Shown one piece after another: positions 1 through 64,000 of a DNA stretch of 64,000 bases. The stretch covers positions 64,001 through 128,000 of the forward strand of contig CBDASZ010000001.1 in the NCBI GenBank assembly GCA_965199755.1. The letters are read 5' to 3'. Each line of letters opens with the position of its first letter. Position 1 is the first letter of the stretch. A program made the position numbers and the translations under genes. The stretch is from an uncultured candidatus Porisulfidus sp. (GTDB taxonomy: Bacteria; Pseudomonadota; Gammaproteobacteria; Poriferisulfidales; Poriferisulfidaceae). The notes beneath the pieces were generated by a model. It ran no database searches. It was not told the DNA's origin and saw only the letters and a program-made list of their open reading frames with translations.

Positions 1-1976
1 AGTTTGGCTCCGGCTGCGTCAAGATCACGCCAGCGCATGACTTCAACGACTATCAGGTCGGCCAACGTCACCAGTTGGAGTTGCTGAATATCTTCACTGA
101 TGACGCACATCTGAATGACACGGTGCCGTCAGCGTATCGCGGCCTGAGTCGGGAGGAAGCGCGCACGTGCGTGCTGGAAGATCTCGACGCGCAAGGCGCG
201 CTTGTGAAAACCGAAGCGCATCGGCTGATGATCCCGCGCGGCGATCGCAGCGGTGCCATCGTGGAGCCTTATCTGACCAATCAATGGTACGTCCGGGCGC
301 AGCCTCTGGCGGAACCGGCCATGGCGGCGGTGCGGGATGGCCGCATTCGTTTCGTGCCGGAAAACTGGAGCCGAACCTATTTCGACTGGATGAAAAACAT
401 CGAAGACTGGTGCATCAGCCGGCAGTTGTGGTGGGGACACCGCATTCCGGCCTGGTACGACGCCGACGGCACGCCCTACGTCGGGCGCACGGTCGAGGAG
501 GTACGCGAGCGCCACGAATTATCCGAAGAGATCGAACTGAGGCAGGATGAGGACGTGCTGGATACCTGGTTTTCTTCCGCGCTGTGGCCGTTCTCGACAC
601 TGGGCTGGCCGCAAGACACGGAAGCGTTGCGGCGGTTTTATCCGACCAGTACTTTGGTGACCGGCTTTGACATTATTTTCTTCTGGGTCGCGCGCATGAT
701 CATGATGGGCATGCACTTCGTCGGGGAGGTGCCGTTTCGCGAAGTCTATGTACACGGACTGGTGCGCGACGCGCACGGACAGAAGATGTCCAAATCCAAA
801 GGCAACACCATTGATCCGATTGATGCCATTGACGGCATTGAGCAAGATGCCCTGATCGCCAAGCGAATCGGCGATCTGATCGACCCACGCCAAAGCAAGG
901 CGGTGACGCGCAGTACGCGCCAGGAATTCCCGGACGGCTTCCCGGCCGCCGGCACCGATGCCCTGCGTTTCTGTTTCGCCACTCAGGCGACGTTCGGGCG
1001 TGATGTGCGCTTTGAACTCCCGCGCGTGCTCGGCTATCGCAACTTCTGCAACAAGTTATGGAACGCGGCACGCTTCGCCCTGCTGCAGACAGATATGCCG
1101 AACTCCGATGAGCTGGCGGAGCCGAGCCTGATTGATCGCTGGATCCGACACCGGATGCAGAGCGTGACGAATGAGACAACCGAGCATCTGGAAGCCTACC
1201 GCTTTGATCTGGCCGCGCAGACCCTGTACGACTTCGTCTGGCACGACTTCTGCGACTGGTACCTGGAGTTGAGCAAGGCACAATTGCAACCGGACGTCGC
1301 GCCTGGTATTCGTCAGCGCAGCCGCGCGACCGTCATGGAGACGCTGGAGAGCATTCTGCGTCTGCTGCACCCGTTTATTCCATTTATCACCGAGGAGTTG
1401 TATCAGCAGTTGCCAACAACGGACGGGAGTAAGGATACGTTTCTGATGCTGCAGGACTGGCCGCAGGCCGCCGCGGCTGAGGAAAACGCCGACGTGCTTG
1501 ACACCATCGCCTGGATGCAGGAATTTATCAGCGGCATTCGCCGCACGCGTGCGGAAATGAATGTGGCACCTGGACGCCCGGTGCCGGTGCTGCTGGAGGA
1601 CTGGAATGCCACAGATCAGCAGCGCTTCGAACAAACCGAGGTCTGGATCCAAAGTCTGGCGAAACCTGAATCAATCCACTGGGTGGCGGCGGGTGAACCC
1701 ATCCCGGACGCGGCCACGGCGCTGGTCGGCTCCATGCGCCTGTTGATTCCGATGGCGGATCTGATTGACCCCGATGCGGAGCGGCAGCGGCTGCAGAAAG
1801 AACTGAAGAAACTCGACGGCGTCCTGCAGACCGCGCGTGCGAAACTCGACAATCAGCAGTTTCTGGATCGCGCACCTGAAGCGGTGGTCGCCAAAGAAAA
1901 GCGCCGGCTGGAAGATACCGAAGCGGCACGCGCACAACTGGCGCAGCAGCTAGAGAAAATCGCCACGCTCGACTAG
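1..1976 (+). CDS. valS: Valine--tRNA ligase, 5' end outside the window
   Basis: Frame is open from the window edge (FGSGCVKITPAHDFND); DWCISRQLWWGHRIP, VLDTWFSS and KMSKS motifs; C-terminal coiled coil. Confidence 0.97.
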   Translation, partial: FGSGCVKITPAHDFNDYQVGQRHQLELLNIFTDDAHLNDTVPSAYRGLSREEARTCVLEDLDAQGALVKTEAHRLMIPRGDRSGAIVEPYLTNQWYVRAQPLAEPAMAAVRDGRIRFVPENWSRTYFDWMKNIEDWCISRQLWWGHRIPAWYDADGTPYVGRTVEEVRERHELSEEIELRQDEDVLDTWFSSALWPFSTLGWPQDTEALRRFYPTSTLVTGFDIIFFWVARMIMMGMHFVGEVPFREVYVHGLVRDAHGQKMSKSKGNTIDPIDAIDGIEQDALIAKRIGDLIDPRQSKAVTRSTRQEFPDGFPAAGTDALRFCFATQATFGRDVRFELPRVLGYRNFCNKLWNAARFALLQTDMPNSDELAEPSLIDRWIRHRMQSVTNETTEHLEAYRFDLAAQTLYDFVWHDFCDWYLELSKAQLQPDVAPGIRQRSRATVMETLESILRLLHPFIPFITEELYQQLPTTDGSKDTFLMLQDWPQAAAAEENADVLDTIAWMQEFISGIRRTRAEMNVAPGRPVPVLLEDWNATDQQRFEQTEVWIQSLAKPESIHWVAAGEPIPDAATALVGSMRLLIPMADLIDPDAERQRLQKELKKLDGVLQTARAKLDNQQFLDRAPEAVVAKEKRRLEDTEAARAQLAQQLEKIATLD

Positions 1977-1990
1977 GCGCGCGGGCGAGA

Positions 1991-3904
1991 TCAGATCAGG
2001 GTCAGACCCAGTACGCCTTCCATCTTCTCCGCAGTCTCGGACTTGCCGGTGCGGCTGTCGCCGACCAGAGCAATGGTGACATCCACTTCCGTCGGAGCTT
2101 CGTTCTCAAAGCGCGCGCGCTTCTCCAGCGCGATTTCCTTGACCAGTTCAATCAGACCCTCGGCCAGACGCTCCGGGGCGATCTGCTCGATTTCTTCTCG
2201 ATTAGCAAACCCGCAGCGCGTGACATCATCGTCGCTGGTCCCTTCATAGACCCCTGACATCAACTGGCTGTAGGCCACTCCGATGCGCATCTCTCTGCGC
2301 TCAATCAGTGCGTCGATGTCTTTGATGAAAGTCGCTTCAGTCTCGCTGAACAATTCGTACAGGTCTTCGTGCAGCACTTCGCCAGCATTGTCGACCAGCG
2401 TCGGGAACGGATTGGCCCAGTAACTGGACTCTTTCTTGCCGCGGTGCGTCTGGGTGCTGCCAGCCGCCACGCGCTCACCCTTGCGGAAGTGATCAAGCGC
2501 TTCCTGCGCGGTCATGTCGGTATCGATGGTCACGGCCCCTTCTTCCTTGATGTCGTAGTTATTCACATACAGCAAAACGTCCAGAATGCTGCCGGTCGCG
2601 ACCTCGGATTCCTCAGCCACCGGTACCACCTGACGGGCATTTGAGCCCATGTGGTTGTTGTAGCCGATCTCTCGCCCTTGCATGGCCAGTTTGGCTTGCT
2701 CGCTAAAGCCGTCCAGACAGGCGAATGCGCCGATTTCAGTGCCATAGAAGATGGGGCGGCGCAGCGTGGTGCCGTCAATGCGCTCCAGTGCCGCACGGCC
2801 CATGTCGTCAGCCTTCACCAGCATTTCCGTGATGTACGGCTCGTCGCCCTCAAAGTTGACGATGTAGCGGGTGCAACCGCAATGCAGCGGCAGATCGCCG
2901 CAGCGAATGGCCAGAACATTGTGCAAGGTCAAAATGGGTTTCTTGCAGTAGCCGAAATACTTGTACTCATCGTGATTCGGCACCATGCCAATCAGCAACT
3001 GGTTCTCTCGATCCCAGTAGTAGCCCAGATCTTCTCCGAACGTCGCGTTCGGGTCGCCGAAGAAATACAGACCGTCCGGGCGCAGCGCCGGAAACGCCTG
3101 CTCGACGTCGGCGAACGGAAACAGGTTCAGCAAGCCCGGCTCCATTTCAATGCAGCCACGCGACTTGTGGATGAATGCGATGATCAGCCAGCGGCCCACC
3201 TGTAGCGGCACCGACACCCAGTCCTCCGGGTTGAAGTGCTCCATGTGCAGCGGGTTGTGCGGCAGTTCGTAGAACGGATAGGCGCGGCGGTTGGCCGGTG
3301 TGCGGTAATCCACTCCGGTGCGAATATCCGCCGCCATCGTCAGCGGCACATGACACAGCAGACCGTAATCCGGCGGCATGTTGCAGTAGTGCCCGGAAAT
3401 CTCGCCGGCAGTCACGTTTGGCGAGGCGTCCATGCCGGGTGTGCGGCGTACGCCGTAACCTAAGCCGACCTGCGACAGCAGGCGGCGGCGCGTCTCCAGT
3501 ATCAGATCGGTCAACTCCGCGGCCTTCTCGGTGACCTTATCCTTGATGCTCTCCTGGTTTTCGGTGCCGGAACTGACCACTTCGTTCTGCAGGCGCACCA
3601 GACGCGAGTAACTCTTGTTGCGGAAATGGTGGAAGCCGCCGTCGACGAACTTAACTACGGAGCGGGCGCGTTCCAACTCCTCCGGCGCAAAATGATTGTT
3701 GTCAAGAATGGACGCAATGTCACGCAAAGTGATGTTGCGAATCATTTCCGCCTTGTGCTGGGCTTCCGACTGATTTTTCTCGCGGTGCAGCAAATCGGCG
3801 ACAAATTCTTCTTTGTAAATTTTCAGGTAGCGCGCAAAAGCAAGACTGCGAAGCAATTGCTCCGGCGTATTGCACCCATCACGAATCTCAAGAATACCTT
3901 CCAT
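1991..3904 (-). CDS. PEP carboxykinase-like P-loop protein with rearranged motif order
   Basis: Motifs YFGYCKKPILTLHN, LPLH, DDMG, YGTEIGAF, NAR, SYWANPF; Walker A GDSRTGKSE lies at the extreme C-terminus. Confidence 0.7.
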   Translation of the reverse strand: MEGILEIRDGCNTPEQLLRSLAFARYLKIYKEEFVADLLHREKNQSEAQHKAEMIRNITLRDIASILDNNHFAPEELERARSVVKFVDGGFHHFRNKSYSRLVRLQNEVVSSGTENQESIKDKVTEKAAELTDLILETRRRLLSQVGLGYGVRRTPGMDASPNVTAGEISGHYCNMPPDYGLLCHVPLTMAADIRTGVDYRTPANRRAYPFYELPHNPLHMEHFNPEDWVSVPLQVGRWLIIAFIHKSRGCIEMEPGLLNLFPFADVEQAFPALRPDGLYFFGDPNATFGEDLGYYWDRENQLLIGMVPNHDEYKYFGYCKKPILTLHNVLAIRCGDLPLHCGCTRYIVNFEGDEPYITEMLVKADDMGRAALERIDGTTLRRPIFYGTEIGAFACLDGFSEQAKLAMQGREIGYNNHMGSNARQVVPVAEESEVATGSILDVLLYVNNYDIKEEGAVTIDTDMTAQEALDHFRKGERVAAGSTQTHRGKKESSYWANPFPTLVDNAGEVLHEDLYELFSETEATFIKDIDALIERREMRIGVAYSQLMSGVYEGTSDDDVTRCGFANREEIEQIAPERLAEGLIELVKEIALEKRARFENEAPTEVDVTIALVGDSRTGKSETAEKMEGVLGLTLI

Positions 3905-4035
3905 TTAATAGCTCTCTACTGTCTCAGCAGTATCAAATACGGAAGCGCAATTTTACTCTATGGCATATATGCGGGTTATGACACCCGGAAAGCGAAGTAT
4001 TTTTGGGTGCGTGGCATCCGCGCCGCGCCGCTCAC

Positions 4036-5493
4036 TCAGGCGTGATGCGCTCCGGGGTCGTGCTCATACACCGGATGCGCTGTTTCTTCCTCGCTGAGAG
4101 TCATGCCCAGCATGCGCCCGACGAAATAGACCAGCAACCCGGTCGCAAATCCGCCCAGACCTTCGTAGAATCTGCCCAGCTGGGGCACCGTGAGCCACAG
4201 CAACACAAACACCGCGCCCGACAGCGCCATGGCGATCACCAGCGCCTGATTCGGTCGCCCGCCTAAAGAATAAACCAGCAGCAAGGGCGTAAATACCGAG
4301 CCCATCACAGACCACGCCATAATCACCAGAGAAAATACGCTTTTGCTCCCGGACAACGCGATACCGAGCGCGATGAGCGTGATGATGACGGTGCCGGTTC
4401 GCACCACAATCAGCGGCAGACGATCGCTCGGAACCAGATCATCAGTCAGGTTGGCCGCGCTGCTGAGGATCAGTGAGTCGGCGGTCGAAATCGTGGCCGC
4501 AAAAATACCCGCCAGCACTATCCCGACCAGAACCGGTGGAAGCAGGTCAACCGAAATGGTCGCCAGGGCCAGTTCGGCGTCAAACAGGACATCCGGCGGC
4601 AGCAGCACGCGCGTCATCAGACCCACGGCCATGGCCACACAATTGAAAGTGAGCGACCAGCCATAGTAATAGGCGCGCGCTTTATTGATGTTCTTCACGT
4701 CATCCAGAGCCATGAAGCGCACCATGATGTGCGGCTGGCCGGGCGTACAGAACCCGCCTATGAACCAGCCGCCTGCGAACAGCACCGGTCCCCAGGCACC
4801 AAACGGAAGATCCGGCTGGAACCAGTCCATGTGCGTTGGAGAGACCGCTTCAAGGCGCTCCCATGCCGCTGCCACACCACCGAGCGCATCGAAAGCCATG
4901 TACACCAGCAACAACATCGACAGCATCATGATGATGGACTGCAGCGCATCCGTCCAGATGGACGCGCGCAAACCGCCGCCCCAGCAATAACTGATGATGA
5001 TGGCCGCACCAATGACGGCACCAACATACGTCTCCCAGCCAAACAACACATGCAGCGCCTTGCTGCCAGCCACAAACTGCGCAGCCGCGTAGGTGCACAG
5101 GAAAATCAGTGAGATAAATCCGGCGATATGCCGGTAGAGCCGAAAATCCGTGTTGTTCCAGTGACTGAGCACGCCGACGAAGGTCTCGGCGCGTCCGGGC
5201 GAAGTCGCACTGCGCAGACGCCGGTGAATAATGGTGGATGCCATGTAATCGCCAAACGTCCAGCCGATGACCAGCCAGAAGGTCGGCAAGCCGACCAGAT
5301 AGGAAAATCCGATCAGCCCGGTGAACATGAAGCCGCTGTTGCAGGTCGCGCCTGCTGACAAGCCAGCCAGCCACGGTGCGGTATCCTGATTCGACAGCAG
5401 ATAGTCTCGATGCGTGTGGCGGGAATGCAACCGAGCGGTGAACCCGACTAGCAAGAACAGCCCAAGAAAGAACAGGAACGAAGCGACAATCAT
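4036..5493 (-). CDS. Sodium:solute symporter (PutP-like, proline)
   Basis: 485-aa polytopic membrane protein with GGLRASIWTD, GQPHIMVRFMA and AATISTADS SSS motifs. Confidence 0.88.
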   Translation of the reverse strand: MIVASFLFFLGLFLLVGFTARLHSRHTHRDYLLSNQDTAPWLAGLSAGATCNSGFMFTGLIGFSYLVGLPTFWLVIGWTFGDYMASTIIHRRLRSATSPGRAETFVGVLSHWNNTDFRLYRHIAGFISLIFLCTYAAAQFVAGSKALHVLFGWETYVGAVIGAAIIISYCWGGGLRASIWTDALQSIIMMLSMLLLVYMAFDALGGVAAAWERLEAVSPTHMDWFQPDLPFGAWGPVLFAGGWFIGGFCTPGQPHIMVRFMALDDVKNINKARAYYYGWSLTFNCVAMAVGLMTRVLLPPDVLFDAELALATISVDLLPPVLVGIVLAGIFAATISTADSLILSSAANLTDDLVPSDRLPLIVVRTGTVIITLIALGIALSGSKSVFSLVIMAWSVMGSVFTPLLLVYSLGGRPNQALVIAMALSGAVFVLLWLTVPQLGRFYEGLGGFATGLLVYFVGRMLGMTLSEEETAHPVYEHDPGAHHA

Positions 5494-5796
5494 TTCAGGC
5501 GGGACAGCGCACGAGCACAGTCACTGCTTTCATTTTATATTACTGGCGCGCATGTGCAGCAGATACAGTGTCGCCACGGTGGAGAGCAGGAAGAAGATGC
5601 CCGGCCATTTCGCTGCGCGCCGCCGGCTGAAATGAAGAAAGGCCTATTTATGAAGATATCCAAAAGCGAGTTGAAAAAGCATTGACGCACCGGTCAAAAA
5701 CGTGTTGTGTGACAGATTTGAGATGAGTCCTATACTGCTATAACCGTGTAAATGACAATAAAAAATAACTAAATCTATCTAAAATTCACTAATTTT

Positions 5797-7131
5797 CTAC
5801 TTTCCGATACAAAATCTTGAGAAAATCTCGCCCAAAAGATTCTCATTGCTAAACTCCCCGGTGACGCGCGAGAGCGCCTGCTGCGCGAGGCGCAATTCTT
5901 CCGCGATCAACTCACCTCCCTGCGCCTGTCTCGCGCGCTGCAAAGCCTCGCGCATTTCGCTGAAGGCCGCGTACTGGCGCTGGCTTACCATAAACTCATC
6001 TTCTTCCAGCCCTTCTTCGAGCAGCAGCGCCGCGCCGATGCGTTGCGTGAGTTCCGGGATGCCCTCACCAGTCTTCGCGGACACGCGGCACACCTCCTGC
6101 GGACCGGAAATGGAAGCGTCATCTTCTAACAAGTCGCATTTGTTCGCGAGCACCAGCGCCGGACAATCTGCCGGCAACTGCTGTGTAATGGCTTCGTCTG
6201 CTTGACCCCAGCCCACTGCGGCATCGAAGACCTGCAGGATCAGATCCGCTTCAGACGCCATCTGCCAGCTGCGGCGGACACCTTCGGCTTCCGCCTCACC
6301 TTCGGTGTCCCGAATCCCCGCGGTGTCCAGCAGACGCACCGCAATGCCATTGAACTGCAACGGCGCGACCAGCACATCGCGAGTGGTCCCCGCTTGCGTC
6401 GTGACAATCGCCGTCTCATCGCCAGTGAAATGATTGAGCAGACTAGACTTGCCAGCGTTCGGCGGCCCCAGCAATACCAAAGACACGCCCGCGCTGACCG
6501 TGCGCCCCTGTTGGGCGCGCTGCAATAGACGCTCGGCGCTGTCACACACCGCATCCAATGGCTCACGCACGCCACCTTCCGCCAGCCAGTCCACATCCTC
6601 GTCCGGGAAGTCCAGCGCTCCTTCAACATAGACGCGAATATCTACAATTTGCTGCAAGATAATGCTTATTTCCTGTGAAATATCGCCTTTTAGCACTCTT
6701 GCCGCGCATTTTGCCGCACGTTCAGAGGTCGCGGCGATCAGATCCGCGATGGCCTGCGCCTGATTCAAGTCACACTTGCCCGCTTCAAAGCCGCGACGGC
6801 TGAACTCGCCTGGTTCCGCCGGCCGCGCGCCGAGGTTCTGTATCTGCCGCAATAGCGACTGCACCACCGCCGGCGCGCCATGACAGGAAATCTCCAGCAC
6901 ATCCTCACCGGTCGCCGAGGCCGGAGCCGGATAGAACGTTAGCACCCCCTGATCAAGCGCATTGCCACTTTCATCGTGCAGCATCCGCAGGCAGGCATAG
7001 CGTGGTGGCGGCATCTCGCCGCAGAAATGCTGTGCCAGATTTGAAGATTCGGGACCGCTGATGCGAATCACCGCCAGCGCACCCCGCCCAGGCGGAGTGG
7101 ACAATGCGACGATCGTGTCGCCGGCCATCAC
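5797..7131 (-). CDS. mnmE: tRNA modification GTPase MnmE
   Basis: DTIVALSTPPG, GPPNAGKSS, GTTRD, DTAG, NKCD, terminal FCIGK. Confidence 0.97.
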   Translation of the reverse strand: MMAGDTIVALSTPPGRGALAVIRISGPESSNLAQHFCGEMPPPRYACLRMLHDESGNALDQGVLTFYPAPASATGEDVLEISCHGAPAVVQSLLRQIQNLGARPAEPGEFSRRGFEAGKCDLNQAQAIADLIAATSERAAKCAARVLKGDISQEISIILQQIVDIRVYVEGALDFPDEDVDWLAEGGVREPLDAVCDSAERLLQRAQQGRTVSAGVSLVLLGPPNAGKSSLLNHFTGDETAIVTTQAGTTRDVLVAPLQFNGIAVRLLDTAGIRDTEGEAEAEGVRRSWQMASEADLILQVFDAAVGWGQADEAITQQLPADCPALVLANKCDLLEDDASISGPQEVCRVSAKTGEGIPELTQRIGAALLLEEGLEEDEFMVSQRQYAAFSEMREALQRARQAQGGELIAEELRLAQQALSRVTGEFSNENLLGEIFSRFCIGK

Positions 7132-7144
7132 GCAACCGCAGCCG

Positions 7145-8854
7145 TCAGGCTTGCATGCTCCGAATGATGTACCACTGCTGGGCGATCGACAGGATGTTAT
7201 TGGCCAGCCAGTACAGCACCAGACCCGCGGGGAAGAACAGGAAGAACACGGTGAAGACGATGGGCATCGCCATCATCAGCTTGGCTTGAAAGGGATCCGG
7301 CGGCGTCGGGTTGAGTTTGGTCTGCACAATCATGCTCGCGCCCATCAACACAGGCAGCACGTAATACGGATCGCGCACCGACAAGTCGGCAATCCAGCCG
7401 ATAAACGGTGCCTGACGCAATTCCACGCTTTCCAGCAGCACCCAGTACAGCGCGATGAACACCGGGATCTGCACCAGAATCGGCCAGCAGCCACCGAGCG
7501 GGTTGACCTTTTCCTCCCGGTACATTTTCATCATCGCCTCGTTCATTTTCTGGCGATCACCGGAATAGCGATCGCGCAGTTGCTGGACGCGCGGCGCGAA
7601 CTTGCGCATCTTCGCCATGGAACGATAGCTTTTCTCTGAAAGCTTGTAAAACACCAGTTTGATGAGCAGGGTCAGAAAGATAATCGACCAGCCCCAGTTG
7701 CCCAGCACCGAATACAGGTGATCCATCACCCAGAACAGCGGCTTGGACAGTACGGTCAGAATGCCGTAATCGACGGTCAGATCCAGTCCGTCGGCTACCT
7801 CCTCGAGCACGTTTTGTTCTTTCGGGCCGATGTACAGGAGCGACTCGAAACGGGCGCTTCCGCCCGGTGTGACGCGCTGCGCCGGTGAGTGCAGGCCAAT
7901 GATGTATTCCGGGTAGCGATCGGTGCGCACCACGCGCGTGTAATAGTGCTCTACAGATTCAGTATCCGGCACCCAGGCGGAGACAAAATAATGCTGCAGC
8001 ATGGCCACCCAGCCACCACTAAGGTCCGCAGACAAGGGCTGCTCGGAGACATCCTCAAAAGATAGTTTGTGGTAGGTGTTGGTGTCGAAGTAGGCCGCGC
8101 CGCGAAACGAGATCGCCTCGGTGTTGCCAAACAACAGTGAGGCCCGGCCCGGTTCTCTGCCGCTGCTGCGGCGCAACTGTCGATACTGGCGGCCGACCCA
8201 TTCCTCGTTGCCGTCGTTGCGAACTTCATGGGCGACTTCCACCAGATGACTGCCTGGAGTGAAGCGAAAATGCTTGAGCACCTGCACGCCATCCTCACTC
8301 TCCCAGCGCAAACTCACTTGTTGCGGCCGGTCAGAATCGCTGAAGTCATACTCCGTGCGATCGCTGCGATATTCGGCATGGTGGCTGGGCGCGCGATGGC
8401 GCTGATCCTGTCCGTCGCTGAGGTCGTGCGTCAATCCACTTTGTGCGACGTAGTTCTCACCGCCCACATACATCAGGCGGGTAGGGTTGTCTGGCTCATC
8501 CAGCGATACCGGATACTTCAGCAGATCAACTTGCACAACGCTGCCGCCGCGGGTGTCGAGATACATGTCCAGCACATCAGTGCGCACCCGAACCTGCGTC
8601 GAACGCGACGCAAAGTCAGGCGTCTGGCCGGGCACATCGGTTGCTCTCGGAGCCGCCTGTCTGGCTTTAGGCATATCGTCGCTCGGCGTTGGTTCCGCGC
8701 GGGCCGAGGACGGAGGGCTGTCAGGTGACGTCGACGTGGCGGCCGGCGGCACTTCGGTGATTTGCGGCGGCATCTGTTCCAGCTCCCAGGTCTGCCACAC
8801 CAGAAACAGCAGGATGCCCAGCGCGCCGTACAAAAACAGGCGGGAATCAACCAT
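7145..8854 (-). CDS. yidC: Membrane protein insertase YidC
   Basis: [23 protein letters not shown]; position in the rpmH-rnpA-yidD-yidC-mnmE cluster; start taken at MVDSRL. Confidence 0.96.
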
Positions 8855-9095
8855 GCGACTGCTCCCGCTCCGGCACCGGGTCATATCCACCTTCACGCCA
8901 CGGATGACAGCGCGACAAGCGGCGCAAGCTCAGCACTATGCCGCGCCAAGGCCCATGCTCGCGCAAGGCCTCAATAGCATATTGAGAGCAGGTCGGCGTG
9001 AACCGGCAGTGCTGGCCCAGAAAAGGGCTGAGCGTGTACTGGTACACGCGAATCAGGGCAATCAGGATTCTGCTCACGGGCCTATCTTGCGCCAC
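8847..9095 (-). CDS. yidD: Membrane protein insertion efficiency factor YidD
   Basis: [11 protein letters not shown] and RCHPW..GG.DPVP motifs. Confidence 0.95.
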
Positions 9096-9454
9096 AAGTG
9101 CTCAAGATCGGCACGCACGGCCCGACGATCCAGCGGCTGGCGGACGCCATGACGGCAACCGACGATCAGATCTACGCCGACGGGCGGGTCCAGGCGAAAG
9201 CACTCGCGCACCAGTCGCTTGAACAGATTGCGCGCCACACTTCGAGACAGCGCGCGCTTCGAGACCGCAAGTCCCAGACGCGCATGCGGCAAGCCATTGG
9301 CCACCCAGAGACAGTAAGCAAAACGCCCTTGGGCGCGTTTGACATCACGGTGGCGGTGAACATGCTGGAACTGGCGCGGCTGAGTCAGCCGGAGATGGCG
9401 CGTAAAGCAGTGTCGCCCAGAGCGCTCCTGAGGCTCAGGGACAGAGTCGCGCAC
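9074..9454 (-). CDS. rnpA: Ribonuclease P protein component (start uncertain)
   Basis: [22 protein letters not shown] motif; lies between rpmH and yidD. Confidence 0.88.
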
Positions 9455-9569
9455 GGCCGCGGCGGCGCCGGGCATTGAGCACAGCGCGTCCGGCCCGTGT
9501 CCGCATACGGGCACGAAATCCGTGCGTGCGCTTGCGGCGCAAATTGTTGGGCTGAAAGGTTCTTTTCAT
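9435..9569 (-). CDS. rpmH: 50S ribosomal protein L34 (absent from the ORF track)
   Basis: Manual translation: [44 protein letters not shown]. Confidence 0.97.
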
Positions 9570-9690
9570 GGCTGGGAGGCAAGCGGGTGCGCCAGTTTAG
9601 AGAAAAGCCCGCCTATTGTCAAATTAAGGGGCTGTCAGTTCCCCATTATTCCCTACAATAATCACCTCAACTGCACCCCGCAACCCTGCC

Positions 9691-10059
9691 ATGAGCGAGA
9701 CCTTCTACAGCCCAGATCACCTGTGGCTGCGCCTTGAAGACGACGGCGCTATCGTCGGCATAACCGACTACGCCCAGGAACAACTTGGCGACATCATGTT
9801 TGTCGAGATGCCGCAACCCGGCGCAGTGATCACTGACGAACAGTCATTCGGGGTGATTGAATCCGTGAAGACCGCGTCTGATTTGATTGCGCCAGCCAGC
9901 GGTGCCGTGGTGGAAGTCAATGAAGCGCTGCGGGAGACCCCATGGCTGGTCAACGAGTCGCCGATGGGGGAGGGCTGGATTCTGAAGATTCGCGGCGAGA
10001 ACCTGAACGACTCACCCAGACTGATGGACGCGGAAACGTATCAGCGACTGATCGGATAG
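9691..10059 (+). CDS. gcvH: Glycine cleavage system H protein
   Basis: VGITDYAQEQLGD, lipoyl site ESVKTAS, VNESPMGEGW. Confidence 0.93.
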   Translation: MSETFYSPDHLWLRLEDDGAIVGITDYAQEQLGDIMFVEMPQPGAVITDEQSFGVIESVKTASDLIAPASGAVVEVNEALRETPWLVNESPMGEGWILKIRGENLNDSPRLMDAETYQRLIG

Positions 10060-10063
10060 CCGC

Positions 10064-10405
10064 TCACAGATAGTGGCGGCGATAGGCGCGCCGGGTGCCG
10101 GCACGCTGAACGACAACGCCAATAATTTCCGGCGGCGCGTCCAACTCAATCGACGGATAGCCCGGATTGACTGGCTGCAGCCAGTGCCGCTCCCCCTCAC
10201 ACTGGTATTGCCGAAAGATCGGATCCCCATCCACCCGCGCCACCACATACGTGCCGGGTCGCGCATCCGCAGCCGGATCCACGATCACAATGCAGCCGTC
10301 AGCGAACTCCGGCTCCATGCTGTCGCCCAACACGCGGAGCGCATACGGCTCGTGATCCGCGCAACCGGGCTCTTCCAGAATGGGATTGTCGATTTTGTCA
10401 CCCAT
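10064..10405 (-). CDS. Stand-alone S24/LexA-type peptidase domain protein
   Basis: ALRVLGDSMEPEF..G..VIVDP and LQPVNPGY; no HTH domain; start taken at MGDKID. Confidence 0.8.
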   Translation of the reverse strand: MGDKIDNPILEEPGCADHEPYALRVLGDSMEPEFADGCIVIVDPAADARPGTYVVARVDGDPIFRQYQCEGERHWLQPVNPGYPSIELDAPPEIIGVVVQRAGTRRAYRRHYL

Positions 10406-10525
10406 GAATCTGCCTTGATAACAGGCTTTATCCACCTCTTCATTGTAAGGAATGGAGCATCCTGTCGCAGTGGCCAATTCCGGCAGTCCATTAGAATAAG
10501 CCCCATATAGAGACACGTCTGACTC

Positions 10526-11776
10526 ATGCGCGTAACTCCCCGCTCCGCATTACTCGCCGCACTGTTGCTCGGTGCCGGCGCACTCGGCCATGCGGTATTC
10601 GCCACCAGCAGCGGCAAGGCCAGCGTTTCGCTGACCGAACTGCGCAATTTCTCCGAAGCATTCGCCCTGATCAAACGGCAATACGTCGACGAGCTCGACG
10701 ATAGCACCTTGATGCGCAATGCGATGCGCGGAATGGCCTCTGAACTGGACCCGTACACCACCTATCTGGATGAAGAAGAGCTGGAAAGCTGGGAAGTATC
10801 GACTTCCGGCAAGTTTGGCGGTCTGGGCATTGTTGTCAGCAAAGACAAAAACGACAGCGCGATCAAGATTGTCTCTCCGATTGATGACACTCCGGCAAAA
10901 CGCGCCGGCGTACAAAGCGGTGATCTGGTGGTCGAACTCGATGGTGAATCGGTGCACGACATGACACTGCATGAAGCCGTGCAGATGATGCGCGGAGAAC
11001 CCGGCACCGACATTACGCTGACGCTGCTGCGCAAGAATCTGGATGAGCCTATGGAAGTCACCATCACGCGCGCTATCATCAAGATCGACAGCGTGAAAAG
11101 CGCCATGCTGGAACCTGGTTACGCCTACATGCGCATCAGTAATTTCCAGTCACGCACCAGCGCCGACTTCACCCGCCACCTTGATGATCTGCAGGATGAG
11201 AGCGACGGCCAACTTAAGGGCCTGATTCTGGACCTGCGCAACAACCCCGGCGGACTTCTGACCACCGCGGTTGAGATCTCGGACATCTTTCTCAGACACC
11301 ATCAGCTGATTGTCTCGACCCGCGGTCGCGCCCATCAGTCCAGTGGAGAAGAACGAGCCACCGGCGAAGATATGGCCGCCGGAGTGCCCATCGTCGTTCT
11401 CATCAATGGCGGCTCCGCTTCGGCTTCGGAAATCGTGGCCGGCGCACTCAAGGATCATGGTCGCGCCCAGTTGCTCGGTACCAAGTCTTTCGGCAAGGGG
11501 TCGGTGCAGACGGTAATGCCGCTGAACAACCAAAACGCCGCTATCAAACTGACTACGGCGCGCTACTACACCCCTTCAGGACATTCGATCCATGAAAAGG
11601 GCATTGAGCCAGATCACATCGTGGAGTTTGAGCCGAACGAAACAGAGGAAGAGGACGACAATGAAGATGAATCCGATCTGGACGAAATAGTCGGCGATAA
11701 TCAGATTGAAGCGGCTCTGGAATTGCTGATGCGCCCACAGACTGACACCGCCCAAGCCCAGGGAAACGCCTCGTGA
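10526..11776 (+). CDS. ctpA: Carboxy-terminal processing protease (S41A, PDZ)
   Basis: Signal peptide, GGLG PDZ motif, LDLRNNPGG, SASASEI, FGKGSVQ, YYTPSG. Confidence 0.92.
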   Translation: MRVTPRSALLAALLLGAGALGHAVFATSSGKASVSLTELRNFSEAFALIKRQYVDELDDSTLMRNAMRGMASELDPYTTYLDEEELESWEVSTSGKFGGLGIVVSKDKNDSAIKIVSPIDDTPAKRAGVQSGDLVVELDGESVHDMTLHEAVQMMRGEPGTDITLTLLRKNLDEPMEVTITRAIIKIDSVKSAMLEPGYAYMRISNFQSRTSADFTRHLDDLQDESDGQLKGLILDLRNNPGGLLTTAVEISDIFLRHHQLIVSTRGRAHQSSGEERATGEDMAAGVPIVVLINGGSASASEIVAGALKDHGRAQLLGTKSFGKGSVQTVMPLNNQNAAIKLTTARYYTPSGHSIHEKGIEPDHIVEFEPNETEEEDDNEDESDLDEIVGDNQIEAALELLMRPQTDTAQAQGNAS

Positions 11777-12324
11777 GCCGTGTGCTGATCCCGCTGGCCG
11801 AGGGCTGTGAGGAACTTGAAGCCGTCACGCTCATTGACTTGCTGCGCCGCGCCGAGATTGACGTGGTCACGGCTGGATTGCAGCCGGGAGTGGTCACCGC
11901 GTCGCGCGGTACACGCCTGCAGCCAGACACCACGCTTGACGAAGTGATGAATGACACGTTTGACATGATTGTGCTGCCCGGAGGGCTGCCCGGTGCTGAT
12001 TATCTGGAGCAGGATTCGCGGGTGCAAGAGATGCTGCAGGATCAGGTCGCGAACGCGCGTCCGGTTGCGGCCATTTGCGCGGCACCCAAGGCGCTTGCCA
12101 GTAGCGGCGTCCTGAACGGACACCAAGCAACCTGTTATCCCGGCTGTGTGGATGCGGGCCAGTTCCCGGAGGTAGCTTTCACGAGTGCCCCAGTGGAATG
12201 CGACGGACTTATCACCACATCCCGCGGCCCCGGCACGGCGATGGATTTCGCTCTCAGCCTGATTGAAACCCTGCGTGGCGCAGAGGTCCGCGAAGAGGTT
12301 GAAGCCGCACTTCTGCGCCCTTAA
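11773..12324 (+). CDS. yajL: DJ-1/YajL (ThiJ) family protein
   Basis: EELEAVT, LPGGLPG, AAICAAP, TSRGPGTAMDF. Confidence 0.9.
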   Translation: MSRVLIPLAEGCEELEAVTLIDLLRRAEIDVVTAGLQPGVVTASRGTRLQPDTTLDEVMNDTFDMIVLPGGLPGADYLEQDSRVQEMLQDQVANARPVAAICAAPKALASSGVLNGHQATCYPGCVDAGQFPEVAFTSAPVECDGLITTSRGPGTAMDFALSLIETLRGAEVREEVEAALLRP

Positions 12325-12362
12325 TTCAGCGTATAATACGCGCCCCTAAAAAGTAGACGCTG

Positions 12363-12782
12363 ATGCTTACCGAAAAACAGATCTTGCGCGCACCACGCAA
12401 GGATTACATGAATGAAGCGCAGCTGGAATTCTTCCGGCATCGCCTGAAAGATCTGCGCGGAGAAACCATCACCCGCATTGATCGACTGCGTGCTGAATTA
12501 TCCGAAGAACACCGCGAGTGCGACGAACTCGACCGCGCCTCTGTGGAGGAAGATACCCGCCTCAAGGTTCGCGAAGTCAGCCGCGCATCAAAGCTGTTGC
12601 CGAAAATCGAAGAAGCCTTGTGCCGGATTGAAGATGGCTCTTACGGCTATTGTGCGGACAGCGGTGACCCGATCGGTACCGAACGCCTGCTGCTGCGGCC
12701 GACCGCCGAATACGGCACCACAGCGAAAGCGCAACGCGAAGACATCGAGCATACGCATCGCGATCTGGACGTCGACGCCTGA
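12363..12782 (+). CDS. dksA: RNA polymerase-binding protein DksA, zinc finger degenerate
   Basis: DYMNEAQLEFF, DxxDxA tip (DELDRA), GSYGYC..GDPIG..RL..RPTA. Confidence 0.9.
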   Translation: MLTEKQILRAPRKDYMNEAQLEFFRHRLKDLRGETITRIDRLRAELSEEHRECDELDRASVEEDTRLKVREVSRASKLLPKIEEALCRIEDGSYGYCADSGDPIGTERLLLRPTAEYGTTAKAQREDIEHTHRDLDVDA

Positions 12783-12871
12783 GCGCGGACGTCTACCTCA
12801 AAAATAGTCCTTGAGGTTCGGTTTTTTGTCTAATTAGACATTGAATTGGGCATTCAGAAACCAAACTCTCC

Positions 12872-14086
12872 CTATTCCTGACTGTCGGCCTCGACAGCTT
12901 CCACCAGACGCTCTGGCAAATCCGGCAGCGCCGCACGCACCCGACGCCAGCTCGGCACATACGGGCTATCCATCGGCCGCGCCATAAAGTCGTCTCCGGC
13001 CTTCAGCAGGATGCCAGAGAACAACTCCACCGCCTGTTCCTCGGCATCACGATCCAGTTCCAGCCCGTTGGTTACCGCGTCGTAGTGGTAATGCTCAATC
13101 AGATCCAGCGCTTCGCGCAAATACGCGGCCTTGAGGCTGCGAAACACGCCTTGGGAGAACACCTCACCTTCAATCGCCATCTTGCGGAAGACGGCCTTGC
13201 AGATGTCGGAACTCATGCGGGCCAAGCCAGCGTCAGCCTCCGCCGTCCCCACCGTCTGATGCTTGTGGTCATACAGATCGGCGATGTCCACCTGACAGAT
13301 GTTCCGGCTTGAGTAGACGCGACGAAACTCCGCCAGCAACCCGATTTCCAAACCCCAGTCATCCGGCAACCGCAGATCCCGCAGCACATAAGTGCGCAGC
13401 GAGCATTCACCGGCCAAGGGGTACCGAAAACTGTCCAGATATTCGACGAAATCGTGCGGCCCGAACACGCGCCGCAACGCACGCAACAGCGGTGCCACCA
13501 ACAGCCGTGCCACCCGCCCTTTGAGCCTTTGATCAGCGATGCGCGAGTAATATCCCTTGCAAAACGCAAACGGAAAGACCGGATTGGCAACTGGATAGAG
13601 CAGGCGTGCCAACAGCCGGCGATCATATGTGGTGATGTCGCAGTCGTGTAAGGCCAAAGATTCCACCCGACCACTCGCCAGAACATAGCCGAAACAGAAC
13701 CAGACGTTGCGCCCCTTGCCCATTTGCGTCGGTGCCAGACCGCGCTCGGTCAATTCATCCGCCAGCGTGCGCAAGCGCGGCCCATCGTTCCACAGCACCC
13801 GGTGGCGCTGCGGCAGGCGAGAAAAGAAATCTTGCGCATGCCGGAACTGCTCCTCGTTGGCCGCGTCGAGGCCAATGACGATCTCGTTCAGGTATTCAAC
13901 CTCGGCCAGCGCATCCACAATGCGCGTCAGCGCCGGGCCTTCCAGTTCCGAGTACAGCGACGGCAACACCAGACCTAGCGGCCGATGCTCGGAGTAACGC
14001 AGAAGTTCCTGCTCGAATTCCTCGGTCGAGCGTCCCGCCAGGTCGTGCAACGTTGTAATCTGCCCGTTTTGAAAAAAATCGCTCAT
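12872..14086 (-). CDS. gpgS: Glucosyl-3-phosphoglycerate synthase
   Basis: MSDFFQNGQITTLH, GKGRNVW, HDCDI, RYPLAGE, YDHKHQ; adjacent HAD phosphatase. Confidence 0.85.
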   Translation of the reverse strand: MSDFFQNGQITTLHDLAGRSTEEFEQELLRYSEHRPLGLVLPSLYSELEGPALTRIVDALAEVEYLNEIVIGLDAANEEQFRHAQDFFSRLPQRHRVLWNDGPRLRTLADELTERGLAPTQMGKGRNVWFCFGYVLASGRVESLALHDCDITTYDRRLLARLLYPVANPVFPFAFCKGYYSRIADQRLKGRVARLLVAPLLRALRRVFGPHDFVEYLDSFRYPLAGECSLRTYVLRDLRLPDDWGLEIGLLAEFRRVYSSRNICQVDIADLYDHKHQTVGTAEADAGLARMSSDICKAVFRKMAIEGEVFSQGVFRSLKAAYLREALDLIEHYHYDAVTNGLELDRDAEEQAVELFSGILLKAGDDFMARPMDSPYVPSWRRVRAALPDLPERLVEAVEADSQE

Positions 14087-14860
14087 TCAATTCCCCTGTA
14101 AGAGTTCCAGCACTGCCCGCGACCAGGCTGTCGGCCCTGTCCCTTGCGGCACACGTGCTCCGGGGTATTGTATGTTGCGCCCATTCGGGTTCTGTATGAC
14201 AACCGCGATATCGACCACTTGCATCATGCCGAGATCATTCGGGCCATTGCCCAAGGCCACGCTGCGCAACTCTGGGTGCTGGCGTCGATAGCGCCCGATC
14301 AGGTACTCCACCGCCACACGCTTGTCGGTCGGCCCCATCACATGCACGAAGCGATCGCCACGGTTGAGCCTCAGGCCCAGCGGGCGCAGAATTTCGGCGA
14401 ACTCATCCAGTCGCGACGGATCATCACGCCAGACCAGCGGCTCACTGAAACTGCGGCACCTAGCCGCTGACACAGCACTATCAGGCAAGGCGCAAGCCTC
14501 GACCACCTGTGCATCAGTCATGGTCGAGAGACTCAGAAACGCGAACTGCGACTGTATATCGTCAAGCGCCTTGCGAATGACTGAATAGGGCGCGCCGAAC
14601 GGTATTAGTCCTTCTGCTTCACCGTCATTGAAAGTTCCCGGTGGCACAAATACCGCACCACCGTTCTCAATAGCAAATGGTGCATCAATACCCAGTGTCT
14701 GCGCCAGTTCGCTCATTTCCGGCTCAGTCTTGCTGGTATTAAAAATAATCGGCGCATCACATTCCCGCGCCCGCGCAATGCCTGGCCAGGCTTCTTCCCA
14801 ACGATAGCTCTCCGCATCCAGTACGGTGCCGTCTACATCGCTAAACAGCAAGGTGCGCAT
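14087..14860 (-). CDS. Mannosyl/glucosyl-3-phosphoglycerate phosphatase (HAD IIB)
   Basis: SDVDGT, NTSKT, ENGG, RSFSEPL; adjacent to gpgS. Confidence 0.85.
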   Translation of the reverse strand: MRTLLFSDVDGTVLDAESYRWEEAWPGIARARECDAPIIFNTSKTEPEMSELAQTLGIDAPFAIENGGAVFVPPGTFNDGEAEGLIPFGAPYSVIRKALDDIQSQFAFLSLSTMTDAQVVEACALPDSAVSAARCRSFSEPLVWRDDPSRLDEFAEILRPLGLRLNRGDRFVHVMGPTDKRVAVEYLIGRYRRQHPELRSVALGNGPNDLGMMQVVDIAVVIQNPNGRNIQYPGARVPQGTGPTAWSRAVLELLQGN

Positions 14861-16401
14861 CAGCGATTTCGTAATCGGTCGAATAGCGCGCTGAGCGTAT
14901 GCCCAGGAACATCACTGTGCGAATCGCGCAATGCCTCAGATAGCCCGGAAGCCAGACGTTTGCCGTATTCCACGCCAAACTGGTCAAATGCGTTAATACT
15001 CCACAGCACTGCCACCGCAAACGTCGCATGCTCGAATAATGCAAGCAAGGCACCCAGCCGAGGCGGCTGCAGGCCATCAAGCAGAAACAGGGTGCTTGGG
15101 CGATCTCCAGGATGCAGGTAGTGGGGCACGTCCGCCTGTGCTGCATCCACTTCATCCTCTCTCCGTCCTGAGGCCAGAAGATCCAGTTGCGCCAGACACT
15201 GCGCCAGCAACAGACGTCGGCGTTCGTCTTGCGGATCCACGCGGGCGATGATCGCATCCACAGTCACCGTCTGCGCACCCTGATGCAGCAACTGGAAGAA
15301 CGCATGCGCGCCGTCATTGGCCGGCCCGCCCCAGACGATCGGCGCGGCAATGTCTCTCAATTCGCCGTCATTGCAGGCGCACTTGCCCAGACTTTCCATT
15401 TGCAACTGCTGCACATAGCGCGGCAGGGTGCGCAAGCAATGGTTATACGGGAGCACCGCGCGTGAACTGATACCGAGATAACTGTGATTCCACAGCATTA
15501 GCAGCGCCAGCAGCAGCGGCGCATTGTCCGCTGGCGGCGCATTGACAAAGTGCGCGTCCATGGCGCGCGCACCTTTCAGCAGGCCCGCGAACGCCTCCCA
15601 TCCGGCGTGCAGCACTACGGGCAATCCGACACTTGACCAGACCGAATAGCGCCCGCCGATGCCTTCATGGAATGGTAATATGCGCTGCTCGGAAATGCCA
15701 GCCTCACAGGCGCGGCCCACGGCCGCTGTGATCGCCGCGAAATGCTCCATCACTTCCTGCTGTGGGACTCCTTCGGCCGCGAGCCACTCCTGCGCGGCAA
15801 CAAAATTGCTCATGGTCTCAATGGTTGAAAAGGTCTTGGAGGCAACCAGAAACAAAGTGCCAGCGGCCTCACAGCCGTCCACCGCCGCCTCAAACTCTTC
15901 CGGGTCCAGCGAGGACACAAACCGCACGTCCGGTGCGCCCGGTACAGCGGGCAAGGCTTCGCACAACAGGCGCGGGCCCAGATCCGAGCCGCCTATGCCG
16001 ATATTGACCACAAACTTCCAGCGCGTCGGCACTTCTGCCGCGAACGCGCGCAAGCGCTGTTGCTGCCGTGCGAACTCCGCGCGTACTTCTTCGGTAGCGA
16101 CCTCCACCTCGCCTGACGCATCGGCGCGCAAGGCCGGATGCAGCACCGGGCGGTGTTCCGTGGTGTTGATGTTGTCGCCCGCGAACAGGCGCGACCGCGC
16201 CGCGGCGACCGCGGGTTCCAGTTCCAGCAGGGCGGACAGTGCATCAGCGTCAAGACGCTGGCGACTGGCGTCAATATGCACGCCGGCAACGTCGCGAATC
16301 AGGTAATCGCGCGCCGCATCAGCGGCGAACAAGTCGCGCAGGGAGGTTTGTTGCAGTCGCCGGGCATGACGCTGAAGCGACTCTGGTAGCGATGCGCTCA
16401 C
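14860..16401 (-). CDS. pgi: Glucose-6-phosphate isomerase
   Basis: IGIGGSDLGP, SKTFST.ET, GGRYSVWS, QQLQMES.GK, INAFDQFGVE.GK. Confidence 0.95.
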   Translation of the reverse strand: MSASLPESLQRHARRLQQTSLRDLFAADAARDYLIRDVAGVHIDASRQRLDADALSALLELEPAVAAARSRLFAGDNINTTEHRPVLHPALRADASGEVEVATEEVRAEFARQQQRLRAFAAEVPTRWKFVVNIGIGGSDLGPRLLCEALPAVPGAPDVRFVSSLDPEEFEAAVDGCEAAGTLFLVASKTFSTIETMSNFVAAQEWLAAEGVPQQEVMEHFAAITAAVGRACEAGISEQRILPFHEGIGGRYSVWSSVGLPVVLHAGWEAFAGLLKGARAMDAHFVNAPPADNAPLLLALLMLWNHSYLGISSRAVLPYNHCLRTLPRYVQQLQMESLGKCACNDGELRDIAAPIVWGGPANDGAHAFFQLLHQGAQTVTVDAIIARVDPQDERRRLLLAQCLAQLDLLASGRREDEVDAAQADVPHYLHPGDRPSTLFLLDGLQPPRLGALLALFEHATFAVAVLWSINAFDQFGVEYGKRLASGLSEALRDSHSDVPGHTLSALFDRLRNR

Positions 16402-16470
16402 GCCAGGTTCCGGGATGCTTGAAAGTCCTGCGAATTATAATGGGCGTTCAAATCACCACCCCCATCGTCT

Positions 16471-19269
16471 ATGCCCAGTGCGGCCAATGCCATGCCGCAG
16501 TGGGGCGACATTGTTGACCGCAAGCTTCGGCGAAGGGTCAAGCTTCTCGGTCGCCTGCTCGGCAGAATTCTGAAAGAACACGCCCCCGCACCGGTGTATC
16601 CGGCGGTAGAGCAGTTGCGGGTGGGCTTTGTTCGCCTGCAGCGCCAGAAGCATCCGATGCTGCGCAGCACCTTGATGCGCAAGATTGATGAACTGGAACC
16701 CGATCTGACCAGTCAGGTCGTACGCGCCTATTCCACCTACTTCAGTCTGGTCAACGTCGCCGAAGAGGTCGCGCTTCTGGACTGGCGGAAAAAAATCCTG
16801 CGCGAACATAAGGACGGCTCGCTATGGTCAGGTTCCTTTGATCACACCCTGCGCCTGATCAAGGAGCGCGGCTACAGCGGCGAAGAAGCGCGCGAAGCAT
16901 TGCAGGACTTGTGCTACATGCCGGTATTTACGGCGCATCCAACTGAAGCGAAGCGCCGCGTGATTCTGGAGACACTGCGACGTATTTTCCTGCTACTGCC
17001 GCAGACTGACGATCTCTCGCTGGGGCCGATTGTCCGGGAAGAAGCGACCGGAAAATTGCTGGCGGAAATTCAGGCCCTGTGGAAAACCGACGAAGTCCGC
17101 CCTGGCAGCACCACTGTGCACTCCGAGATCGCCAATGGCCTGCATTACTTTGAGGCCTCGCTGTTCTCCTCTATCCCGCGCATCTACCGCAACCTTGAGC
17201 GCGCCTGGAATATGGTGTACCCGGACACGCCTTGTGACGTGACAAGTTTTGTGCGCTTCGGCTCATGGATCGGCGGCGATCGCGACGGCAATCCTCATGT
17301 CACCGCGCGCGTCACCCGCACCGCTTATCACATGCAGGCGCGCACCATCCTGAACGAATACTTGCGGCGGGTGCGGGAACTTGAACATATCCTCACGCTG
17401 TCTTCCAAATTCATTGAACTGCCTCAAGCGATACGTGACAGCCTCAAGGAGGATGAACCGCTGCTCGCGCATATCGCGCCACGGCGCGCGGCCACACTGT
17501 TCGAGACCGAGCCCTACCGGCGCAAACTGGCCATCATTCTGTACCGGCTGCAGAAACGGCTGGAACAACTGGACGGACGAACTCTGAAAGACGAAGGCGG
17601 CTATCGCGACGAACAGGAATACCTGCGCGATCTGTATCTGATTCGCGATGCGCTGATTGAGCAGGGCGATGCCCGCATCGCCCAAGGGGAACTCACCGAT
17701 CTGATTCGACTGGCCGAGACCTTCGGGTTTTATCTGGTGCAGCTGGACCTACGTCAGGAAGCGCCGCGTCATACGCAGGCGGTTGCCGAAATTCTGCGTG
17801 CGACAGAAGACGTGGACTACAACAGCCTGAACGAGACCGCCCGCTTGCGGCTGTTGCGCCAGCACCTGCAAAACGCCCAAGGCCCCCGTGAACTCGCGCG
17901 CGAATCACTGTCGCCAGCTACCCGCGAGACACTGGAAGTGTTCGATCTTTTTGGCTTGGCACCGCAGCGCATCAGCTCACAGGCTTTCGGTCAGTACGTG
18001 GTCTCCATGACGCATACAGCAAGCCACGTCCTGGAAGTGCTGTTTCTCGGCAGTCTGATCGGACTGGCCGGCCGCGACGGCAAGCACTGGTTCTGCCGCC
18101 TGCAGGTCTGTCCGCTGTTCGAGACTATTGATGACCTCAATCAGGCTGGCGACATTCTGGAGACCCTGTTCCGCGATCCGACCTATCGCGCCTTGCTCAA
18201 CGCCGGCGGCGGACAGCAGGACATCATGCTGGGATATTCCGATTCCTGCAAGGACGGCGGCATTCTGGCCTCCGCCTGGAATTTGTACCTCGCACAAAAG
18301 CGCATCCATGAGGTGGCGGCTGAGCGCAACATCGCTTTTCGCCTGTTTCATGGCCGCGGCGGCACCATTGGCCGCGGTGGCGGACCGACCCATGATGCCA
18401 TTGTCGCTCAGCCGCACGGCACCGTGCATGGCACCATCAAATTGACCGAGCAGGGCGAGGTGCTGTCCTACAAATACTCGAATCTGGAGACCGCCGTCTA
18501 CGAACTCACCATGGGTATGACCGGCTTGATGCTGGCGTCCTTTCGCGATCCGCACGCCCGGCTGAAAGAGACTGCCGATGATCTGAAGGTGATGGAGTTA
18601 CTGGCGCGCACCGGTGAGCAGTGCTATCGGGATTTGATCGGCACGAAAGGATTCCTGGACTATTTCTATGAGGTCACGCCGGTACAGGAGATCGGCGGCG
18701 TGAATATTGGCTCGCGCCCCTCGCACCGGCGTGCCGCCGACCGTTCCATGGATTCAATCCGAGCCATTCCCTGGGTATTCTCCTGGTCCTTGTCACGCCA
18801 CACATTGCCTGCCTGGTACGGCATCGGCACCGCGCTTGAGACGTTCCTCAACAACAGCCCAAAAACCGGTCTGCAGCGCGTCCAGCATATGTATCAGCGC
18901 TGGCCGTTCTTCCGCACCCTGATGCTCAACATTCAAATGGCGCTGGCCAAAGCGGACATGCCCATCGCCCAGCAATACGCCACACTATACGAACATCCAG
19001 ACGCAGCGGACTTCTTCGCGCGCATTGAGGCCGAATACCAGTTGACCTGCAAGATGGTCTTGCGCGTGACGGGCAACAAGGAATTACTGGAAACGCAGCA
19101 GAATTTGTTGCTGTCGCTCAATCGCAGAAAGCCTTATCTGGACCCGCTCAACGCCATTCAGGTCAGCCTGCTGCGTCGCACCAAGCAGGGCGAGGGTTCC
19201 GAGGCGGTGCAACTCGCCACAGCGCGCTCAATCAGTGCGATTGCCGCCGGAATGCGCAATACAGGCTGA
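16471..19269 (+). CDS. ppc: Phosphoenolpyruvate carboxylase (start 16471 or 16492)
   Basis: VFTAHPTE, GSWIGGDRDGNP, MLGYSDSCKDGG, FHGRGGTIGRGG, terminal MRNTG. Confidence 0.97.
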   Translation: MPSAANAMPQWGDIVDRKLRRRVKLLGRLLGRILKEHAPAPVYPAVEQLRVGFVRLQRQKHPMLRSTLMRKIDELEPDLTSQVVRAYSTYFSLVNVAEEVALLDWRKKILREHKDGSLWSGSFDHTLRLIKERGYSGEEAREALQDLCYMPVFTAHPTEAKRRVILETLRRIFLLLPQTDDLSLGPIVREEATGKLLAEIQALWKTDEVRPGSTTVHSEIANGLHYFEASLFSSIPRIYRNLERAWNMVYPDTPCDVTSFVRFGSWIGGDRDGNPHVTARVTRTAYHMQARTILNEYLRRVRELEHILTLSSKFIELPQAIRDSLKEDEPLLAHIAPRRAATLFETEPYRRKLAIILYRLQKRLEQLDGRTLKDEGGYRDEQEYLRDLYLIRDALIEQGDARIAQGELTDLIRLAETFGFYLVQLDLRQEAPRHTQAVAEILRATEDVDYNSLNETARLRLLRQHLQNAQGPRELARESLSPATRETLEVFDLFGLAPQRISSQAFGQYVVSMTHTASHVLEVLFLGSLIGLAGRDGKHWFCRLQVCPLFETIDDLNQAGDILETLFRDPTYRALLNAGGGQQDIMLGYSDSCKDGGILASAWNLYLAQKRIHEVAAERNIAFRLFHGRGGTIGRGGGPTHDAIVAQPHGTVHGTIKLTEQGEVLSYKYSNLETAVYELTMGMTGLMLASFRDPHARLKETADDLKVMELLARTGEQCYRDLIGTKGFLDYFYEVTPVQEIGGVNIGSRPSHRRAADRSMDSIRAIPWVFSWSLSRHTLPAWYGIGTALETFLNNSPKTGLQRVQHMYQRWPFFRTLMLNIQMALAKADMPIAQQYATLYEHPDAADFFARIEAEYQLTCKMVLRVTGNKELLETQQNLLLSLNRRKPYLDPLNAIQVSLLRRTKQGEGSEAVQLATARSISAIAAGMRNTG

Positions 19270-19283
19270 GTGCCTGGACGACT

Positions 19284-19664
19284 TCAGGCGACTTGCGCCG
19301 GAATACTGTTGCCGATACGCTCAATGTGATTGTCGGCATTGAGGTAGACCAGCGTCGGCTTGAAATTCGCCGCTTCTCCCGGCTCCAGATGCGCGTAAGC
19401 CGCGATGATGATCCGGTCGCCCGGCTCCGCCTTGTGCGCGGCCGCGCCATTGACAGAAATAATGCGGCTGCCGGCCTGAGCGCGAATCGCGTAGGTGGTT
19501 AGCCGCTCACCGTTGGTGATGTTGTAGAGATCAACCTGCTCGTATTCGCTGATGCCCGCGGCGTGTATTAACTCACTGTCAATCGCGCACGAGCCGTCAT
19601 AGTCCGGCTCGACATGGGTGACGCAGGCGCGATGCAGGCGGGCGCGCAGGAAAGTCAGTTTCAT
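19284..19664 (-). CDS. panD: Aspartate 1-decarboxylase
   Basis: YDGS self-cleavage site, NGERLTTY, NGAAAH. Confidence 0.95.
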   Translation of the reverse strand: MKLTFLRARLHRACVTHVEPDYDGSCAIDSELIHAAGISEYEQVDLYNITNGERLTTYAIRAQAGSRIISVNGAAAHKAEPGDRIIIAAYAHLEPGEAANFKPTLVYLNADNHIERIGNSIPAQVA

Positions 19665-19908
19665 GGCGGCGATTTTATCAAAACGGAAAGTCCGCGCCGC
19701 AATTTTCAGGACGGAAACGCTCTTTCCTGTTCAACTGCCGAGGCGCAAGACTGGGGCCCAATATGTACCTGGTACTAAGCATCAGGCAAAGCTGGACGGC
19801 TTGTTAAATTCGAATGGGACGGGAAAACTTATAAGGCGCGCGGCGAGGTTATGTCGCGAAAAAGAGTGTGTCATCCAGCCTGCTCCTTTATATCTCGACC
19901 AGCACTAC

Positions 19909-20751
19909 TTAATCTGATACTGATTCGGTGATGCAGTCCACCAGCCGCACATCGCCTATTCGCGCCGCCGACAGAATGACCCAGCGATCGACCGACTCTT
20001 TCAGTTCCTGCAATGTGTCCGGGTCACAGATCGCCACATAATCCGCCTGCAGGCCCGCCGCCGCCACACGCGACAGCGCCAATTCACGCGCTTTACCCAC
20101 ACCCGCACCTTGTTGCAGACAGGCTTGCGCTTCAGCCAGCGCGCGATGCAAACCAGCAGCGCGCTCCCGATCTTCCAGATTGAGTCGACGATTCCGCGAG
20201 CTCATCGCCAAACCGTCGCTCTCACGCACCACGGGTGCCGCGATAATCTCAATCGGCGGCTGACGCGCCTCAGCCAAACGGCGCGCCAGCATCAACTGTT
20301 GGTAATCCTTCTCCCCAAATACTGCCTTGTCCGGTCGGGTCTGGTCAAACAGGCGCGTGACCACCGCGGCAACCGCACACAGGTGCATGCCACGACACGC
20401 GCCTTCCAGCACATCGGTCAACCCTGGCATCACGAATGCTTCCAGGTCCGGCGTACCCTCCCCCCAGATCGCCTGCTCATCGGGGACGTACACCACATCG
20501 ACTGAGGCTTCTTCCAATGCTTCCAGATCACACTGTTCCTCGCGCGGGTAGGCAACAAAATCTTCGGGGTCATCGAACTGGACCCGGTTCACGAACAGCG
20601 TCGCCAACACAGTGCCGGCGCACTGGCGCGCACGCGCCACCAAACTGAGATGCCCCTCATGCAAACTGCCCATGGTCGGCACCACCACGCATGGAGAGGC
20701 GGCATTAGCGCGGGCAATGCTCAGTTCTTCTGGTGTCCGGCAGACGATCAC
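19909..20751 (-). CDS. panC: Pantoate--beta-alanine ligase
   Basis: VPTMGSLHEGH, FGEKDYQQ, DGLAMSSRN. Confidence 0.94.
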   Translation of the reverse strand: MIVCRTPEELSIARANAASPCVVVPTMGSLHEGHLSLVARARQCAGTVLATLFVNRVQFDDPEDFVAYPREEQCDLEALEEASVDVVYVPDEQAIWGEGTPDLEAFVMPGLTDVLEGACRGMHLCAVAAVVTRLFDQTRPDKAVFGEKDYQQLMLARRLAEARQPPIEIIAAPVVRESDGLAMSSRNRRLNLEDRERAAGLHRALAEAQACLQQGAGVGKARELALSRVAAAGLQADYVAICDPDTLQELKESVDRWVILSAARIGDVRLVDCITESVSD

Positions 20752-21527
20752 GGAAAATCGCCGGAGCGCACCGCCTGAACGTAAGCACGCACAGCATCCG
20801 CGATACTGGCCCCCGAATTCATAAAGTTTTGGGCGTGTCGGGGGATGGGGTCAGCCAGACCCAGCACATCCTGCAGCACCAGAACTTGACCGTCACACTG
20901 CGACCCGGAACCAATGCCAATCACCGGAACGCTGGCCTGCTGTGTGATCTTGCTCGCCACTTCCGGGTACACGCATTCCAGCAGGAGCAGTTGCGTGCCC
21001 GCATCCGTCAGGGCTTGCGCCGCGTCAAACAATTCCTGCGCCTCAATTGCATCCTTGCCGCATCGCTGTACACCCTCGAAACTCTCCAGACTCTGAGGTC
21101 GCAACCCCAGATGCGCACAGACCGGAATACCGGATGCCACCAGCGCCGCGACTACTTGCACTTGATCTGTGCAGGCTTCAAGTTTGACCATCTGCGCACC
21201 GGCCTCTATCAGCGCACCAGCATTCGCCAGCGCCGCATCCACCTCCTCGAAACTCTGATACGGCATATCGCATATAACCAGTGCCCGGCGCGTCGTCCGA
21301 GCCACGCAGCGGGTGTGGTACACCATGTCCGCCATCGTCACGTCGCGGGTGTTCGCATGGCCTTGCACAACCATTCCCAAGGAATCCCCGACCAGCACGA
21401 AATCCACCTCGCAGGCATCCAAAACGGCGGCGAAACTGGCATCGTACGCGGTCAGCCCGGCAAAGCGTTCGCCTGCCGTACTCATCGCGCGCAGGTGCTC
21501 CGGTGTGATTCTGGCTGTGGCTTGCAT
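20748..21527 (-). CDS. panB: 3-methyl-2-oxobutanoate hydroxymethyltransferase
   Basis: LTAYD, LVGDSLG, VKLE, IGIGSG..CDGQVLV. Confidence 0.96.
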   Translation of the reverse strand: MQATARITPEHLRAMSTAGERFAGLTAYDASFAAVLDACEVDFVLVGDSLGMVVQGHANTRDVTMADMVYHTRCVARTTRRALVICDMPYQSFEEVDAALANAGALIEAGAQMVKLEACTDQVQVVAALVASGIPVCAHLGLRPQSLESFEGVQRCGKDAIEAQELFDAAQALTDAGTQLLLLECVYPEVASKITQQASVPVIGIGSGSQCDGQVLVLQDVLGLADPIPRHAQNFMNSGASIADAVRAYVQAVRSGDFP

Positions 21528-21537
21528 GGCGTTCCTC

Positions 21538-22713
21538 TCAAATTAAAGCCACTTCGGCTTCCTGCAGCGTCGTGGCGCCTTGCGAGGGATCCAGAAAATA
21601 TTGACCCGGCTCGCGAATCCCATCCAGCGCCGCCAGCAGGCTCTGATAATCCTGCTGCCCCTGGGACAGATTGGTATACGTGGTATCCACTGTCAGCAAG
21701 GTGCCGGGATAGCTGCGGAAATATTCTGCCATCAGCAAGGACAAGCGTTCCAGAAATTCGGCTTTGAGTTCCCGCTCAAATGAGCGGCCCCGGAGCTGAA
21801 TTCGCTCCAGCAACTGCGGCAGTGGCGCTTGCAGGTAGATCACCAGATCCGGGCGCGGAAGGGAGGCCGTCATGTGGGTATACAGATCAAGCCACAGATC
21901 GTATTCATCTCCGGTCAAGGACAGACGGGAGAACCAGTCGCTTTTCTCACTGATGTAGTCAGTGAACACCGGCTGGCGGAACAAATCTTCTTGCGTGAGT
22001 CGCTGCATCTGGCCGGTGCGACTGACCAGAAAATACACCTGGGCCGCCAAGGCGCTGGCATGCGGGTCGGCGTAGAACCGCTCAAGAAAAGGGTTACTTT
22101 GGTAATTCTCCAGCATCAGCATGCCGTTGAAGTCAGCCGCCAGACGGTTGCACAGGGTGGTTTTGCCCACTCCGATGGGGCCTTCCACGGCAATCAGCCG
22201 CATTTCTTGCGGCAACTGCCAACTCGCCGCGATGCGATCAATCGGGGAGGCCGGACACAGCTTCAGCAAGGAGGCAAGCAAGCCGCGATTCGGAATCTGC
22301 AATTCCGGGTCAAGTTCCTGCAACGGCAGCAGCACAAAGAGGCGCTCATGGGCTCCCGGATGCGGCACGGTCAGATCTTCCTGCTCCACGCATTCATCAC
22401 CCCACAGCAACAAGTCCAGATCAAGCGGTCGCGAGGCCCAGTGCTCCGAGGTTTGGGTGCGTCCAAATTGCCGCTCGATTTCCTGCATTTCGCCCAGCAA
22501 CTGTTGCGGCTGCATATCGGTTGCCAGACGCACCACGGCATTGATGTAGTCCGGCTGGTCCAGACCACCCATGGGCGGATTGCGGTACAGGCCGGAGGCG
22601 CCGCAGACACGAATGCGCGGATGCTCCCCCAGACGGCGAATCGCCTCCCGGATCTGCTTCTGCGGCTGCCCCAGATTGGCACCCAGGCCGACATAAATAT
22701 CCGTGCGTTCCAT
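21538..22713 (-). CDS. folK: FolK (HPPK)-deoxynucleoside kinase fusion
   Basis: N-terminal YVGLGANLG, RPLDLDLL, VPHP; C-terminal IAVEGPIGVGKTT, PDLVIYLQA, RGRSFE; one continuous ORF. Confidence 0.9.
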   Translation of the reverse strand: MERTDIYVGLGANLGQPQKQIREAIRRLGEHPRIRVCGASGLYRNPPMGGLDQPDYINAVVRLATDMQPQQLLGEMQEIERQFGRTQTSEHWASRPLDLDLLLWGDECVEQEDLTVPHPGAHERLFVLLPLQELDPELQIPNRGLLASLLKLCPASPIDRIAASWQLPQEMRLIAVEGPIGVGKTTLCNRLAADFNGMLMLENYQSNPFLERFYADPHASALAAQVYFLVSRTGQMQRLTQEDLFRQPVFTDYISEKSDWFSRLSLTGDEYDLWLDLYTHMTASLPRPDLVIYLQAPLPQLLERIQLRGRSFERELKAEFLERLSLLMAEYFRSYPGTLLTVDTTYTNLSQGQQDYQSLLAALDGIREPGQYFLDPSQGATTLQEAEVALI

Positions 22714-22715
22714 GG

Positions 22716-24029
22716 CTATCTTCTGCTTCTGCGTCGACGCCGGCGGCGCGGGGGCTTGTCCGAGCATACGGGTTGGTATTGTTCCTGAATTTTGGTCCAT
22801 GCCTGAAAGGCCTCGGCCAGCGCATCTTTTTTGCCCGCGCGCAAGCCCAAAAAATCATACGCCGCGCGAAAATAACCCTGCGAGATCACGCGCGCCGGGT
22901 GCTTGCGCGGGCCGGTTTCCAACTGCGCCTGACGGTGCCAGATTTCCCGGATCATCTGCGCGTGGCGATACGGAATGCGGGTGGTGCTCATTTGCCGCTT
23001 CAGGACACGGTCGCCGCAGACGGTTAGCGCTTCCGGTCGGTTCATTTTGGACTGTTTGTCTTCCTTCATTCGCTCGCACACCTCCGGCCACAGCATGACA
23101 GCGTAGGCGAAGGCGGGAGATAAGGGTTTCCCTTCGCGGGCGCGGACATCCGTGTTATGCAGGGCGCGGCGCAGAAAATTCAGATGCTCCGGCTGCTTCT
23201 CATCCTCCAGAATCCAGTCCGTGTGCGGGAACAGCCGCACCAGCAGTTTCTTTTCACGCAGCATGTCCAGCGCGACTTCAGCCGCGCCGCAATGCAGCAG
23301 TTTGACGCCCTCGTCAAACATCCGCGCAGGTGAAATAGCCTCCAGAAGATAAGCTGATTTCGCGATGCAGGCATCCATGGCAGGGTCAATCTCAAACTCC
23401 AGTTTCGCCGCGAAGCGCACCACACGCAGCAGACGCACCGGATCTTCCCTAAACCGGATCACCGGCTTGCCCAGCATACGCAACTGGCGCGCGCGAAGAT
23501 CCTTGATGCCGTCGACGAAATCCAGCAGCGCGTTGTCCCGTGGGTCGTAAAACAGCGCGTTGATCGTGAAATCACGCCGCTCCGCGTCCCGATCAATCGG
23601 GCCATAAGCATTGTCGCGCAGAATGCGACCGCCCAGAGTTGTGGCTACATGCTCGCGACCGGCGCGCGAACGATGACCGCCGCGAAACGTCGCCACTTCG
23701 ATGCGCTCGCGGCCAATGAATACATGCGCGAGACGAAAACGCCGCCCGATAATGCGACAGCGATCAAACAAGTCCCGCACCTGTTCCGGGCGCGCATCAG
23801 TGGCGATATCGAAGTCCTTCGGATTCAGGCCCAGCATCATGTCGCGCACACCGCCACCCACAATGTAGGCATCATAGCCACCTTCGTGCAGAGTCCGCAC
23901 CACGGTAAGCGCCGCGGTACTGACTTGTGCGGAATGGAGGTTGTGCTCGTGCGGGCCCAGCACCCGCAACTGTTTGCGCGTGCGCTTCAGCGCCACCTTG
24001 GAAATCCGCGAGAGCAATTCGGTCGACAT
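22716..24029 (-). CDS. pcnB: Poly(A) polymerase I
   Basis: VGGGVRD, PKDFDIAT, IIGRRFRLAHV, RRDFTIN, EDPVRLLR, Arg-rich C-terminus. Confidence 0.95.
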   Translation of the reverse strand: MSTELLSRISKVALKRTRKQLRVLGPHEHNLHSAQVSTAALTVVRTLHEGGYDAYIVGGGVRDMMLGLNPKDFDIATDARPEQVRDLFDRCRIIGRRFRLAHVFIGRERIEVATFRGGHRSRAGREHVATTLGGRILRDNAYGPIDRDAERRDFTINALFYDPRDNALLDFVDGIKDLRARQLRMLGKPVIRFREDPVRLLRVVRFAAKLEFEIDPAMDACIAKSAYLLEAISPARMFDEGVKLLHCGAAEVALDMLREKKLLVRLFPHTDWILEDEKQPEHLNFLRRALHNTDVRAREGKPLSPAFAYAVMLWPEVCERMKEDKQSKMNRPEALTVCGDRVLKRQMSTTRIPYRHAQMIREIWHRQAQLETGPRKHPARVISQGYFRAAYDFLGLRAGKKDALAEAFQAWTKIQEQYQPVCSDKPPRRRRRRRSRR

Positions 24030-24124
24030 GATGAAAGACGCAGCGAGCTTGCCATTCTAGCCGCCGCAAAAAGGGGGAGTGTTGGTGCTGGCTTTCGGGT
24101 CTGCTAGATGGCGCTCGGCGAGGC

Positions 24125-24910
24125 TTATTCCCGAATCACCCCACGGGAACTTGAGTCAATAAAGTCGCACATTTGCTTCACTTCCGGGCAGGACTCCGAA
24201 AGCGTCCGAACCTCCTCACCTCGCGCCGCGGCACCACCGCGATGCAACAGCAAAGTATAAGCATGGTGCAGGTTATCGAGAGTCGCGCGCGGAAATTCAG
24301 CGCGCCGCAGGCCCTCGCGATTGATGCCAGAAGGGCGTGCTGGATTGCCGACCGCCATCACAAACGGCGGCAAGTCCCGATTCAGGGCGCAACCCATGCC
24401 GCTGAAGGCATAGCGGCCGATGCGACAGAATTGATGCACCAGCGTGAAGCCGCCGAGCGTGGCGTAATCCTCCACCTGCACATGACCGGCCAGCGTGGCA
24501 CCGTTGGCGAAAGTTACGTGATCTCCGATCACGCAGTCATGCGCAATATGCACGTAGGCCATGATCCAGTTGTGGTGGCCGACCTCGGTGACATTGCGGT
24601 CTTGCCCGGTGCCGCAGTTCAGGGTGGTGAACTCGCGAATGGTGTTGCCATCACCGATGCGCAGTTCGCTTTCTTCGTTGGCGTATTTCTTGTCCTGTGG
24701 GATCTCGCCGATTGAGGCAAACTGGAAGATGCGGTTGTTGCGGCCGAGCGTGGTGCGTCCGGTTACTACCGCATGCGAGCCGATGGTGGTGTCAGCACCG
24801 ATGCGCACATGAGGTCCGATGACGGCGTAAGGCCCGACTATCGCCGAGGCATCCAGTTCCGCTCCCGGTGCCACCACTGCGGTGGGATGGATGTTCACCG
24901 CTTCGGACAC
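24125..24910 (-). CDS. lpxA: UDP-N-acetylglucosamine O-acyltransferase
   Basis: IHPTA hexapeptide repeats, PQDKKY, HIAHDC, LAGHV, HQFCRIG. Confidence 0.96.
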   Translation of the reverse strand: MSEAVNIHPTAVVAPGAELDASAIVGPYAVIGPHVRIGADTTIGSHAVVTGRTTLGRNNRIFQFASIGEIPQDKKYANEESELRIGDGNTIREFTTLNCGTGQDRNVTEVGHHNWIMAYVHIAHDCVIGDHVTFANGATLAGHVQVEDYATLGGFTLVHQFCRIGRYAFSGMGCALNRDLPPFVMAVGNPARPSGINREGLRRAEFPRATLDNLHHAYTLLLHRGGAAARGEEVRTLSESCPEVKQMCDFIDSSSRGVIRE

Positions 24911-24913
24911 GAA

Positions 24914-25372
24914 TCAGGACACCGGATCTTGCGGCTTGAACATGCACATGATCTCGGCCTGCGCAGCCAGTTCCCCGTCCACGCTGGCGGTAGCGTCAAA
25001 GGCCGCGCAATTCTTGCGTATCCACAACAGTTTTACTTCCGACAGCAACTGATCACCCGGCACTACGGGGCGCTTGAAGCGCGCCTTCTCCACACCGACG
25101 AACATATACAGGCTTTCTTCTTTCGGACAGTATTCCGGCGACTTGAACACCAGCAAGCCGGACGTCTGCGCCATTACTTCCAGAATCAGCACTCCGGGGA
25201 AGATCGGCTGGCCCGGGAAATGTCCGGTGAAGCAGGGTTCGTCCGCCGTGATGTTCTTGATCGCCTTGATCGACTTGCCGGGGTCCAGCTCCAGTACCCG
25301 GTCAACCAGCAAAAAGGGGTAGCGGTGCGGCAACAAACGCTGGATTTCCTGAATGTCAAAGCCGCCGCTCAT
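24914..25372 (-). CDS. fabZ: 3-hydroxyacyl-ACP dehydratase
   Basis: LLPHRYPFLLVD, FTGHFP, PGVLILE, PVVPGD; start taken at MSGGFD. Confidence 0.96.
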   Translation of the reverse strand: MSGGFDIQEIQRLLPHRYPFLLVDRVLELDPGKSIKAIKNITADEPCFTGHFPGQPIFPGVLILEVMAQTSGLLVFKSPEYCPKEESLYMFVGVEKARFKRPVVPGDQLLSEVKLLWIRKNCAAFDATASVDGELAAQAEIMCMFKPQDPVS

Positions 25373-26400
25373 CCCTGACTGCCTCCGCTGTCGCCTTTTA
25401 TCAGGGCACCGACAATCTCGTTGAGGTTCTTGAAGCGCGCGGCATTGCGCAGCCAGACGGCATTTTCCTGAATTGAGGTGCCAGAACTGTATGTTCCCGC
25501 ATCCTTGATTGAGCGATCCGCTTTGGACATGCCGGTGATCACCACTCCGTCCGCCAATTCCACATGATCCTGCACGCCGGCTCCGCCGCCAATTTGACAA
25601 TAGCGGCCAATGGTGGCGCTTCCGGCAATGCCGGAACAACCGGCAATCGCCGAGTGATCGCCGATCGACACGTTGTGCGCGACTTGCACCTGGTTATCCA
25701 GCTTGACGCCGCAGCCTATCACCGTGTCCTCCAGCATGCCGCGATCGATGGTGACCAACGCGCCGATCTCGCAATCATCGCCAATCCGCACACTGCCAAG
25801 ATGCCGCAACTTGATCCAGCGGCCGTCCTCCTGGGCATAGCCGAAGCCATCGGAGCCAATAATGGAGCCGGGCCAGATCTCCACACGGTCGCCCAGTTGC
25901 GTTCCCGCCAGCAGCGAAATGCGTCCATGCAGGTAGCAGCCCTCGCCCACAGCGCTGTTCGCGTCAATCATGCAATGCGGTCCGAATACTGTGTTCTTGC
26001 CAATACGCACACCATCGCCGATCATGCAGTATGGCCCGATCTGCACCGGATTCTCGACCTCTGCCCGTGCGCTGATCTGCGCGGTGCTGTGAATGTACTG
26101 TTTGATCTGCGGCACCGGATACAACGCCCGCATGGCGTGCGCCATACTTAAGTACGGATCGTCGCAAACCAAAGCCGGAACCGGACAGGCGGAAAGATCG
26201 GCCTCGCGCAACAGCACGACGGAGGCCTGGGTGTGAGTCAGCGCGGCGCGGTGGCGGGGATGGCTGTAGAAACTGATTGCGCCGGGACCGGCGGTATGCA
26301 GCGAGGCCGCATGGTCGATGCAGGCAGAATCATCCGCGGGCTTGCCTTCCAGCCGCGCGCCAGCAATCTCTGCAATCTGATTCAGGTCCAGCAATGCCAC
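25369..26400 (-). CDS. lpxD: UDP-3-O-acylglucosamine N-acyltransferase
   Basis: GSDGFGY, TIDRG, KLDNQVQVAHNV, hexapeptide repeats. Confidence 0.95.
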   Translation of the reverse strand: MALLDLNQIAEIAGARLEGKPADDSACIDHAASLHTAGPGAISFYSHPRHRAALTHTQASVVLLREADLSACPVPALVCDDPYLSMAHAMRALYPVPQIKQYIHSTAQISARAEVENPVQIGPYCMIGDGVRIGKNTVFGPHCMIDANSAVGEGCYLHGRISLLAGTQLGDRVEIWPGSIIGSDGFGYAQEDGRWIKLRHLGSVRIGDDCEIGALVTIDRGMLEDTVIGCGVKLDNQVQVAHNVSIGDHSAIAGCSGIAGSATIGRYCQIGGGAGVQDHVELADGVVITGMSKADRSIKDAGTYSSGTSIQENAVWLRNAARFKNLNEIVGALIKGDSGGSQG

Positions 26401-26416
26401 ACGGGACCCCGTGGAA

Positions 26417-26932
26417 TTATGGGTTGCTCAGTTTTTTGAGCACCCGCTCTGTAATATCAATTCGACTACTGGCATACAGAGTGACCGCCTGCGTCAGAAT
26501 CAGGTCGAAACCGTCTTCCTTGGCAATATTTTCGACCACGGCGTTGACCTCTTCCTGCAGTTTGCCGAGTTCCTCGTTGCGCCGGATCGCCAGATCCTCG
26601 CGCACTTCATCGCGAGCCCGCACAAAATCACGCTTGCGCCGCTGAACATTACGCTCCAGCGCCACACGCCGTTCCTCTGACATCACATCGCCGTCATTAG
26701 CCAACTGTTCTTCCAGTTTGGTGATCTCCTTATGCAGTTCTTCCAACTGCTTGTTGCGCGGAGCGAATTCATTCTGCAACTCCTGACGCGCAGCGGTAGC
26801 CTGCGGAGAGTCTTCCAGAATGCGACCGACGTCAACGAAGCCCACCTTGGCGCTCTGCGCCCATACGGCGCTGCTACCAAGCAGCAACAAGGCCGCCACA
26901 GAAAGACGGGCAAGACTGGTGTGATGTTTCAT
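26417..26932 (-). CDS. skp: OmpH/Skp periplasmic chaperone
   Basis: Signal peptide, KVGFVD, long coiled coil, terminal DITERVL; synteny. Confidence 0.92.
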   Translation of the reverse strand: MKHHTSLARLSVAALLLLGSSAVWAQSAKVGFVDVGRILEDSPQATAARQELQNEFAPRNKQLEELHKEITKLEEQLANDGDVMSEERRVALERNVQRRKRDFVRARDEVREDLAIRRNEELGKLQEEVNAVVENIAKEDGFDLILTQAVTLYASSRIDITERVLKKLSNP

Positions 26933-27053
26933 GCGTACTGCTCCCGATTGCCGCCCATTGTACAGGCATTTGGGGATTATAGGGAATTGGGTCTCAAATC
27001 AGTTGGGGTATTCCCGACTTCTTTGAAGCTGTGGCTTGCGGCAAGTTCCATAA

Positions 27054-28088
27054 TCAGTCATGGTAGCCACGCGCAACCAATACATCTTCAATCAGACTCT
27101 TGCGCAGATTCAATGCGCCGTTGGTCGACGGGAACGCGATGCGCTCCCAGGCCGTGTTGTGGAACAATTTTTGCATTTTGGGCTTGCATTTGCGAAACAC
27201 CCACCCGTAACCCCTATTATTCGGCAATTCCTCATAGGATGATAGGCTTTCATGCCGGTGAAGCAGGTGGACGGAAGGGACAGGTCGCATTTGCCGATCA
27301 TGTGCTTGTTTCGGGTGCTGGAGGGTGTGCCGCCATCAGAGAGCGAATACACCGTGACAAAGGAATCACAGGTTTTCCGTGGCTCCAAAGTGATGTGCTG
27401 GCGATTGATTTTGGTCCAGATCTGAAAGATCGTGCTGATTTCCACCGGCGCGCCGTCGGGCTTCTCAAAGGAACTCGCACTCAGCTTTTCGCTGTGCGCC
27501 AGTTGAAATCGCTGATCCACCCGCTTGCTCGGCACCCCCCTTGCCATCACTTTCGAACAGCTACGGCAGAATGAAGGCTACCCTGTCCGCAAATTGGGCG
27601 GAATGGTTGATGAATTACAGCGCCAAATGCCCGCGAAGTCCGAACGGGGGATTGCCAATGACAATGTATTGCCCCTGATGTTCCGGTTGCCACAGGAGAT
27701 AGTCCGCTTTGCTGAGTTCGTGGTTTCTTGGTGCCAGATCAAGACCGATTCTTCGGTGCGCGGGGAGCGTCTGATAAAACCCGCCTCAACCGGCAGACGG
27801 CTCGATAAAGGTGTAGGGGCTCAAGTCCTCGTGCAAATCTTGCGCGACCTGGCGGAAGGTTTCCCAACACTGTCGGCGACGGGTGGTTTGGTGTAAAACT
27901 GATCCTCGGCCTCTCCTGAAAGCTCCAACATCCGCTTGAAATCCCCCGTGTAGTGCCCGGGGACCTTGCCCATGTCCACCCCATCGCTTGATCGTGTTGG
28001 CGTGCAGGCTCAACCTGCTTGCCACCTCAGCCAGCGGCATCACTTGTGTTACTTTGTCAAACAACTCCTGAGCCGTGGCGCTAGTCAT
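27054..28088 (-). pseudogene. Disrupted HTH + amino-DNA methyltransferase-like gene
   Basis: DQFYTK, IEPSAG*GGF and GNPPFG motifs reconstructed across frames; 3 in-frame stops and about 4 frameshifts. Confidence 0.8.
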
Positions 28089-28111
28089 GACGCCCACTCC
28101 GAGTCTCGCTT

Positions 28112-30634
28112 TTACAGGTTGCCCAGATTGAACTGGAAGCTCTCGGTCTCATCAATGCTCTGGTCATTGATTGGCAGGCTGATATTCATTGACACACCGC
28201 CGAGCGGAGACAGCCACGACACGCCCAGTCCCACCGCGGCGCGAATATCGCCGAGTTCGAAGTCATCAGCCTCCTCAAACGCATAGCCCGCATCGAAGAA
28301 CAATGAGCCGCGCAGATTGGCCTCGTCGATGAGCGGGATCGGGAAGGTCACAGCCGCCGAAGTATTCACCATCAGGTTACCGCCGAACGGACGGTTGTAT
28401 TCATCTCTGGGGCCCAGCGTGTTGACCTTATAGCCGCGAACTGACTTCGGGCCACCGGTGACAAACTTGTTTGCGAACGGCAGGTCGGGTGTGCCGGCGT
28501 AACCATCGCCGTAGGCGAAATCGACCCGCATCGACAGGGAATAGTCTTCGGTCAGATCAATGTATTCTTCTTGCTTATAGCGCAGCGTGTAGTACTCCAG
28601 ACCGCTACCAGGCACGCTGCCTGTCACTGAAATCTGGCGCAGGGATCCTTTGCGGGTGAACAGGCTGCGATCGCGGGTGTCGTAAGTGAACGCGCCTGAA
28701 AGTATCAAATTGTTGTAGGACGCTTCGCAGCCCCGATATTGTCTCGTGTCTGTATAAAATTCATATGCTCTTTGTCTTTCCTCTTCAGTAAATTCCCTAT
28801 CCGTATTGTCAAGCGGGAGCTCGTTTGCCGGGGCCTCAGCTCCATCCGATGGTGGATTAAGAATCCTCTCAGGAAGTATCTGAAGCGGAAGTTCATCTTC
28901 CCCCTCAATCAAATTATCAAATTCCATCCGATTCAACCCGAAAAACCGATCTGCTACACAATTCCCACCCGTATCGTTCAGAAAACTCTGCACCCGAAGC
29001 GACGCATCCGCGCCAACATCAAAATTGATCCGCTGGGCCCGCCCGGAGAAAGAAAACGTGCTGTCATCGGCGATCGGAATGCCGTAACTCAGATAAGCCA
29101 GAAAGTCGCGCGACTCATAACGGCTTCGGTTATTGTCATCGGCTGTATCCGTTGACCGCGTGCTGACCCCGAACCCTCGGCTGACGCCGTTGATCGTGTA
29201 GTACGGGTTGTAGAAATCAAACGAATAGCGCGTCGAGGTCTCGCTGTTGTCAAAGTGCACGCCGACCCGGTTACCGGTGCCAAGGAAGTTCTCCTGCTCA
29301 ACACCTGCAGCCAAGGTCAATCCGGTGCCGCTGCTAAAGCCCAGACCGGCTGAGAAGTTGCCGGCCAGACGCTCGGTCACCGTAATCATAATATCCACCT
29401 GATCGCTGGTGCCTGCTACCCGGAACTGCTCAATTTCCACACTCTCGATATACGGCAAGCGCTGGATGCGATAGCGCGAGCGCTCCAGTTGCGGTGTGGA
29501 CAGCCAACTGCCTTCCAACTGGCGCAATTCCCGACGCAGCACTTCGTCCTGCGTGGTGCGGTTGCCGGAGATGTCGATGCGGCGCACGTAGACCCGCTGT
29601 CCGGGATCGACAAAGAAATTGATGATGGTCTCGGCGCTCTCCTCATCCAGTTCAGTCACCGGATTCACCTTGGCAAAGGAATAGCCTTCTTCTGCCAGCC
29701 GCGTGGTTATCGCGGAGGAGGACGCCTGCGCCTTGGCGCTGGAGAAAAACTCACCCGCGCGCACCTGCAGCAGATCGATCAGTTCCCGCTGATCAATGAT
29801 GAACACGCCGGAGATCGACACCTCGCGCACCACAAAGCGCGGGCCTTCGTTGATATGCACGGTGATGAAAATGCCGTCGCGCGTCGGGCTCAGCGCGATC
29901 TGCGCTGAATCCACCTGAAACTTCATGAATCCCCGGTTCAGATAAAACGCCCGCAAGCGTTCCAGATCTCCGGACAACTGCAATTTGGAGTAACGTCCGC
30001 TGTTGCCCATAATGTCGTACCACTGCGGCGGGCCGGATTGAAACAGGTCCAGCAGACGGTCTTCCGGGTAGGACACATTGCCAATGATGTGCACCTGTTC
30101 GATTTCGGCGGGTTCTCCCTCTGCGACTTTGATCTCGATCGCCACGCGATTGTCTTCGCGCTCCACCACATCGGTCGCGACTTCGGCGTTGTAGTGTCCA
30201 ACCGCGTGATACTGCTGCAGGATTTCATTGTGCAACCGCTCAAGCAAAGGCTTGTTGAAGATCCGCCCGGTCGCGATGCCAGCCTCTTCCAGCACCTGCT
30301 CCAGCGTCTCATCGTCAATAATCTCAAGACCCTCGTAGGTGATCTCGGTGATGGCCGGGCGCTCCACCACGGTGATCACCAGCACATTGTCGCGTCGCGA
30401 CACTTGCACATCACTGAATAACTGGGTCTTGAACAGCGTGCGCACCAGCTCGCTGGTGCGGGCCGGATCGAACTCCTCACCGGTTTCCACCGGCAGGTGC
30501 GTGAATACGGTCGCCGCTTCCAGACGCTGCAGCCCGTACAACTCAATATCCTCCACCACGAAGGCCGAGACTGCTGGCGCCATCAGCGCCAACGTTACAC
30601 CCGCCAAAACAGTGAAAGAAACCTTGGGTCGCAT
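28112..30634 (-). CDS. bamA: Outer membrane protein assembly factor BamA
   Basis: POTRA repeats, NFLGTG, VRGY motif, terminal FQFNLG; lies downstream of rseP; start taken at MRPKVS. Confidence 0.96.
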   Translation of the reverse strand: MRPKVSFTVLAGVTLALMAPAVSAFVVEDIELYGLQRLEAATVFTHLPVETGEEFDPARTSELVRTLFKTQLFSDVQVSRRDNVLVITVVERPAITEITYEGLEIIDDETLEQVLEEAGIATGRIFNKPLLERLHNEILQQYHAVGHYNAEVATDVVEREDNRVAIEIKVAEGEPAEIEQVHIIGNVSYPEDRLLDLFQSGPPQWYDIMGNSGRYSKLQLSGDLERLRAFYLNRGFMKFQVDSAQIALSPTRDGIFITVHINEGPRFVVREVSISGVFIIDQRELIDLLQVRAGEFFSSAKAQASSSAITTRLAEEGYSFAKVNPVTELDEESAETIINFFVDPGQRVYVRRIDISGNRTTQDEVLRRELRQLEGSWLSTPQLERSRYRIQRLPYIESVEIEQFRVAGTSDQVDIMITVTERLAGNFSAGLGFSSGTGLTLAAGVEQENFLGTGNRVGVHFDNSETSTRYSFDFYNPYYTINGVSRGFGVSTRSTDTADDNNRSRYESRDFLAYLSYGIPIADDSTFSFSGRAQRINFDVGADASLRVQSFLNDTGGNCVADRFFGLNRMEFDNLIEGEDELPLQILPERILNPPSDGAEAPANELPLDNTDREFTEEERQRAYEFYTDTRQYRGCEASYNNLILSGAFTYDTRDRSLFTRKGSLRQISVTGSVPGSGLEYYTLRYKQEEYIDLTEDYSLSMRVDFAYGDGYAGTPDLPFANKFVTGGPKSVRGYKVNTLGPRDEYNRPFGGNLMVNTSAAVTFPIPLIDEANLRGSLFFDAGYAFEEADDFELGDIRAAVGLGVSWLSPLGGVSMNISLPINDQSIDETESFQFNLGNL

Positions 30635-30670
30635 GAGGCTGAACGGGCCGATGAAGAGCAAATTTGCGCG

Positions 30671-32035
30671 TCAGCCCGCTAAACGGATGAAGTCATTGTA
30701 CAGGGCAAGCAGCATCAGTGCCGAAAGCACGGCGATGCCGACGCGCTGCGCGGCGGCTTCCACACGCTCAGCGACCGGGCGGCGGGTCACCGCTTCAACC
30801 GCACACCAGACCAGATGTCCGCCGTCAAGAACCGGAATTGGCAGCAAATTCAAAATCCCCAGACTCAAACTCAGCAGCGCCATCATCGACAGAAACGCGG
30901 TCAGCCCGTTCATGGCGGAACTGCCCGCGAAAGAGGCAATGCCGACTGGTCCGCTGATCGACTTGGGAGACACCTCACCGATCACCAAACGGCCTAACAC
31001 CTTCAGCGTCAGCACCGTGTACTCGCCAGTGCGCTCCAGTCCCCGCATTAGACTTTCGCCGAGCGGATAATTGACGGTGACTTGCAGTTCTCTCAGCAAT
31101 ACTTCATCCACGTAGGGCAACACGCCCAGCCGTCCCGACACTGCGCCTGAGTCGATCACCGCATCAATTCGCGCTTCACGCGACAGCACTTGCCCGTCGC
31201 GCTCCCATTCCAGCAGCACCTGCTGTCCGCCGCGCGAGCGCACCGCTTCGGTCAAGCCCTGCCAAGAGGCAATCGGCTGCGTCGCCAGACTCAGTATGCG
31301 ATCTCCGGACTGCAGACCTGCGGCCTGCGCCGCCGAGCCGGAACTGACCTCGCCGATGATCGGCGCTGAGGTCGCGCGCATGGGGGACATCCCCAAGGCG
31401 GAGAGGACATTTTCGTTTTTCAAAAGGCCCGCGCCGGGCTCAAGTTGCAATTGCCGATACAGGCCCTGCTGGGTGTGCACCTCCAGCACCATGGCGTCGC
31501 CCTTCATGCCGGAGTCCAGCAACGGCACCAGCATATCCGACCACGAGCGCACGGGTTGGCTGTTGATCTCCAGAATTTCATCACCGAACGCAAGGCCAGC
31601 CTGCGCTGCGGGTGAGTCCTGCTGCACATGACCGACGAGCGGACGAAGTCCAGTCTCGCCCACCCACGACACCAGCGCATACAGAAAGACCGCCAGAATG
31701 AAATTGAAGATCGGCCCCGCCGCGATGATCATCGCGCGCTGGGTAAGCGGCTTGCCGGTGAATTCCTGCGCCTGCTCCTCAGGCGTAAGTTCTCCGGTAT
31801 CCGGATCGCGTTTGTCCAGCATCTTGACGTAGCCGCCCAGCGGCCAGCGTGCCAGCACCCACTCGGTGCCTGTACGCTCAGAGACATGGCAGAACAGCGG
31901 ACGTCCGAAGCCCACCGAGAACCGCAGCACACGAACCCCACACTTGCGCGCCACCCAGTAATGGCCGAATTCGTGGAAGCTGATCAAAATCGAAATGGCC
32001 AGCAGAAACGCCCCAACGCTGATTAAAAAAGTCAT
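30671..32035 (-). CDS. rseP: RIP metalloprotease RseP
   Basis: HEFGH, PLGGYVKM, two PDZ domains, NLLPIPVLDGGH. Confidence 0.96.
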   Translation of the reverse strand: MTFLISVGAFLLAISILISFHEFGHYWVARKCGVRVLRFSVGFGRPLFCHVSERTGTEWVLARWPLGGYVKMLDKRDPDTGELTPEEQAQEFTGKPLTQRAMIIAAGPIFNFILAVFLYALVSWVGETGLRPLVGHVQQDSPAAQAGLAFGDEILEINSQPVRSWSDMLVPLLDSGMKGDAMVLEVHTQQGLYRQLQLEPGAGLLKNENVLSALGMSPMRATSAPIIGEVSSGSAAQAAGLQSGDRILSLATQPIASWQGLTEAVRSRGGQQVLLEWERDGQVLSREARIDAVIDSGAVSGRLGVLPYVDEVLLRELQVTVNYPLGESLMRGLERTGEYTVLTLKVLGRLVIGEVSPKSISGPVGIASFAGSSAMNGLTAFLSMMALLSLSLGILNLLPIPVLDGGHLVWCAVEAVTRRPVAERVEAAAQRVGIAVLSALMLLALYNDFIRLAG

Positions 32036-33198
32036 AGCGTCTCCATCACCGTGCGGGCGCGATCGCGGGCCTCCTCATCGGTGGCGATCACTTCCTCAAT
32101 ATCCTGCGCCTCCGCGGCATAATTCCCGTCCAGAGTCTTCTCCACCACCACCGGGATCTGGGTGAAGCGAATGTGTCCTTGCAAGAACCCTGCCACCGCG
32201 ATTTCGTTGGCCGCGTTCAGCACGATCGGCACTTTGCCGCCGGCCTCCAGTGCTTGACGCGCCAGATCTAGACACGGATAGCGCCCCGGTTCCGGTGGTG
32301 CCCAGGTCAGTGGTGAGCATTTGGCCAGTTTCAGCGCGTCCACGCCGGTCGTGCAGCGCTCCGGGTAGAACAGGGTGTGTGCGATGGCGACGCGCATATC
32401 CGGCGGTCCCAGATGCGCCATGGTCGAGCCGTCGCGCAGGGTGACCAGCGCGTGCACCAGAGATTGCGGATGGATCAGCACATTGATCTGCGGGGATTCG
32501 AGATTGAACAGCCACTTGGCTTCGATCAATTCCAGACCCTTGTTCATCATGGTCGCGGAATCCACTGAGATCTTCGGCCCCATGCGCCAGTTCGGATGCG
32601 CGATCGCTTGTTCGGGAGTCACGTGTTCCAGCGCCTCCAGCGGCGTCTCCCGGAATGGCCCGCCTGAGGCGGTCAGCACAATGCTTTCGATATCGTCAGT
32701 TTCGGCACCGGCCAGACACTGGAACACCGCGTTGTGCTCGCTGTCGACCGGCAGCAGCGTGCAGTCATGCGCACGCACCGTCTCCATGAACACCCGACCG
32801 CCGGCAACCAGCGCTTCCTTTCCGGCCAGAAGCACGCGCCGTCCGGCCTTGGCCGCCGCCAGCGTCGATGCCATGCCGGCCATGCCCACAATGCCAGCCA
32901 TAACGCAGTCGGCATTGGTGTCAGCCGCCAGTTCACATAACTCATCGTTGCCCGACAAGACTTCCGTCGGCAGTGACTCACGGCGCACCGCTTCCGCCAA
33001 TTCCTTCGCCGCATCTGGGTTGACCATGGCCGCATAGCGCGGACGGTGTGTACGGCATTGCTCCAGCAAGCCGTCGACCCGTGAATACGCGCTGAGCGCG
33101 TAGACTTCCACCTGATCCGGATGGCGTGTGGCCAGGTCCAGCGTATTGACGCCGATCGTTCCAGTCGCACCGAGCACCGTCAGACGCATCGCGCTCAT
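32032..33198 (-). CDS. dxr: 1-deoxy-D-xylulose-5-phosphate reductoisomerase
   Basis: LGATGTIG, PVDSEH, HPNWRMGPKISVDSATMMNKGLE, NAANE. Confidence 0.96.
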   Translation of the reverse strand: MSAMRLTVLGATGTIGVNTLDLATRHPDQVEVYALSAYSRVDGLLEQCRTHRPRYAAMVNPDAAKELAEAVRRESLPTEVLSGNDELCELAADTNADCVMAGIVGMAGMASTLAAAKAGRRVLLAGKEALVAGGRVFMETVRAHDCTLLPVDSEHNAVFQCLAGAETDDIESIVLTASGGPFRETPLEALEHVTPEQAIAHPNWRMGPKISVDSATMMNKGLELIEAKWLFNLESPQINVLIHPQSLVHALVTLRDGSTMAHLGPPDMRVAIAHTLFYPERCTTGVDALKLAKCSPLTWAPPEPGRYPCLDLARQALEAGGKVPIVLNAANEIAVAGFLQGHIRFTQIPVVVEKTLDGNYAAEAQDIEEVIATDEEARDRARTVMETL

Positions 33199-34013
33199 GG
33201 CACCCCCGCCGCAGGCCGTATCACCTGCATGCCCAGCGCAAACACCGGTGTGATCGCGATTATTGAATCCACCCGATCCAGCACGCCGCCGTGCCCCGGC
33301 AGCAAGACGCCGCTGTCTTTGGCTCCGGCGATACGTTTGAGCAGGCTTTCCGCCAGATCGCCGACCACCGCGAAACACGCGCACAGCGCGGCGAACGCCA
33401 CAAACACAAACCAGCCGACGGGTTCAAGCCCCAGCACCACAGCCAGCAACAAGGCCAGCAGCACCGCACCGCCCACGCCACCGACGAAGCCGGCGCGGGT
33501 CTTGTTCGGCGAGATGTCCGGGGCCAGCAGGGTCTTGCCGAAGCGCCGCCCGAACTCGTAGCCGCCAATATCAACTGCCGCCACCCACAGCAGCAACAGC
33601 AACAGATCCGACGTCGGCATCCACATCAGTAGCACCGCCGCGATCGGGATAGCGAGCATGCCGATATTCATCTGCAATATGACCTCCAGAATAATCGGCC
33701 ACCTTCTGACGCACAAGCGCAGCGCAAACGCAACCCACAGCACCAGCGCCAGAATGTGCACGGAGGTGAAGTATTCCAGCGGCAGCCACAAGGCCCCGCT
33801 GGTGGCGAGAAGCCCGGAAAGCAGGAGCGTGATGATCTGGACCTTGTCCTGGCCGAACAGACAGGCCCACTCAAAAATCGCGATGATGGCGGCAAGCGCG
33901 ACCAGTCCCTGCCAGATCCAGGCGGTGTCGTACCCCTCGCGAAGCGACAACGCCACCGCGACAGCCAGAACCAGAAGCAGTGCGGTGCGCACCCGTAGCT
34001 GCGACAAAATCAT
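33195..34013 (-). CDS. cdsA: Phosphatidate cytidylyltransferase
   Basis: ISPNKT and GDLAESLLKR..GAKDSG..LPGHGGVLDRVDS. Confidence 0.95.
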   Translation of the reverse strand: MILSQLRVRTALLLVLAVAVALSLREGYDTAWIWQGLVALAAIIAIFEWACLFGQDKVQIITLLLSGLLATSGALWLPLEYFTSVHILALVLWVAFALRLCVRRWPIILEVILQMNIGMLAIPIAAVLLMWMPTSDLLLLLLWVAAVDIGGYEFGRRFGKTLLAPDISPNKTRAGFVGGVGGAVLLALLLAVVLGLEPVGWFVFVAFAALCACFAVVGDLAESLLKRIAGAKDSGVLLPGHGGVLDRVDSIIAITPVFALGMQVIRPAAGVP

Positions 34014-34693
34014 GCGCCGCTTACGCCGAAGCGTCGGTCCCGAGCCGCAAACCAGCCCAATGCGGCATCAAATTGCAGCTCATCAAAATCCGGCCACAGC
34101 GTATCCGTGAAGTAAAACTCAGTATACGCCATCTGCCACAGCATGAAGTTGCTGAGCCGGCGCTCTCCGCCTGTGCGAATCAGCAAATCCGGCTCTGAAA
34201 GCCCGGCGGTGTCCAGCCGCGCCGAGACCGTCTCCTCGGTGATCGCGACCTCTTCTTCCTGACAGCGCTCCACCGCCCGCAGCAGATCCTGCCGCCCGCC
34301 ATAGTGCATGGCTACACACACGGTGAGGCGGGGATCGTCCGGCACCCGCTTATGCAGTTGTTCAATCTGTCGGCGTAAACCCGACGCGAAACATTGCAGA
34401 TCACCGATCACGCGCAGCTGCACGCCGCGCGCGAGGAAATCCTCGGTGTGCTCGGACAGGGCTTCGGCGAACAACTGCAACAGCAAGGACACCTGTCGCG
34501 CCGGACGGTGTCGATTCTCGTTGCTGAAGGTGAACAGGCTCAGTACGCTGATGTTGCGCTTGAGCGCATGCTCCACCAGCCGGCTGGTGATGTCCATGCC
34601 GGCGCGATAGCCGGCCTCGTAAGAACGACGCCGACGCCGCGCCCAGCGGCGATTGCCATCCATAATCAGGGCGACGTGAGCGGGATAATCCAT
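34010..34693 (-). CDS. uppS: Undecaprenyl diphosphate synthase
   Basis: IMDGNRRW, FSNEN, PDLLIRTGGERRLSNF, RRFG. Confidence 0.94.
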   Translation of the reverse strand: MDYPAHVALIMDGNRRWARRRRRSYEAGYRAGMDITSRLVEHALKRNISVLSLFTFSNENRHRPARQVSLLLQLFAEALSEHTEDFLARGVQLRVIGDLQCFASGLRRQIEQLHKRVPDDPRLTVCVAMHYGGRQDLLRAVERCQEEEVAITEETVSARLDTAGLSEPDLLIRTGGERRLSNFMLWQMAYTEFYFTDTLWPDFDELQFDAALGWFAARDRRFGVSGA

Positions 34694-34722
34694 GGCAACA
34701 GATCTGCGGCGCACGCCTTCGG

Positions 34723-35280
34723 TCAGACTTCGAGCAGGGCTTTCTCTTTTTCCGCGGCCAGGTGCTCTGCGTCGCGAATCGCGTCGTCGGTCAGTTGTTG
34801 CACGACGTCCTGATCGTGGCGTTCCTCGTCTTCCGTGAGGTCTTTCTCTTTGAGCAGTTCTTTCAGCATCTGATTGGCGTCGCGGCGCACATTGCGGATC
34901 GACACACGCGCCTCTTCAAGCGTCTCGCGCACCACGCGAGCCTGCTCGCGCCGGCGTTCCTCGGTCAGCGGCGGCATTGGGAGGCGCACCACCTGGCCTG
35001 CGGTATTCGGTGTGATGCCCAAATTGGAGCTCGCCAGCGCCCGCTCGACTCCCTGCACCATGCTTTGCTCCCAGACCTGCACCACCAGCGTGCGCCCTTC
35101 CTCAACGGTGACGCTACCGACCTGCGAGATCGGCGTCTCCACGCCGTAGTACTCGACCCGGATCGGGTCCAGCAGGCTCGGATGCGCACGGGCCGTGCGA
35201 ATGCGGGTCAGCGCCTCGCTTAGCACTTTCAGGCTTTTTTGCATGCGCACACGCGCATCGTCGAGTATTTCTTCACGCAT
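34723..35280 (-). CDS. frr: Ribosome recycling factor
   Basis: [21 protein letters not shown]. Confidence 0.96.
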
Positions 35281-36001
35281 TTCCACCCTCCGAATCGACC
35301 AGAGTCCCGACCGCCTCGCCATCAATCGCGCGCGTCAGCGCGCCGGACTCGAACACGTTAAACACCCGCACCGGCATGCGGTGATCGCGGCACAGCACCA
35401 GCGCAGTGGAGTCCATGACTTCCAGTTTGCGCGCCAGCGCCTCATCGTAGTGAATATGCGCGAAGCGCTCGGCCTCAGGGTTGGTCATCGGATCCTCCGA
35501 GTACACGCCGTCCACCTTGGTCGCCTTGAATAGAATTTCGGCATTGATTTCCACCGCGCGCAGACTGGCTGCCGAATCGGTGGTGAAGAACGGATTGCCG
35601 GTGCCTGAGGCGAAGATGACCAAACGGTCTTTCTCCAGATGGCGCACCGCGCGACGGCGGATATAGTTCTCGCACACCTGCGGCACGGGTACCGCCGACA
35701 TGACCCGACAGGCTACCGCGTGCTGCTCCAGCGCATCCTGCAGCGCCAGCGCATTGATCAGCGTGCCTAACATACCCATGTGATCGGCGGTCACCCGGTC
35801 GGTGCCGGCACCCTGAAGATCCTTGCCGCGAACGATATTGCCGCCGCCGATGACTACCGCCAGCTGCACACCTTGCTCGACGGCAGCTGCCATGTCGCGC
35901 GCCAGCGCGGTGACGGCTTCGGGGTCAATGCCATGAGCGCGGCCGCCCATTAACGCCTCACCGCTTAATTTCAACAGAATGCGGCAGTAGGCGGCGGCCA
36001 T
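35273..36001 (-). CDS. pyrH: UMP kinase
   Basis: [29 protein letters not shown]. Confidence 0.97.
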
Positions 36002-36010
36002 AGCAGGGTC

Positions 36011-36883
36011 TCAGTCGGTATTGCTGAACTTCTCGGTCTGGGCGCGCACTTCTTCGGCGAAGTTCTCCTGCTTTTTCTCCAGACCTTCACCCACTTCCAG
36101 ACGCACGAACTCGCGCACGGAAGCGCCTTTGGCGCTCAACACCTTGCCGACTGCGGTGTCGGCATCCAGCACATAAGCCTGACCGAGCAGCGTGATGCCA
36201 GCCAGGTACTTGCGCAGCCGGCCTTCGATCATTTTCTCAATGATTTCCGGCGGCTTGCCGGATTCTTCAGCTTGCGCCTTGAAGACGTCGCGCTCAGACT
36301 GCAACAATTCCTCCGGCACATCCGCATCGCTCACGCAGACCGGATTAAAGGCGGCCACGTGCATGGCCAATCCCCGTCCCAGTTCGTCATCGCCATCGTG
36401 CGCCACCAGTGCGCCGATGCGCCGGTTGTGCACATAACAACCCAGTGCGCCATCGCCAGCCTGCAGCCGGATTATGCGGCGGACCTGAATGTTCTCGCCG
36501 AGTTTCGAGATCAGATCAAGGCGCTGCTCCTCAAAGCCCTGCGCCATTAGTGCGTCTACTTCTGTCGCGCCTGAGGTCAGTGCCGCATCCGCGCACGCTT
36601 GTCCGAATTGCAGAAAACTCTCATCCTTGGCGACAAAGTCTGTCTCACTGTTGACTTCCAGCAACAATGCTTCAGAACCGTCCTCAGTCTGCGCCAGCAG
36701 CATCGCGCCTTCTGCGGTGATGCGCCCAGACTTCTTATCGGCCTGCGCCTGTCCGCTGGTGCGCAGATGACGCGCGGCCGCTTCCAGATCGCCGTCGCAT
36801 TCGACCAGCGCCTGCTTGCACTGCATCATGCCGACGCCCGTGCGCTCGCGCAATTCCTTAACCTGTTGCGCACTGATGCTCAT
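36011..36883 (-). CDS. tsf: Elongation factor Ts
   Basis: [28 protein letters not shown]. Confidence 0.97.
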
Positions 36884-37878
36884 GACTTGACTTCTTCTTC
36901 GGTGTCCGCCGGTGCCACCTCAGCGGGAGCTTCTGCTTCAGCAGTCGGTTCCACAGCGGCGGGTGCCTCTTCCACTTGAGCGGTCTCGACCGCTTCTAGC
37001 TCGACTTCCTTGGGGGCGTCCGATTCGGCAGATTCGTCCGCAGTGTCTTTCGCCTTGGCTTTCTTCGGCTTCTTGTCTACCGCGTCAGCCTTGCCTTTCT
37101 TCGGGCCCGCGCGCAGCAGGGTGCGTTTGCCCTTGCGTTCCACGGAATCCGCACGTGGGCGGCGAACCGTGGGCATCGTCGCGCTGTCTTCCTCGGCCTG
37201 TTTGCGTCCCTCAAGAATCGCCTCGCAGACAATCTCCATATACAGCCGCACCGAACGAATCGCGTCATCATTGCCGGGGATCACATAGTCAATGCCGTCG
37301 GTGGAACTGTTGGTGTCCACCACCGCGATCACCGGAATGTTCAGGCGCTGCGCTTCGCGCACCGCGATGTTCTCATAGCGCACATCAATCACGAACAGCG
37401 CGTCCGGCAGACGCTCCATTTCTTCAATGCCGCCGAGACTGCGATTGAGTTTGACCTGCTCGCGGTCAAGCCGCAAGGCTTCCTTCTTGCTCAAGCGTTT
37501 GCGCAAGCCCTCTTCATCCATACGCCGCAGATCCTGCAAGCGCTTGATGGAATTGCGCACCGTATGAAAGTTGGTCAGCGTGCCACCGAGCCAGCGGTGC
37601 GCCACATACGGCACCTGGCACTCCTCGGCCTTGGCGCGAACAATGTCCTGCGCTGCACGCTTGGTACCAACCACCAAAATGGTCTTGCCTTCGGCTGCGA
37701 CCTGACGGATCGCGTCGGCCGCCTCATCCAGCATGCGCTGGGTGATTTCCAGATTGAAAATGTGAATTTTGTTGCGCTCGCCGAAAATATACGGTGCCAT
37801 CCCCGGATTCCAGTATCGGGTCTGATGCCCGAAATGGACACCGGCTTCCAGCATTTCGCGCAAGGTGGCGCGTGGCAT
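36880..37878 (-). CDS. rpsB: 30S ribosomal protein S2 with long C-terminal extension
   Basis: [35 protein letters not shown]. Confidence 0.97.
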
Positions 37879-37883
37879 ATTCG

Positions 37884-37990
37884 CCCTCCTGATGGGTTGT
37901 CAACTTGTCGAAAACCAGTGCGGACAACCCCTTTTCAGTGGAGCACCCCGTCGCGCATCATGACGGTTTCGACGCGAATTTCACACAGGC
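37884..37990 (-). ncRNA. rpsB leader (t44-like, S2 autoregulatory RNA)
   Basis: Minus strand reads GTCGAAACC...GGGGTGCTCC...GGGGTTG...GGTTTTCGAC...AACCC upstream of rpsB, resembling the t44 architecture. Confidence 0.65.
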
Positions 37991-38010
37991 CATGCCCGTG
38001 CGAGGATGCC

Positions 38011-38019
38011 ATTATACAT
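38011..38019 (-). promoter_or_regulatory. Probable rpsB-tsf -10 element
   Basis: TGTATAAT on the minus strand just upstream of the leader. Confidence 0.5.
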
Positions 38020-38350
38020 GGAGGGACTTGTGTGCGATTTACTAATGGGTATTATGAGGTGAGTGCGGGATGGAGTTGGGGCGACTGTCATACCCACCAG
38101 AAATTGAACGTCGCATACCCAGCAGACCGCGGCCACTACTGGTTGATCGGAAGGGGGCAGTTGGGGCGTTGCCCGAACAGTGGAAGCGATGTGCCAACAC
38201 CGAGCGAGAGACAATGGGGATGGCGAGATTTTGCTTACTTGGAAAGAACTGCTCAAAGGTACCGAGAAGCAGGCGATCAGCGCAAACAGTAACTTCCGTA
38301 ACTGTACACGATCTTATGAGAAACTTGGTTTCGGCTAGGGAGATCAGATT

Positions 38351-38599
38351 CTATCGGTGCCTAGCTTTCCACCGCGCAACATCGTTCGGGCGAACAACTA
38401 AAGCTTCCAGATCTGGAGGATACAAGCCCACTTCAAGACGATACAGATCAACACCATTGCTGAGGGCGGAAATCTGAATTCGGGTAGCATCGATATTGGC
38501 TTTATTCAGCCACTTGAAAACCTGCGGTACGGCAATCGACCCGATCAATCCCAAAATTACCAGGACAATAAGTAATTCAAGGAGGGTAAAGCCCCTCAT
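38351..38599 (-). pseudogene. gspG: Truncated type II secretion major pseudopilin GspG
   Basis: Prepilin G|FTLLELL with hydrophobic helix, LYRLEVG.YP..LEALV; stops at 82 aa where W.GPY and the C-terminal half are expected. Confidence 0.75.
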
Positions 38600-38848
38600 T
38601 CGGGAAAGAGTTTGAGATCATGCCTTCATTTTACTATTTTGGTCTCATTCTGTATGAGATCAAGACCTAGGCCACGGGATTTACGGCAAGCGGGTATAAT
38701 CACTTGCTTCATAAGGAACGTATCGTGGAATTACGCCGCGCGTCCGCCGAATAAGGCGTTTCGCCCGGACGTGAAGTTTTGGCTTCACGGTTCCCGAATG
38801 GCCACAACTTCAATCGCTACACGTACACTTTTGAATGAGGAGACCACC

Positions 38849-40261
38849 ATGACACCGGAAGAAATTCTGAAAACCCTCTCGGAGGCCGACGTACGCTACG
38901 TCGACTTCCGTTTCACTGACACGCGCGGCAAGGAGCAGCACGTTTCCGTGCCTTCCGCCGAGATCGACGAGGATCTGTTTGAACACGGCAAAATGTTCGA
39001 CGGCTCATCCATCGCCGGCTGGAAAGGCATCAATGAATCCGACATGATTCTGATGCCGGACCCCTCCACCGCCGTACTCGATCCGTTCTACACCGACACC
39101 ACACTGTTGCTGCGCTGCGATATCATCGAGCCGACGACCATGCGTCCGTATGGTCGCGACAGCCGGGGCATCGCCAAAAAGGCTGAAGCCTACCTGCAGT
39201 CCACTGGTATCGCCGACACCGCCTTTTTTGGGCCGGAACCCGAATTTTTCGTGTTCGAGGGCGTGCGCTGGTCGGATGAGATGCAGCACTGCATGTATGA
39301 AGTGCATTCACAGGAAGGTGCCTGGAGTTCCGCGCAGGATCATTTCGATGAGACCAACCTCGGACACCGTCCGGGCGTGAAAGGCGGCTACTTTCCGGTA
39401 CCGCCGGTCGACAGCCTGCAGGACATCCGCTCCGCAATGTGCGAAACCCTCAGTGAGATGGGCGTGCGGGCTGAAGTACATCATCACGAGGTCGCCACTG
39501 CCGGCCAGTGCGAGATCGGCACCCGGTTCGACTCGCTGGTGCGCCGCGCTGACATGAACCAGATCCTCAAGTATGTGGTGATGAATGTGGCGCATAACTT
39601 TGGCAAGACCGCGACGTTCATGCCCAAACCTCTGGTCGGCGACAACGGCAACGGCATGCACGTGCACCAGTCGCTCAGCAAGGACGGCAAGAACCTGTTC
39701 GCCGGTGACGGCGTCGGCGGACTATCCGAAACCGCGCTGCACTACATCGGCGGCATCATCAAGCACGCGCGCACGATCAACGCTTTCTCCAACGCCTCCA
39801 CCAACAGCTACAAACGGCTGGTGCCAGGCTTTGAAGCACCAGTGTTGCTGGCGTATTCGGCGCGTAACCGTTCGGCTTCAGTGCGCATCCCGCACGTCCC
39901 AAGTCCGCAGCAGCGCCGCCTTGAGGTCCGCTTCGGAGACGCCGCAGGCAACCCTTATCTGACCTTCGCCGCCATGCTGATGGCCGGTCTTGACGGGATT
40001 GCCAACAAGATTGATCCGGGCGAACCGATGGACAAGGATCTGTACGATCTGCCGCCGGAAGAGGAAGCCTCCATTCCTCACGTCTGCCACTCACTGGATC
40101 AGGCGCTGGAAGCACTGGATAGCAACCGGGACTTCCTCAAGGCCGGAGACGTTTTCAACGACGACGCAATTGATGGCTACATTGAACTCAAGATGGAAGA
40201 AGTGACCCGCCTGCGGGCCGCCACGCATCCGGTTGAGTTCGACATGTACTACAGTCTGTAA
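38849..40261 (+). CDS. glnA: Glutamine synthetase type I
   Basis: [44 protein letters not shown]; RBS GAGGAG before the ATG. Confidence 0.98.
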
Positions 40262-40289
40262 AACCGCATCAAGCAGACCTTCTCGCTCG

Positions 40290-41135
40290 ATGCACAGCAT
40301 GACCGCCTTTGCCCGTGCCGAGGTCGCCTTCGGACATGGGCAGATGGTGGTTGAAATCCGCTCGGTCAATCACCGGCTTCTGCAAACAGGACTGCATCTG
40401 CCGCGTGAGTGCTCCGTACTGGAACCGGCATGGCGCAAACAGATACGCGAAGCCTGCGCCCGCGGCAAAGTAGATGTGGCCGCGCACTTTCTGGGCGATC
40501 CGGTCGAAAACCGTCACGAACACCTCAACACGGCGCGCCTGCGCCGCCTGATCAGCCTGAGCCGCCGGATCGCGCCAGCCGCAGACATCTCCCGTCTGCT
40601 GGAACTGAACACGGTCTGGAACGTCCAGCACATTTCGCCGGAATCCCTGCACCCGATCGCGCAACAGGGCTTCGACCAAGCGCTAGAGACCTTTGTCGAA
40701 CAGCGCGAATGCGAGGGTGCGCGGCTGGACAAAATCCTGCGCGAGCATTTCGACATCATCCGCCAGTGTGTCACCGCCGTGCGCGAGCGCCGACCGGAAG
40801 TCCGCGACGCCTTGCGCGGGCGCTGGGAAAACAAACTGGAAGAACTGAAGACCTCCATGGACGCGCATCGGCTGGAGCAGGAGATCGCCATAGAACTGGT
40901 GCACACGGACATTGAGGAAGAACTCGACCGACTCGACAGCCATATCGTGGAAACAGAAAAGACTCTGGACTCCTCCGGCCCGCAAGGGCGCAAACTAGAC
41001 TTCCTGATGCAGGAATTCGCGCGCGAAGCCAGCACACTGGCCTCCAAGTCGCACGATAATGAAACCAGCCGTATCGCCGTGGACCTCAAAGTCGTCATCG
41101 ACCAGATGCGCGAACAGGTCCAGAATGTGGAGTGA
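40290..41135 (+). CDS. yicC: YicC/YloC family endoribonuclease
   Basis: SMTAF, EIRSVNHR, GRKLDFLMQE..RE, terminal MREQVQNVE. Confidence 0.93.
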   Translation: MHSMTAFARAEVAFGHGQMVVEIRSVNHRLLQTGLHLPRECSVLEPAWRKQIREACARGKVDVAAHFLGDPVENRHEHLNTARLRRLISLSRRIAPAADISRLLELNTVWNVQHISPESLHPIAQQGFDQALETFVEQRECEGARLDKILREHFDIIRQCVTAVRERRPEVRDALRGRWENKLEELKTSMDAHRLEQEIAIELVHTDIEEELDRLDSHIVETEKTLDSSGPQGRKLDFLMQEFAREASTLASKSHDNETSRIAVDLKVVIDQMREQVQNVE

Positions 41136-41163
41136 TTAAGTATTCCACCACACTTTTGACTGG

Positions 41164-41652
41164 ATGATCTCTCTGGCAATCCTGACTTGTGGCGGAACCT
41201 TTGACAAGGTTTATCACGATGCCCTGAGTGCCTACACCATTGGCGCGCCATGCGCGCCGGATATTCTGGCCGAGGCCGGCATACGCGGCGACGGCTGGGA
41301 ATTGATTGAGGTCATGCGCAAAGACAGCCTCGACATGACCGACGCTGACCGCGACACTCTGTATCAGGCGGTGGTCAACTGCAGCGCAACGCATTTGGTG
41401 ATCATTCATGGCACCGACACGATGGTGGATTCCGCCGCGCGTCTGGCCGACATTGAAGACAAAACCATCGTATTCACCGGCGCGATGAGTCCGGCGCGCT
41501 TTCGGCAAACCGACGCGCCTTTCAATACCGGCTTTGCCATCGCCTCCGCCCTGCATGCCGTGCCCGGCATCTATATCGCCATGGGCGGACAACTGCACTC
41601 CCACGATCAGGTACGCAAGAATCGCGAACAAGGCCGCTTTGAAGCGACCTGA
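41164..41652 (+). CDS. Short asparaginase-domain protein
   Basis: TCGGTFDK, HGTDTM, VFTGAM.P; N-terminal asparaginase domain only. Confidence 0.85.
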   Translation: MISLAILTCGGTFDKVYHDALSAYTIGAPCAPDILAEAGIRGDGWELIEVMRKDSLDMTDADRDTLYQAVVNCSATHLVIIHGTDTMVDSAARLADIEDKTIVFTGAMSPARFRQTDAPFNTGFAIASALHAVPGIYIAMGGQLHSHDQVRKNREQGRFEAT

Positions 41653-41660
41653 AGCAGTGC

Positions 41661-41691
41661 CCCTTGAAATTGGGACCACTCACTCCCATTA
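41661..41691 (+). promoter_or_regulatory. Sigma-32 (RpoH) heat-shock promoter
   Basis: CCCTTGAAA and CCCATTA about 15 bp apart upstream of hsp20, matching the RpoH consensus. Confidence 0.75.
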
Positions 41692-41762
41692 AAAGAGTAA
41701 GGAAACAGGGCTGGCACCCATGGTGCGAGACCTGTACAACAACTACCAGTAAGGAGGGAATA

Positions 41763-42200
41763 ATGATATTTCCAAACATTTACACCGATCCTTTCGGTGC
41801 CTTAACCCGAAACTGGGGTACGCTGTTTCAGGGTACCCCTTCTGGCCTGTATTCGTCCGGGAACGGCTGGACGGTGCTGGTCGACATTGCCGACCACAGC
41901 GATGCCTACACGATTACCGCCGACTTGCCGGGAGTGAACCCCGATGATGTCACAATCTCGGTGGATGGCGATATCCTGAAAGTCACGGGCGAGCGTGCCA
42001 CTCCGAAAGCGACCGCTGATGAGGGGCCGCGCTACTACCACATGGAGCGAGGGCACGGTGCCTTTGAGCGGCGCTTCCAGTTGCCTGCGAACGTTGATGC
42101 GGACGCGATTGAGGCGCACTTTAACAAGGGCGTTTTGAGCATCCGAATCGCCAAGCAGCCTGAGGCTGCGCCGCGGAGTATCACGGTTCAGGTCAACTGA
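41763..42200 (+). CDS. Hsp20/alpha-crystallin small heat shock protein
   Basis: ADLPGV, ERGHGAFERRFQLP, GVLSI.I.K. Confidence 0.93.
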   Translation: MIFPNIYTDPFGALTRNWGTLFQGTPSGLYSSGNGWTVLVDIADHSDAYTITADLPGVNPDDVTISVDGDILKVTGERATPKATADEGPRYYHMERGHGAFERRFQLPANVDADAIEAHFNKGVLSIRIAKQPEAAPRSITVQVN

Positions 42201-42220
42201 TCGGCATACCTACCTGCCTG

Positions 42221-42256
42221 CGGGCTCGTCGAAGCGATTCGGCGAGCCCGTTTTTT
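42221..42256 (+). terminator. Rho-independent terminator after hsp20
   Basis: cgggctcgtcgaa-gcga-ttcggcgagcccg followed by T6. Confidence 0.9.
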
Positions 42257-42402
42257 GTGAGAAACTCAATGACGTAAATATGCGCCCTATCAACCCAGAA
42301 CTGCTCACTGACTATGATATATTTCCAGCAATAACTCCAAGAACAGTACTAGCCCTTAGTTTGATGTTCGACACCGCTAAATCCGACCCAAACTTAACAG
42401 GA

Positions 42403-42813
42403 TCACTTTATGAGAATCGCAAACCTTTCCTGTTCGAAGTGATGATCGCTTGATAGAACCTCTTCTATGGAGTTCTCCTCCATGACAATCATGGAAATAC
42501 AGTCTTGCATGCTATATTTCTTGTCAGGCCGTTCCTTGTAACGTTTTAAACCTTTCATTAGAAGATCGTGGGTTTGCGGAACAACCCTGACGTTTGCATC
42601 TTCAAAAACGTTTTGTACTATCTTCACTCCATACTCGCGCAAGTCAGAGCCGAGATTTGAAAGGCCGGTCAGAAACTCTACCAGCACCGTCTCAGTAGTC
42701 ATCACCTTAACCTGTCCCAAGGCAGCGAATGCCTGCTCCGCCGCTTTATGCCATTGATCTTGGGGGTTGGCGATGGCGACCCAATATGAAGTATCTGCGA
42801 AAACAGTTTTCAC
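42403..42813 (-). CDS. vapC: PIN-domain (VapC-type) ribonuclease toxin
   Basis: VFADTSYW, VLVE, YSMQDCIS, SSDHHF acidic PIN motifs. Confidence 0.88.
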   Translation of the reverse strand: MKTVFADTSYWVAIANPQDQWHKAAEQAFAALGQVKVMTTETVLVEFLTGLSNLGSDLREYGVKIVQNVFEDANVRVVPQTHDLLMKGLKRYKERPDKKYSMQDCISMIVMEENSIEEVLSSDHHFEQERFAILIK

Positions 42814-43721
42814 ACTTTGTCAGTTCCATAGATGTAATGGTCATGCTGGTGTGACAAATCTGTAGGCACTTTCTCCCATGCCTTCTCAGGAACTTTCTTG
42901 GAAAGATCCAAGACAACATCCTGAATACTGGGAACGTTAGGATCAAAACTGTCTCCTCCGGCAGGCTCAATTTTCAGCCACTCTACATTGTTAATTCTTT
43001 TTAGTGCTCCGTCCGGACCATACTCTCCGCACCCTCTAACGCGCAACTGTACAGACGCATAACCTATGAGCGCTTTGATGACGTCTGACTCTTGAGTGTC
43101 CGAGAACTCCACCTGCACATTCACTTTATCGTCTAACCAAATGTGAAAACATTTTCTGTGAACATCCACCACCAATACGCGACCAGTTATTTCCAACTCA
43201 TCTATATACGCGCTCCCTGAAGATTCAGCGAATCTTTGGCGCGCCTTCGAAGAAACAGGTGTCATTTCCTGATCAGGCGGTGCCAACTGCATCTCCGCGT
43301 CATCTGGCAACTTTTTCCCTAGCGGCACTAAATGAGACAGCATTTCTTTCGTGATGCCTTTAGGAAAAAGTTTCTCATTTTCAGCGGATTTAAGTGCTTG
43401 GTAGATCAAAGAGACCGACTCATCCACCAGCTCATGGTCTTCAAAAATCTCGCGTTGCCCCGAATTATCTCGCATTAATTCAAATGGAATAGTAGTGCTT
43501 CCCACTTCAATTCTCTTAATGACAAGTTTGGTGTGCTCATCAAAACTTTTAGGCAAGCGATCAGAGCCCGGATGGCGTCTCTTCCAGACAATCTTCGCCA
43601 TCTCCGAGACAATTTTCTGAAATCGCATCAGTTCTTCGAGGGCGCACGAATCAAGTGCACACTCGTCGTAGTGCGCGCCCTTAAAACGCAAGCACGCAAC
43701 TTCTCGCTTTTGATCGCTCAT
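42810..43721 (-). CDS. Uncharacterised 303-aa protein with C-terminal antitoxin-like peptide
   Basis: Clean low-GC ORF; ends PTDLSHQHDHYIYG; 4-bp GTGA overlap with the PIN gene. Confidence 0.75.
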   Translation of the reverse strand: MSDQKREVACLRFKGAHYDECALDSCALEELMRFQKIVSEMAKIVWKRRHPGSDRLPKSFDEHTKLVIKRIEVGSTTIPFELMRDNSGQREIFEDHELVDESVSLIYQALKSAENEKLFPKGITKEMLSHLVPLGKKLPDDAEMQLAPPDQEMTPVSSKARQRFAESSGSAYIDELEITGRVLVVDVHRKCFHIWLDDKVNVQVEFSDTQESDVIKALIGYASVQLRVRGCGEYGPDGALKRINNVEWLKIEPAGGDSFDPNVPSIQDVVLDLSKKVPEKAWEKVPTDLSHQHDHYIYGTDKV

Positions 43722-43977
43722 GATATAAACTCCATAAGGCGTAAGGCTTTGAGTTCCAGGAACATCTATAAGCCAACATTAACCTTGGATAGAGCATAAG
43801 ATTATATACAAGAGAGGGAAGTCCTGCGTGTGAAATTGCCGAAAAAATTAATAATAGATAGACTCTTCCAGAGTATTCTTTTTGCAGAAGATTATTCTGC
43901 AAAAGTCAACAGAAAAGACTGCGTGTTAAGAATTAAATCTCCCTCATCCCGTAAAATGGCGTCCCAATTCCCGGTAT

Positions 43978-44054
43978 CGGAGTGTAGCTCAGCCTGGTAG
44001 AGCGCTGCCTTCGGGAGGCAGAGGCCGGAGGTTCAAGTCCTCTCACTCCGACCA
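43978..44054 (+). tRNA. tRNA-Pro (CGG)
   Basis: CGGAGTG/CACTCCG acceptor stem, anticodon arm ctgcc-ttCGGga-ggcag, GTTCAAG T-loop, encoded CCA. Confidence 0.96.
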
Positions 44055-44086
44055 CGCGCCCGCACTCAAACCTTCCCCGCATTCTC

Positions 44087-44983
44087 ATGGACCGCAAGCT
44101 CGCCCAACAGACCGTACACGTCCTGATCGAGGCGCTGCCGTACATTCAGGAGTTCAGCGGCTGTTCCGTGGTGGTCAAGTACGGCGGCAACGCCATGACT
44201 GACGAAACCCTGAAATCCGGATTCGCGCGCGATCTGGTGCTGATGCAGCAGGTCGGCATCCGCCCGGTCGTGGTGCACGGCGGCGGCCCGCAGATCGGAG
44301 AGCGACTGGCGGAACAAGGCATTCAGAGCGAATTTATCGACGGCTTGCGGGTCACCGACCCTCAGACCATGAAGGTCGTCGAGACCGTGCTTGGTGATGT
44401 CATCAACACGGAGATTGTCGAACTGATCCGCCAGCATGGCGGACGCGCCGTTGGTGTCACCGGCAAGAGCAGCGGCTTCATTCATGCCAAGAGCATGCAG
44501 ATTGAACGCACCGAGTCGGGCAGCGACACCCCTGAGGTTATTGATCTCGGTCACACCGGAACGGTCACGACCATTGACCCGGATCCAATCGTAGCCATGG
44601 AAGATGCCGGCCAAATTCCAATCATCGCGCCCATCGGCATCGGATCTGACGGCGAGAGTTACAACGTCAACGCCGACACCGCCGCCAGTCATATCGCGGT
44701 GGCCCTGCAAGCCGAGAAATTGATGATGCTGACCAACCAGCACGGGGTACTGGACGCGCAAGGCGCGCTACTGAGTGGATTGACTCCCGACGCGCTCGCC
44801 TCACTGATCGCTGACGGAACCATTCACGGCGGCATGGTGCCAAAGACACGCTGCGCGATGAATGCCTTGATAGGCGGTGTGCACAGTGTGCACATCATTG
44901 ACGGGCGGGTGCCGCACGCCGTGCTTTTGGAAGTCTTTACTCGCGAGGGCATCGGCACCCTGATCTCGGCCGACGCAGGCTGA
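44087..44983 (+). CDS. argB: Acetylglutamate kinase
   Basis: EALPYI, VVKYGGNAM, VHGGGPQI, NVNAD, GGMVPK, IIDGRVPH. Confidence 0.96.
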   Translation: MDRKLAQQTVHVLIEALPYIQEFSGCSVVVKYGGNAMTDETLKSGFARDLVLMQQVGIRPVVVHGGGPQIGERLAEQGIQSEFIDGLRVTDPQTMKVVETVLGDVINTEIVELIRQHGGRAVGVTGKSSGFIHAKSMQIERTESGSDTPEVIDLGHTGTVTTIDPDPIVAMEDAGQIPIIAPIGIGSDGESYNVNADTAASHIAVALQAEKLMMLTNQHGVLDAQGALLSGLTPDALASLIADGTIHGGMVPKTRCAMNALIGGVHSVHIIDGRVPHAVLLEVFTREGIGTLISADAG

Positions 44984-44989
44984 GTCGAT

Positions 44990-47900
44990 TTAAGCCGCCC
45001 AGACTTCCTGTAGTTTGCGCCACAAGACCCGCGTTTCAAGCCGCAAATCGTCCACAATCAGGTAGATGCACGGCAGCGCCAGCAATATCAGGAAGGTCGC
45101 GAATAGCAAGCCAAAACCAAGGCTGGCCGCCATCGGAGTCAGAATGCGAGTCTGTCCACTGGCGAAGAAAATCAGCGGCGACACGCCAAGGAAGGTGGTC
45201 ACAGAAGTCAGCAGTATCGGGCGAAAGCGCGCCCGACCGGCATGCAGTACGGCCTCCATGCGCTCAATTCCTTTCCGGCGCTCCTCCTCAGCGAAATTGA
45301 TCAGTACCAGAGAATCGTTGACCACCACGCCAATCAGCGCCAGAATGCCGACCAGTGACAGGAACTGAACATGAATCCCAAGCAGTGAATGCCCAAGTAC
45401 CACGCCGACCAGACAGAAAGGAATGGAGAACATCACCACCAAAGGATCCAGCACCGACTTGAATAGCAACGCCAGAATGAAGAAGATCAGAATCAGAGCG
45501 ACGGTGACGGCAAATTGCATGTCCGTGGTCGCATCCAGTGCTTCCTGCTTCTCTCCCAGATAGGTCAGTTCCACATCATCGCGATACGCAAAGCGCTCGC
45601 CCAACTCCTGATCCACCAGATCCGTGATGATGCCGGCTGTGGTGGTCCTCTCATCCACATCGGCCGACACCGTGATCATGCGCTGACCATCGCGGCGATG
45701 CACGGAAGTCAGACTGCGCGTGGCTTCAATATCCGCGACGTCCTCCAGATACACCACGCCGTCGGGCACCACCACCGGAATCTTTCCGAAGTCCGCGGAA
45801 CTGCCGCGCGTGGATGGCTCATACAGCAACCGCACCGGAATCCGGTGTCCCTGAAAACTGGTATACAGCACCCGGTCACCTTGATAGCCAACCCGCACCG
45901 CGGCACCCAGTGCTGATTGCGTGAGGCCCAGCTCCCGACCACGATCATTGAGCGTGTACTGATACTCGACCTTGCCGGGCATCAGATTGTGCTGCACGTC
46001 TTCCACGCCTTCGATCTGGCGCAAGAAGTCTTTGATCACCTCGGCTTCGGCCAGCAGCACCTCAAAATCCTGTCCGACCAGACCGATTTCAATATCAGCA
46101 CCCGGCGGTCCGGCCTCAGGTGACATTACCAGCAGGCGCTGAATCCCGGTTACGGCTTTCAGGCGCTCACGGGTCAGCGAGCGCAGTTCCTGATTACGCC
46201 GCTCGCGCGTCCCCGCCGCATCAAAATTCAGACTGACCACCGGATTGACGTAGGTTTCCAGCCAGCCCTCTGGCGCTGACGGCGTCAACTCCACATTGAT
46301 ATTCAGCTGATTGCCACCGTAACTGAGTTTCTCGCCGAACATGGAGAAACCGATATTGGTCTGAATGTTCAGCACTTCGTCCTCGCGCAACACTTCACTC
46401 AAGGCCGATTCCACGCGCTCCGCAAGCAAGGTTGTGTCCCTCAGGCCGTAGGTGCTGGGCGCTTCGATGTTGATGCTGAACTCGTCCAGATCCAGACCAG
46501 GGAACTGGGAGTACGACAGCCGGGTCATTCCCCAGATCAGAACAATGACCAATATGCCAATGGTGCCCAGCAGCACCAGATAACGGTTGTGAATGCAGTG
46601 GTCAAGCACCGCGCAGTAGCGCGTATGCACTATCTTCCATATCTGATCCCTGCGCCGGTTGTGCTGCAGGCGCAGCAGTTCAGCGGCATGGCTCGGCATG
46701 ATCAGGAAGACTTCCATCAACGACCCCGCCAGCGCCGCGATCACCACGATCGGAATCACTTCCACATATTTGCCCAGTATTCCGCCAATATTGAACATCG
46801 GCAGAAACGCAGCTGCCGATGTCAGCACCGCGGCGATCACCGGCCACATGACTTCTTTGGCACCCCGCTCCGCTGCCACATGCGGCTCAATGCCTTCCTC
46901 CAAATGTCGATAGGAGTTCTCGGCGATGATGATGGCATCATCCACCACCAGTCCCAACGCCACCAAAAACGCCGTCGCGCTGACCAGATTGATAGTGTGC
47001 CCCGCCAATGACACCAGAATCACGCCGGTCAGCATGGCGACCGGGATGCCCAGCGCCGTAATCAGCGCGGTGCGGAAATTCAACAGAAAATTCATCGCCA
47101 GCAGCAACAGCAACAGCGCCACCACCCCGGCTGATTTCAGCGTCTGAAGCCGCCGTTCGATCCACACCGAGGTGTCCCGAAACAGGCCGTACTTGATGTC
47201 GGACTCGCGCGGCGTGTTAGCCAGAAAGTCCCGAATCCGCTGCACCACGACAGCAGAGGAGGAATACTCCGTCTTAAACACATACAGACCGATCGCAGGC
47301 GCACCATTGAAGCGCCCGGCGGTCTGAACTTCCTCCAGTTCCATGTTGATGAGGGCCAGATCCCTGAGACGCAACTGTCCGCCCTGAGGGTTGCCACGCA
47401 CCACCACGTTGCCGATCGCCTCCAGATCCTTGGCCCCATAACCGCGCAGCAAAATATCGCCTTCCTGCGCGTAAATCGTGCCGCCCGGAGTATCGCTCAG
47501 GTTGTCGCGCAAGGCGCGACGGACTTCTTCCAGACTGACGCCCAGCGCGGCCAGTTGCCGCGGATCGATCTGCACCCACATCTCCCAGTCGCGATCGCCG
47601 GTGGTGAAACGAATCTCGGACACTCCCGGTACCGTCAGCAGTTGTCGGCGCAATTCCTCCGCCTGCAGTTGCAGACGAAACTCCGACACCTCTCCATACA
47701 CCGAGACGTTGATTAACGGATGCGGTGACTTGATGCGCGTCACCAGCGGATCATCAGCCGCTTCCGGCAGATTGTCCATGGCCTGAACTTCGTCGCGAAC
47801 CCGCTGCAGCATGTCATCCACATCCGCGTTCTCAAGCAGCTCAATGCGAATATTGGAAGATCCCTCGCGCGACGTCGATGTAATATTCTTGATATCTGGC

Positions 47901-48115
47901 AGATCGTTGACTTCTTCCTCAATGCTTAAAGTCACCTGGCGTTCGACCTCACTGGGAGACGCGCCCTCAAACGAGGTCGCGATCTCGATCTTGTCCATCG
48001 GGATCACCGGGAAGATCTCTTGTGGCGTCTTCTGCCAGGAGAGGACGCCGACCACCACCACCACCACCATGACCAGGTTGGCGACAAAAGGGTTGCGCAG
48101 CGAAAAATGAATCAT
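44990..48115 (-). CDS. RND efflux transporter permease (AcrB-like)
   Basis: 1041 aa; GLVVDDAIII.EN, GVVVNDS, RFRPILLTSVTT. Confidence 0.93.
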   Translation of the reverse strand: MIHFSLRNPFVANLVMVVVVVVGVLSWQKTPQEIFPVIPMDKIEIATSFEGASPSEVERQVTLSIEEEVNDLPDIKNITSTSREGSSNIRIELLENADVDDMLQRVRDEVQAMDNLPEAADDPLVTRIKSPHPLINVSVYGEVSEFRLQLQAEELRRQLLTVPGVSEIRFTTGDRDWEMWVQIDPRQLAALGVSLEEVRRALRDNLSDTPGGTIYAQEGDILLRGYGAKDLEAIGNVVVRGNPQGGQLRLRDLALINMELEEVQTAGRFNGAPAIGLYVFKTEYSSSAVVVQRIRDFLANTPRESDIKYGLFRDTSVWIERRLQTLKSAGVVALLLLLLAMNFLLNFRTALITALGIPVAMLTGVILVSLAGHTINLVSATAFLVALGLVVDDAIIIAENSYRHLEEGIEPHVAAERGAKEVMWPVIAAVLTSAAAFLPMFNIGGILGKYVEVIPIVVIAALAGSLMEVFLIMPSHAAELLRLQHNRRRDQIWKIVHTRYCAVLDHCIHNRYLVLLGTIGILVIVLIWGMTRLSYSQFPGLDLDEFSINIEAPSTYGLRDTTLLAERVESALSEVLREDEVLNIQTNIGFSMFGEKLSYGGNQLNINVELTPSAPEGWLETYVNPVVSLNFDAAGTRERRNQELRSLTRERLKAVTGIQRLLVMSPEAGPPGADIEIGLVGQDFEVLLAEAEVIKDFLRQIEGVEDVQHNLMPGKVEYQYTLNDRGRELGLTQSALGAAVRVGYQGDRVLYTSFQGHRIPVRLLYEPSTRGSSADFGKIPVVVPDGVVYLEDVADIEATRSLTSVHRRDGQRMITVSADVDERTTTAGIITDLVDQELGERFAYRDDVELTYLGEKQEALDATTDMQFAVTVALILIFFILALLFKSVLDPLVVMFSIPFCLVGVVLGHSLLGIHVQFLSLVGILALIGVVVNDSLVLINFAEEERRKGIERMEAVLHAGRARFRPILLTSVTTFLGVSPLIFFASGQTRILTPMAASLGFGLLFATFLILLALPCIYLIVDDLRLETRVLWRKLQEVWAA

Positions 48116-48213
48116 GTCAGCCTCAAGTAATCCTCAAAGCCATAGATAGCGCCGAGGATCCAGCGCAGTTGCGGCCGCCGGAGACCCCAGAAACGGCCGA
48201 CGGCTCGGATCAT
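48112..48213 (-). CDS. 33-aa mini-ORF between the MFP and RND genes
   Basis: MIRAVGRFWGLRRPQLRWILGAIYGFEDYLRLT*; ATGA overlap with the MFP stop and ATGA overlap with the RND start. Confidence 0.45.
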   Translation of the reverse strand: MIRAVGRFWGLRRPQLRWILGAIYGFEDYLRLT

Positions 48214-49409
48214 GAGCCGTCGCGGATCACCACGCGGCGGCGGACATCCACCGCAGCCACATCACGCGCCACAATAAGCTCGCCAGCACGTACCGACCCC
48301 TCAATCACCTGCAACTCGCCGACGCGCGGACCCAGACTAACGTCCACCCGCTGCAAGCGATCTCCTTCAATGCGAAACACGGACTGCCCAGAAATCTCAA
48401 CGCGAACCGCCGCCACCGGCACCACCAGCACCCCGCGCAAGGAAGACAGCGGCAATCGCACCCGCGCCAACTGTCCCGACAGCGCGGCGTCGCCCGGAAT
48501 CCGCACGCGCAAGGCAAACGTATAGGTGCGCGGGTCCGGGTCCGCGCGCAATGCGACCAGCGTGCCCGGCACCTGCCTCTGGTCGACCTCCACATCCAGC
48601 ATCTGCCCCAATTCCAGTGCTGCGGCCGTCTCTCCATCCACCTCCACATAAAAGTCCAGCGCCGAAGAATCAATCACAGTCATCACGGGCTGATCGCCGG
48701 TAATGCGATCGCCGACTTCCACATCCACAGTATTGACCTGTCCGTCAAAGGGCGCGACCAGCCGGGTGCGCTCCAGATCTCGCCGCGCCCGATCCGCGGC
48801 CACTTGCTTGAGTTCAAGGCGCTGATCCGCGCCGTGGACCATCGCTTCCAGCGAGGCTTTCTCGGATTCGATGCCGGCCAGCATCTGTTCCGCCGCATTC
48901 AGCGCTGATTGCGACACCAGCGCTTTCTGATTCAACTCGCGCAACCGCTCGGACTCCTTGCGCTGCAAGTCGCGTTGGCGCGTCACCTGCTTCAGACGCA
49001 CGCGATCGCGTTCTACATAGCGCTGCTCCAGTTCCAGTTCCGCGCGGGCGGTGCGGTCCTGATCCATGAAGTCGCGATCATCCAGCACCAGCATCTCATC
49101 GCCCTTGCGTACCTGCATGCCTGGCTCCACCGAGCGCACCCGCAACTGACCGGTGAGATCAAAGCGCAACTCCGCGCTGCGCATCGGCAGCAAGCGTCCG
49201 GTGTAGATCGCTTCCGGCGTAATGTCACGCTGCTGCACAGCGTAAGCTTCCACCGCCATCTCCGGCAATTCGTTCAGTTTGGCTTCCGGCTTCGGCGCGG
49301 TCGCAAGCAGGCTCGCGGAAATCAGTGCCAGCAACACGAGCAGGGCGAGCGCCCACCGGCCCGAATGCGGAATGCGGCGCGCTACAGAATGCAGGACTTC
49401 ATGCGCCAT
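48210..49409 (-). CDS. RND periplasmic adaptor (MFP) subunit
   Basis: N-terminal TM helix, V.PG..V.KG lipoyl-like motif, coiled coil, APFDGQV. Confidence 0.92.
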   Translation of the reverse strand: MAHEVLHSVARRIPHSGRWALALLVLLALISASLLATAPKPEAKLNELPEMAVEAYAVQQRDITPEAIYTGRLLPMRSAELRFDLTGQLRVRSVEPGMQVRKGDEMLVLDDRDFMDQDRTARAELELEQRYVERDRVRLKQVTRQRDLQRKESERLRELNQKALVSQSALNAAEQMLAGIESEKASLEAMVHGADQRLELKQVAADRARRDLERTRLVAPFDGQVNTVDVEVGDRITGDQPVMTVIDSSALDFYVEVDGETAAALELGQMLDVEVDQRQVPGTLVALRADPDPRTYTFALRVRIPGDAALSGQLARVRLPLSSLRGVLVVPVAAVRVEISGQSVFRIEGDRLQRVDVSLGPRVGELQVIEGSVRAGELIVARDVAAVDVRRRVVIRDGS

Positions 49410-49566
49410 GCGTCACAGCCCCGAAGAAACGATAATACTCATAAATGCCATTATAGTAAGGGAAATGGCGTGACCCTAAGCGTATCAGGGTGAGTGCCGC
49501 GCAAGCACAACACCGCGAGAAAGGTTAAAATTGTCGTCTACCTGCGGCGTGGCGCGGCGTATCCGT

Positions 49567-49640
49567 TGGGGGATCGTCTAGTGGTAGGACTGCGGACTCT
49601 GACTCCGCCAGCGGGGGTTCGAATCCCTCTCCCCCAGCCA
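49567..49640 (+). tRNA. tRNA-Gln (CTG)
   Basis: TGGGGGA/TCCCCCA acceptor stem, gcgga-ctCTGac-tccgc anticodon arm, GTTCGAAT, CCA. Confidence 0.96.
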
Positions 49641-49737
49641 TTTGAACGCATTGCGCGGTGACGCAACAAGGCTTTTTCCGCATTGTGATGTTCGGGGTGT
49701 TTTGCGCGAATGGCGCAAAACAGGTACGCTTGTGCAC

Positions 49738-49827
49738 GGAGAGTTGCCGGAGTGGTCGAACGGGGCGGTCTCGAAAACCGTTGTGCAACGTGTTGCACCG
49801 AGGGTTCGAATCCCTCACTCTCCGCCA
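49738..49827 (+). tRNA. tRNA-Ser (CGA)
   Basis: GGAGAGT/ACTCTCC acceptor stem, anticodon CGA, long variable arm, CCA. Confidence 0.96.
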
Positions 49828-49845
49828 TTTTGAAGGCAGGCGCAA

Positions 49846-49882
49846 GACAAGGGTCTGTCCGCGAAACGGACAGACCCTTGTC
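49846..49882. terminator. Perfect 16-bp hairpin between convergent tRNA-Ser and porin gene
   Basis: gacaagggtctgtccg-cgaaa-cggacagacccttgtc. Confidence 0.75.
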
Positions 49883-49920
49883 CTCTTTCCTAGGCCATGC
49901 GGCCCGTATGCCGCTAAGGC

Positions 49921-50799
49921 TTAAAGCCCGAAAGCGTAGCCGATGCTCACCGTCAAGCGGGTCTCATCATCAATGTGCTTGTCGGAATCCACCACCGCAA
50001 TGGCGAAGTCCAGGTCACTGATGGTGGTCACATAGCCGATTTCGATGTAATCGCCTTCCGCATCGCCCTTGTCCTCGTCATCTTCAAGAACGCCGTAAGT
50101 GCCAAAAGTCACATATGCGCCCTTGTAGTCCAAGGTTAGCATGGCAATGTCGTAGTCGTTGTCGGCCGCGCCGCAGAAGTTTTCATGCTCGCCGATGGCG
50201 TAGTCCAGGGCGACCGTGAAGTCATCCTTGGCGTAGGCCACGCCGAGATTGATCTCGTCGTAATCCTGGTCGAAGCCGGTGCCAACACATTCCATCGCCG
50301 CCTCATAGTCGGCTTTGGTTGCAGCGTCCAGAGCATCGTATTCAGCCATCGTATACTCCATGTCTTCACCTTCGTCATCACCCACATACGTGTACTGATA
50401 AGTCGGTGTAGACGTCACCTCGCCACCGCCGGCAGGTGCCATAATCCGAGGCATTCCCATGACCATTTCCAAGGAGCCCTCATCATCCTCGGTATAGCGA
50501 TACGCGGTATAGCCGGCATACACTGACAAGCCGTTGTCGAACTCCCAGCCAAATCCGCCATACACGTCGATCTCGACGCCGCTGCCGGAGTCCAGATCAG
50601 CGAACCAGGTGCCCAGATAGAACGGCCCGGTCGCCAGATCAACGCCGCCATTGGCGACCGCGTCGGCCTGATGGAAGCCGCGATAAATGTAATCGGACAT
50701 CATGCCCAGATTGGCCGACAGATCCAGTTCGGCATGGGCGGGCAGTGACGCACCGCTGGTGACTACCGCAAATGCGGCAATTAATTTCCAGTTTTTCAT
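49921..50799 (-). CDS. TorF-family putative outer membrane beta-barrel protein
   Basis: Signal peptide, SDYIYRG..Q, GG.DL, EIDVYGG, aromatic C-terminal strand. Confidence 0.8.
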   Translation of the reverse strand: MKNWKLIAAFAVVTSGASLPAHAELDLSANLGMMSDYIYRGFHQADAVANGGVDLATGPFYLGTWFADLDSGSGVEIDVYGGFGWEFDNGLSVYAGYTAYRYTEDDEGSLEMVMGMPRIMAPAGGGEVTSTPTYQYTYVGDDEGEDMEYTMAEYDALDAATKADYEAAMECVGTGFDQDYDEINLGVAYAKDDFTVALDYAIGEHENFCGAADNDYDIAMLTLDYKGAYVTFGTYGVLEDDEDKGDAEGDYIEIGYVTTISDLDFAIAVVDSDKHIDDETRLTVSIGYAFGL

Positions 50800-50941
50800 T
50801 ACTATTCCCCTGTAATGTGACGTTTCCGTCGTTGTAGTATCCCACAAAACTTATACGATTCCAACCTTATCAGGCAGTATAGGTTCTGGGGAAAGTTTTT
50901 TGATCCGGGATCACGCCCGAATCGGGTTCAGTACGCGAGTA

Positions 50942-51337
50942 TTAACGTTTCGAGTACTGAATATCTTTGCGAGCCTTTCTCAGCCCCACTTTCTTTCGTT
51001 CTACTATTCTGGCGTCGCGGGTCAGGTGACCCCCTTGTCGCAGAATCGGACGATACTCTTCTTCATTCACTTCCAAAAGCGCCCGGGCAATGCCCAGTTT
51101 GATTGCGCCGCTCTGTCCTGTAATGCCGCCGCCGCGTACCGTGGCCTCCATATCGTACTGCCCCAACAGACCACAACTCACCAAAGGCTGGCATAACTGA
51201 ATGCGTGCCGTCTCGCGCCCGAAGTAATCCTCCAGGTCGCGCTTATTCACCCGCATCTTGCCGGTGCCTTCATACAAACGCACCCGCGCCGTCGAGTCCT
51301 TGCGCCGTCCGGTTCCCTGATACACCACGCGCGCCAT
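50942..51337 (-). CDS. rpsI: 30S ribosomal protein S9
   Basis: GTGRRK, GGGITGQ.GA, ERKKVG, terminal QYSKR. Confidence 0.97.
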
Positions 51338-51339
51338 CG

Positions 51340-51786
51340 TTAGGCCTCCAGCGCAATCGGCTGCTGTGCCGCGTGCGCATGCTCGGCTCCGGAATACACG
51401 TGCAGGCGACGCATCATTTCACGGCCCAGCCGCGTCTTCGGCAGCATGCCGCGAATCGCCAACTCCACAATCCGCTCCGGCGCACGCGCCTGCAGATTCT
51501 CAAAGGATTCGCTGCGCAGATGGCCGATATAGCCGGTGTGGTGGTGATACATCTTGTCCGTGCGCTTGTTGCCAGTCACCTGAATATCCTGTGCGTTGAG
51601 CACAATGACATGATCGCCCATATCCACGTGCGGCGTCCAGTCCGCGCGGTGCTTGCCACGCAAATAATGCGCGACGCGCGCGGCCAATCGGCCAAGCACC
51701 TGGTCAGAACTGTCCACGACGTACCACTGGCCGTTGCCGGCCTTGGCACTGACAGTACTGCGGGTCAGATTCTGCTTTTTCATCAC
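51340..51786 (-). CDS. rplM: 50S ribosomal protein L13
   Basis: WYVVD, LGRLA, LRGKH, TPHVD.GD, GMLPK. Confidence 0.97.
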
Positions 51787-51875
51787 GCGGGCGTGAAAAG
51801 TAAAGGGGCAATTTTAGCACACGCGACTTTATCGCGTGGCTTCTCTGACACAGCAAATAAGGATTCTCCTCGCTC

Positions 51876-52124
51876 TTATTCCGGCAATTCCCCCCACATC
51901 AGCCATCCGGTACGGGCGAAAGCCCGAGAGCCTTCCGCGACTTTTTCCTTTGAACGAATCTTGTCGTAACACAGATCAAAAGCCTGATAGTCTGTCAACT
52001 CAAGCAGATACTGCACATACTCCGCCAGCCAAATAGGCAAGCGAATTTCGTTGAACGGATTGAGTTTGCCTCCATGCTCATCCTCAAACACCTCGCAAAA
52101 GTACCACTTGTCCTCATCGGGCAA
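51876..52124 (-). pseudogene. Small hypothetical ORF or gene remnant
   Basis: 82-codon frame with protein-like composition and a TTG start; no family recognised. Confidence 0.3.
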
Positions 52125-52209
52125 GTGGTGCCGTGTTTCGAGCCTGCGACTTCCACATGTCGAACTGATCCTGAAGCGCCTGATCAGGCGCGATGTGGGA
52201 GCGGTAAGA

Positions 52210-52227
52210 GTGTCATACAGTTTTCAC
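52210..52227 (+). promoter_or_regulatory. Pho box (PhoB site) upstream of pstS
   Basis: GTGTCAT-ACAG-TTTTCAC, direct repeats with 11-bp spacing resembling CTGTCAT. Confidence 0.7.
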
Positions 52228-52319
52228 AAATTTTCTGTGTAATAACCGCTGGCATTCGGGGGCTCCCCGATGCCATTATCAGTTTTAGCTCAAAATAACC
52301 GACAGAGGCACACATTGAA

Positions 52320-53345
52320 ATGAAACTCCGCATTTTCGCAGTCGTTTTGCTGGCGGTGGCTGCATCCGCAGCTCAGGCGCGCGACCAGATCAACATCGTA
52401 GGCTCTTCCACGGTCTATCCTTTCGCCACCGTTGTGGCTGAAAAGTTCGGCAAAACCACCAACTTCAAAACTCCCAAGGTTGAAGCGACCGGCTCCGGCG
52501 GCGGTCTGAAGTTGTTCTGCGCCGGGGTCGGCGTCAACACGCCGGACATCACCAACGCATCGCGCAAGATCAAAGAAAGAGAGATTGAGCGCTGCAAGGA
52601 GAATGGCGTGGTGGACGTGACTGAAGCCAAGGTCGGCTACGACGGCATTGTGCTTGCGAACGCCAAAGGCGCGGAGCGCATGAATCTGACCCGCCGCGAC
52701 ATCTTCCTGGCATTGGCGCGTGAAGTGCCGAACCCGGATGGCAGCGAATCATTCGTCACCAATCCGTACACGACCTGGAAGGACGTCAACCCACAACTGC
52801 GCGACAGCAAGATCGAAGTGCTCGGCCCGCCGCCGACCTCCGGCACCCGCGACGCCTTCGCTGAACTGGCGCTGGAAGGCGGCTGCAAGAGTTTCGAATG
52901 GATCAAGGCCATGAAGAAGGCTGACCAGAAGAAATACAAGGCGCACTGCCATTCCGTGCGGGAAGACGGTCACTACATCGAAGCCGGTGAGAACGACAAT
53001 CTGATCGTGCAGAAACTCGCGGCCAACCCCAGCGCGCTCGGCGTATTCGGCTACAGCTTCCTGGATCAGAACTTCGAGAAAGTGCAGGGTTCGCTTGTCG
53101 ATGGAGTCGAACCAGATTTCGACGCGATCGCCGACGGCAGCTATCCGGTGTCCCGTCCGCTGTACTTCTACATCAAGAATGCTCACTTGGGTGCCATTCC
53201 AGGCATCAAGGAGTTCGTGGCTGAGTTTATGAGCGATGCGGCCAGCGGTACGGAAGGCTATCTGACTGAAAAGGGCATGATCCCAATGTCGGCGGAAGAG
53301 CGCTCCAAACTGGTGCCTTCGATCACCTCATTTACCCCCCTGTAA
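52320..53345 (+). CDS. pstS: Phosphate ABC transporter substrate-binding protein (PstS family)
   Basis: GSSTVYP, TGSGGG, ASR, SGTRDAF, YPVSRPL. Confidence 0.93.
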   Translation: MKLRIFAVVLLAVAASAAQARDQINIVGSSTVYPFATVVAEKFGKTTNFKTPKVEATGSGGGLKLFCAGVGVNTPDITNASRKIKEREIERCKENGVVDVTEAKVGYDGIVLANAKGAERMNLTRRDIFLALAREVPNPDGSESFVTNPYTTWKDVNPQLRDSKIEVLGPPPTSGTRDAFAELALEGGCKSFEWIKAMKKADQKKYKAHCHSVREDGHYIEAGENDNLIVQKLAANPSALGVFGYSFLDQNFEKVQGSLVDGVEPDFDAIADGSYPVSRPLYFYIKNAHLGAIPGIKEFVAEFMSDAASGTEGYLTEKGMIPMSAEERSKLVPSITSFTPL

Positions 53346-53374
53346 TAACGCTCCTTTCACGCGATCTCTCGCGC

Positions 53375-53402
53375 AAAGAGCCGGCTTCGTCCGGCTCTTT
53401 TT
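53375..53402 (+). terminator. Rho-independent terminator after pstS
   Basis: aaagagccgg-cttcgt-ccggctctttt. Confidence 0.88.
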
Positions 53403-53504
53403 ATGCCCAGCACCCTTTATAATGACCCGCTTGCCTGCGGCGCACCCCGCACTGCCGGCAAGGCACCCTCACTTTATCCGTTCGCAGCCTGTCATCGTCA
53501 TCCT

Positions 53505-54470
53505 ATGAGCACCCTCGCACCCCACCCGGATGCGGTCATCTGGATGAATGGCCAGATGGTGCCATGGGCGGACGCCACCACGCACGTGCTGACGCACAGC
53601 CTGCATTACGGCAGCGGCGTGTTCGAGGGCCTGCGCGCGTTCACCACCGATGACGGCCCGGCAATTTTTCGCCTGAAGGAACACACCAGCCGCCTGTTTG
53701 AGTCCGCAGCCTGCGTCAGCATGACCATCCCGTTCTCCGAAGACGAGATCAATCAGGCTTGCGTGGACATCGTGAGCGTCAACCAGCTGGAAACCGCCTA
53801 CATTCGCCCGATCTGCTTTTACGGCGCGGAAAGTCTGGGCCTGCATGCCAAGGGACTCCACGTGCACACCGTGGTCGCGGCCTGGGAGTGGGGCGTGTAC
53901 CTGGGCGACGAGGGGCTTGAGCAGGGCATTCGCGTGTTCATCTCCTCAATCATCCGTGACCGCGTCAACGCGCCACTCACCAATTCCAAGATCTGCGGCA
54001 ACTACGTGTACTCCGCGGTGGCGACCGCACAGGCGAAAAGCGCCGGCTACGACGAGGCCCTGCTGCTAGAGACCGACGGGCGCATTTCTGAAGGCAGCGG
54101 AGAGAATCTGTTTCTGGTGCGCAATGGCATTCTGGAGACGCCGGAACCTGGCTCCGCACTCGACGGCATCACACGACGCACCCTGATCGCCATGGCGGAA
54201 GAAGAGGGCATCGAAGTGCGGGAGACCAAACTCATGCCGGATGACCTGCTGGGCAGCGATGAAGCCTTCTTCACCGGTACGGCGGCGGAAGTCACGCCGA
54301 TTCGCGAAGTCAACGGCCAGCCGATCGGCGATGGCAAGCGTGGCCCCGTCACCACGCGGCTGATGCAGCGTTATCAAGACATTGTCAGCGGTCATTCCGA
54401 ACCGCATCGGCACTGGCTCACCTACACACGCGGGTGCGCCCACCGCAATCATGCACCTGACTCTTCCTGA
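53505..54470 (+). CDS. ilvE: Branched-chain amino acid aminotransferase
   Basis: LHYGSGVFEG, KICGNY, EGSGENLF, GITRRT, GTAAEVTPI. Confidence 0.95.
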   Translation: MSTLAPHPDAVIWMNGQMVPWADATTHVLTHSLHYGSGVFEGLRAFTTDDGPAIFRLKEHTSRLFESAACVSMTIPFSEDEINQACVDIVSVNQLETAYIRPICFYGAESLGLHAKGLHVHTVVAAWEWGVYLGDEGLEQGIRVFISSIIRDRVNAPLTNSKICGNYVYSAVATAQAKSAGYDEALLLETDGRISEGSGENLFLVRNGILETPEPGSALDGITRRTLIAMAEEEGIEVRETKLMPDDLLGSDEAFFTGTAAEVTPIREVNGQPIGDGKRGPVTTRLMQRYQDIVSGHSEPHRHWLTYTRGCAHRNHAPDSS

Positions 54471-55875
54471 CTTCGACACCATCCGCGCCCTGATCGTCGG
54501 CGACGCACTGCTTGATCAGTACTGGAGCGGCAACACCGGACGAATCTCACCTGAAGCCCCGGTTCCCGTGGTGGCCGTCGAGAACGAACAATACCGCATC
54601 GGCGGTGCTGGCAATGTGGCCGTCAATATCGTCGCGCTGGGCGCGCACGCTGCACTGCTCGCGCCGATCGGCCCCGATCAATCCGGGCGTACGCTAAGCA
54701 AGCTGCTGAAGTCGCACAAGATTGAAAACCGTATGATCGTGCAAAAAGACATGCAAACGCCGCGCAAACTGCGCGTGGTAAGCCAGCAGCAGCAACTGAT
54801 CCGGCTCGACTTTGAGGAACAGGCGCAATTCAATCAAACAGTATTCGAGCAGACCTACCGCTCCGCGCTCAATCACAGCAACGTGGTGATCCTGTCGGAT
54901 TACGGAAAAGGCGCGCTGAACGATCCCCAATCCCTAATCAAGATCACCAAGTCTCGCGGGGTTCCAGTCTTTGTCGACCCCAAGCGAGAAGACTGGGGAG
55001 CCTATGCGGGTGCCACCGTCATCACGCCGAACCGGCGCGAACTCGAAGCCATCACCGGCCCTCTGTCAGACCTCAAGGAAATTGCCGCGCAGGCCCAGAA
55101 GCTCTGCAAGAAGCACCGCATCGAGGCGATGCTGGTGACGCTGGGTGAACAGGGCATGCTCCTGCAGCAAGGCCGCAAGACTATCCATTTGGGTGCTACC
55201 GCGCGCGATGTCTTCGACGTCACCGGTGCCGGTGACACCGTCATCGCCACATTCGCTGCAGCATGGACCGCCGGACAAAGCCCTGAAGAAGCACTGCGAC
55301 TGGCCAATCTGGCCGCCGGTGAGGTGGTCGGCAAGTTCGGTACGGCCGCGGTCACACCAGCTGAACTGATCCACGCCGGGCGTCGTGAGCGTGCGCTGGA
55401 GACCGGAGTGGTGTCCCCGCACAGCCTGCGCCGTCTGGTCCACGAATCTCGCGAAGCCGGCGAGACGCTGGTATTCACCAACGGCTGCTTTGATTTGCTG
55501 CACGCGGGCCATGTCTCGCTGCTGGAAGAAGCCGCGACACTGGGCGATCGATTGATCGTGGCCATCAACAACGATGCTTCGGTGCGCCGCAACAAAGGCT
55601 CCAACCGCCCGATTCAGCCGTTGCAATACCGCCAGCAGGTACTGGCGGGTCTGGAGTGCGTCGACTGGGTGGTGCCGTTCGCGCAGAAAACCCCGCGCCA
55701 GCTAATCGACGAGATTCGCCCGGACGTGTTGGTCAAGGGCGCAGACTATCAGCCCGACGAGATCGTCGGTGCCGACACGGTCACCGCCGACGGCGGCAAG
55801 GTGGTTGTACTGCCCCTGCTCGAAGGCTATTCCACAAGCGAACTGGTACGCCGCATTTGCGAAAGCGACGACTGA
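54451..55875 (+). CDS. hldE: Bifunctional heptose-7-phosphate kinase / heptose-1-phosphate adenylyltransferase
   Basis: RISPEAPVPV, DVTGAGDTV, TNGCFDLLHAGH, LVKGADY. Confidence 0.96.
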   Translation: MHLTLPDFDTIRALIVGDALLDQYWSGNTGRISPEAPVPVVAVENEQYRIGGAGNVAVNIVALGAHAALLAPIGPDQSGRTLSKLLKSHKIENRMIVQKDMQTPRKLRVVSQQQQLIRLDFEEQAQFNQTVFEQTYRSALNHSNVVILSDYGKGALNDPQSLIKITKSRGVPVFVDPKREDWGAYAGATVITPNRRELEAITGPLSDLKEIAAQAQKLCKKHRIEAMLVTLGEQGMLLQQGRKTIHLGATARDVFDVTGAGDTVIATFAAAWTAGQSPEEALRLANLAAGEVVGKFGTAAVTPAELIHAGRRERALETGVVSPHSLRRLVHESREAGETLVFTNGCFDLLHAGHVSLLEEAATLGDRLIVAINNDASVRRNKGSNRPIQPLQYRQQVLAGLECVDWVVPFAQKTPRQLIDEIRPDVLVKGADYQPDEIVGADTVTADGGKVVVLPLLEGYSTSELVRRICESDD

Positions 55876-55878
55876 TCC

Positions 55879-56883
55879 ATGAGCCAACCGGAAGACCGTA
55901 TTCTGGTCGTCGCACAAGCCTGGGTGGGCGACATCATCTTCAGTCAGATGCTATACACGCAACTACAGGCACAACAGCCTCAAGTGCGCATTGACGTGGC
56001 CGCGCCCGCTTGGACGGAAGCCTTGCTGCAGCGCATGCCGCAAGTCCACCAGCACCACATCATAGACATTCCGCACGGCCGCCTGAAGCCGCACCGGCAA
56101 TGGCGTCTGGCACAACAGTGGCGCGGGCAATACACGCAGGCGATTGTCGTGCCACGCTCCGCGAAAGCGGCGCTGGCAGCCACGCTGGCCGGAATCCCGC
56201 GCCGGACGGGGTTCGCAAGCAACGGACGTCCGGGACTGATCAACGATGCTCGTCCGCGACCGGACGGCGTCATCGCCAGAATGCTGACTCTGGCGGGCGC
56301 GGACCCCTCCACTGAGGTCGCGCACCCAAAACTGGAGGTCGACCCGGATCGCGCACGAACAGTGATGCAGCGCTTCGGACTGGACCCGCAAGCCCGTTGG
56401 GTCGGACTGATGCCGGGCGCGGCGTATGGATCCGCCAAACAATGGGGAGTCGCCGCGTTTGCGGAGCTGGCCGCCCTGCTGATAGAGCAGGGTTATCGCG
56501 TCTGTGTGCTGGGCGGCAAAAAAGAACCACTTATGGGCGATCAGATTGCCACGGTCTCGGATTCCGTCGTCAATCTGTGCGGCAAGACCACACTGGATGA
56601 AGCGGTCGACCTGATCAGTGCGCTGGCTTGCGCGGTGTGCAACGATTCGGGACTGCTGCACGTGGCCGCCGCGGTGGACACCCCGACCGTCGGCATTTAC
56701 GGCGCGACCTCGCCGCACACGCATCCGCCGCTGAACCCGAACGCCTCAATCTGCTATGCCGACACAGTATGCAGTCCGTGCCAGCAGCGTCATTGCCCTT
56801 ACGAAACTCACGGTTGCATGCGCGCCATCACGCCGGAGCAGGTGCACATAGAAGTGTTGGCGCGAGTCCGCCCATTACAATAG
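55879..56883 (+). CDS. waaF: LPS heptosyltransferase II
   Basis: WVGD, PGAAYGSAKQW, NDSGLLHVAAA. Confidence 0.9.
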   Translation: MSQPEDRILVVAQAWVGDIIFSQMLYTQLQAQQPQVRIDVAAPAWTEALLQRMPQVHQHHIIDIPHGRLKPHRQWRLAQQWRGQYTQAIVVPRSAKAALAATLAGIPRRTGFASNGRPGLINDARPRPDGVIARMLTLAGADPSTEVAHPKLEVDPDRARTVMQRFGLDPQARWVGLMPGAAYGSAKQWGVAAFAELAALLIEQGYRVCVLGGKKEPLMGDQIATVSDSVVNLCGKTTLDEAVDLISALACAVCNDSGLLHVAAAVDTPTVGIYGATSPHTHPPLNPNASICYADTVCSPCQQRHCPYETHGCMRAITPEQVHIEVLARVRPLQ

Positions 56884-56930
56884 TCAGCCCGCGGCGAAGC
56901 CTGAATGATGGCGTGCTGCCTGGGGTATGT

Positions 56931-57018
56931 GCCGAGATGGCGGAACTGGTAGACGCGCCGGATTCAAAATCCGGTGGGGCAGCCCCCCGTGTGGGTTCGA
57001 GTCCCACTCTCGGTACCA
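56931..57018 (+). tRNA. tRNA-Leu (CAA)
   Basis: GCCGAGA/TCTCGGT acceptor stem, ccgga-ttCAAaa-tccgg anticodon arm, variable arm, CCA. Confidence 0.96.
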
Positions 57019-57048
57019 CCCCCCAACCCGACCGCCGGAACCAGACTG

Positions 57049-57354
57049 ATGAGCTACTATCGCACCCATGCCTTCTTCTGCGTCAATCAACGTGATGACG
57101 AGGCGTGCTGCCAAGATCATGACGCAAGCGCCATGCGCGAATACGCCAAACAGCGCTGCCAGGAGTTGGGCGTGCATGGAGCGGGACAGGTCCGAATCAA
57201 CCAGTCCGGCTGTCTGGACCGCTGCGCGGAAGGCCCGATTCTGGTGGTGTATCCCGACAACGTCTGGTATCGCTATAACACCCGCGAGGACGTTGACCGC
57301 ATTATCGAAGAGCATTTGATCGGCGGCTGTCCGGTGCTTGACCTGCGCCTGTGA
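57049..57354 (+). CDS. Thioredoxin-like [2Fe-2S] ferredoxin
   Basis: H.FFC.N.R....CC, GCLDRCAEGP, VVYP..VWY. Confidence 0.9.
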   Translation: MSYYRTHAFFCVNQRDDEACCQDHDASAMREYAKQRCQELGVHGAGQVRINQSGCLDRCAEGPILVVYPDNVWYRYNTREDVDRIIEEHLIGGCPVLDLRL

Positions 57355-57359
57355 TAGCA

Positions 57360-58400
57360 ATGGAGACCCGCCCACTCGGTGATACAGAACTGCAGGTCAG
57401 CGCGCTGTGTCTGGGCACCATGACCTATGGCGAACAAAACACCCTGCCGGAAGCGCACCAGCAACTTGATTGCGCCTTCGAGCGCGGGGTCAATTTCATT
57501 GACACAGCCGAGATGTACGCCATCCCGCCGAGCGCCGAAACCCAGGGTCTCACCGAGTCGTATGTTGGGAACTGGATCGCCACAGGCCGCGTCCCGCGCG
57601 AGCAAATCATCCTTGCCACCAAAGTCGCCGGGCCTTCTGATCTCATGGCGTATCTGCGCGAAGGGCCGCGTCTGAACGCTTCGCATATTGAGCGGGCGAT
57701 TGATGACAGCCTGCGCCGTCTGTGCACTGACTACATTGACCTCTATCAGGTGCACTGGCCGGAACGCAACACCAATTTCTTCGGCGCACTGGGCTATCAG
57801 CACACCGAAGACGACCATGCGGTTGCGATCGAAGAGACCTGCGAAGCACTCGCGCGGCTGGTCGAATCTGGCAAAGTCCGCTACATCGGCATCTCCAACG
57901 AGACCCCGTGGGGCATGCTGGAATACCTGCGCCTCGCACGCGAACACAACATCCCGCGCATTGTGTCAATCCAGAACCCTTACAGTCTGCTGAATCGAAG
58001 CTTCGAGGTTGGTCTGGCGGAAATCGCCATTCGCGAACGCTGCGGATTGCTGGCCTACTCGCCGCTCGCCTTCGGACGGCTCACCGGCAAATACCCCGGT
58101 GATGCAGATGACAGTGCACGACTGAACCGCTGGCCGGAGTGGTTCACACGCTACAACAGCGAATCTGCGCTCGATGCCACCGAACGTTATGTGGCGCTGG
58201 CCCACGCGCACGGGATGAGCCCGGCCGCCATGGCGCTGGCGTTCGTCCGGCAACAGCCTTTTGTCACCAGCGTCATCCTCGGCGCCACCACCATGGAGCA
58301 ATTGACTGAAAATCTTGATAGCGCCGATCTGACGCTGGATGCGGCGCTGCTAGAAGAAATCAACGCCATTCACGAAGCCTTGCCGAACCCATCGCCCTGA
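57360..58400 (+). CDS. tas: NADP(H)-dependent aldo-keto reductase (Tas-like)
   Basis: LGTMTYGEQN, IDTAEMY, YIDLYQVHWP, SNETPWG, IQNPYSLLNR. Confidence 0.9.
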   Translation: METRPLGDTELQVSALCLGTMTYGEQNTLPEAHQQLDCAFERGVNFIDTAEMYAIPPSAETQGLTESYVGNWIATGRVPREQIILATKVAGPSDLMAYLREGPRLNASHIERAIDDSLRRLCTDYIDLYQVHWPERNTNFFGALGYQHTEDDHAVAIEETCEALARLVESGKVRYIGISNETPWGMLEYLRLAREHNIPRIVSIQNPYSLLNRSFEVGLAEIAIRERCGLLAYSPLAFGRLTGKYPGDADDSARLNRWPEWFTRYNSESALDATERYVALAHAHGMSPAAMALAFVRQQPFVTSVILGATTMEQLTENLDSADLTLDAALLEEINAIHEALPNPSP

Positions 58401-58404
58401 ATCT

Positions 58405-59118
58405 TCACATCGGCGGCAACAGACGCGCCCCAGTCTCTTCAATCCAGGTGCGCACCCGATCATTCAATTCGCTGGCCTTCAATCCTTGGGAGGAAATCGG
58501 CGGCCCCACCATCACGGTGATTTCACCCGGACGCTTGACAAATCCTGGCGGCCAGAAATGTCCGGCGTTATGCGCCATCGGCACCACCGGCACCTCGTTT
58601 TGCGCGGCGAGATGCGCGCCGCCCATATGCCAGGTGCGACTCTCTCCAATCGGAATCCGCGTACCCTGCGGATAAATGATGATCACCTCGCCGTTCTGCA
58701 ATCGCGCACGGCCCTGCTCGGACATTTGCCGCAGACTGCGCCGCGGCGTGCCCCGGTTTATCGCGATCGGACGACAGGCCGCCATGCCCCAGCCGAAGAA
58801 CGGAATGCGCAGCAGCGCACGCTTGAGCACAAACACCGGCTGCGGGAACAGCACCGCCATCAGAATGGTCTCGAACGCAGACTGGTGGTTGGCCAGCACC
58901 ACATACGGGCCTTCGGCGGGAATGTTCTCGCGCCCCTCAACGGTATAACGAATCCCGCAGCAGACCCGAATCCACCGCAGCATGCTCACATTCCAGCGGG
59001 TCATCAACCAGTAGCCCGCGCGCGGTGGCAGCAGCCGCGACAGCGGTGCCAGCGAACCCAAAGTCAGGGAGACCAGGATCAACCCCAGATAAAACAACGC
59101 GGCGGATGCCCGCGCCAT
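58405..59118 (-). CDS. plsC: 1-acyl-sn-glycerol-3-phosphate acyltransferase
   Basis: NHQSAFE and YPQGTR; follows gmhB. Confidence 0.9.
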   Translation of the reverse strand: MARASAALFYLGLILVSLTLGSLAPLSRLLPPRAGYWLMTRWNVSMLRWIRVCCGIRYTVEGRENIPAEGPYVVLANHQSAFETILMAVLFPQPVFVLKRALLRIPFFGWGMAACRPIAINRGTPRRSLRQMSEQGRARLQNGEVIIIYPQGTRIPIGESRTWHMGGAHLAAQNEVPVVPMAHNAGHFWPPGFVKRPGEITVMVGPPISSQGLKASELNDRVRTWIEETGARLLPPM

Positions 59119-59125
59119 GTCGCAC

Positions 59126-59671
59126 TCAGCTGTCCAGTGACAGCAACTCGGTCACGAAGGCATGCAGACTGTCGTAGACCGGCACGTCTTTCGGGAACTT
59201 CTCGTCCTTTTCCGTCTCCGCGCCAAAACCGGTGCGTACCAATACAGGCTTCGCGCCTCCGGCCAAGGCCGCTTCGATATCGACCATACCGTCCCCTACC
59301 ATATACACCCCCTCGAGGCTTTCCATGCGGCTGCGGTGCATGATCTCATGCAGCAGGCCCGGTTTCGGCTTGCGGCACTCGCTGTTCGTTCCCGGCGCAT
59401 CCGGACAGAAGTAGATCGCGTCAATCCAGCCACCGTAACGACTCAGTGTGCCGTGCATTTTCATGTGAATGTTATTCAGCATCGCAATATCGATGATGCC
59501 GCGGCCAATAACCGACTGATTGGTCGCCAGCACCACGGTGTAGCCTGCTTCATTCAAGCGCGCCACCGCACTCATGCTGCTCTCGATCGGCTCCCACTCT
59601 TCCGGTGACGTGACATAGCCGTCCCGCTCTTCGTTGAGAACACCATCGCGGTCCAAAATAATCAGTTTCAT
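59126..59671 (-). CDS. gmhB: D,D-heptose 1,7-bisphosphate phosphatase
   Basis: LDRDGV, TNQS, CRKPKPG, VGD. Confidence 0.93.
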   Translation of the reverse strand: MKLIILDRDGVLNEERDGYVTSPEEWEPIESSMSAVARLNEAGYTVVLATNQSVIGRGIIDIAMLNNIHMKMHGTLSRYGGWIDAIYFCPDAPGTNSECRKPKPGLLHEIMHRSRMESLEGVYMVGDGMVDIEAALAGGAKPVLVRTGFGAETEKDEKFPKDVPVYDSLHAFVTELLSLDS

Positions 59672-59680
59672 CGTATTTCC

Positions 59681-61765
59681 CTAGTCTTGCAGGCGAGAAA
59701 AATCAGCCACACACAAAAACAGCTCCTGCACCTGTCTCAACAAGCACAACCGATTATGCCGTATTTGCGCGTCATCCGCCATAACCAGCACCTCATCGAA
59801 GAAGTTCGCGACCGGCTGTGCCAGTTCCAGCAAGCCTGTCAGCGCCGCGACATAACGCCCCTGCGCGCTCGCCTCCTGCACCTGTTCGCGCACCGCATCA
59901 AGTCCCTGCGCAAGCGCGCGCTCTTCGGCTTCCTGCAGCGCCTCTTCATGCAGCTCGCCTGAGCCCTCCGGAGCCTCGCGCAGAATATTGCGGATGCGCT
60001 TGTGCGTCCCAATGATCAAGGCCATCTGCGGCTGTCCTTTCAACTCCGCGACCACCTGCATGCGCCGCCACGCATCCAGTGGTCGATTCGGGCGCAACGC
60101 TAGCACCGCTTCGATCGTATCCTTGTCCTGGCCCTGCTCCACACCATAGCCGCGCATTCTGTCGTCCAGATATTGCATCACTTCTGCACTCGCCTCAGTG
60201 CGCTGCAGCGCGTCTGGATAACCGCGCACCGCCGCATCCACCGCATCGCTCAGATCCAAGTCGAGTTCGCACTCCACAATCAGACGCAATACGCCATAAG
60301 CCGCGCGCCGCACCCCCAGCGGGTCGCGGGTTCCACTCGGCGCTTCCTGCACACAAAACACGCCCGCCAACATATCCAGCCGATCAGCCAGCGCCAATAC
60401 TTGCCCGCCCTCGGAGGCCGGCAACACATCCTCCGCGCGGCGCGGCAAATAGTGCTCGCGGATCGCCGCGCAGATCGCTTCCTCTTCGCCATCCTCGCGC
60501 GCATATATCCCTCCGGCGATGCCTTGCAGTGTCGGGAAGGACTGCACCAGATCGGTGCCCAGATCCGCCTTGCACAAGTGCGCGGCGCGCACTGCCGGGT
60601 CCTGCGCGAAATCCAGCCCCTCAGCCAGTCGCGCCACCAGCACTTCAAGCCGCTGCGTACGCCCAAACAGGGTGCCCATCTTGCGATGCCAAACCACCCG
60701 CGCCAGATCATCAGTCCGGTCAGCCAGTTGTCGCCGACGGTCCCGCTCCAGGTAAAAGGCCGCGTCGCGCAGACGCGCGCGCACCACTTTCTCCGCGCCG
60801 GCAATAATGGCTCCAGCGGGGTCCGGCTGATTCGCCACCATCACGAAGTGAGGTGACAACGCACCACTATCGGTGCAGGTCGGGAAATAACCCTGCTGTT
60901 CTTCAAGCACCGTGCGAATGACCTCAAACGGCAGCGCCATATCCTCTGCATCAATCTTCCCGCACAACGCAACCGGGTACTCCACCCCCGCGCAACTGAG
61001 TTCCAGCCGCGCCTCATCGAAAGACACTGACGCCTCTTGCAGCGGCAATTCCGCGATCTGACACCGTACCTCTTCAGTGCGTCCCACCACCCACACCCGC
61101 CCCTCATCGCGCAAGCATGTCTCATACGCCTGTGCTGAAGGAATCTCACACTCTGCAGCACCCAACTGGCGATGACCGCGCGAGACGCGGGTGCTTTGCA
61201 CACCCAAAACCTCAGCCGCCACCACCTCCTCGCCGTACAGCAGCACCACCCCGCGCACCGGGCGCAGAAAACTCTCCTCTCCCTCGCCCCAGCGCATGCG
61301 GTTCTCAAGCGGCAACCCCGCTACCGCGCGACCGCAAATCTCAGGCAGCAATTCCTGACAACTGCACGCATCAATGCGCTGCGTGACGCTCAGCCACTCT
61401 CCCTTGTCGGTCTTCAGACGATCCTCACCGGCGGCCCAGCGCTTCATTTGCGCTTCATCCGCCTGACAACTGCGCGCGAACCCAAGCAGCGCCGGGGTCG
61501 GCTCCCCCTGCGCATCGAAGGCCGCGGACGCTTGCGGCCCCTTGCGGACTTTTGATGAGGCCTCGGTCGCGGGTGCAACCTCGCCCACACGAACGGTGAG
61601 CCTGCGTGCTGACGCGAACGGCTCAACCGGCCCCGCGAACACCAGTCCGGCACCACGCAGTTCACGGGTGAACGCCGCGGCAAAGGCCTCCTTGAGCGCC
61701 CCCAGGCTGCGGGCGGGAAGTTCTTCCGTGCCGAGTTCGAACAGCACGGGACGCGGCTCGCTCAT
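59681..61765 (-). CDS. glyS: Glycine--tRNA ligase beta subunit
   Basis: [34 protein letters not shown]. Confidence 0.94.
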
Positions 61766-62631
61766 GTCGCGCTCAACGGAAACCCAAGGGCTGCGCGCGA
61801 GGCATGGTGCGCCTCCGCGATCTGCTGCGCGCGACGACGAATACGCAAGATGTACTGTTGCCGTTCGGTGACCGAGATAGCCCCTCTGGCATCCAGTAAG
61901 TTAAACACGTGCGAGCACAGCACCAACTGCTCGTATGCCGGCAACGGCAGCGCCGCTTCCACCAGCCGGTCGCACTCACGCTCCTGCGCATCAAATTGCT
62001 GCGCCAGCGCCTCGGTATCCGCCTGATCAAAGTTGTAGGCCGACTGCTGCACTTCATTTTCATGGAACAGATCGCGGTAGCGCAGGGTCTCATCCCAGCG
62101 CAGATCAAACACGCTGTCAGTGTCCTGCAGGATCATCGCTACACGCTCCAGCCCGTAGGTGATTTCACCCAGCGTCGGGCTACATTCAAGACCGCCGGCT
62201 TGCTGGAAGTACGTGAACTGGCTGATCTCCATACCGTTGAGCTGCACCTCCCATCCGAGGCCCCAGGCACCCAGCGTCGGTGACTCCCAATCGTCTTCCA
62301 CAAAGCGCAACTCGTTGTCGTCCAGCGACAATCCGAATTCTTCGAGCGAGCGTACGTACTGCTCCTGAATGTCATCCGGCGATGGCTTCAGCACTACCTG
62401 GAACTGGTAGTAGCGCTGCAGGCGGTTCGGATTCTCGCCATAGCGCCCGTCCGTCGGGCGGCGACACGGCTGCGCGAACGCGCAATTCCACGGCTCCGGG
62501 CCAATCGCACGCAGAAACGTCTCAGGGTGAAAGGTCGCCGCGCCAATCGGCAGATCATGCGCGGGCAAAATCGCGCACCCCCTTTGCGCCCAGTAACTCT
62601 CCAGCCGGCGGATGATTTCCTGAAGCGTCAT
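61762..62631 (-). CDS. glyQ: Glycine--tRNA ligase alpha subunit
   Basis: [39 protein letters not shown]. Confidence 0.97.
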
Positions 62632-62681
62632 GGCAAATGTGAAAGCGCGCTGTGCGGCTGAAATTCTATCAGGGTGGTTCC

Positions 62682-63836
62682 TTACAGCGCCGTCGCCACG
62701 CCAGATACCTGATGGTACTCGTCGGTAATGGCGCGATCGCTCAGACTCGCAATGTAGTCCGCCACTGCCCGTGCGCGTCCGGCCTCGCCGCGCGCCTCTT
62801 CCTTGAGTTCCGCGACAGTGCGGACATCCTCCCCCAGCAACTCAGCCGAATCCATCAGCCGCGCGAACAATCCTTCCAGCACCTGCACCGCCTGATCGCG
62901 GGTCTGCTCCAGCTCATCGTGTTCGTAATAACTTCGGTGCAGCAAGCGTGTAACCGGTGCCAGCATCTGGCGCATCTCCGTGCCGAAGGCGGCCAGATTC
63001 TCATCCTGCGCCCGTACCTCTTCCACTGACCCCGGTGCCGCCGCGGCAATCCGCGCAGCCGTGGTCTCGACCATATCCCGCAGCATGCGGTCGATCATGC
63101 GGCGATTGGTTTCGTGCAGCAGACTGTGCCGCGACAGGTCCGGCGCGAGCTGTGAGGCTTCCTCCCAGGCCTCCCCAAACAGCGCCAGTTCGCGGACTTC
63201 CTCCAGATCCAGAAATCCCAGCCGCAGGCCGTCATCCAGATCGTGATTGGTGTAACTGACAACATCGGCCAGATCCACCACCTGCGCCTCCAGCGTCGGG
63301 CGCTCCCCGCGCAGCAGACGCTCGCCAACCGCGCCGAGGTGTTGCGCGGTGTCGCGCGAACAGCGCTTCAGCAAACCGTCGCGCGTCTCGAAGTTCAGGT
63401 TGAGTCCGCGAAATTGCGCGTATTTGTGTTCCAGTTTCTCCACCACCCGCAGCGATTGCACGTTGTGCTCGAAGCCGCCGTATTCCTTCATGCAACGGTT
63501 CAGCGCATCTTCGCCAAAATGACTGAACGGCGTGTGACCGAGATCATGCGCCAGTGCCACGGCTTCCGCCAGATCCTCATTCAGCCGTAAGTTGCGCGCC
63601 ACCATGCGCGACAGCCGTGCCACCTCAATGCTGTGGGTCAAACGGGTGCGGTAATTCCCCGGCTTGTGCGTCACCATCACCTGCGTCTTGGCTTCCAGAC
63701 AACGAAACGCCGCCGCGTGCGTGATGCGATCGCAATCGCGCTGATACGGATCCCGGCGCGGGTCCTCCGCCTCAGGATAGTGCCGCCCCAAAGAGGATGC
63801 GGCGCTGACCGCGTACGGTGCCAGCCCGTCACTCAT
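62682..63836 (-). CDS. dgt: dGTP triphosphohydrolase
   Basis: KTQV, RTRLTHS, AHDLGH, FEHN.QS, DYIA. Confidence 0.92.
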
Positions 63837-64000
63837 GCGCCAGCGCCATAAGCCCGCAGGGTCTCTTCAAGCAATTCCATGTCCACTTGATCGGTCAGTT
63901 CCGCGTCTCCGATCGCGTGCATCAGCACGAACCGCTGACGCCCTCCCTGATTTTTCTTGTCATGCGACATGTGCGCCTTGAGACGATCCACCGTCAAATC
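63833..64000 (-). CDS. aroB: 3-dehydroquinate synthase, C-terminal end only
   Basis: MSHDKKNQGGRQRFVLMHAIGDA; ATGA overlap with the dgt start. Confidence 0.85.
   Translation of the reverse strand, partial: DLTVDRLKAHMSHDKKNQGGRQRFVLMHAIGDAELTDQVDMELLEETLRAYGAGA

Follow-up and report, generated by a model that had tools for sequence, protein, structure and literature searches.

The gene described here encodes a phosphoenolpyruvate carboxykinase (PEPCK)-like protein whose Walker A element (P-loop) has undergone a non-circular permutation: a strand–Walker A–helix segment, located internally in a sister family, is found at the extreme C-terminus. It is very likely that this permutation has left a functional P-loop in the tail, and the structural and evolutionary claim as a whole—a moved strand–Walker A–helix and a topology change that is not circular, with the substrate outside its scope—is put forward with good confidence. 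The change of topology is old and defines a whole clade, an uncharacterised, strongly conserved family that is found mainly in sulfur-oxidising Gammaproteobacteria.

Within the window, i.e., the whole 64,000-nucleotide stretch of DNA that was analysed, the gene is a single intact open reading frame on the minus strand (P0001) with an ATG start, comprising 637 codons plus the stop codon (Table 1). From the N- to the C-terminus, the translation contains CNTPEQLL (11–18), YFGYCKKPILTLHN (316–329), LPLH (338–341), DDMG (366–369), YGTEIGAF (387–394), NAR (422–424), YVNNY (446–450) and SYWANPF (494–500); all eight motifs thus occur in the order that the preliminary description of this DNA had given. 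As had also been stated there, a P-loop is absent from the interval between LPLH and DDMG (residues 340–369, LHCGCTRYIVNFEGDEPYITEMLVKADDMG), where a plain hairpin connects the His and the DD strand instead; residues 609–632 (VTIALVGDSRTGKSETAEKMEGVL) contain GDSRTGKS, for which translation reproduces the previously noted position exactly. The intact reading frame and the conserved tail suggest that the gene is functional, in line with the same source.

Table 1. Elements of the PEPCK-like gene, with coordinates in the window
Feature	Residues	Coordinates	Strand	Basis
CDS of PEPCK-like protein with C-terminal Walker A element	1–637	1991..3904	-	ORF listing and translation
Extra, mostly helical N-terminal domain, outside PEPCK; includes CNTPEQLL	1–186	3347..3904	-	AF2 secondary structure; VIA alignment starts at 187
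PEPCK-like core (N-domain and nucleotide-binding domain)	187–597	2114..3346	-	VIA, Foldseek
YFGYCKK, aligned to E. coli Pck Y207-G209-K212-K213	316–322	2939..2959	-	hhalign
LPLH; H341 pairs with E. coli Pck H232	338–341	2882..2893	-	hhalign and conservation
Short beta-hairpin, His strand straight to DD strand	342–365	2810..2881	-	~24-residue indel in alignment; AF2 E338-352, E355-365
DDMG, probable counterpart of Pck D268/D269 metal-binding pair	366–369	2798..2809	-	Conservation, fold
NAR, aligned to Pck NTR with R333	422–424	2633..2641	-	hhalign; N422 and R424 invariant
Strand LDVLLY, second neighbour of the tail strand, aligned to Pck 'VIFLTAD' strand	441–446	2567..2584	-	Model contacts, hhalign
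Helix, last element in common with the sister family, packs on tail	569–597	2114..2200	-	Alignment, AF2, interface 577–600
Linker from last shared helix to tail strand	598–605	2090..2113	-	AF2 secondary structure
Tail beta-strand, EVDVTIALV	606–614	2063..2089	-	AF2 strand, block pLDDT 93–92
Walker A / P-loop GDSRTGKS	615–622	2039..2062	-	Translation; conservation
Tail helix KSETAEKMEGVL, then five residues and stop codon (1991–1993)	621–632	2009..2044	-	AF2 H621-632

A homologue search returned 246 representatives at E ≤ 0.001, of which the best 150 were examined, comprising 75 of at least 500 aa and 75 shorter fragments. Among the 75 long representatives, 61 carry an internal G[D]S..GKSE 15–40 residues before DDM, seven have a P-loop only within 30 residues of the C-terminus, five are without a P-loop and two have one elsewhere; none has both P-loops, nor was such a protein present among the best 150 of the 246. 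The existence of a ~580-aa family with its P-loop between LP.H and DDMG, to which the preliminary description had referred, is thereby borne out. Its supposed occurrence mostly in Firmicutes is not borne out: the ESM Atlas names Bacteroidota, Bacillota and Chloroflexota as the commonest phyla of three of its clusters. This sister family (~550–600 aa; e.g., P0134, P0136, P0145) is uncharacterised and constitutes a clade apart from the C-terminal type; database labels name one member phosphoenolpyruvate carboxykinase and another EcfA2. Its members come near the Pfam PEPCK_ATP threshold (at most 24.1 versus 26.5 bits), while the present protein gives no match.

Both families are homologous throughout, from the helical domain at the N-terminus up to the last helix (21–28% identity, with the core 187–597 in common), share the same invariant residues and, according to AF2, have an equal order of secondary-structure elements except for the one that was moved. 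The sister family keeps the order His strand–P-loop strand–helix–DD strand, with strand–GDSGAGKSE–helix between LPxH and DDMG, whereas in the present family the look-alike segment lies 23 residues from the C-terminus. The alignment shows a clean ~24-residue indel at the internal site, the hairpin 342–365 marking the place of the missing strand–P-loop–helix, and the internal-type proteins stop just before the tail of the C-terminal type starts, i.e., right after the helix that precedes this tail. A single element has moved and the remaining order is unchanged; in agreement with the earlier proposal, the rearrangement is not a circular permutation.

The specificity of the resemblance between tail and internal segment was assessed with an HMM of the internal segment (31 residues), derived from 55 internal-type proteins and searched against 20,390 six-frame ORFs of at least 40 aa from the window's own genome. 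The tail of the 637-aa protein ranked first (22.3 bits, E 5.7e-5), followed by the next P-loop at 11.0 bits; judged by sequence, the tail is more than a chance P-loop. These scores bear on the reading that the ancestral P-loop was lost and an unrelated C-terminal P-loop fragment was acquired later, the tail then not being homologous to the internal segment. The shortness of Walker A motifs, which arise repeatedly by convergence, and the lack of an intermediate with both elements among the best 150 of the 246 representatives speak for such an independent gain; against it, the tail has the whole strand–GDS..GKSE–helix signature of the internal segment, scores twice as high as any other P-loop of the genome, and a P-loop-less enzyme would have been an inactive intermediate. 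We regard an independent gain as very improbable. The transposition of one internal element to the C-terminus, as put forward in the preliminary description, is the reading on which alignment, HMM specificity, AF2, fold searches and the body-plus-tail model agree.

Under this transposition, the ancestral order would have been that of PEPCK, HPr kinase and the sister family, in which the catalytic His strand is followed by strand–Walker A–helix and then by the Asp-Asp strand; the internal position is taken as ancestral because PEPCK and HprK both have it. The element of ~24 residues would have been taken out internally, leaving a tight hairpin, with a homologous copy at the extreme C-terminus. 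A possible route is duplication of the segment to the 3' end followed by loss of the internal copy, which is a conjecture given that an intermediate with two P-loops was not seen among the representatives examined.

The arrangement extends far beyond the present gene. A C-terminal-only P-loop is found in 120 of the 120 closest homologues. All 81 species-level genes share the arrangement, at a constant distance of 23 residues from the C-terminus, and GDSRTGKSET is invariant in these 81 genes, with two to five synonymous codons per site (saturated synonymous change). This points to strong purifying selection on the moved element. The two traits that define the clade—absence of a P-loop between LPxH and DDM, and GDSR.GKSE ~23 residues from the C-terminus—are both present in the 637-aa protein. 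A tree based on 379 core columns, which exclude the P-loop segment and the tail, separates the 39 C-terminal-type sequences without exception from the 55 of internal type (support 1.0); from these sequences, the arrangement is a trait of the whole family with a single origin. The closest family members having a C-terminal P-loop as well had been named in advance as an outcome that would speak against the proposal. This is literally what was found, and it refutes a recent or one-off event, while the topology change itself stands as that of an old clade. A search with the divergent member P0125 led back to the gammaproteobacterial family and yielded neither new names nor intermediate forms.

The gene is intact, without internal stops, in all 15 genomes of the same genus and in 10 of 12 from a neighbouring family, and it is kept free of stop codons in genomes of 0.9–2.0 Mb. 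A C-terminal P-loop produced by misassembly, a frameshift or a chimeric contig was considered and rejected: two contigs from two runs of another study span 1800–4100 in one piece, with 1 and 4 substitutions and no indel, the motif is equally far from the stop codon in all 81 species-level genes, and the 15 same-genus genomes are free of internal stops. Misassembly, likewise listed beforehand as a possible refutation, is excluded by these independent DNA contigs, and an artefact of any of the three kinds has practically no probability left.

Database profiles are silent on the protein. Pfam and NCBIfam scans gave zero matches at E ≤ 10, including the HMM PF01293 (PEPCK_ATP; gathering score 26.5 bits); PF07475 (Hpr_kinase_C) left the protein unmatched in the Pfam scan and had zero matches across the window's own genome; and phmmer against PDB sequences returned two chance-level rows only (E 0.8). 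The structure is predicted with confidence. The AF2 model (pLDDT 92.4, pTM 0.91) has a tail consisting of strand 606–614, loop and helix 621–632 (block pLDDT 93, 92 and 80), and its top Foldseek matches are all PEPCK (E. coli PEPCK 6v2m, E 3.6e-11, probability 1.00). VIA aligned model residues 187–591 with T. cruzi PEPCK (1ii2_B; Z 14.0, rmsd 3.4, 329 aligned), and the predicted model also matched GTP-dependent (Z 12.0) and PPi-dependent PEPCK (Z 11.2). As judged from the model, the two-domain PEPCK fold is present. The sister-family model (pLDDT 94.7) reaches Z 19.0 with 352 residues aligned to 1ii2_B, and the 23 extra aligned residues correspond to the very element that a sequential aligner is unable to place in the present protein. 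A similar difference is seen with the HprK C-domain (1jb1_A), which gave Z 4.3, rmsd 5.1 and 122 aligned residues with the present model versus Z 8.9, rmsd 3.1 and 135 aligned residues with the sister model.

When compared with E. coli Pck by hhalign, the two-family profile (probability 92.1%, E 6.2e-7) pairs KK with K212/K213, H with H232, GDSGAGKS with GLSGTGKT and NAR with NTR, while the profile of the present family by itself gave a weak result (probability 7.7%, E 0.0045). Against PDB sequences, generic P-loop matches dominate for the two-family profile, and PEPCK 1j3b appears only at E 0.036. Across 94 sequences of both families, Y316, G318, K321, D366, D367 and M368 are invariant, and K322 is nearly invariant; altogether, little or no variation is seen in Y-x-G-x-x-K-K, in the metal-binding His, in the putative Asp-Asp pair and in the N-x-R Arg. 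For this pair, hhalign shifted DDMG onto the nearby WDDDG of Pck rather than onto D268/D269, and the exact equivalence with the latter is therefore derived from the fold. In comparison with PckA (PF01293; 1ii2, 6v2m), the two-domain fold is alike at 12–13% identity, and the present family has kept the equivalents of Y207, G209, K212/K213, H232, the Walker A Lys/Ser-Thr, the DD pair and R333; PckA lacks the ~186 extra N-terminal residues and has its Walker A between His and DD instead of at the C-terminus. HprK/P (PF07475; 1jb1, 1ko7) has a PEPCK-like nucleotide-binding domain but differs from the present protein in comprising the C-domain only, in its internal P-loop and in acting on a protein substrate.

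Docking of the tail was modelled as a complex of body (1–600) and tail (601–637) with ATP and Mg in three runs, alongside three controls. The ipSAE was 0.93 in each run, compared with 0.00 for the best control; the mark applied is reached by 58 of 80 solved complexes and 2 of 110 mismatched pairs, counts that are only rough here owing to the supplied own alignment and the included small molecules. At least 86% of the contacts agreed between runs, with a partner pLDDT of at least 76. The contacts of least error were 346–610, 344–612, 442–610, 444–612 and 446–614, the interface also comprising 363–367, and those of the tail strand with 342–347 and 441–446 had an expected error of 0.3–0.4 Å. The docking site, read from contact lists together with the secondary-structure strings of two predictors, places the tail strand in the sheet with the His341 strand on one side and strand 441–446 on the other, touching DD366/367. 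In the sister model, the P-loop strand (E367–373) forms a hairpin with the His strand (E351–362), so that both strands are antiparallel neighbours of the His strand. Docking of the terminal strand–helix in the nucleotide-binding sheet near DDMG, which had been suggested earlier as a check, is thus what the body-plus-tail model predicts. This outcome may partly reflect the predictor's prior exposure to the fold, given that body and tail derive from a single chain and that solved structures contain P-loop sheets in large numbers.

On these models, docking in cis at the ancestral slot is likely. The C-terminal strand would re-enter the nucleotide-binding sheet at its centre, with the His341 strand as its antiparallel and strand 441–446 as its parallel neighbour, and K621/S622 would come to lie beside K321/K322, H341, D366/D367 and R424, by which an ordinary PEPCK-type active site would be rebuilt. 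The same geometry could also arise if a neighbouring subunit received the tail in its open sheet, in which case chains would share active sites and the enzyme would be obligately oligomeric. The body is without a central strand between 342–347 and 441–446, and a separate 37-residue chain fills this gap in the model (0.93 versus 0.00), hence complementation in trans is sterically possible; moreover, HprK/P is an oligomer. On the other hand, the tail packs along its own preceding helix (interface 577–600), and the eight-residue linker 598–605 suffices for insertion in cis in the AF2 monomer (pTM 0.91), a kind of model that cannot separate cis insertion from donation. We consider donation to a neighbour unlikely. 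Equally unlikely, in our estimation, is the related idea that the body folds as an open, strand-deficient sheet—conceivable because the central strand of the nucleotide-binding sheet is made last by the ribosome—and is completed upon tail insertion into the neighbouring subunit (donor-strand complementation, known from pilus subunits), or reversibly, in the manner of a switch that turns on a metabolic enzyme through insertion of its own P-loop. If true, this would mean a way of regulating or assembling P-loop enzymes that is new, and the protein would be a naturally split, self-complementing kinase.

Two known systems resemble this arrangement in part. The circularly permuted GTPases (RsgA/YjeQ and YlqF type) are true circular permutations of the G motifs, and trimeric dUTPases possess a C-terminal P-loop-like motif V in a flexible glycine-rich arm that closes over the active site. 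Like the present family, both have a phosphate-binding element at an unusual chain position; however, a single internal element has moved here with the remaining order kept, and the tail is a predicted sheet-embedded strand–Walker A–helix rather than a flexible arm. Non-circular topology changes between clearly homologous natural enzymes are rarely documented, and full-text literature searches retrieved no case of a Walker A element moved in this way. The case is unusually clean: the sister families can be aligned end to end, the indel boundaries are exact, and there is a single origin with strong purifying selection. The pair of families offers a natural test of how far the element order of a catalytic sheet can be rewired and whether strand–P-loop–helix units are portable modules, as well as a template for engineers of split or self-complementing kinases. 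It furthermore draws attention to a widespread family outside Pfam and NCBIfam coverage that sulfur-oxidising bacteria keep in genomes of 0.9–2.0 Mb.

Regarding the reaction, nucleotide-dependent phosphoryl transfer of the PEPCK type on an oxaloacetate- or PEP-like substrate is inferred because the PEPCK catalytic residues are conserved, and it is from these residues that the proposed substrate draws its support. A true PEPCK reaction is a tentative assignment, on balance rather doubtful; should the protein prove to be a genuine carboxykinase, the symbionts' metabolic models, which now lack a C4-to-C3 step, would gain one. It comes close to an even question whether the protein is not a carboxykinase but a kinase or phosphorylase with a different substrate, either another small molecule or, as for HprK/P, a protein. 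In HprK/P, an acidic pair follows a Walker A of the G.S..GKSE type, which the GDS..GKSE signature resembles; HprK chains are among the fold matches of both models; the ~186-residue N-terminal domain is absent from PEPCK; and genomes without the gene need no replacement. Conversely, little or no variation is seen at the residues paired with the PEPCK-specific Y207, K212/K213, H232 and R333, the fold match covers both domains of the PEPCK core and not the HprK-like half alone, and an HPr kinase C-domain was not found in the own genome. As to the helical N-terminal domain, integrase-like fold matches of the 637-aa model (Z 4.6–4.9) and globin-like matches of this domain in the sister model (Z 5–6.7) fall in a range that is common for helical domains.

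In the window's genome, the present gene is the only PEPCK-like gene. Among 41 relatives, PEPCK_ATP is found in none, PEPCK_GTP, PPDK_N and malic enzyme in one each, and PEPcase in 39. A sister lineage without the gene (0 of 12 genomes) also lacks PEPCK and PpsA/PPDK, and malic enzyme is absent in 11 of the 12; since the alternatives are missing there too, the distribution of the gene neither supports nor contradicts a PEPCK role. A promoter scan near the gene remained at chance level, and a convincing terminator for it was not found. RNA-library contigs from two runs (X6, X7) contributed five pieces of 204–291 nt that are parts of the gene and identical to the window, libraries of this kind being able to hold DNA and the uncovered parts carrying no meaning. 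Among 80 loci, no gene neighbour is conserved beyond close kin, and a functional inference from the neighbourhood is therefore not drawn; the recurrent neighbours are a convergent valS downstream in 20 of these loci and gltB-like and dnaG-like genes upstream, mainly in the same genus.

P0001, the 637-aa product of one long, ATG-initiated open reading frame on the minus strand (window 1991..3904), is a PEPCK-superfamily enzyme in which the nucleotide-binding element is non-circularly permuted, and this throughout its family. The translation contains the motifs listed in the preliminary description in the order claimed there, the nucleotide coordinates given for GDSRTGKS agree with it, and the interval between LPLH and DDMG (residues 342-365) indeed lacks a glycine-rich loop. 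No Pfam-A or NCBIfam model matches the protein, even at E<=10. At abstract level, a full-text literature search returned no paper on this family and none on a PEPCK-like enzyme with a Walker A motif moved to the C-terminus; non-cyclic permutations are treated as a general, rare class in PMC2096629.

Positions of the P0001 motifs, of the flanking genes and of the PEP carboxylase genes (G000, the window's own genome)
Feature	P0001 residues	Nucleotide position	Strand	Remark
CNTPEQLL	11-18			
YFGYCKKPILTLHN	316-329			
LPLH	338-341			
DDMG	366-369			
YGTEIGAF	387-394			
NAR	422-424			
YVNNY	446-450			
SYWANPF	494-500			
GDSRTGKS	615-622	window 2039-2062	-	
valS		window 3..1976	+	convergent to P0001 gene
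485-aa membrane-protein ORF		window 4036..5493	-	P0001 gene downstream of it
PEP carboxylase		window 16471-19269	+	PF00311
PEP carboxylase		G000:C3:3316-5874		PF00311

A word-indexed search with P0001 (E<=0.001) gave 383 proteins, and the top 120 are full-length (~637 aa), 62-84% identical, "hypothetical" wherever labelled, and equipped with a solely C-terminal P-loop, the element order of P0001 thus recurring in 120/120. Among representatives clustered at 50% identity, searched exhaustively with HMMER, 246 proteins passed E<=0.001; the best 150 of these comprise 75 fragments and 75 proteins of at least 500 aa, which were classified by P-loop position. Among the latter, 61 carry an internal GDSxxGKSE 15-40 residues upstream of DDM, in seven (P0121-P0127, 41-55% identical to P0001) the sole P-loop lies at most 30 residues from the C-terminus, five have none, and in two it is placed otherwise relative to the motifs used; both P-loops together were found in 0/75. 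Eight fragments stop shortly after a P-loop, including P0210, which resembles a truncated internal type.

Alignment A2 comprises 39 sequences of the C-terminal type and 55 of the internal type, and both types are alignable from the N-terminal region up to a helix "GP..AA..L..I". In the internal type, a sister family of ~580 aa, an additional block of ~24 residues, e.g., ANVIIIGDSGAGKSETLEAFRILA, separates the His strand from the DD strand, and the proteins end directly after that helix. The C-terminal type is devoid of this block and continues for ~40 further residues, ending V-T-I-A-L-V-G-D-S-R-T-G-K-S-E-T-A-E-K-M-E-G. The comparison family with an internal P-loop and its consensus, both given in the preliminary description, are therefore real. 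An internal-type domain also lies within the giant protein P0267 (2170 aa; GDSGAGKSE at about 1547), hence the PEPCK-like module also occurs fused in multidomain proteins. The public label of homologue P0093, "NAD-specific glutamate dehydrogenase, large form", looks like a mis-annotation; nothing in the analysis backs the name. P0122 (C-terminal type, 637 aa) contains 35 Trp residues, 23 of them facing Gly of P0001 (e.g., WDSRTWKSE), a pattern that is the mark of code 25 (TGA=Gly) translated with TGA=Trp and places the family probably also in a code-25 lineage such as Gracilibacteria/Absconditabacteria.

A scan of species-representative genomes gave 191 loci, and the best 80 of 191 are, by record title, from 'Candidatus Porisulfidus', other sulfur-oxidiser-type Gammaproteobacteria and a few MAGs labelled Burkholderiales/Betaproteobacteria. 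In these and the window gene, GDSRTGKSET is invariant (81/81) despite 2-5 synonymous codon variants at every position, and its distance to the stop is constantly 23 residues (81/81), which points to strong purifying selection on the tail, i.e., the C-terminal strand-Walker A-helix. The gene is intact in 15/15 same-genus genomes (1.2-2.0 Mb) and in 10/12 from a neighbouring family, whose genomes measure 0.9-1.2 Mb; in a third family, it was not found in any of the 12 genomes searched. A FastTree phylogeny of 379 core columns (query positions 160-597, occupancy >=80%), computed without P-loop block and tail, places the 39 sequences of the C-terminal type and the 55 of the internal type on opposite sides of one exact split with support 1.0, and this fits a single event behind the C-terminal arrangement. 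Since PEPCK, HprK/P and the sister family are all internal, the C-terminal order would most simply be the derived one. Misassembly, named at the outset as an explanation that would undo the reading, is excluded, because contigs from two runs of a different study each cover window 1800-4100 unbroken, differing from it by 1 and 4 substitutions and free of indels.

To relate the tail to the missing block, the internal block (31 residues) was taken from each of the 55 internal-type sequences, made into an HMM and run on the window's own genome (1.39 Mb), translated into all of its 20,390 stop-to-stop frames of 40 aa or more. Residues 609-626 of P0001 rank first (22.3 bits, E 5.7e-5), the runner-up being an ABC-type P-loop at 11.0 bits, which argues that the tail resembles the missing block specifically, not a generic Walker A. 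P-loop position 4 is Arg in the C-terminal type (R618, window 2051-2053; 81/81 genes and also P0121-P0127) and Gly in the internal type, with one exception seen, P0186 (GDSRAGKSE); R618 may make a contact that compensates for the loop's new position.

Against the E. coli K-12 pck sequence, hhalign with a two-family profile gave a probability of 92.1% (E 6.2e-7, 238 columns), pairing DYFGYxKK with W-Y-G-G-E-M-K-K (Y207, G209, K212, K213), LPxHGA with S-M-H-C-S-A (H232), GDSGAGKSE with GLSGTGKTT, and NAR-x-I-x-P-V with N-T-R-V-S-Y-P-I (R333). We take Pck residues Y207, G209, K212, K213, H232 and R333 to be functionally important, consistent with the mutants named in PDB titles of structural matches found with Foldseek. 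With the C-terminal-type profile alone, the probability is 7.7% (E 0.0045), the KK, His and NAR pairings being unchanged. DDMG was set on the nearby WDDDG of Pck, not on D268/D269; judged from the fold, D366/D367 would be the counterpart of the latter. Y316, G318, K321, D366, D367, N422 and R424 are invariant in 94/94 sequences, and K322 and H341 nearly so.

The AF2 model of P0001 (alignment A2; mean pLDDT 92.4, pTM 0.91) finds exclusively PEP carboxykinases as top Foldseek matches in the PDB, the best being E. coli Pck 6v2m (E 3.6e-11, probability 1.00), with top-match TM only 0.35-0.43. In VIA-align comparisons with 48,161 representative chains, four matches are clear of the rest (next Z 4.9): T. 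cruzi ATP-PEPCK 1ii2_B (Z 14.0, rmsd 3.4, 329 aligned, model residues 187-591), GTP-PEPCK (Z 12.0), a Euglena complex-I subunit (Z 11.3) and PPi-PEPCK (Z 11.2). Residues 1-186 form an additional helical domain in the model. The sister-family member P0134, modelled in the same way (pLDDT 94.7), is closer to 1ii2_B (Z 19.0, 352 aligned) and to HprK/P 1jb1_A (Z 8.9 versus 4.3 for P0001); its 23 extra aligned residues in 1ii2_B are as expected if strand-P-loop-helix were the sole difference visible to a sequential aligner. The Euglena gracilis respiratory complex I subunit (PDB 8j9h chain E2; Z 14.3 to P0134) scores on a par with true PEPCKs and may be a PEPCK-fold accessory subunit.

In the P0001 model, the tail forms a DSSP strand (606-614) and a helix (621-632), with block pLDDT values of 93, 92 and 80; as the strand is flanked in sequence solely by helices, it must pair with body strands. 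When body (1-600) and tail (601-637) were entered as two chains, together with ATP and Mg, the predicted complex scored 0.93 in 3/3 runs (best of three controls 0.00). The predictor's own mark was reached by 58/80 solved complexes and 2/110 mismatched pairs, a calibration that is approximate here because of custom alignments and small molecules, and the high score may reflect fold memory, P-loop sheets being common among solved structures and the chains being halves of one protein. At least 86% of contacts agree between runs, with partner pLDDT of at least 76. Tail residues 609-614 contact 342-347 with constant i+j (346-610, 344-612), hence antiparallel, and 441-446 with constant i-j (442-610, 444-612, 446-614), hence parallel; the predicted interface also takes in 363-367 (DD strand) and the preceding helix (577-600). 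Strand 441-446 (LDVLLY-x-NNY) is aligned by hhalign to the Pck "VIFLTAD" strand. In the P0134 model, a turn of four residues connects the His strand (E351-362) to the P-loop strand (E367-373), making the latter, here too, the antiparallel neighbour of the former. By hairpin arithmetic, both proteins have the catalytic His facing the Gly/Asp that opens GDS (341+615 = 956 in P0001; about 354+374/375 in P0134). The models thus say that the tail would re-enter its ancestral slot, next to the His strand and the DD strand, and the contact list and both AF2 models bear out, by prediction, the proposed docking in the nucleotide-binding sheet beside DDMG. A bolder reading, in which insertion of this central strand, synthesised late, would take place in trans or be reversible and so serve as a switch in assembly or regulation, seems quite improbable.

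Because PEPCK-specific residues are conserved, P0001 would catalyse a phosphoryl transfer that depends on a nucleotide, is assisted by a metal and uses a substrate resembling oxaloacetate/PEP. Profile searches of the window's own genome (1,389,004 bases, 98.9% complete) gave no match to PEPCK_ATP (PF01293), PEPCK_GTP (PF00821), PPDK_N (PpsA/PPDK, PF01326), malic enzyme (PF00390) or Hpr_kinase_C (PF07475); pyruvate kinase is present, as are two PEP carboxylase genes (958 and 756 bits); 14/15 other same-genus genomes likewise gave two PEP carboxylase matches and the remaining genome, G009, gave one. Known C4-to-C3 routes appear to be missing, leaving P0001 as what would be the sole recognisable candidate for the C4-to-PEP step. 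A genuine PEPCK reaction is somewhat doubtful in our view, and action on a different substrate has close to an even chance; in the family without the P0001 gene, PEPCK, PpsA/PPDK and, in 11 of 12 genomes, malic enzyme are likewise absent, so the distribution supports neither side.

No conserved neighbours of the P0001 gene were found. On the minus strand of window 5797-9100, an mnmE-like (444 aa), a yidC-like (583 aa) and then a small yidD-like ORF were recognised, judged from their translations alone; mnmE-yidC-yidD is the usual origin-proximal gene cluster. Window 42001-44000 has a GC content of 0.469 versus 0.56-0.64 elsewhere in the window and may represent an island or a cluster of RNA genes.

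Follow-up and report, generated by a model that had tools for sequence, protein, structure and literature searches.

Ordinary VapB antitoxins carry a small head that binds DNA or dimerises (AbrB, RHH, Phd or HTH), and they autoregulate their own operon. Another antitoxin head is the Panacea domain, which corresponds to DUF4065. In multidomain antitoxins of the PanA kind, neutralisation falls to a short element at the C-terminus, and the globular domain is the proposed sensor (Ernits et al. 2023, PMC10440598). DUF2281-PIN pairs have been described as toxin-antitoxin (TA) pairs in Synechocystis (PMC4963859). The PDC systems, so far untested candidates, come from a 'guilt-by-embedding' screen and owe their definition to a location inside BREX, DISARM or type I R-M loci (bioRxiv 10.1101/2024.01.29.577857). 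DUF6575 is one of the domains named for the 21 validated PD systems (Vassallo et al. 2022, PMC9519451). The two-gene module reported here resembles several of these systems in part. We interpret it, with somewhat more confidence than doubt, as a VapBC-type (type II) TA module with an atypical, oversized antitoxin, in which the PIN protein would act as the RNase and the head of the antitoxin as a putative sensor or regulator.

Both genes lie on the minus strand of the window, which is the whole stretch of 64,000 nucleotides that was analysed. The upstream ORF, gene A (42810..43721, stop codon included), encodes a 303-aa multidomain protein made of a head and a tail, the presumed antitoxin. The downstream gene (42403..42813) encodes the VapC20-like PIN-domain protein of 136 aa, the presumed toxin. 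In the sequence ...GAC AAA GTG TGA AAA..., the GTG start codon of PIN and the TGA stop codon of A share four bases (GTGA, 42810-42813, minus strand), which suggests translational coupling. The left flank contains an hsp20 ORF (41664..42200, plus strand; small heat-shock protein, E 1.3e-19 in the PDB sequence search) and its terminator-like hairpin (42220-42251, plus strand, terminator scan), and the right flank contains a tRNA-Pro(cgg) gene (43978-44054, plus strand, ARAGORN). Between 42200 and 43999 the bins have a G+C content of 0.43-0.47, versus 0.54-0.64 in the flanks. The G+C bins, ORFs and flanks all agree with the original prediction of an AT-rich two-gene unit between the hsp20 terminator and tRNA-Pro with a GTGA overlap, and the presence of this unit is confirmed. 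Upstream of A, an inverted repeat whose 10-nt arms match perfectly across a 5-nt spacer (repeat I16, 43880..43904) is a candidate operator, and a sigma-70 scan found no consensus promoter.

Comparison with related genomes shows in silico that the module is an insertion. The gap between hsp20 and tRNA-Pro is 73-136 nt in five of the seven relatives' loci compared, from which the module is absent, and homology with these module-free relatives stops near 42200-42205 and picks up again near 43947-43973. The G+C drop and the relatives' loci together delimit an AT-rich inserted segment (42206..43972) of about 1.75 kb, which was acquired horizontally. The source genome is small (1.39 Mb) and holds another, decayed copy of the module elsewhere. 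In two DNA runs (X3 and X4), an alternative contig path lacks the module, the segment 42456..43803 being swapped for 12 other letters. The depth at the joint 42455->43804, whose shorter side has only 30 letters, was 3.1 and 9.3 in X3 and X4, respectively, versus about 6-7 for the module path. The module therefore shows presence/absence polymorphism in these two DNA runs, as a minority or alternative contig path. Contigs of the RNA libraries (runs X5 and X6) span some stretches of A and run across its junction with PIN, for which DNA carry-over is possible; the gaps in their cover of the module and their low depths are uninformative. A 26-nt direct repeat (42363-42388 versus the 3' end of tRNA-Pro, 73% identity) was considered as an att remnant and rejected, because it is on the wrong side for 3'-end integration, no integrase accompanies it and 73% is a low identity; chance is the probable explanation.

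The downstream gene had been predicted to encode a PIN nuclease, and the profile search agrees. The protein matches PF01850 with an E value of 1e-7 and 33 bits, above the 23.6-bit cut-off, and its catalytic acids are kept. D7, D19, E46, D97 and D104 are invariant in 57 PIN orthologues, and D123 is at least 90% conserved. The solved chain nearest to the PIN profile is VapC20 (5wzf, E 6e-17), a 23S rRNA-specific endonuclease. No PADLOC model matched the PIN protein at E<=1. We take the PIN protein to be an RNase of the VapC20 lineage whose catalytic site is intact, with rRNA or tRNA as the likely target.

The C-terminal part of A carries the predicted PIN-binding element. Conserved columns and the predicted PIN interface place the tail at residues 259-298 (42828..42947, minus strand). 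It forms three short helices and ends with the motif P.D[LG]S..[LH]DHY[LI]YG. The C-terminal ~45 aa of A are conserved across the family, and P286, D288, D294, H295, Y296 and Y298 of the tail occupy invariant or near-invariant columns. When PIN was modelled together with residues 250-303 of A, the tail was placed on PIN with an ipSAE of 0.85, a score that expresses the model's own confidence, versus 0.00 for the best of three controls. The pass mark used here is attained by 58 of 80 solved complexes and by 2 of 110 mismatched pairs. VapBC complexes are in the PDB, and resemblance to them may account for some of the score, yet no solved chain matched the tail profile. The runs agreed in at least 96% of the contacts, and the pLDDT of the partner was at least 76. 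The predicted interface takes in PIN residues 8, 46, 101 and 122-123, which adjoin the catalytic D7, E46, D104 and D123. The complex model supports that the tail binds PIN and may occlude its active site.

Many other proteins with unrelated heads carry this tail too. An HMM census found it in 138 of 150 family members (the best 150 of 2901), 135 of which have the N-domain, the OB fold and the tail. Eighty loci were retrieved from species genomes with a 4-row alignment: 17 encode N-domain, OB fold and tail, 9 encode OB fold and tail, 53 carry the tail on other proteins, and one is a miscalled ORF. In 66 of the 80 loci, a same-strand PIN-family gene starts -60 to +400 nt past the tail, and most related loci share the 4-nt overlap. 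A PIN orthologue is downstream in 16 of the 17 full-length loci, and these downstream PINs match that of the window in phmmer with E values of 6e-32 to 8e-48. The proteins that share the tail include MazE/AbrB, ParD, Phd, TacA, HTH and DUF2281 antitoxins, OB-only proteins and a 974-aa N6_N4 DNA methylase, which is followed by a PIN gene (locus L043). Among 38 small tail-bearing proteins, Pfam assigned DUF2281 to five, ParD_antitoxin to three, and TacA1, HTH_37, AF2212-like, MazE_antitoxin, PhdYeFM, NikA-like and ParD to one each. A VMAP-M1 match on two of these 38 (E 0.001) was dropped, as it was gone in a targeted scan of 10 proteins.

Three genomes of the same genus show an exchange of heads at one site. 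In all three the module lies between the 5S rRNA and a birA-like gene. Two of them (G004 and G012) have the large head, and the third (G002) has a 97-aa MazE/AbrB head on the same tail. DNA homology of G002 with the large-head copies begins exactly at the tail-coding region and continues through PIN. An AbrB head thus stands in for the large head in situ in one sister species. The original prediction had likened the last ~40 aa of A to antitoxins, and this is strongly supported by the tail on classical antitoxin heads, by the PIN gene that follows it and by the complex model.

The residues before the tail number about 250 (about 260 had been estimated) and form an N-domain followed by an OB fold. 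The N-domain (residues 1-170, 43212..43721, minus strand) has an alpha/beta fold, with a pLDDT of 88.8 and a pTM of 0.86 in the domain model. In the AlphaFold2 model of whole A (pLDDT 91.7), residues 172-253 (42963..43208, minus strand) form a barrel of five strands, the third and fourth of which are separated by a helix (b-b-b-helix-b-b). A Foldseek search of the PDB with whole A returned only weak OB folds (RPA, the LysRS N-domain and IF1; best E 8e-3), and these matches (E>=8e-3) served just for naming the fold. The barrel model and these matches bear out the beta-rich, OB-like domain that had been put forward as possible. For the N-domain, Foldseek found no solved relative in the PDB (best E 0.06, TM about 0.2), and the proteasome alpha subunit and the IS200-type transposase (E>=0.06, TM about 0.2) were set aside as not meaningful.

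A belongs to no family in Pfam (E<=1), NCBIfam or PHROGs. The NCBIfam match to dnl1 was dismissed (E 0.1, 11 bits versus a 218-bit cut-off), and PDB chain 9hnh_A (E 2e-4 to 2e-3), whose alignment is an LPEE-rich motif repeated three times, was set aside as a compositional match. No AbrB, RHH, Phd or HTH DNA-binding or dimerisation family was found in A with Pfam, NCBIfam and PHROGs, in line with the earlier remark that no DNA-binding domain is evident, and searches with the head turned up no enzymatic motif or family. The module is not a chance ORF pair: at E<=1e-3, a profile search with A retrieved the representatives of 2901 clusters (50% identity), 323 of which pass E<=1e-30. The family is spread over many phyla and is annotated as hypothetical. 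A word-index homology search gave three relatives of A, an understatement compared with the exhaustive profile search. Neither A nor PDC-M32A had a match in 50,697 phage records, and A had only two partial matches in 72,556 plasmids.

The closest catalogued relative of the head is the PADLOC candidate PDC-M32A. The head of A matches positions 4-252 of its 375 positions (E 1.7e-33); positions 253-375 are absent from A, which has the PIN tail there instead. The genuine PDC-M32A proteins (P0150; Limnohabitans and Rhodococcus plasmids) end in a different C-terminal part and are paired with PDC-M32B, and P0150 matches positions 4-370 of PDC-M32A with E 7e-101. In another protein (P0124), the same head is joined to an NTP_transf_2 nucleotidyltransferase domain (MNT fusion). 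The head, as judged from these sequences, is independent of the toxin, being joined to other C-terminal parts with other partners. Like PDC-M32, the module consists of two overlapping genes with the larger one first, and some relatives of A are embedded in type I R-M operons. In contrast, the partner here is PIN and not PDC-M32B, which is unrelated to the PIN profile (hhalign probability <1%) and whose model (PDLC04578) was not found in the source genome; nor is the module of the window embedded in a BREX, DISARM or type I R-M locus, its neighbours being hsp20 and tRNA-Pro. Because the C-terminal part of PDC-M32A and PDC-M32B are absent, the A/PIN pair is a variant and not a member of PDC-M32. 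The possibility that the system was already described therefore holds for the head, a catalogued candidate, and fails for the pairing of tail and PIN. PDC-M32 was met in the literature only in a listing of PADLOC matches, and no description of the A/PIN family in print was found; supplementary tables lay outside both searches.

The homologues of A have a thin defence context. In tblastn searches, type I R-M genes were next to 4 of 17 full-length loci, versus 2 of the 53 tail-only loci, a comparison biased by R-M queries that were taken from the full-length class. In one of these four (L023), the gene order is hsdR-hsdS-A-PIN-hsdM. Three of the four R-M-linked loci are from betaproteobacterial MAGs, two of which have near-identical A N-termini. 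The other 13 full-length loci have no type I R-M neighbour with these queries, and the module in the window has hsp20 and tRNA-Pro, not defence genes, as neighbours. Among 96 neighbours of the 16 PIN-linked loci, many of the top Pfam families are single housekeeping families; this census had no matched random control, and no statistical enrichment is claimed from it. Among the matches listed, a literature search for TA pairs with PIN embedded in type I R-M loci gave nothing on the A/PIN pair by title or abstract, and a search on antitoxin sensor domains, VapBC and phage defence gave no description of the A/PIN family.

Compared with VapBC, the module has a PIN toxin that keeps four acidic residues, an antitoxin gene upstream on the same strand with a 4-nt overlap, a C-terminal antitoxin peptide predicted to cover the PIN active site, and a tail that also occurs on MazE/AbrB, Phd, ParD, TacA, HTH and DUF2281 heads. 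It differs in that A has 303 aa versus about 70-100 in usual antitoxins, with an N-domain and an OB fold in place of the small DNA-binding or dimerisation head. A search for a VapB antitoxin with an OB fold and PIN gave nothing on such an antitoxin by title or abstract. The Panacea systems, as far as Ernits et al. describe them, are alike in having a globular head common to systems with different toxins and hypothesised as a sensor, and a toxin-specific short C-terminal neutraliser (Phd-C, PAD1 or ZFD in PanA, and the DHYLYG tail in A). However, A has no Pfam match at E<=1 and thus no Panacea domain, its fold is N-domain plus OB, and the partner spectrum of its head is so far much narrower (PIN, PDC-M32B and the MNT fusion); the resemblance is in logic only. 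DUF6575 is the nearest named cluster to A in the atlas (score 0.83). Foldseek with A found a viral DUF6575-labelled protein (E 1.6e-8) and two other viral proteins (4e-10 and 2e-9). Weak collinear profile similarity also connects A with the part that follows the DUF6575 domain on its C-terminal side, with a probability of 8.9% in hhalign and E 0.004-0.02 in hmmsearch. This similarity falls outside the Pfam DUF6575 region itself, the DUF6575 proteins have neither the tail nor a PIN, and the link is a lead only.

In the VapBC-type reading, the PIN protein would be toxic, and the tail of A would wrap round it, reach the acidic catalytic pocket and hold it inactive in the cell. The ~250-residue, two-domain head would take the place of the usual small DNA-binding head. 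As a sensor or regulator, it would determine the moment at which the tail releases the toxin or A is broken down. The most plausible trigger would be a phage-derived cue, such as a nucleic acid bound by the OB fold, and release of the RNase would then cause abortive infection. Since the head is independent of the toxin (PDC-M32A/PDC-M32B and the MNT fusion), it presumably does not neutralise the toxin but times its release. Three points make a sensor more plausible: the head is shared with PDC-M32A, some relatives lie in type I R-M operons, and Panacea provides a precedent. The in-situ swap with a DNA-binding head and the ability of OB folds to bind nucleic acid can be read differently, and most economically, as the large head doing the same job of operator binding and dimerisation rather than trigger sensing. 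The module would then be a plain addiction or stabilisation TA, with the head an odd autoregulator that dimerises and binds operator DNA or its own mRNA, and with no role in trigger sensing or defence. The position of the head where a sister species has MazE/AbrB, the perfect inverted repeat upstream of A, the 13 full-length loci without a type I R-M neighbour, the housekeeping families common nearby, and the behaviour of a small selfish cassette (insertion, decayed second copy, presence/absence variation) all fit such a module. But 250 residues and two domains far exceed the needs of operator binding, no DNA-binding family was detected in A, the tail is also on DUF2281 and AF2212-like heads and on the 974-aa methylase, which are not obvious repressors, and the head family was identified through embedding in defence loci. 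We consider this explanation unlikely, though a serious one.

The methylase with the tail and the following PIN gene, the module between hsdS and hsdM in L023, and the fusion of the head to unrelated C-terminal parts would also suit a guard. Here the head would have its own cellular activity or partner, and the tail would tether PIN as a dead-man switch, freed once the head is inactivated, sequestered or degraded by a product of the phage; the fusion of methylase and tail would work likewise. Searches of the head gave no enzymatic motif or family, however, and a guard and a sensor look alike on the present data; we regard the guard as quite improbable. It is more improbable still that the pair is an inactive relic, intact in sequence with its function lost. 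The small genome, the decayed second copy and the contigs of two DNA runs without the module point that way, but neither reading frame is broken, the catalytic residues and those of the tail are all conserved, and contigs from the RNA libraries of two runs lie over stretches of A and across its junction with PIN, with the possibility of DNA carry-over noted above.

The sensor reading can be extended further, to a claim that we put forward tentatively and hold to be rather unlikely. The N-domain and OB fold would be a new portable infection sensor, functionally equivalent to Panacea, whose swappable C-terminal adaptors hold a VapC20-like PIN, PDC-M32B and probably a HEPN toxin (MNT fusion). Contact of the OB fold or the N-domain with a nucleic acid or protein of the phage would free these toxins. 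The DHYLYG tail would serve generally as a 'PIN leash' on more than 10 kinds of protein, including a DNA methylase, making them guarded tripwires.

If the VapBC-type reading with a sensor or regulator head is true, a large family (323 clusters at E<=1e-30), at present hypothetical by annotation and only half-recognised by PADLOC, gains an architecture, namely a PIN-silencing leash and a head shared with other toxin partners. The Panacea logic of a sensor head plus a short neutralising element would extend to a second, unrelated head, a function would be assigned to the candidate PDC-M32A, and the PIN modules inside type I R-M operons would be explained. As a sequence marker, the tail could help to find proteins guarded by a PIN whatever their size, the methylase fusion being an example.

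Protein A (303 aa, 42810..43721, minus strand) and the putative VapC20-like PIN toxin directly 3' of it (136 aa, 42403..42813, minus strand) are encoded by two ORFs, in which the TGA stop of A and the GTG start of the PIN gene overlap as GTGA (42810-42813, minus strand). The left flank holds the small heat-shock protein gene hsp20 (41664..42200; PDB sequence search, E 1.3e-19) and its terminator-like hairpin (42220-42251, terminator scan), and the right flank holds tRNA-Pro(cgg) (43978-44054). The G+C content of the module segment is 0.43-0.47, versus 0.54-0.64 on both flanks. The original prediction of an AT-rich two-gene unit with a GTGA overlap between the hsp20 terminator and tRNA-Pro is thus borne out in all particulars by ORFs, composition and flanks. 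The gap between hsp20 and tRNA-Pro is just 73-136 nt in five of the seven same-genus loci compared, and homology of the relatives' DNA to the window ends near 42200-42205 and starts again near 43947-43973. Therefore, the module is a ~1.75-kb insertion peculiar to the window's genome (1.39 Mb, 4 contigs). A 26-nt direct repeat (73% identical) lies just 3' of the PIN stop (42363-42388) and at the 3' end of tRNA-Pro (44028-44053); the repeat could have arisen by chance or be what is left of a worn att-like site, and there is no integrase.

Two DNA runs of one study (X3 and X4) contain a contig path in which 42455 is linked to 43804 through 12 other letters, at depths of 3.1 and 9.3; the depth is about 6-7 along the path that includes the module, and unitigs break at both module ends. 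The joint skips 1348 nt (42456-43803), which takes away A and leaves no more of the PIN gene than its final 53 nt. This is a hint, short of proof because the shorter side of the joint has just 30 letters, that strains with and without the module coexist as a presence/absence polymorphism. Contigs of two RNA-library runs from another study (X5 and X6) cover parts of A, and two of them span the A/PIN junction (42678-42924 and 42754-43025) at a depth of 2-5. DNA carry-over may account for this cover, and the contigs do not show a single transcript.

The C-terminal tail of A is strongly conserved. Its motif [VL]P.D[LG][SA]..[LH]DHY[LI]YG is invariant in the first four relatives and nearly so in 88. 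By HMM census of the best 150 cluster representatives, the tail is present in 138, and in 135 it is part of the full layout of N-domain, OB fold and tail. Two peptide patterns were also scanned against one genome per species (185,579 species, the collection's stated size), and 80 loci were kept, which the HMM census divided into 17 with N-domain, OB fold and tail (full-length), 9 with OB fold and tail lacking the N-domain, 53 with the tail on something else, and 1 miscalled ORF. Among 38 small tail-bearing proteins, the Pfam heads were DUF2281 (5), ParD_antitoxin (3), and TacA1, HTH_37, AF2212-like, MazE_antitoxin, PhdYeFM, NikA-like and ParD (1 each), which is the set of heads classically seen on type II antitoxins. 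In a six-frame search with a PIN-family HMM, 66 of the 80 loci had a PIN gene starting -60 to +400 nt from the tail on the same strand, and most PIN-linked loci share the 4-nt overlap of the window. Of the 17 full-length loci, 16 have a PIN, with phmmer E-values relative to the window's PIN running from 6e-32 to 8e-48. A PIN was missing from 14 of the 80, among them L067, which has just 154 nt 3' of the tail match.

A natural head swap was found within the genus. A match was present in three of 15 same-genus genomes, each time between the 5S rRNA gene and a birA-like gene. G004 and G012 encode a large-head protein of 297-312 aa with PIN, and G002 encodes an orthologous PIN together with a 97-aa protein in which a MazE/AbrB head (PF04014, E 4e-7) precedes the same tail. 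The DNA of G002 is unrelated to that of G004/G012 upstream, becomes homologous exactly from the start of the tail-coding region, and stays so through the spacer, PIN and beyond; in the DNA alignment, this start is the recombination breakpoint. The exchange in situ is seen at L005 1501-1794 (-), with the MazE/AbrB head, versus L003 1498-2436 (-) and L004 1501-2394 (+), with the PDC-M32A-type head. The original prediction's likening of the tail to small PIN antitoxins is therefore upheld by the tail's conservation, modularity, coupling to PIN and natural head swap. The window's genome also holds a second, decayed module copy outside the window (G000:C1, about 309000; L006 1309-1611 (+), on to about 1700), whose DNA is 78% identical to window 42746-42893. 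There, what remains of an OB domain is fused to an intact tail in a 100-aa ORF. The PIN frame behind it is truncated, ending after 38 codons; it retains the first ~22 conserved residues and has diverged beyond them.

Pfam assigns the 136-aa protein to the PIN domain family (PF01850, E 1e-7, exceeding the curated cut-off). An alignment of 57 PIN orthologues shows no variation at D7, D19, E46, D97 or D104 and conservation of at least 90% at D123; the canonical acidic quartet is therefore intact. The solved chain nearest to the 57-sequence profile is M. tuberculosis VapC20 (5wzf, E 6e-17), a 23S rRNA-specific endonuclease according to its depositors, followed by A. fulgidus AF_1683 (E 2e-4). Because of its kinship to VapC20, the window's PIN may target rRNA too. 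The predicted complex of PIN with A residues 250-303 scored 0.85 (best of three controls, 0.00), above a pass mark reached by 58 of 80 solved complexes and 2 of 110 mismatched pairs; likeness to solved VapBC complexes may contribute to this score, since the class has been solved. No solved chain matched the tail profile. Three runs had at least 96% of contacts in common, with partner pLDDT of at least 76. The predicted interface comprises tail residues 259-298 and PIN residues 8-22, 25-26, 29-30, 34, 37, 46, 49-51, 54-55, 57-58, 61, 64-65, 68-69, 72-75, 101 and 122-123, including positions beside the catalytic acids. The model supports binding of PIN by the tail of A.

No Pfam, NCBIfam or PHROGs family was found for A residues 1-253. 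The AlphaFold2 model of A (88-row alignment; pLDDT 91.7, pTM 0.73) consists of an alpha/beta N-domain (1-170), a five-stranded barrel (172-253) whose strands 3 and 4 are connected by a helix, and a tail of three short helices. The structural reading of the original prediction, a possibly OB-like domain before an antitoxin-like tail, was right. The PDB matches of the model (Foldseek) are weak OB folds only (best E 8e-3), which serve just to name the fold. The N-domain modelled alone (pLDDT 88.8, pTM 0.86) had no PDB match better than E 0.06, with TM about 0.2 (Foldseek). As a lead, the whole model resembled three viral proteins in a structure search (E 4e-10 to 2e-8): one of Leptospira phage LE1, one of a Myoviridae contig and one that bears the label DUF6575, which is also the name of the nearest named atlas cluster (score 0.83). 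Passages of Vassallo et al. (PMC9519451) place DUF6575 among the domains of 21 validated PD systems. The sequence support is weak (hhalign probability 8.9%, hmmsearch E 0.004-0.02) and the similarity falls C-terminal to the Pfam DUF6575 region. At L100 1092-3456 (G317), the C-terminal half of a DUF6575 protein (433-aa ORF) is weakly collinear with the head of A; its neighbours are an overlapping 132-aa ORF upstream and a 243-aa ORF downstream.

The only strong name for the head came from PADLOC, in which A residues 6-251 match positions 4-252 of the 375 of PDC-M32A (E 1.7e-33). A true PDC-M32A, P0150 (385 aa), matches positions 4-370 (E 7e-101). On a Limnohabitans plasmid, a 401-aa A-type protein overlaps a 139-aa B (PDC-M32B, E 1.4e-49; no Pfam family), and a Rhodococcus plasmid carries a similar pair. 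The Limnohabitans pair (pTEGF4, L090 2273-7836) sits inside a cluster of annotated TA modules, with two RelE/ParE toxin genes and one vapBC pair within 4 kb. In contrast, the partner in the window is PIN, which is unrelated to PDC-M32B (hhalign probability below 1%), and PDC-M32B was not found in the window's genome. In P0124, the same head is joined to a nucleotidyltransferase domain (NTP_transf_2, E 2e-3, below cut-off; PADLOC PDC-S09, E 2e-10). Because both the C-terminal part attached to it and the partner vary, the head is a portable unit.

According to the PADLOC authors (bioRxiv 10.1101/2024.01.29.577857), PDC systems are candidates derived from genes that lie inside BREX, DISARM and type I R-M loci. 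Among 96 ORFs around 16 full-length loci with PIN, the commonest Pfam families were EcoEI_R_C, ResIII and DUF5362 (3 each), then N6_Mtase, Eco57I, HEPN, Methylase_S and SWI2_SNF2 (2 each); also present were ABC-2 transporter families (2 each) and many housekeeping families that occurred singly, and PADLOC found three type I specificity subunits. When these R-M proteins were searched by tblastn over all 80 loci, matches were obtained at 4 of 17 full-length loci (L018, L023, L024, L033), 0 of 9 OB+tail and 2 of 53 tail-only loci, counts that are without random control and come from queries taken from the full-length class. Three of the four come from betaproteobacterial MAGs, in two of which the N-termini of A are nearly identical. 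The gene order at L023 is hsdR-hsdS-A-PIN-hsdM (9-6927, uncultured betaproteobacterium MAG), with A-PIN between hsdS and the NPPF-motif methylase gene and hsdR upstream. The pair therefore lies inside a type I R-M operon, an arrangement that L024 and L033 resemble.

Taken together, A is very probably the antitoxin of the VapC-like PIN, with the tail doing the neutralising. By a modest balance of probability, the head serves regulation or sensing and not neutralisation, and its likely role is defence. Among published concepts, the multidomain Panacea antitoxin comes nearest: according to PMC10440598, the toxin is there neutralised by a short C-terminal element, and a sensor function is proposed for the globular domain. 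The chief rival takes the module for an ordinary addiction system and the head for no more than an unusual domain that autoregulates it by binding nucleic acid; it draws on the head swap, of which autoregulation is the most economical reading because the head takes the place of AbrB in situ and contains an OB fold; we consider it rather unlikely. A guard variant of the head and tail roles is less probable still, and is suggested by L043 (Candidatus Latescibacterota MAG chromosome OZ244744.1), where the tail ends a 974-aa N6_N4 DNA methylase that looks guarded by, or leashing, the PIN RNase. There the methylase gene (1196-4117 (+)) overlaps the PIN orthologue (4117-4533 (+); phmmer E 8e-46) by 4 nt. 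That the pair is a non-functional relic is very improbable, because its frames are intact and its residues conserved.

A defence or sensor role is a plausible hypothesis for the module. The module is other than the described PDC-M32 system and other than textbook VapBC; it is a widespread unnamed variant in which a PDC-M32A-type head is joined to a VapB-type leash for a VapC20-like PIN.
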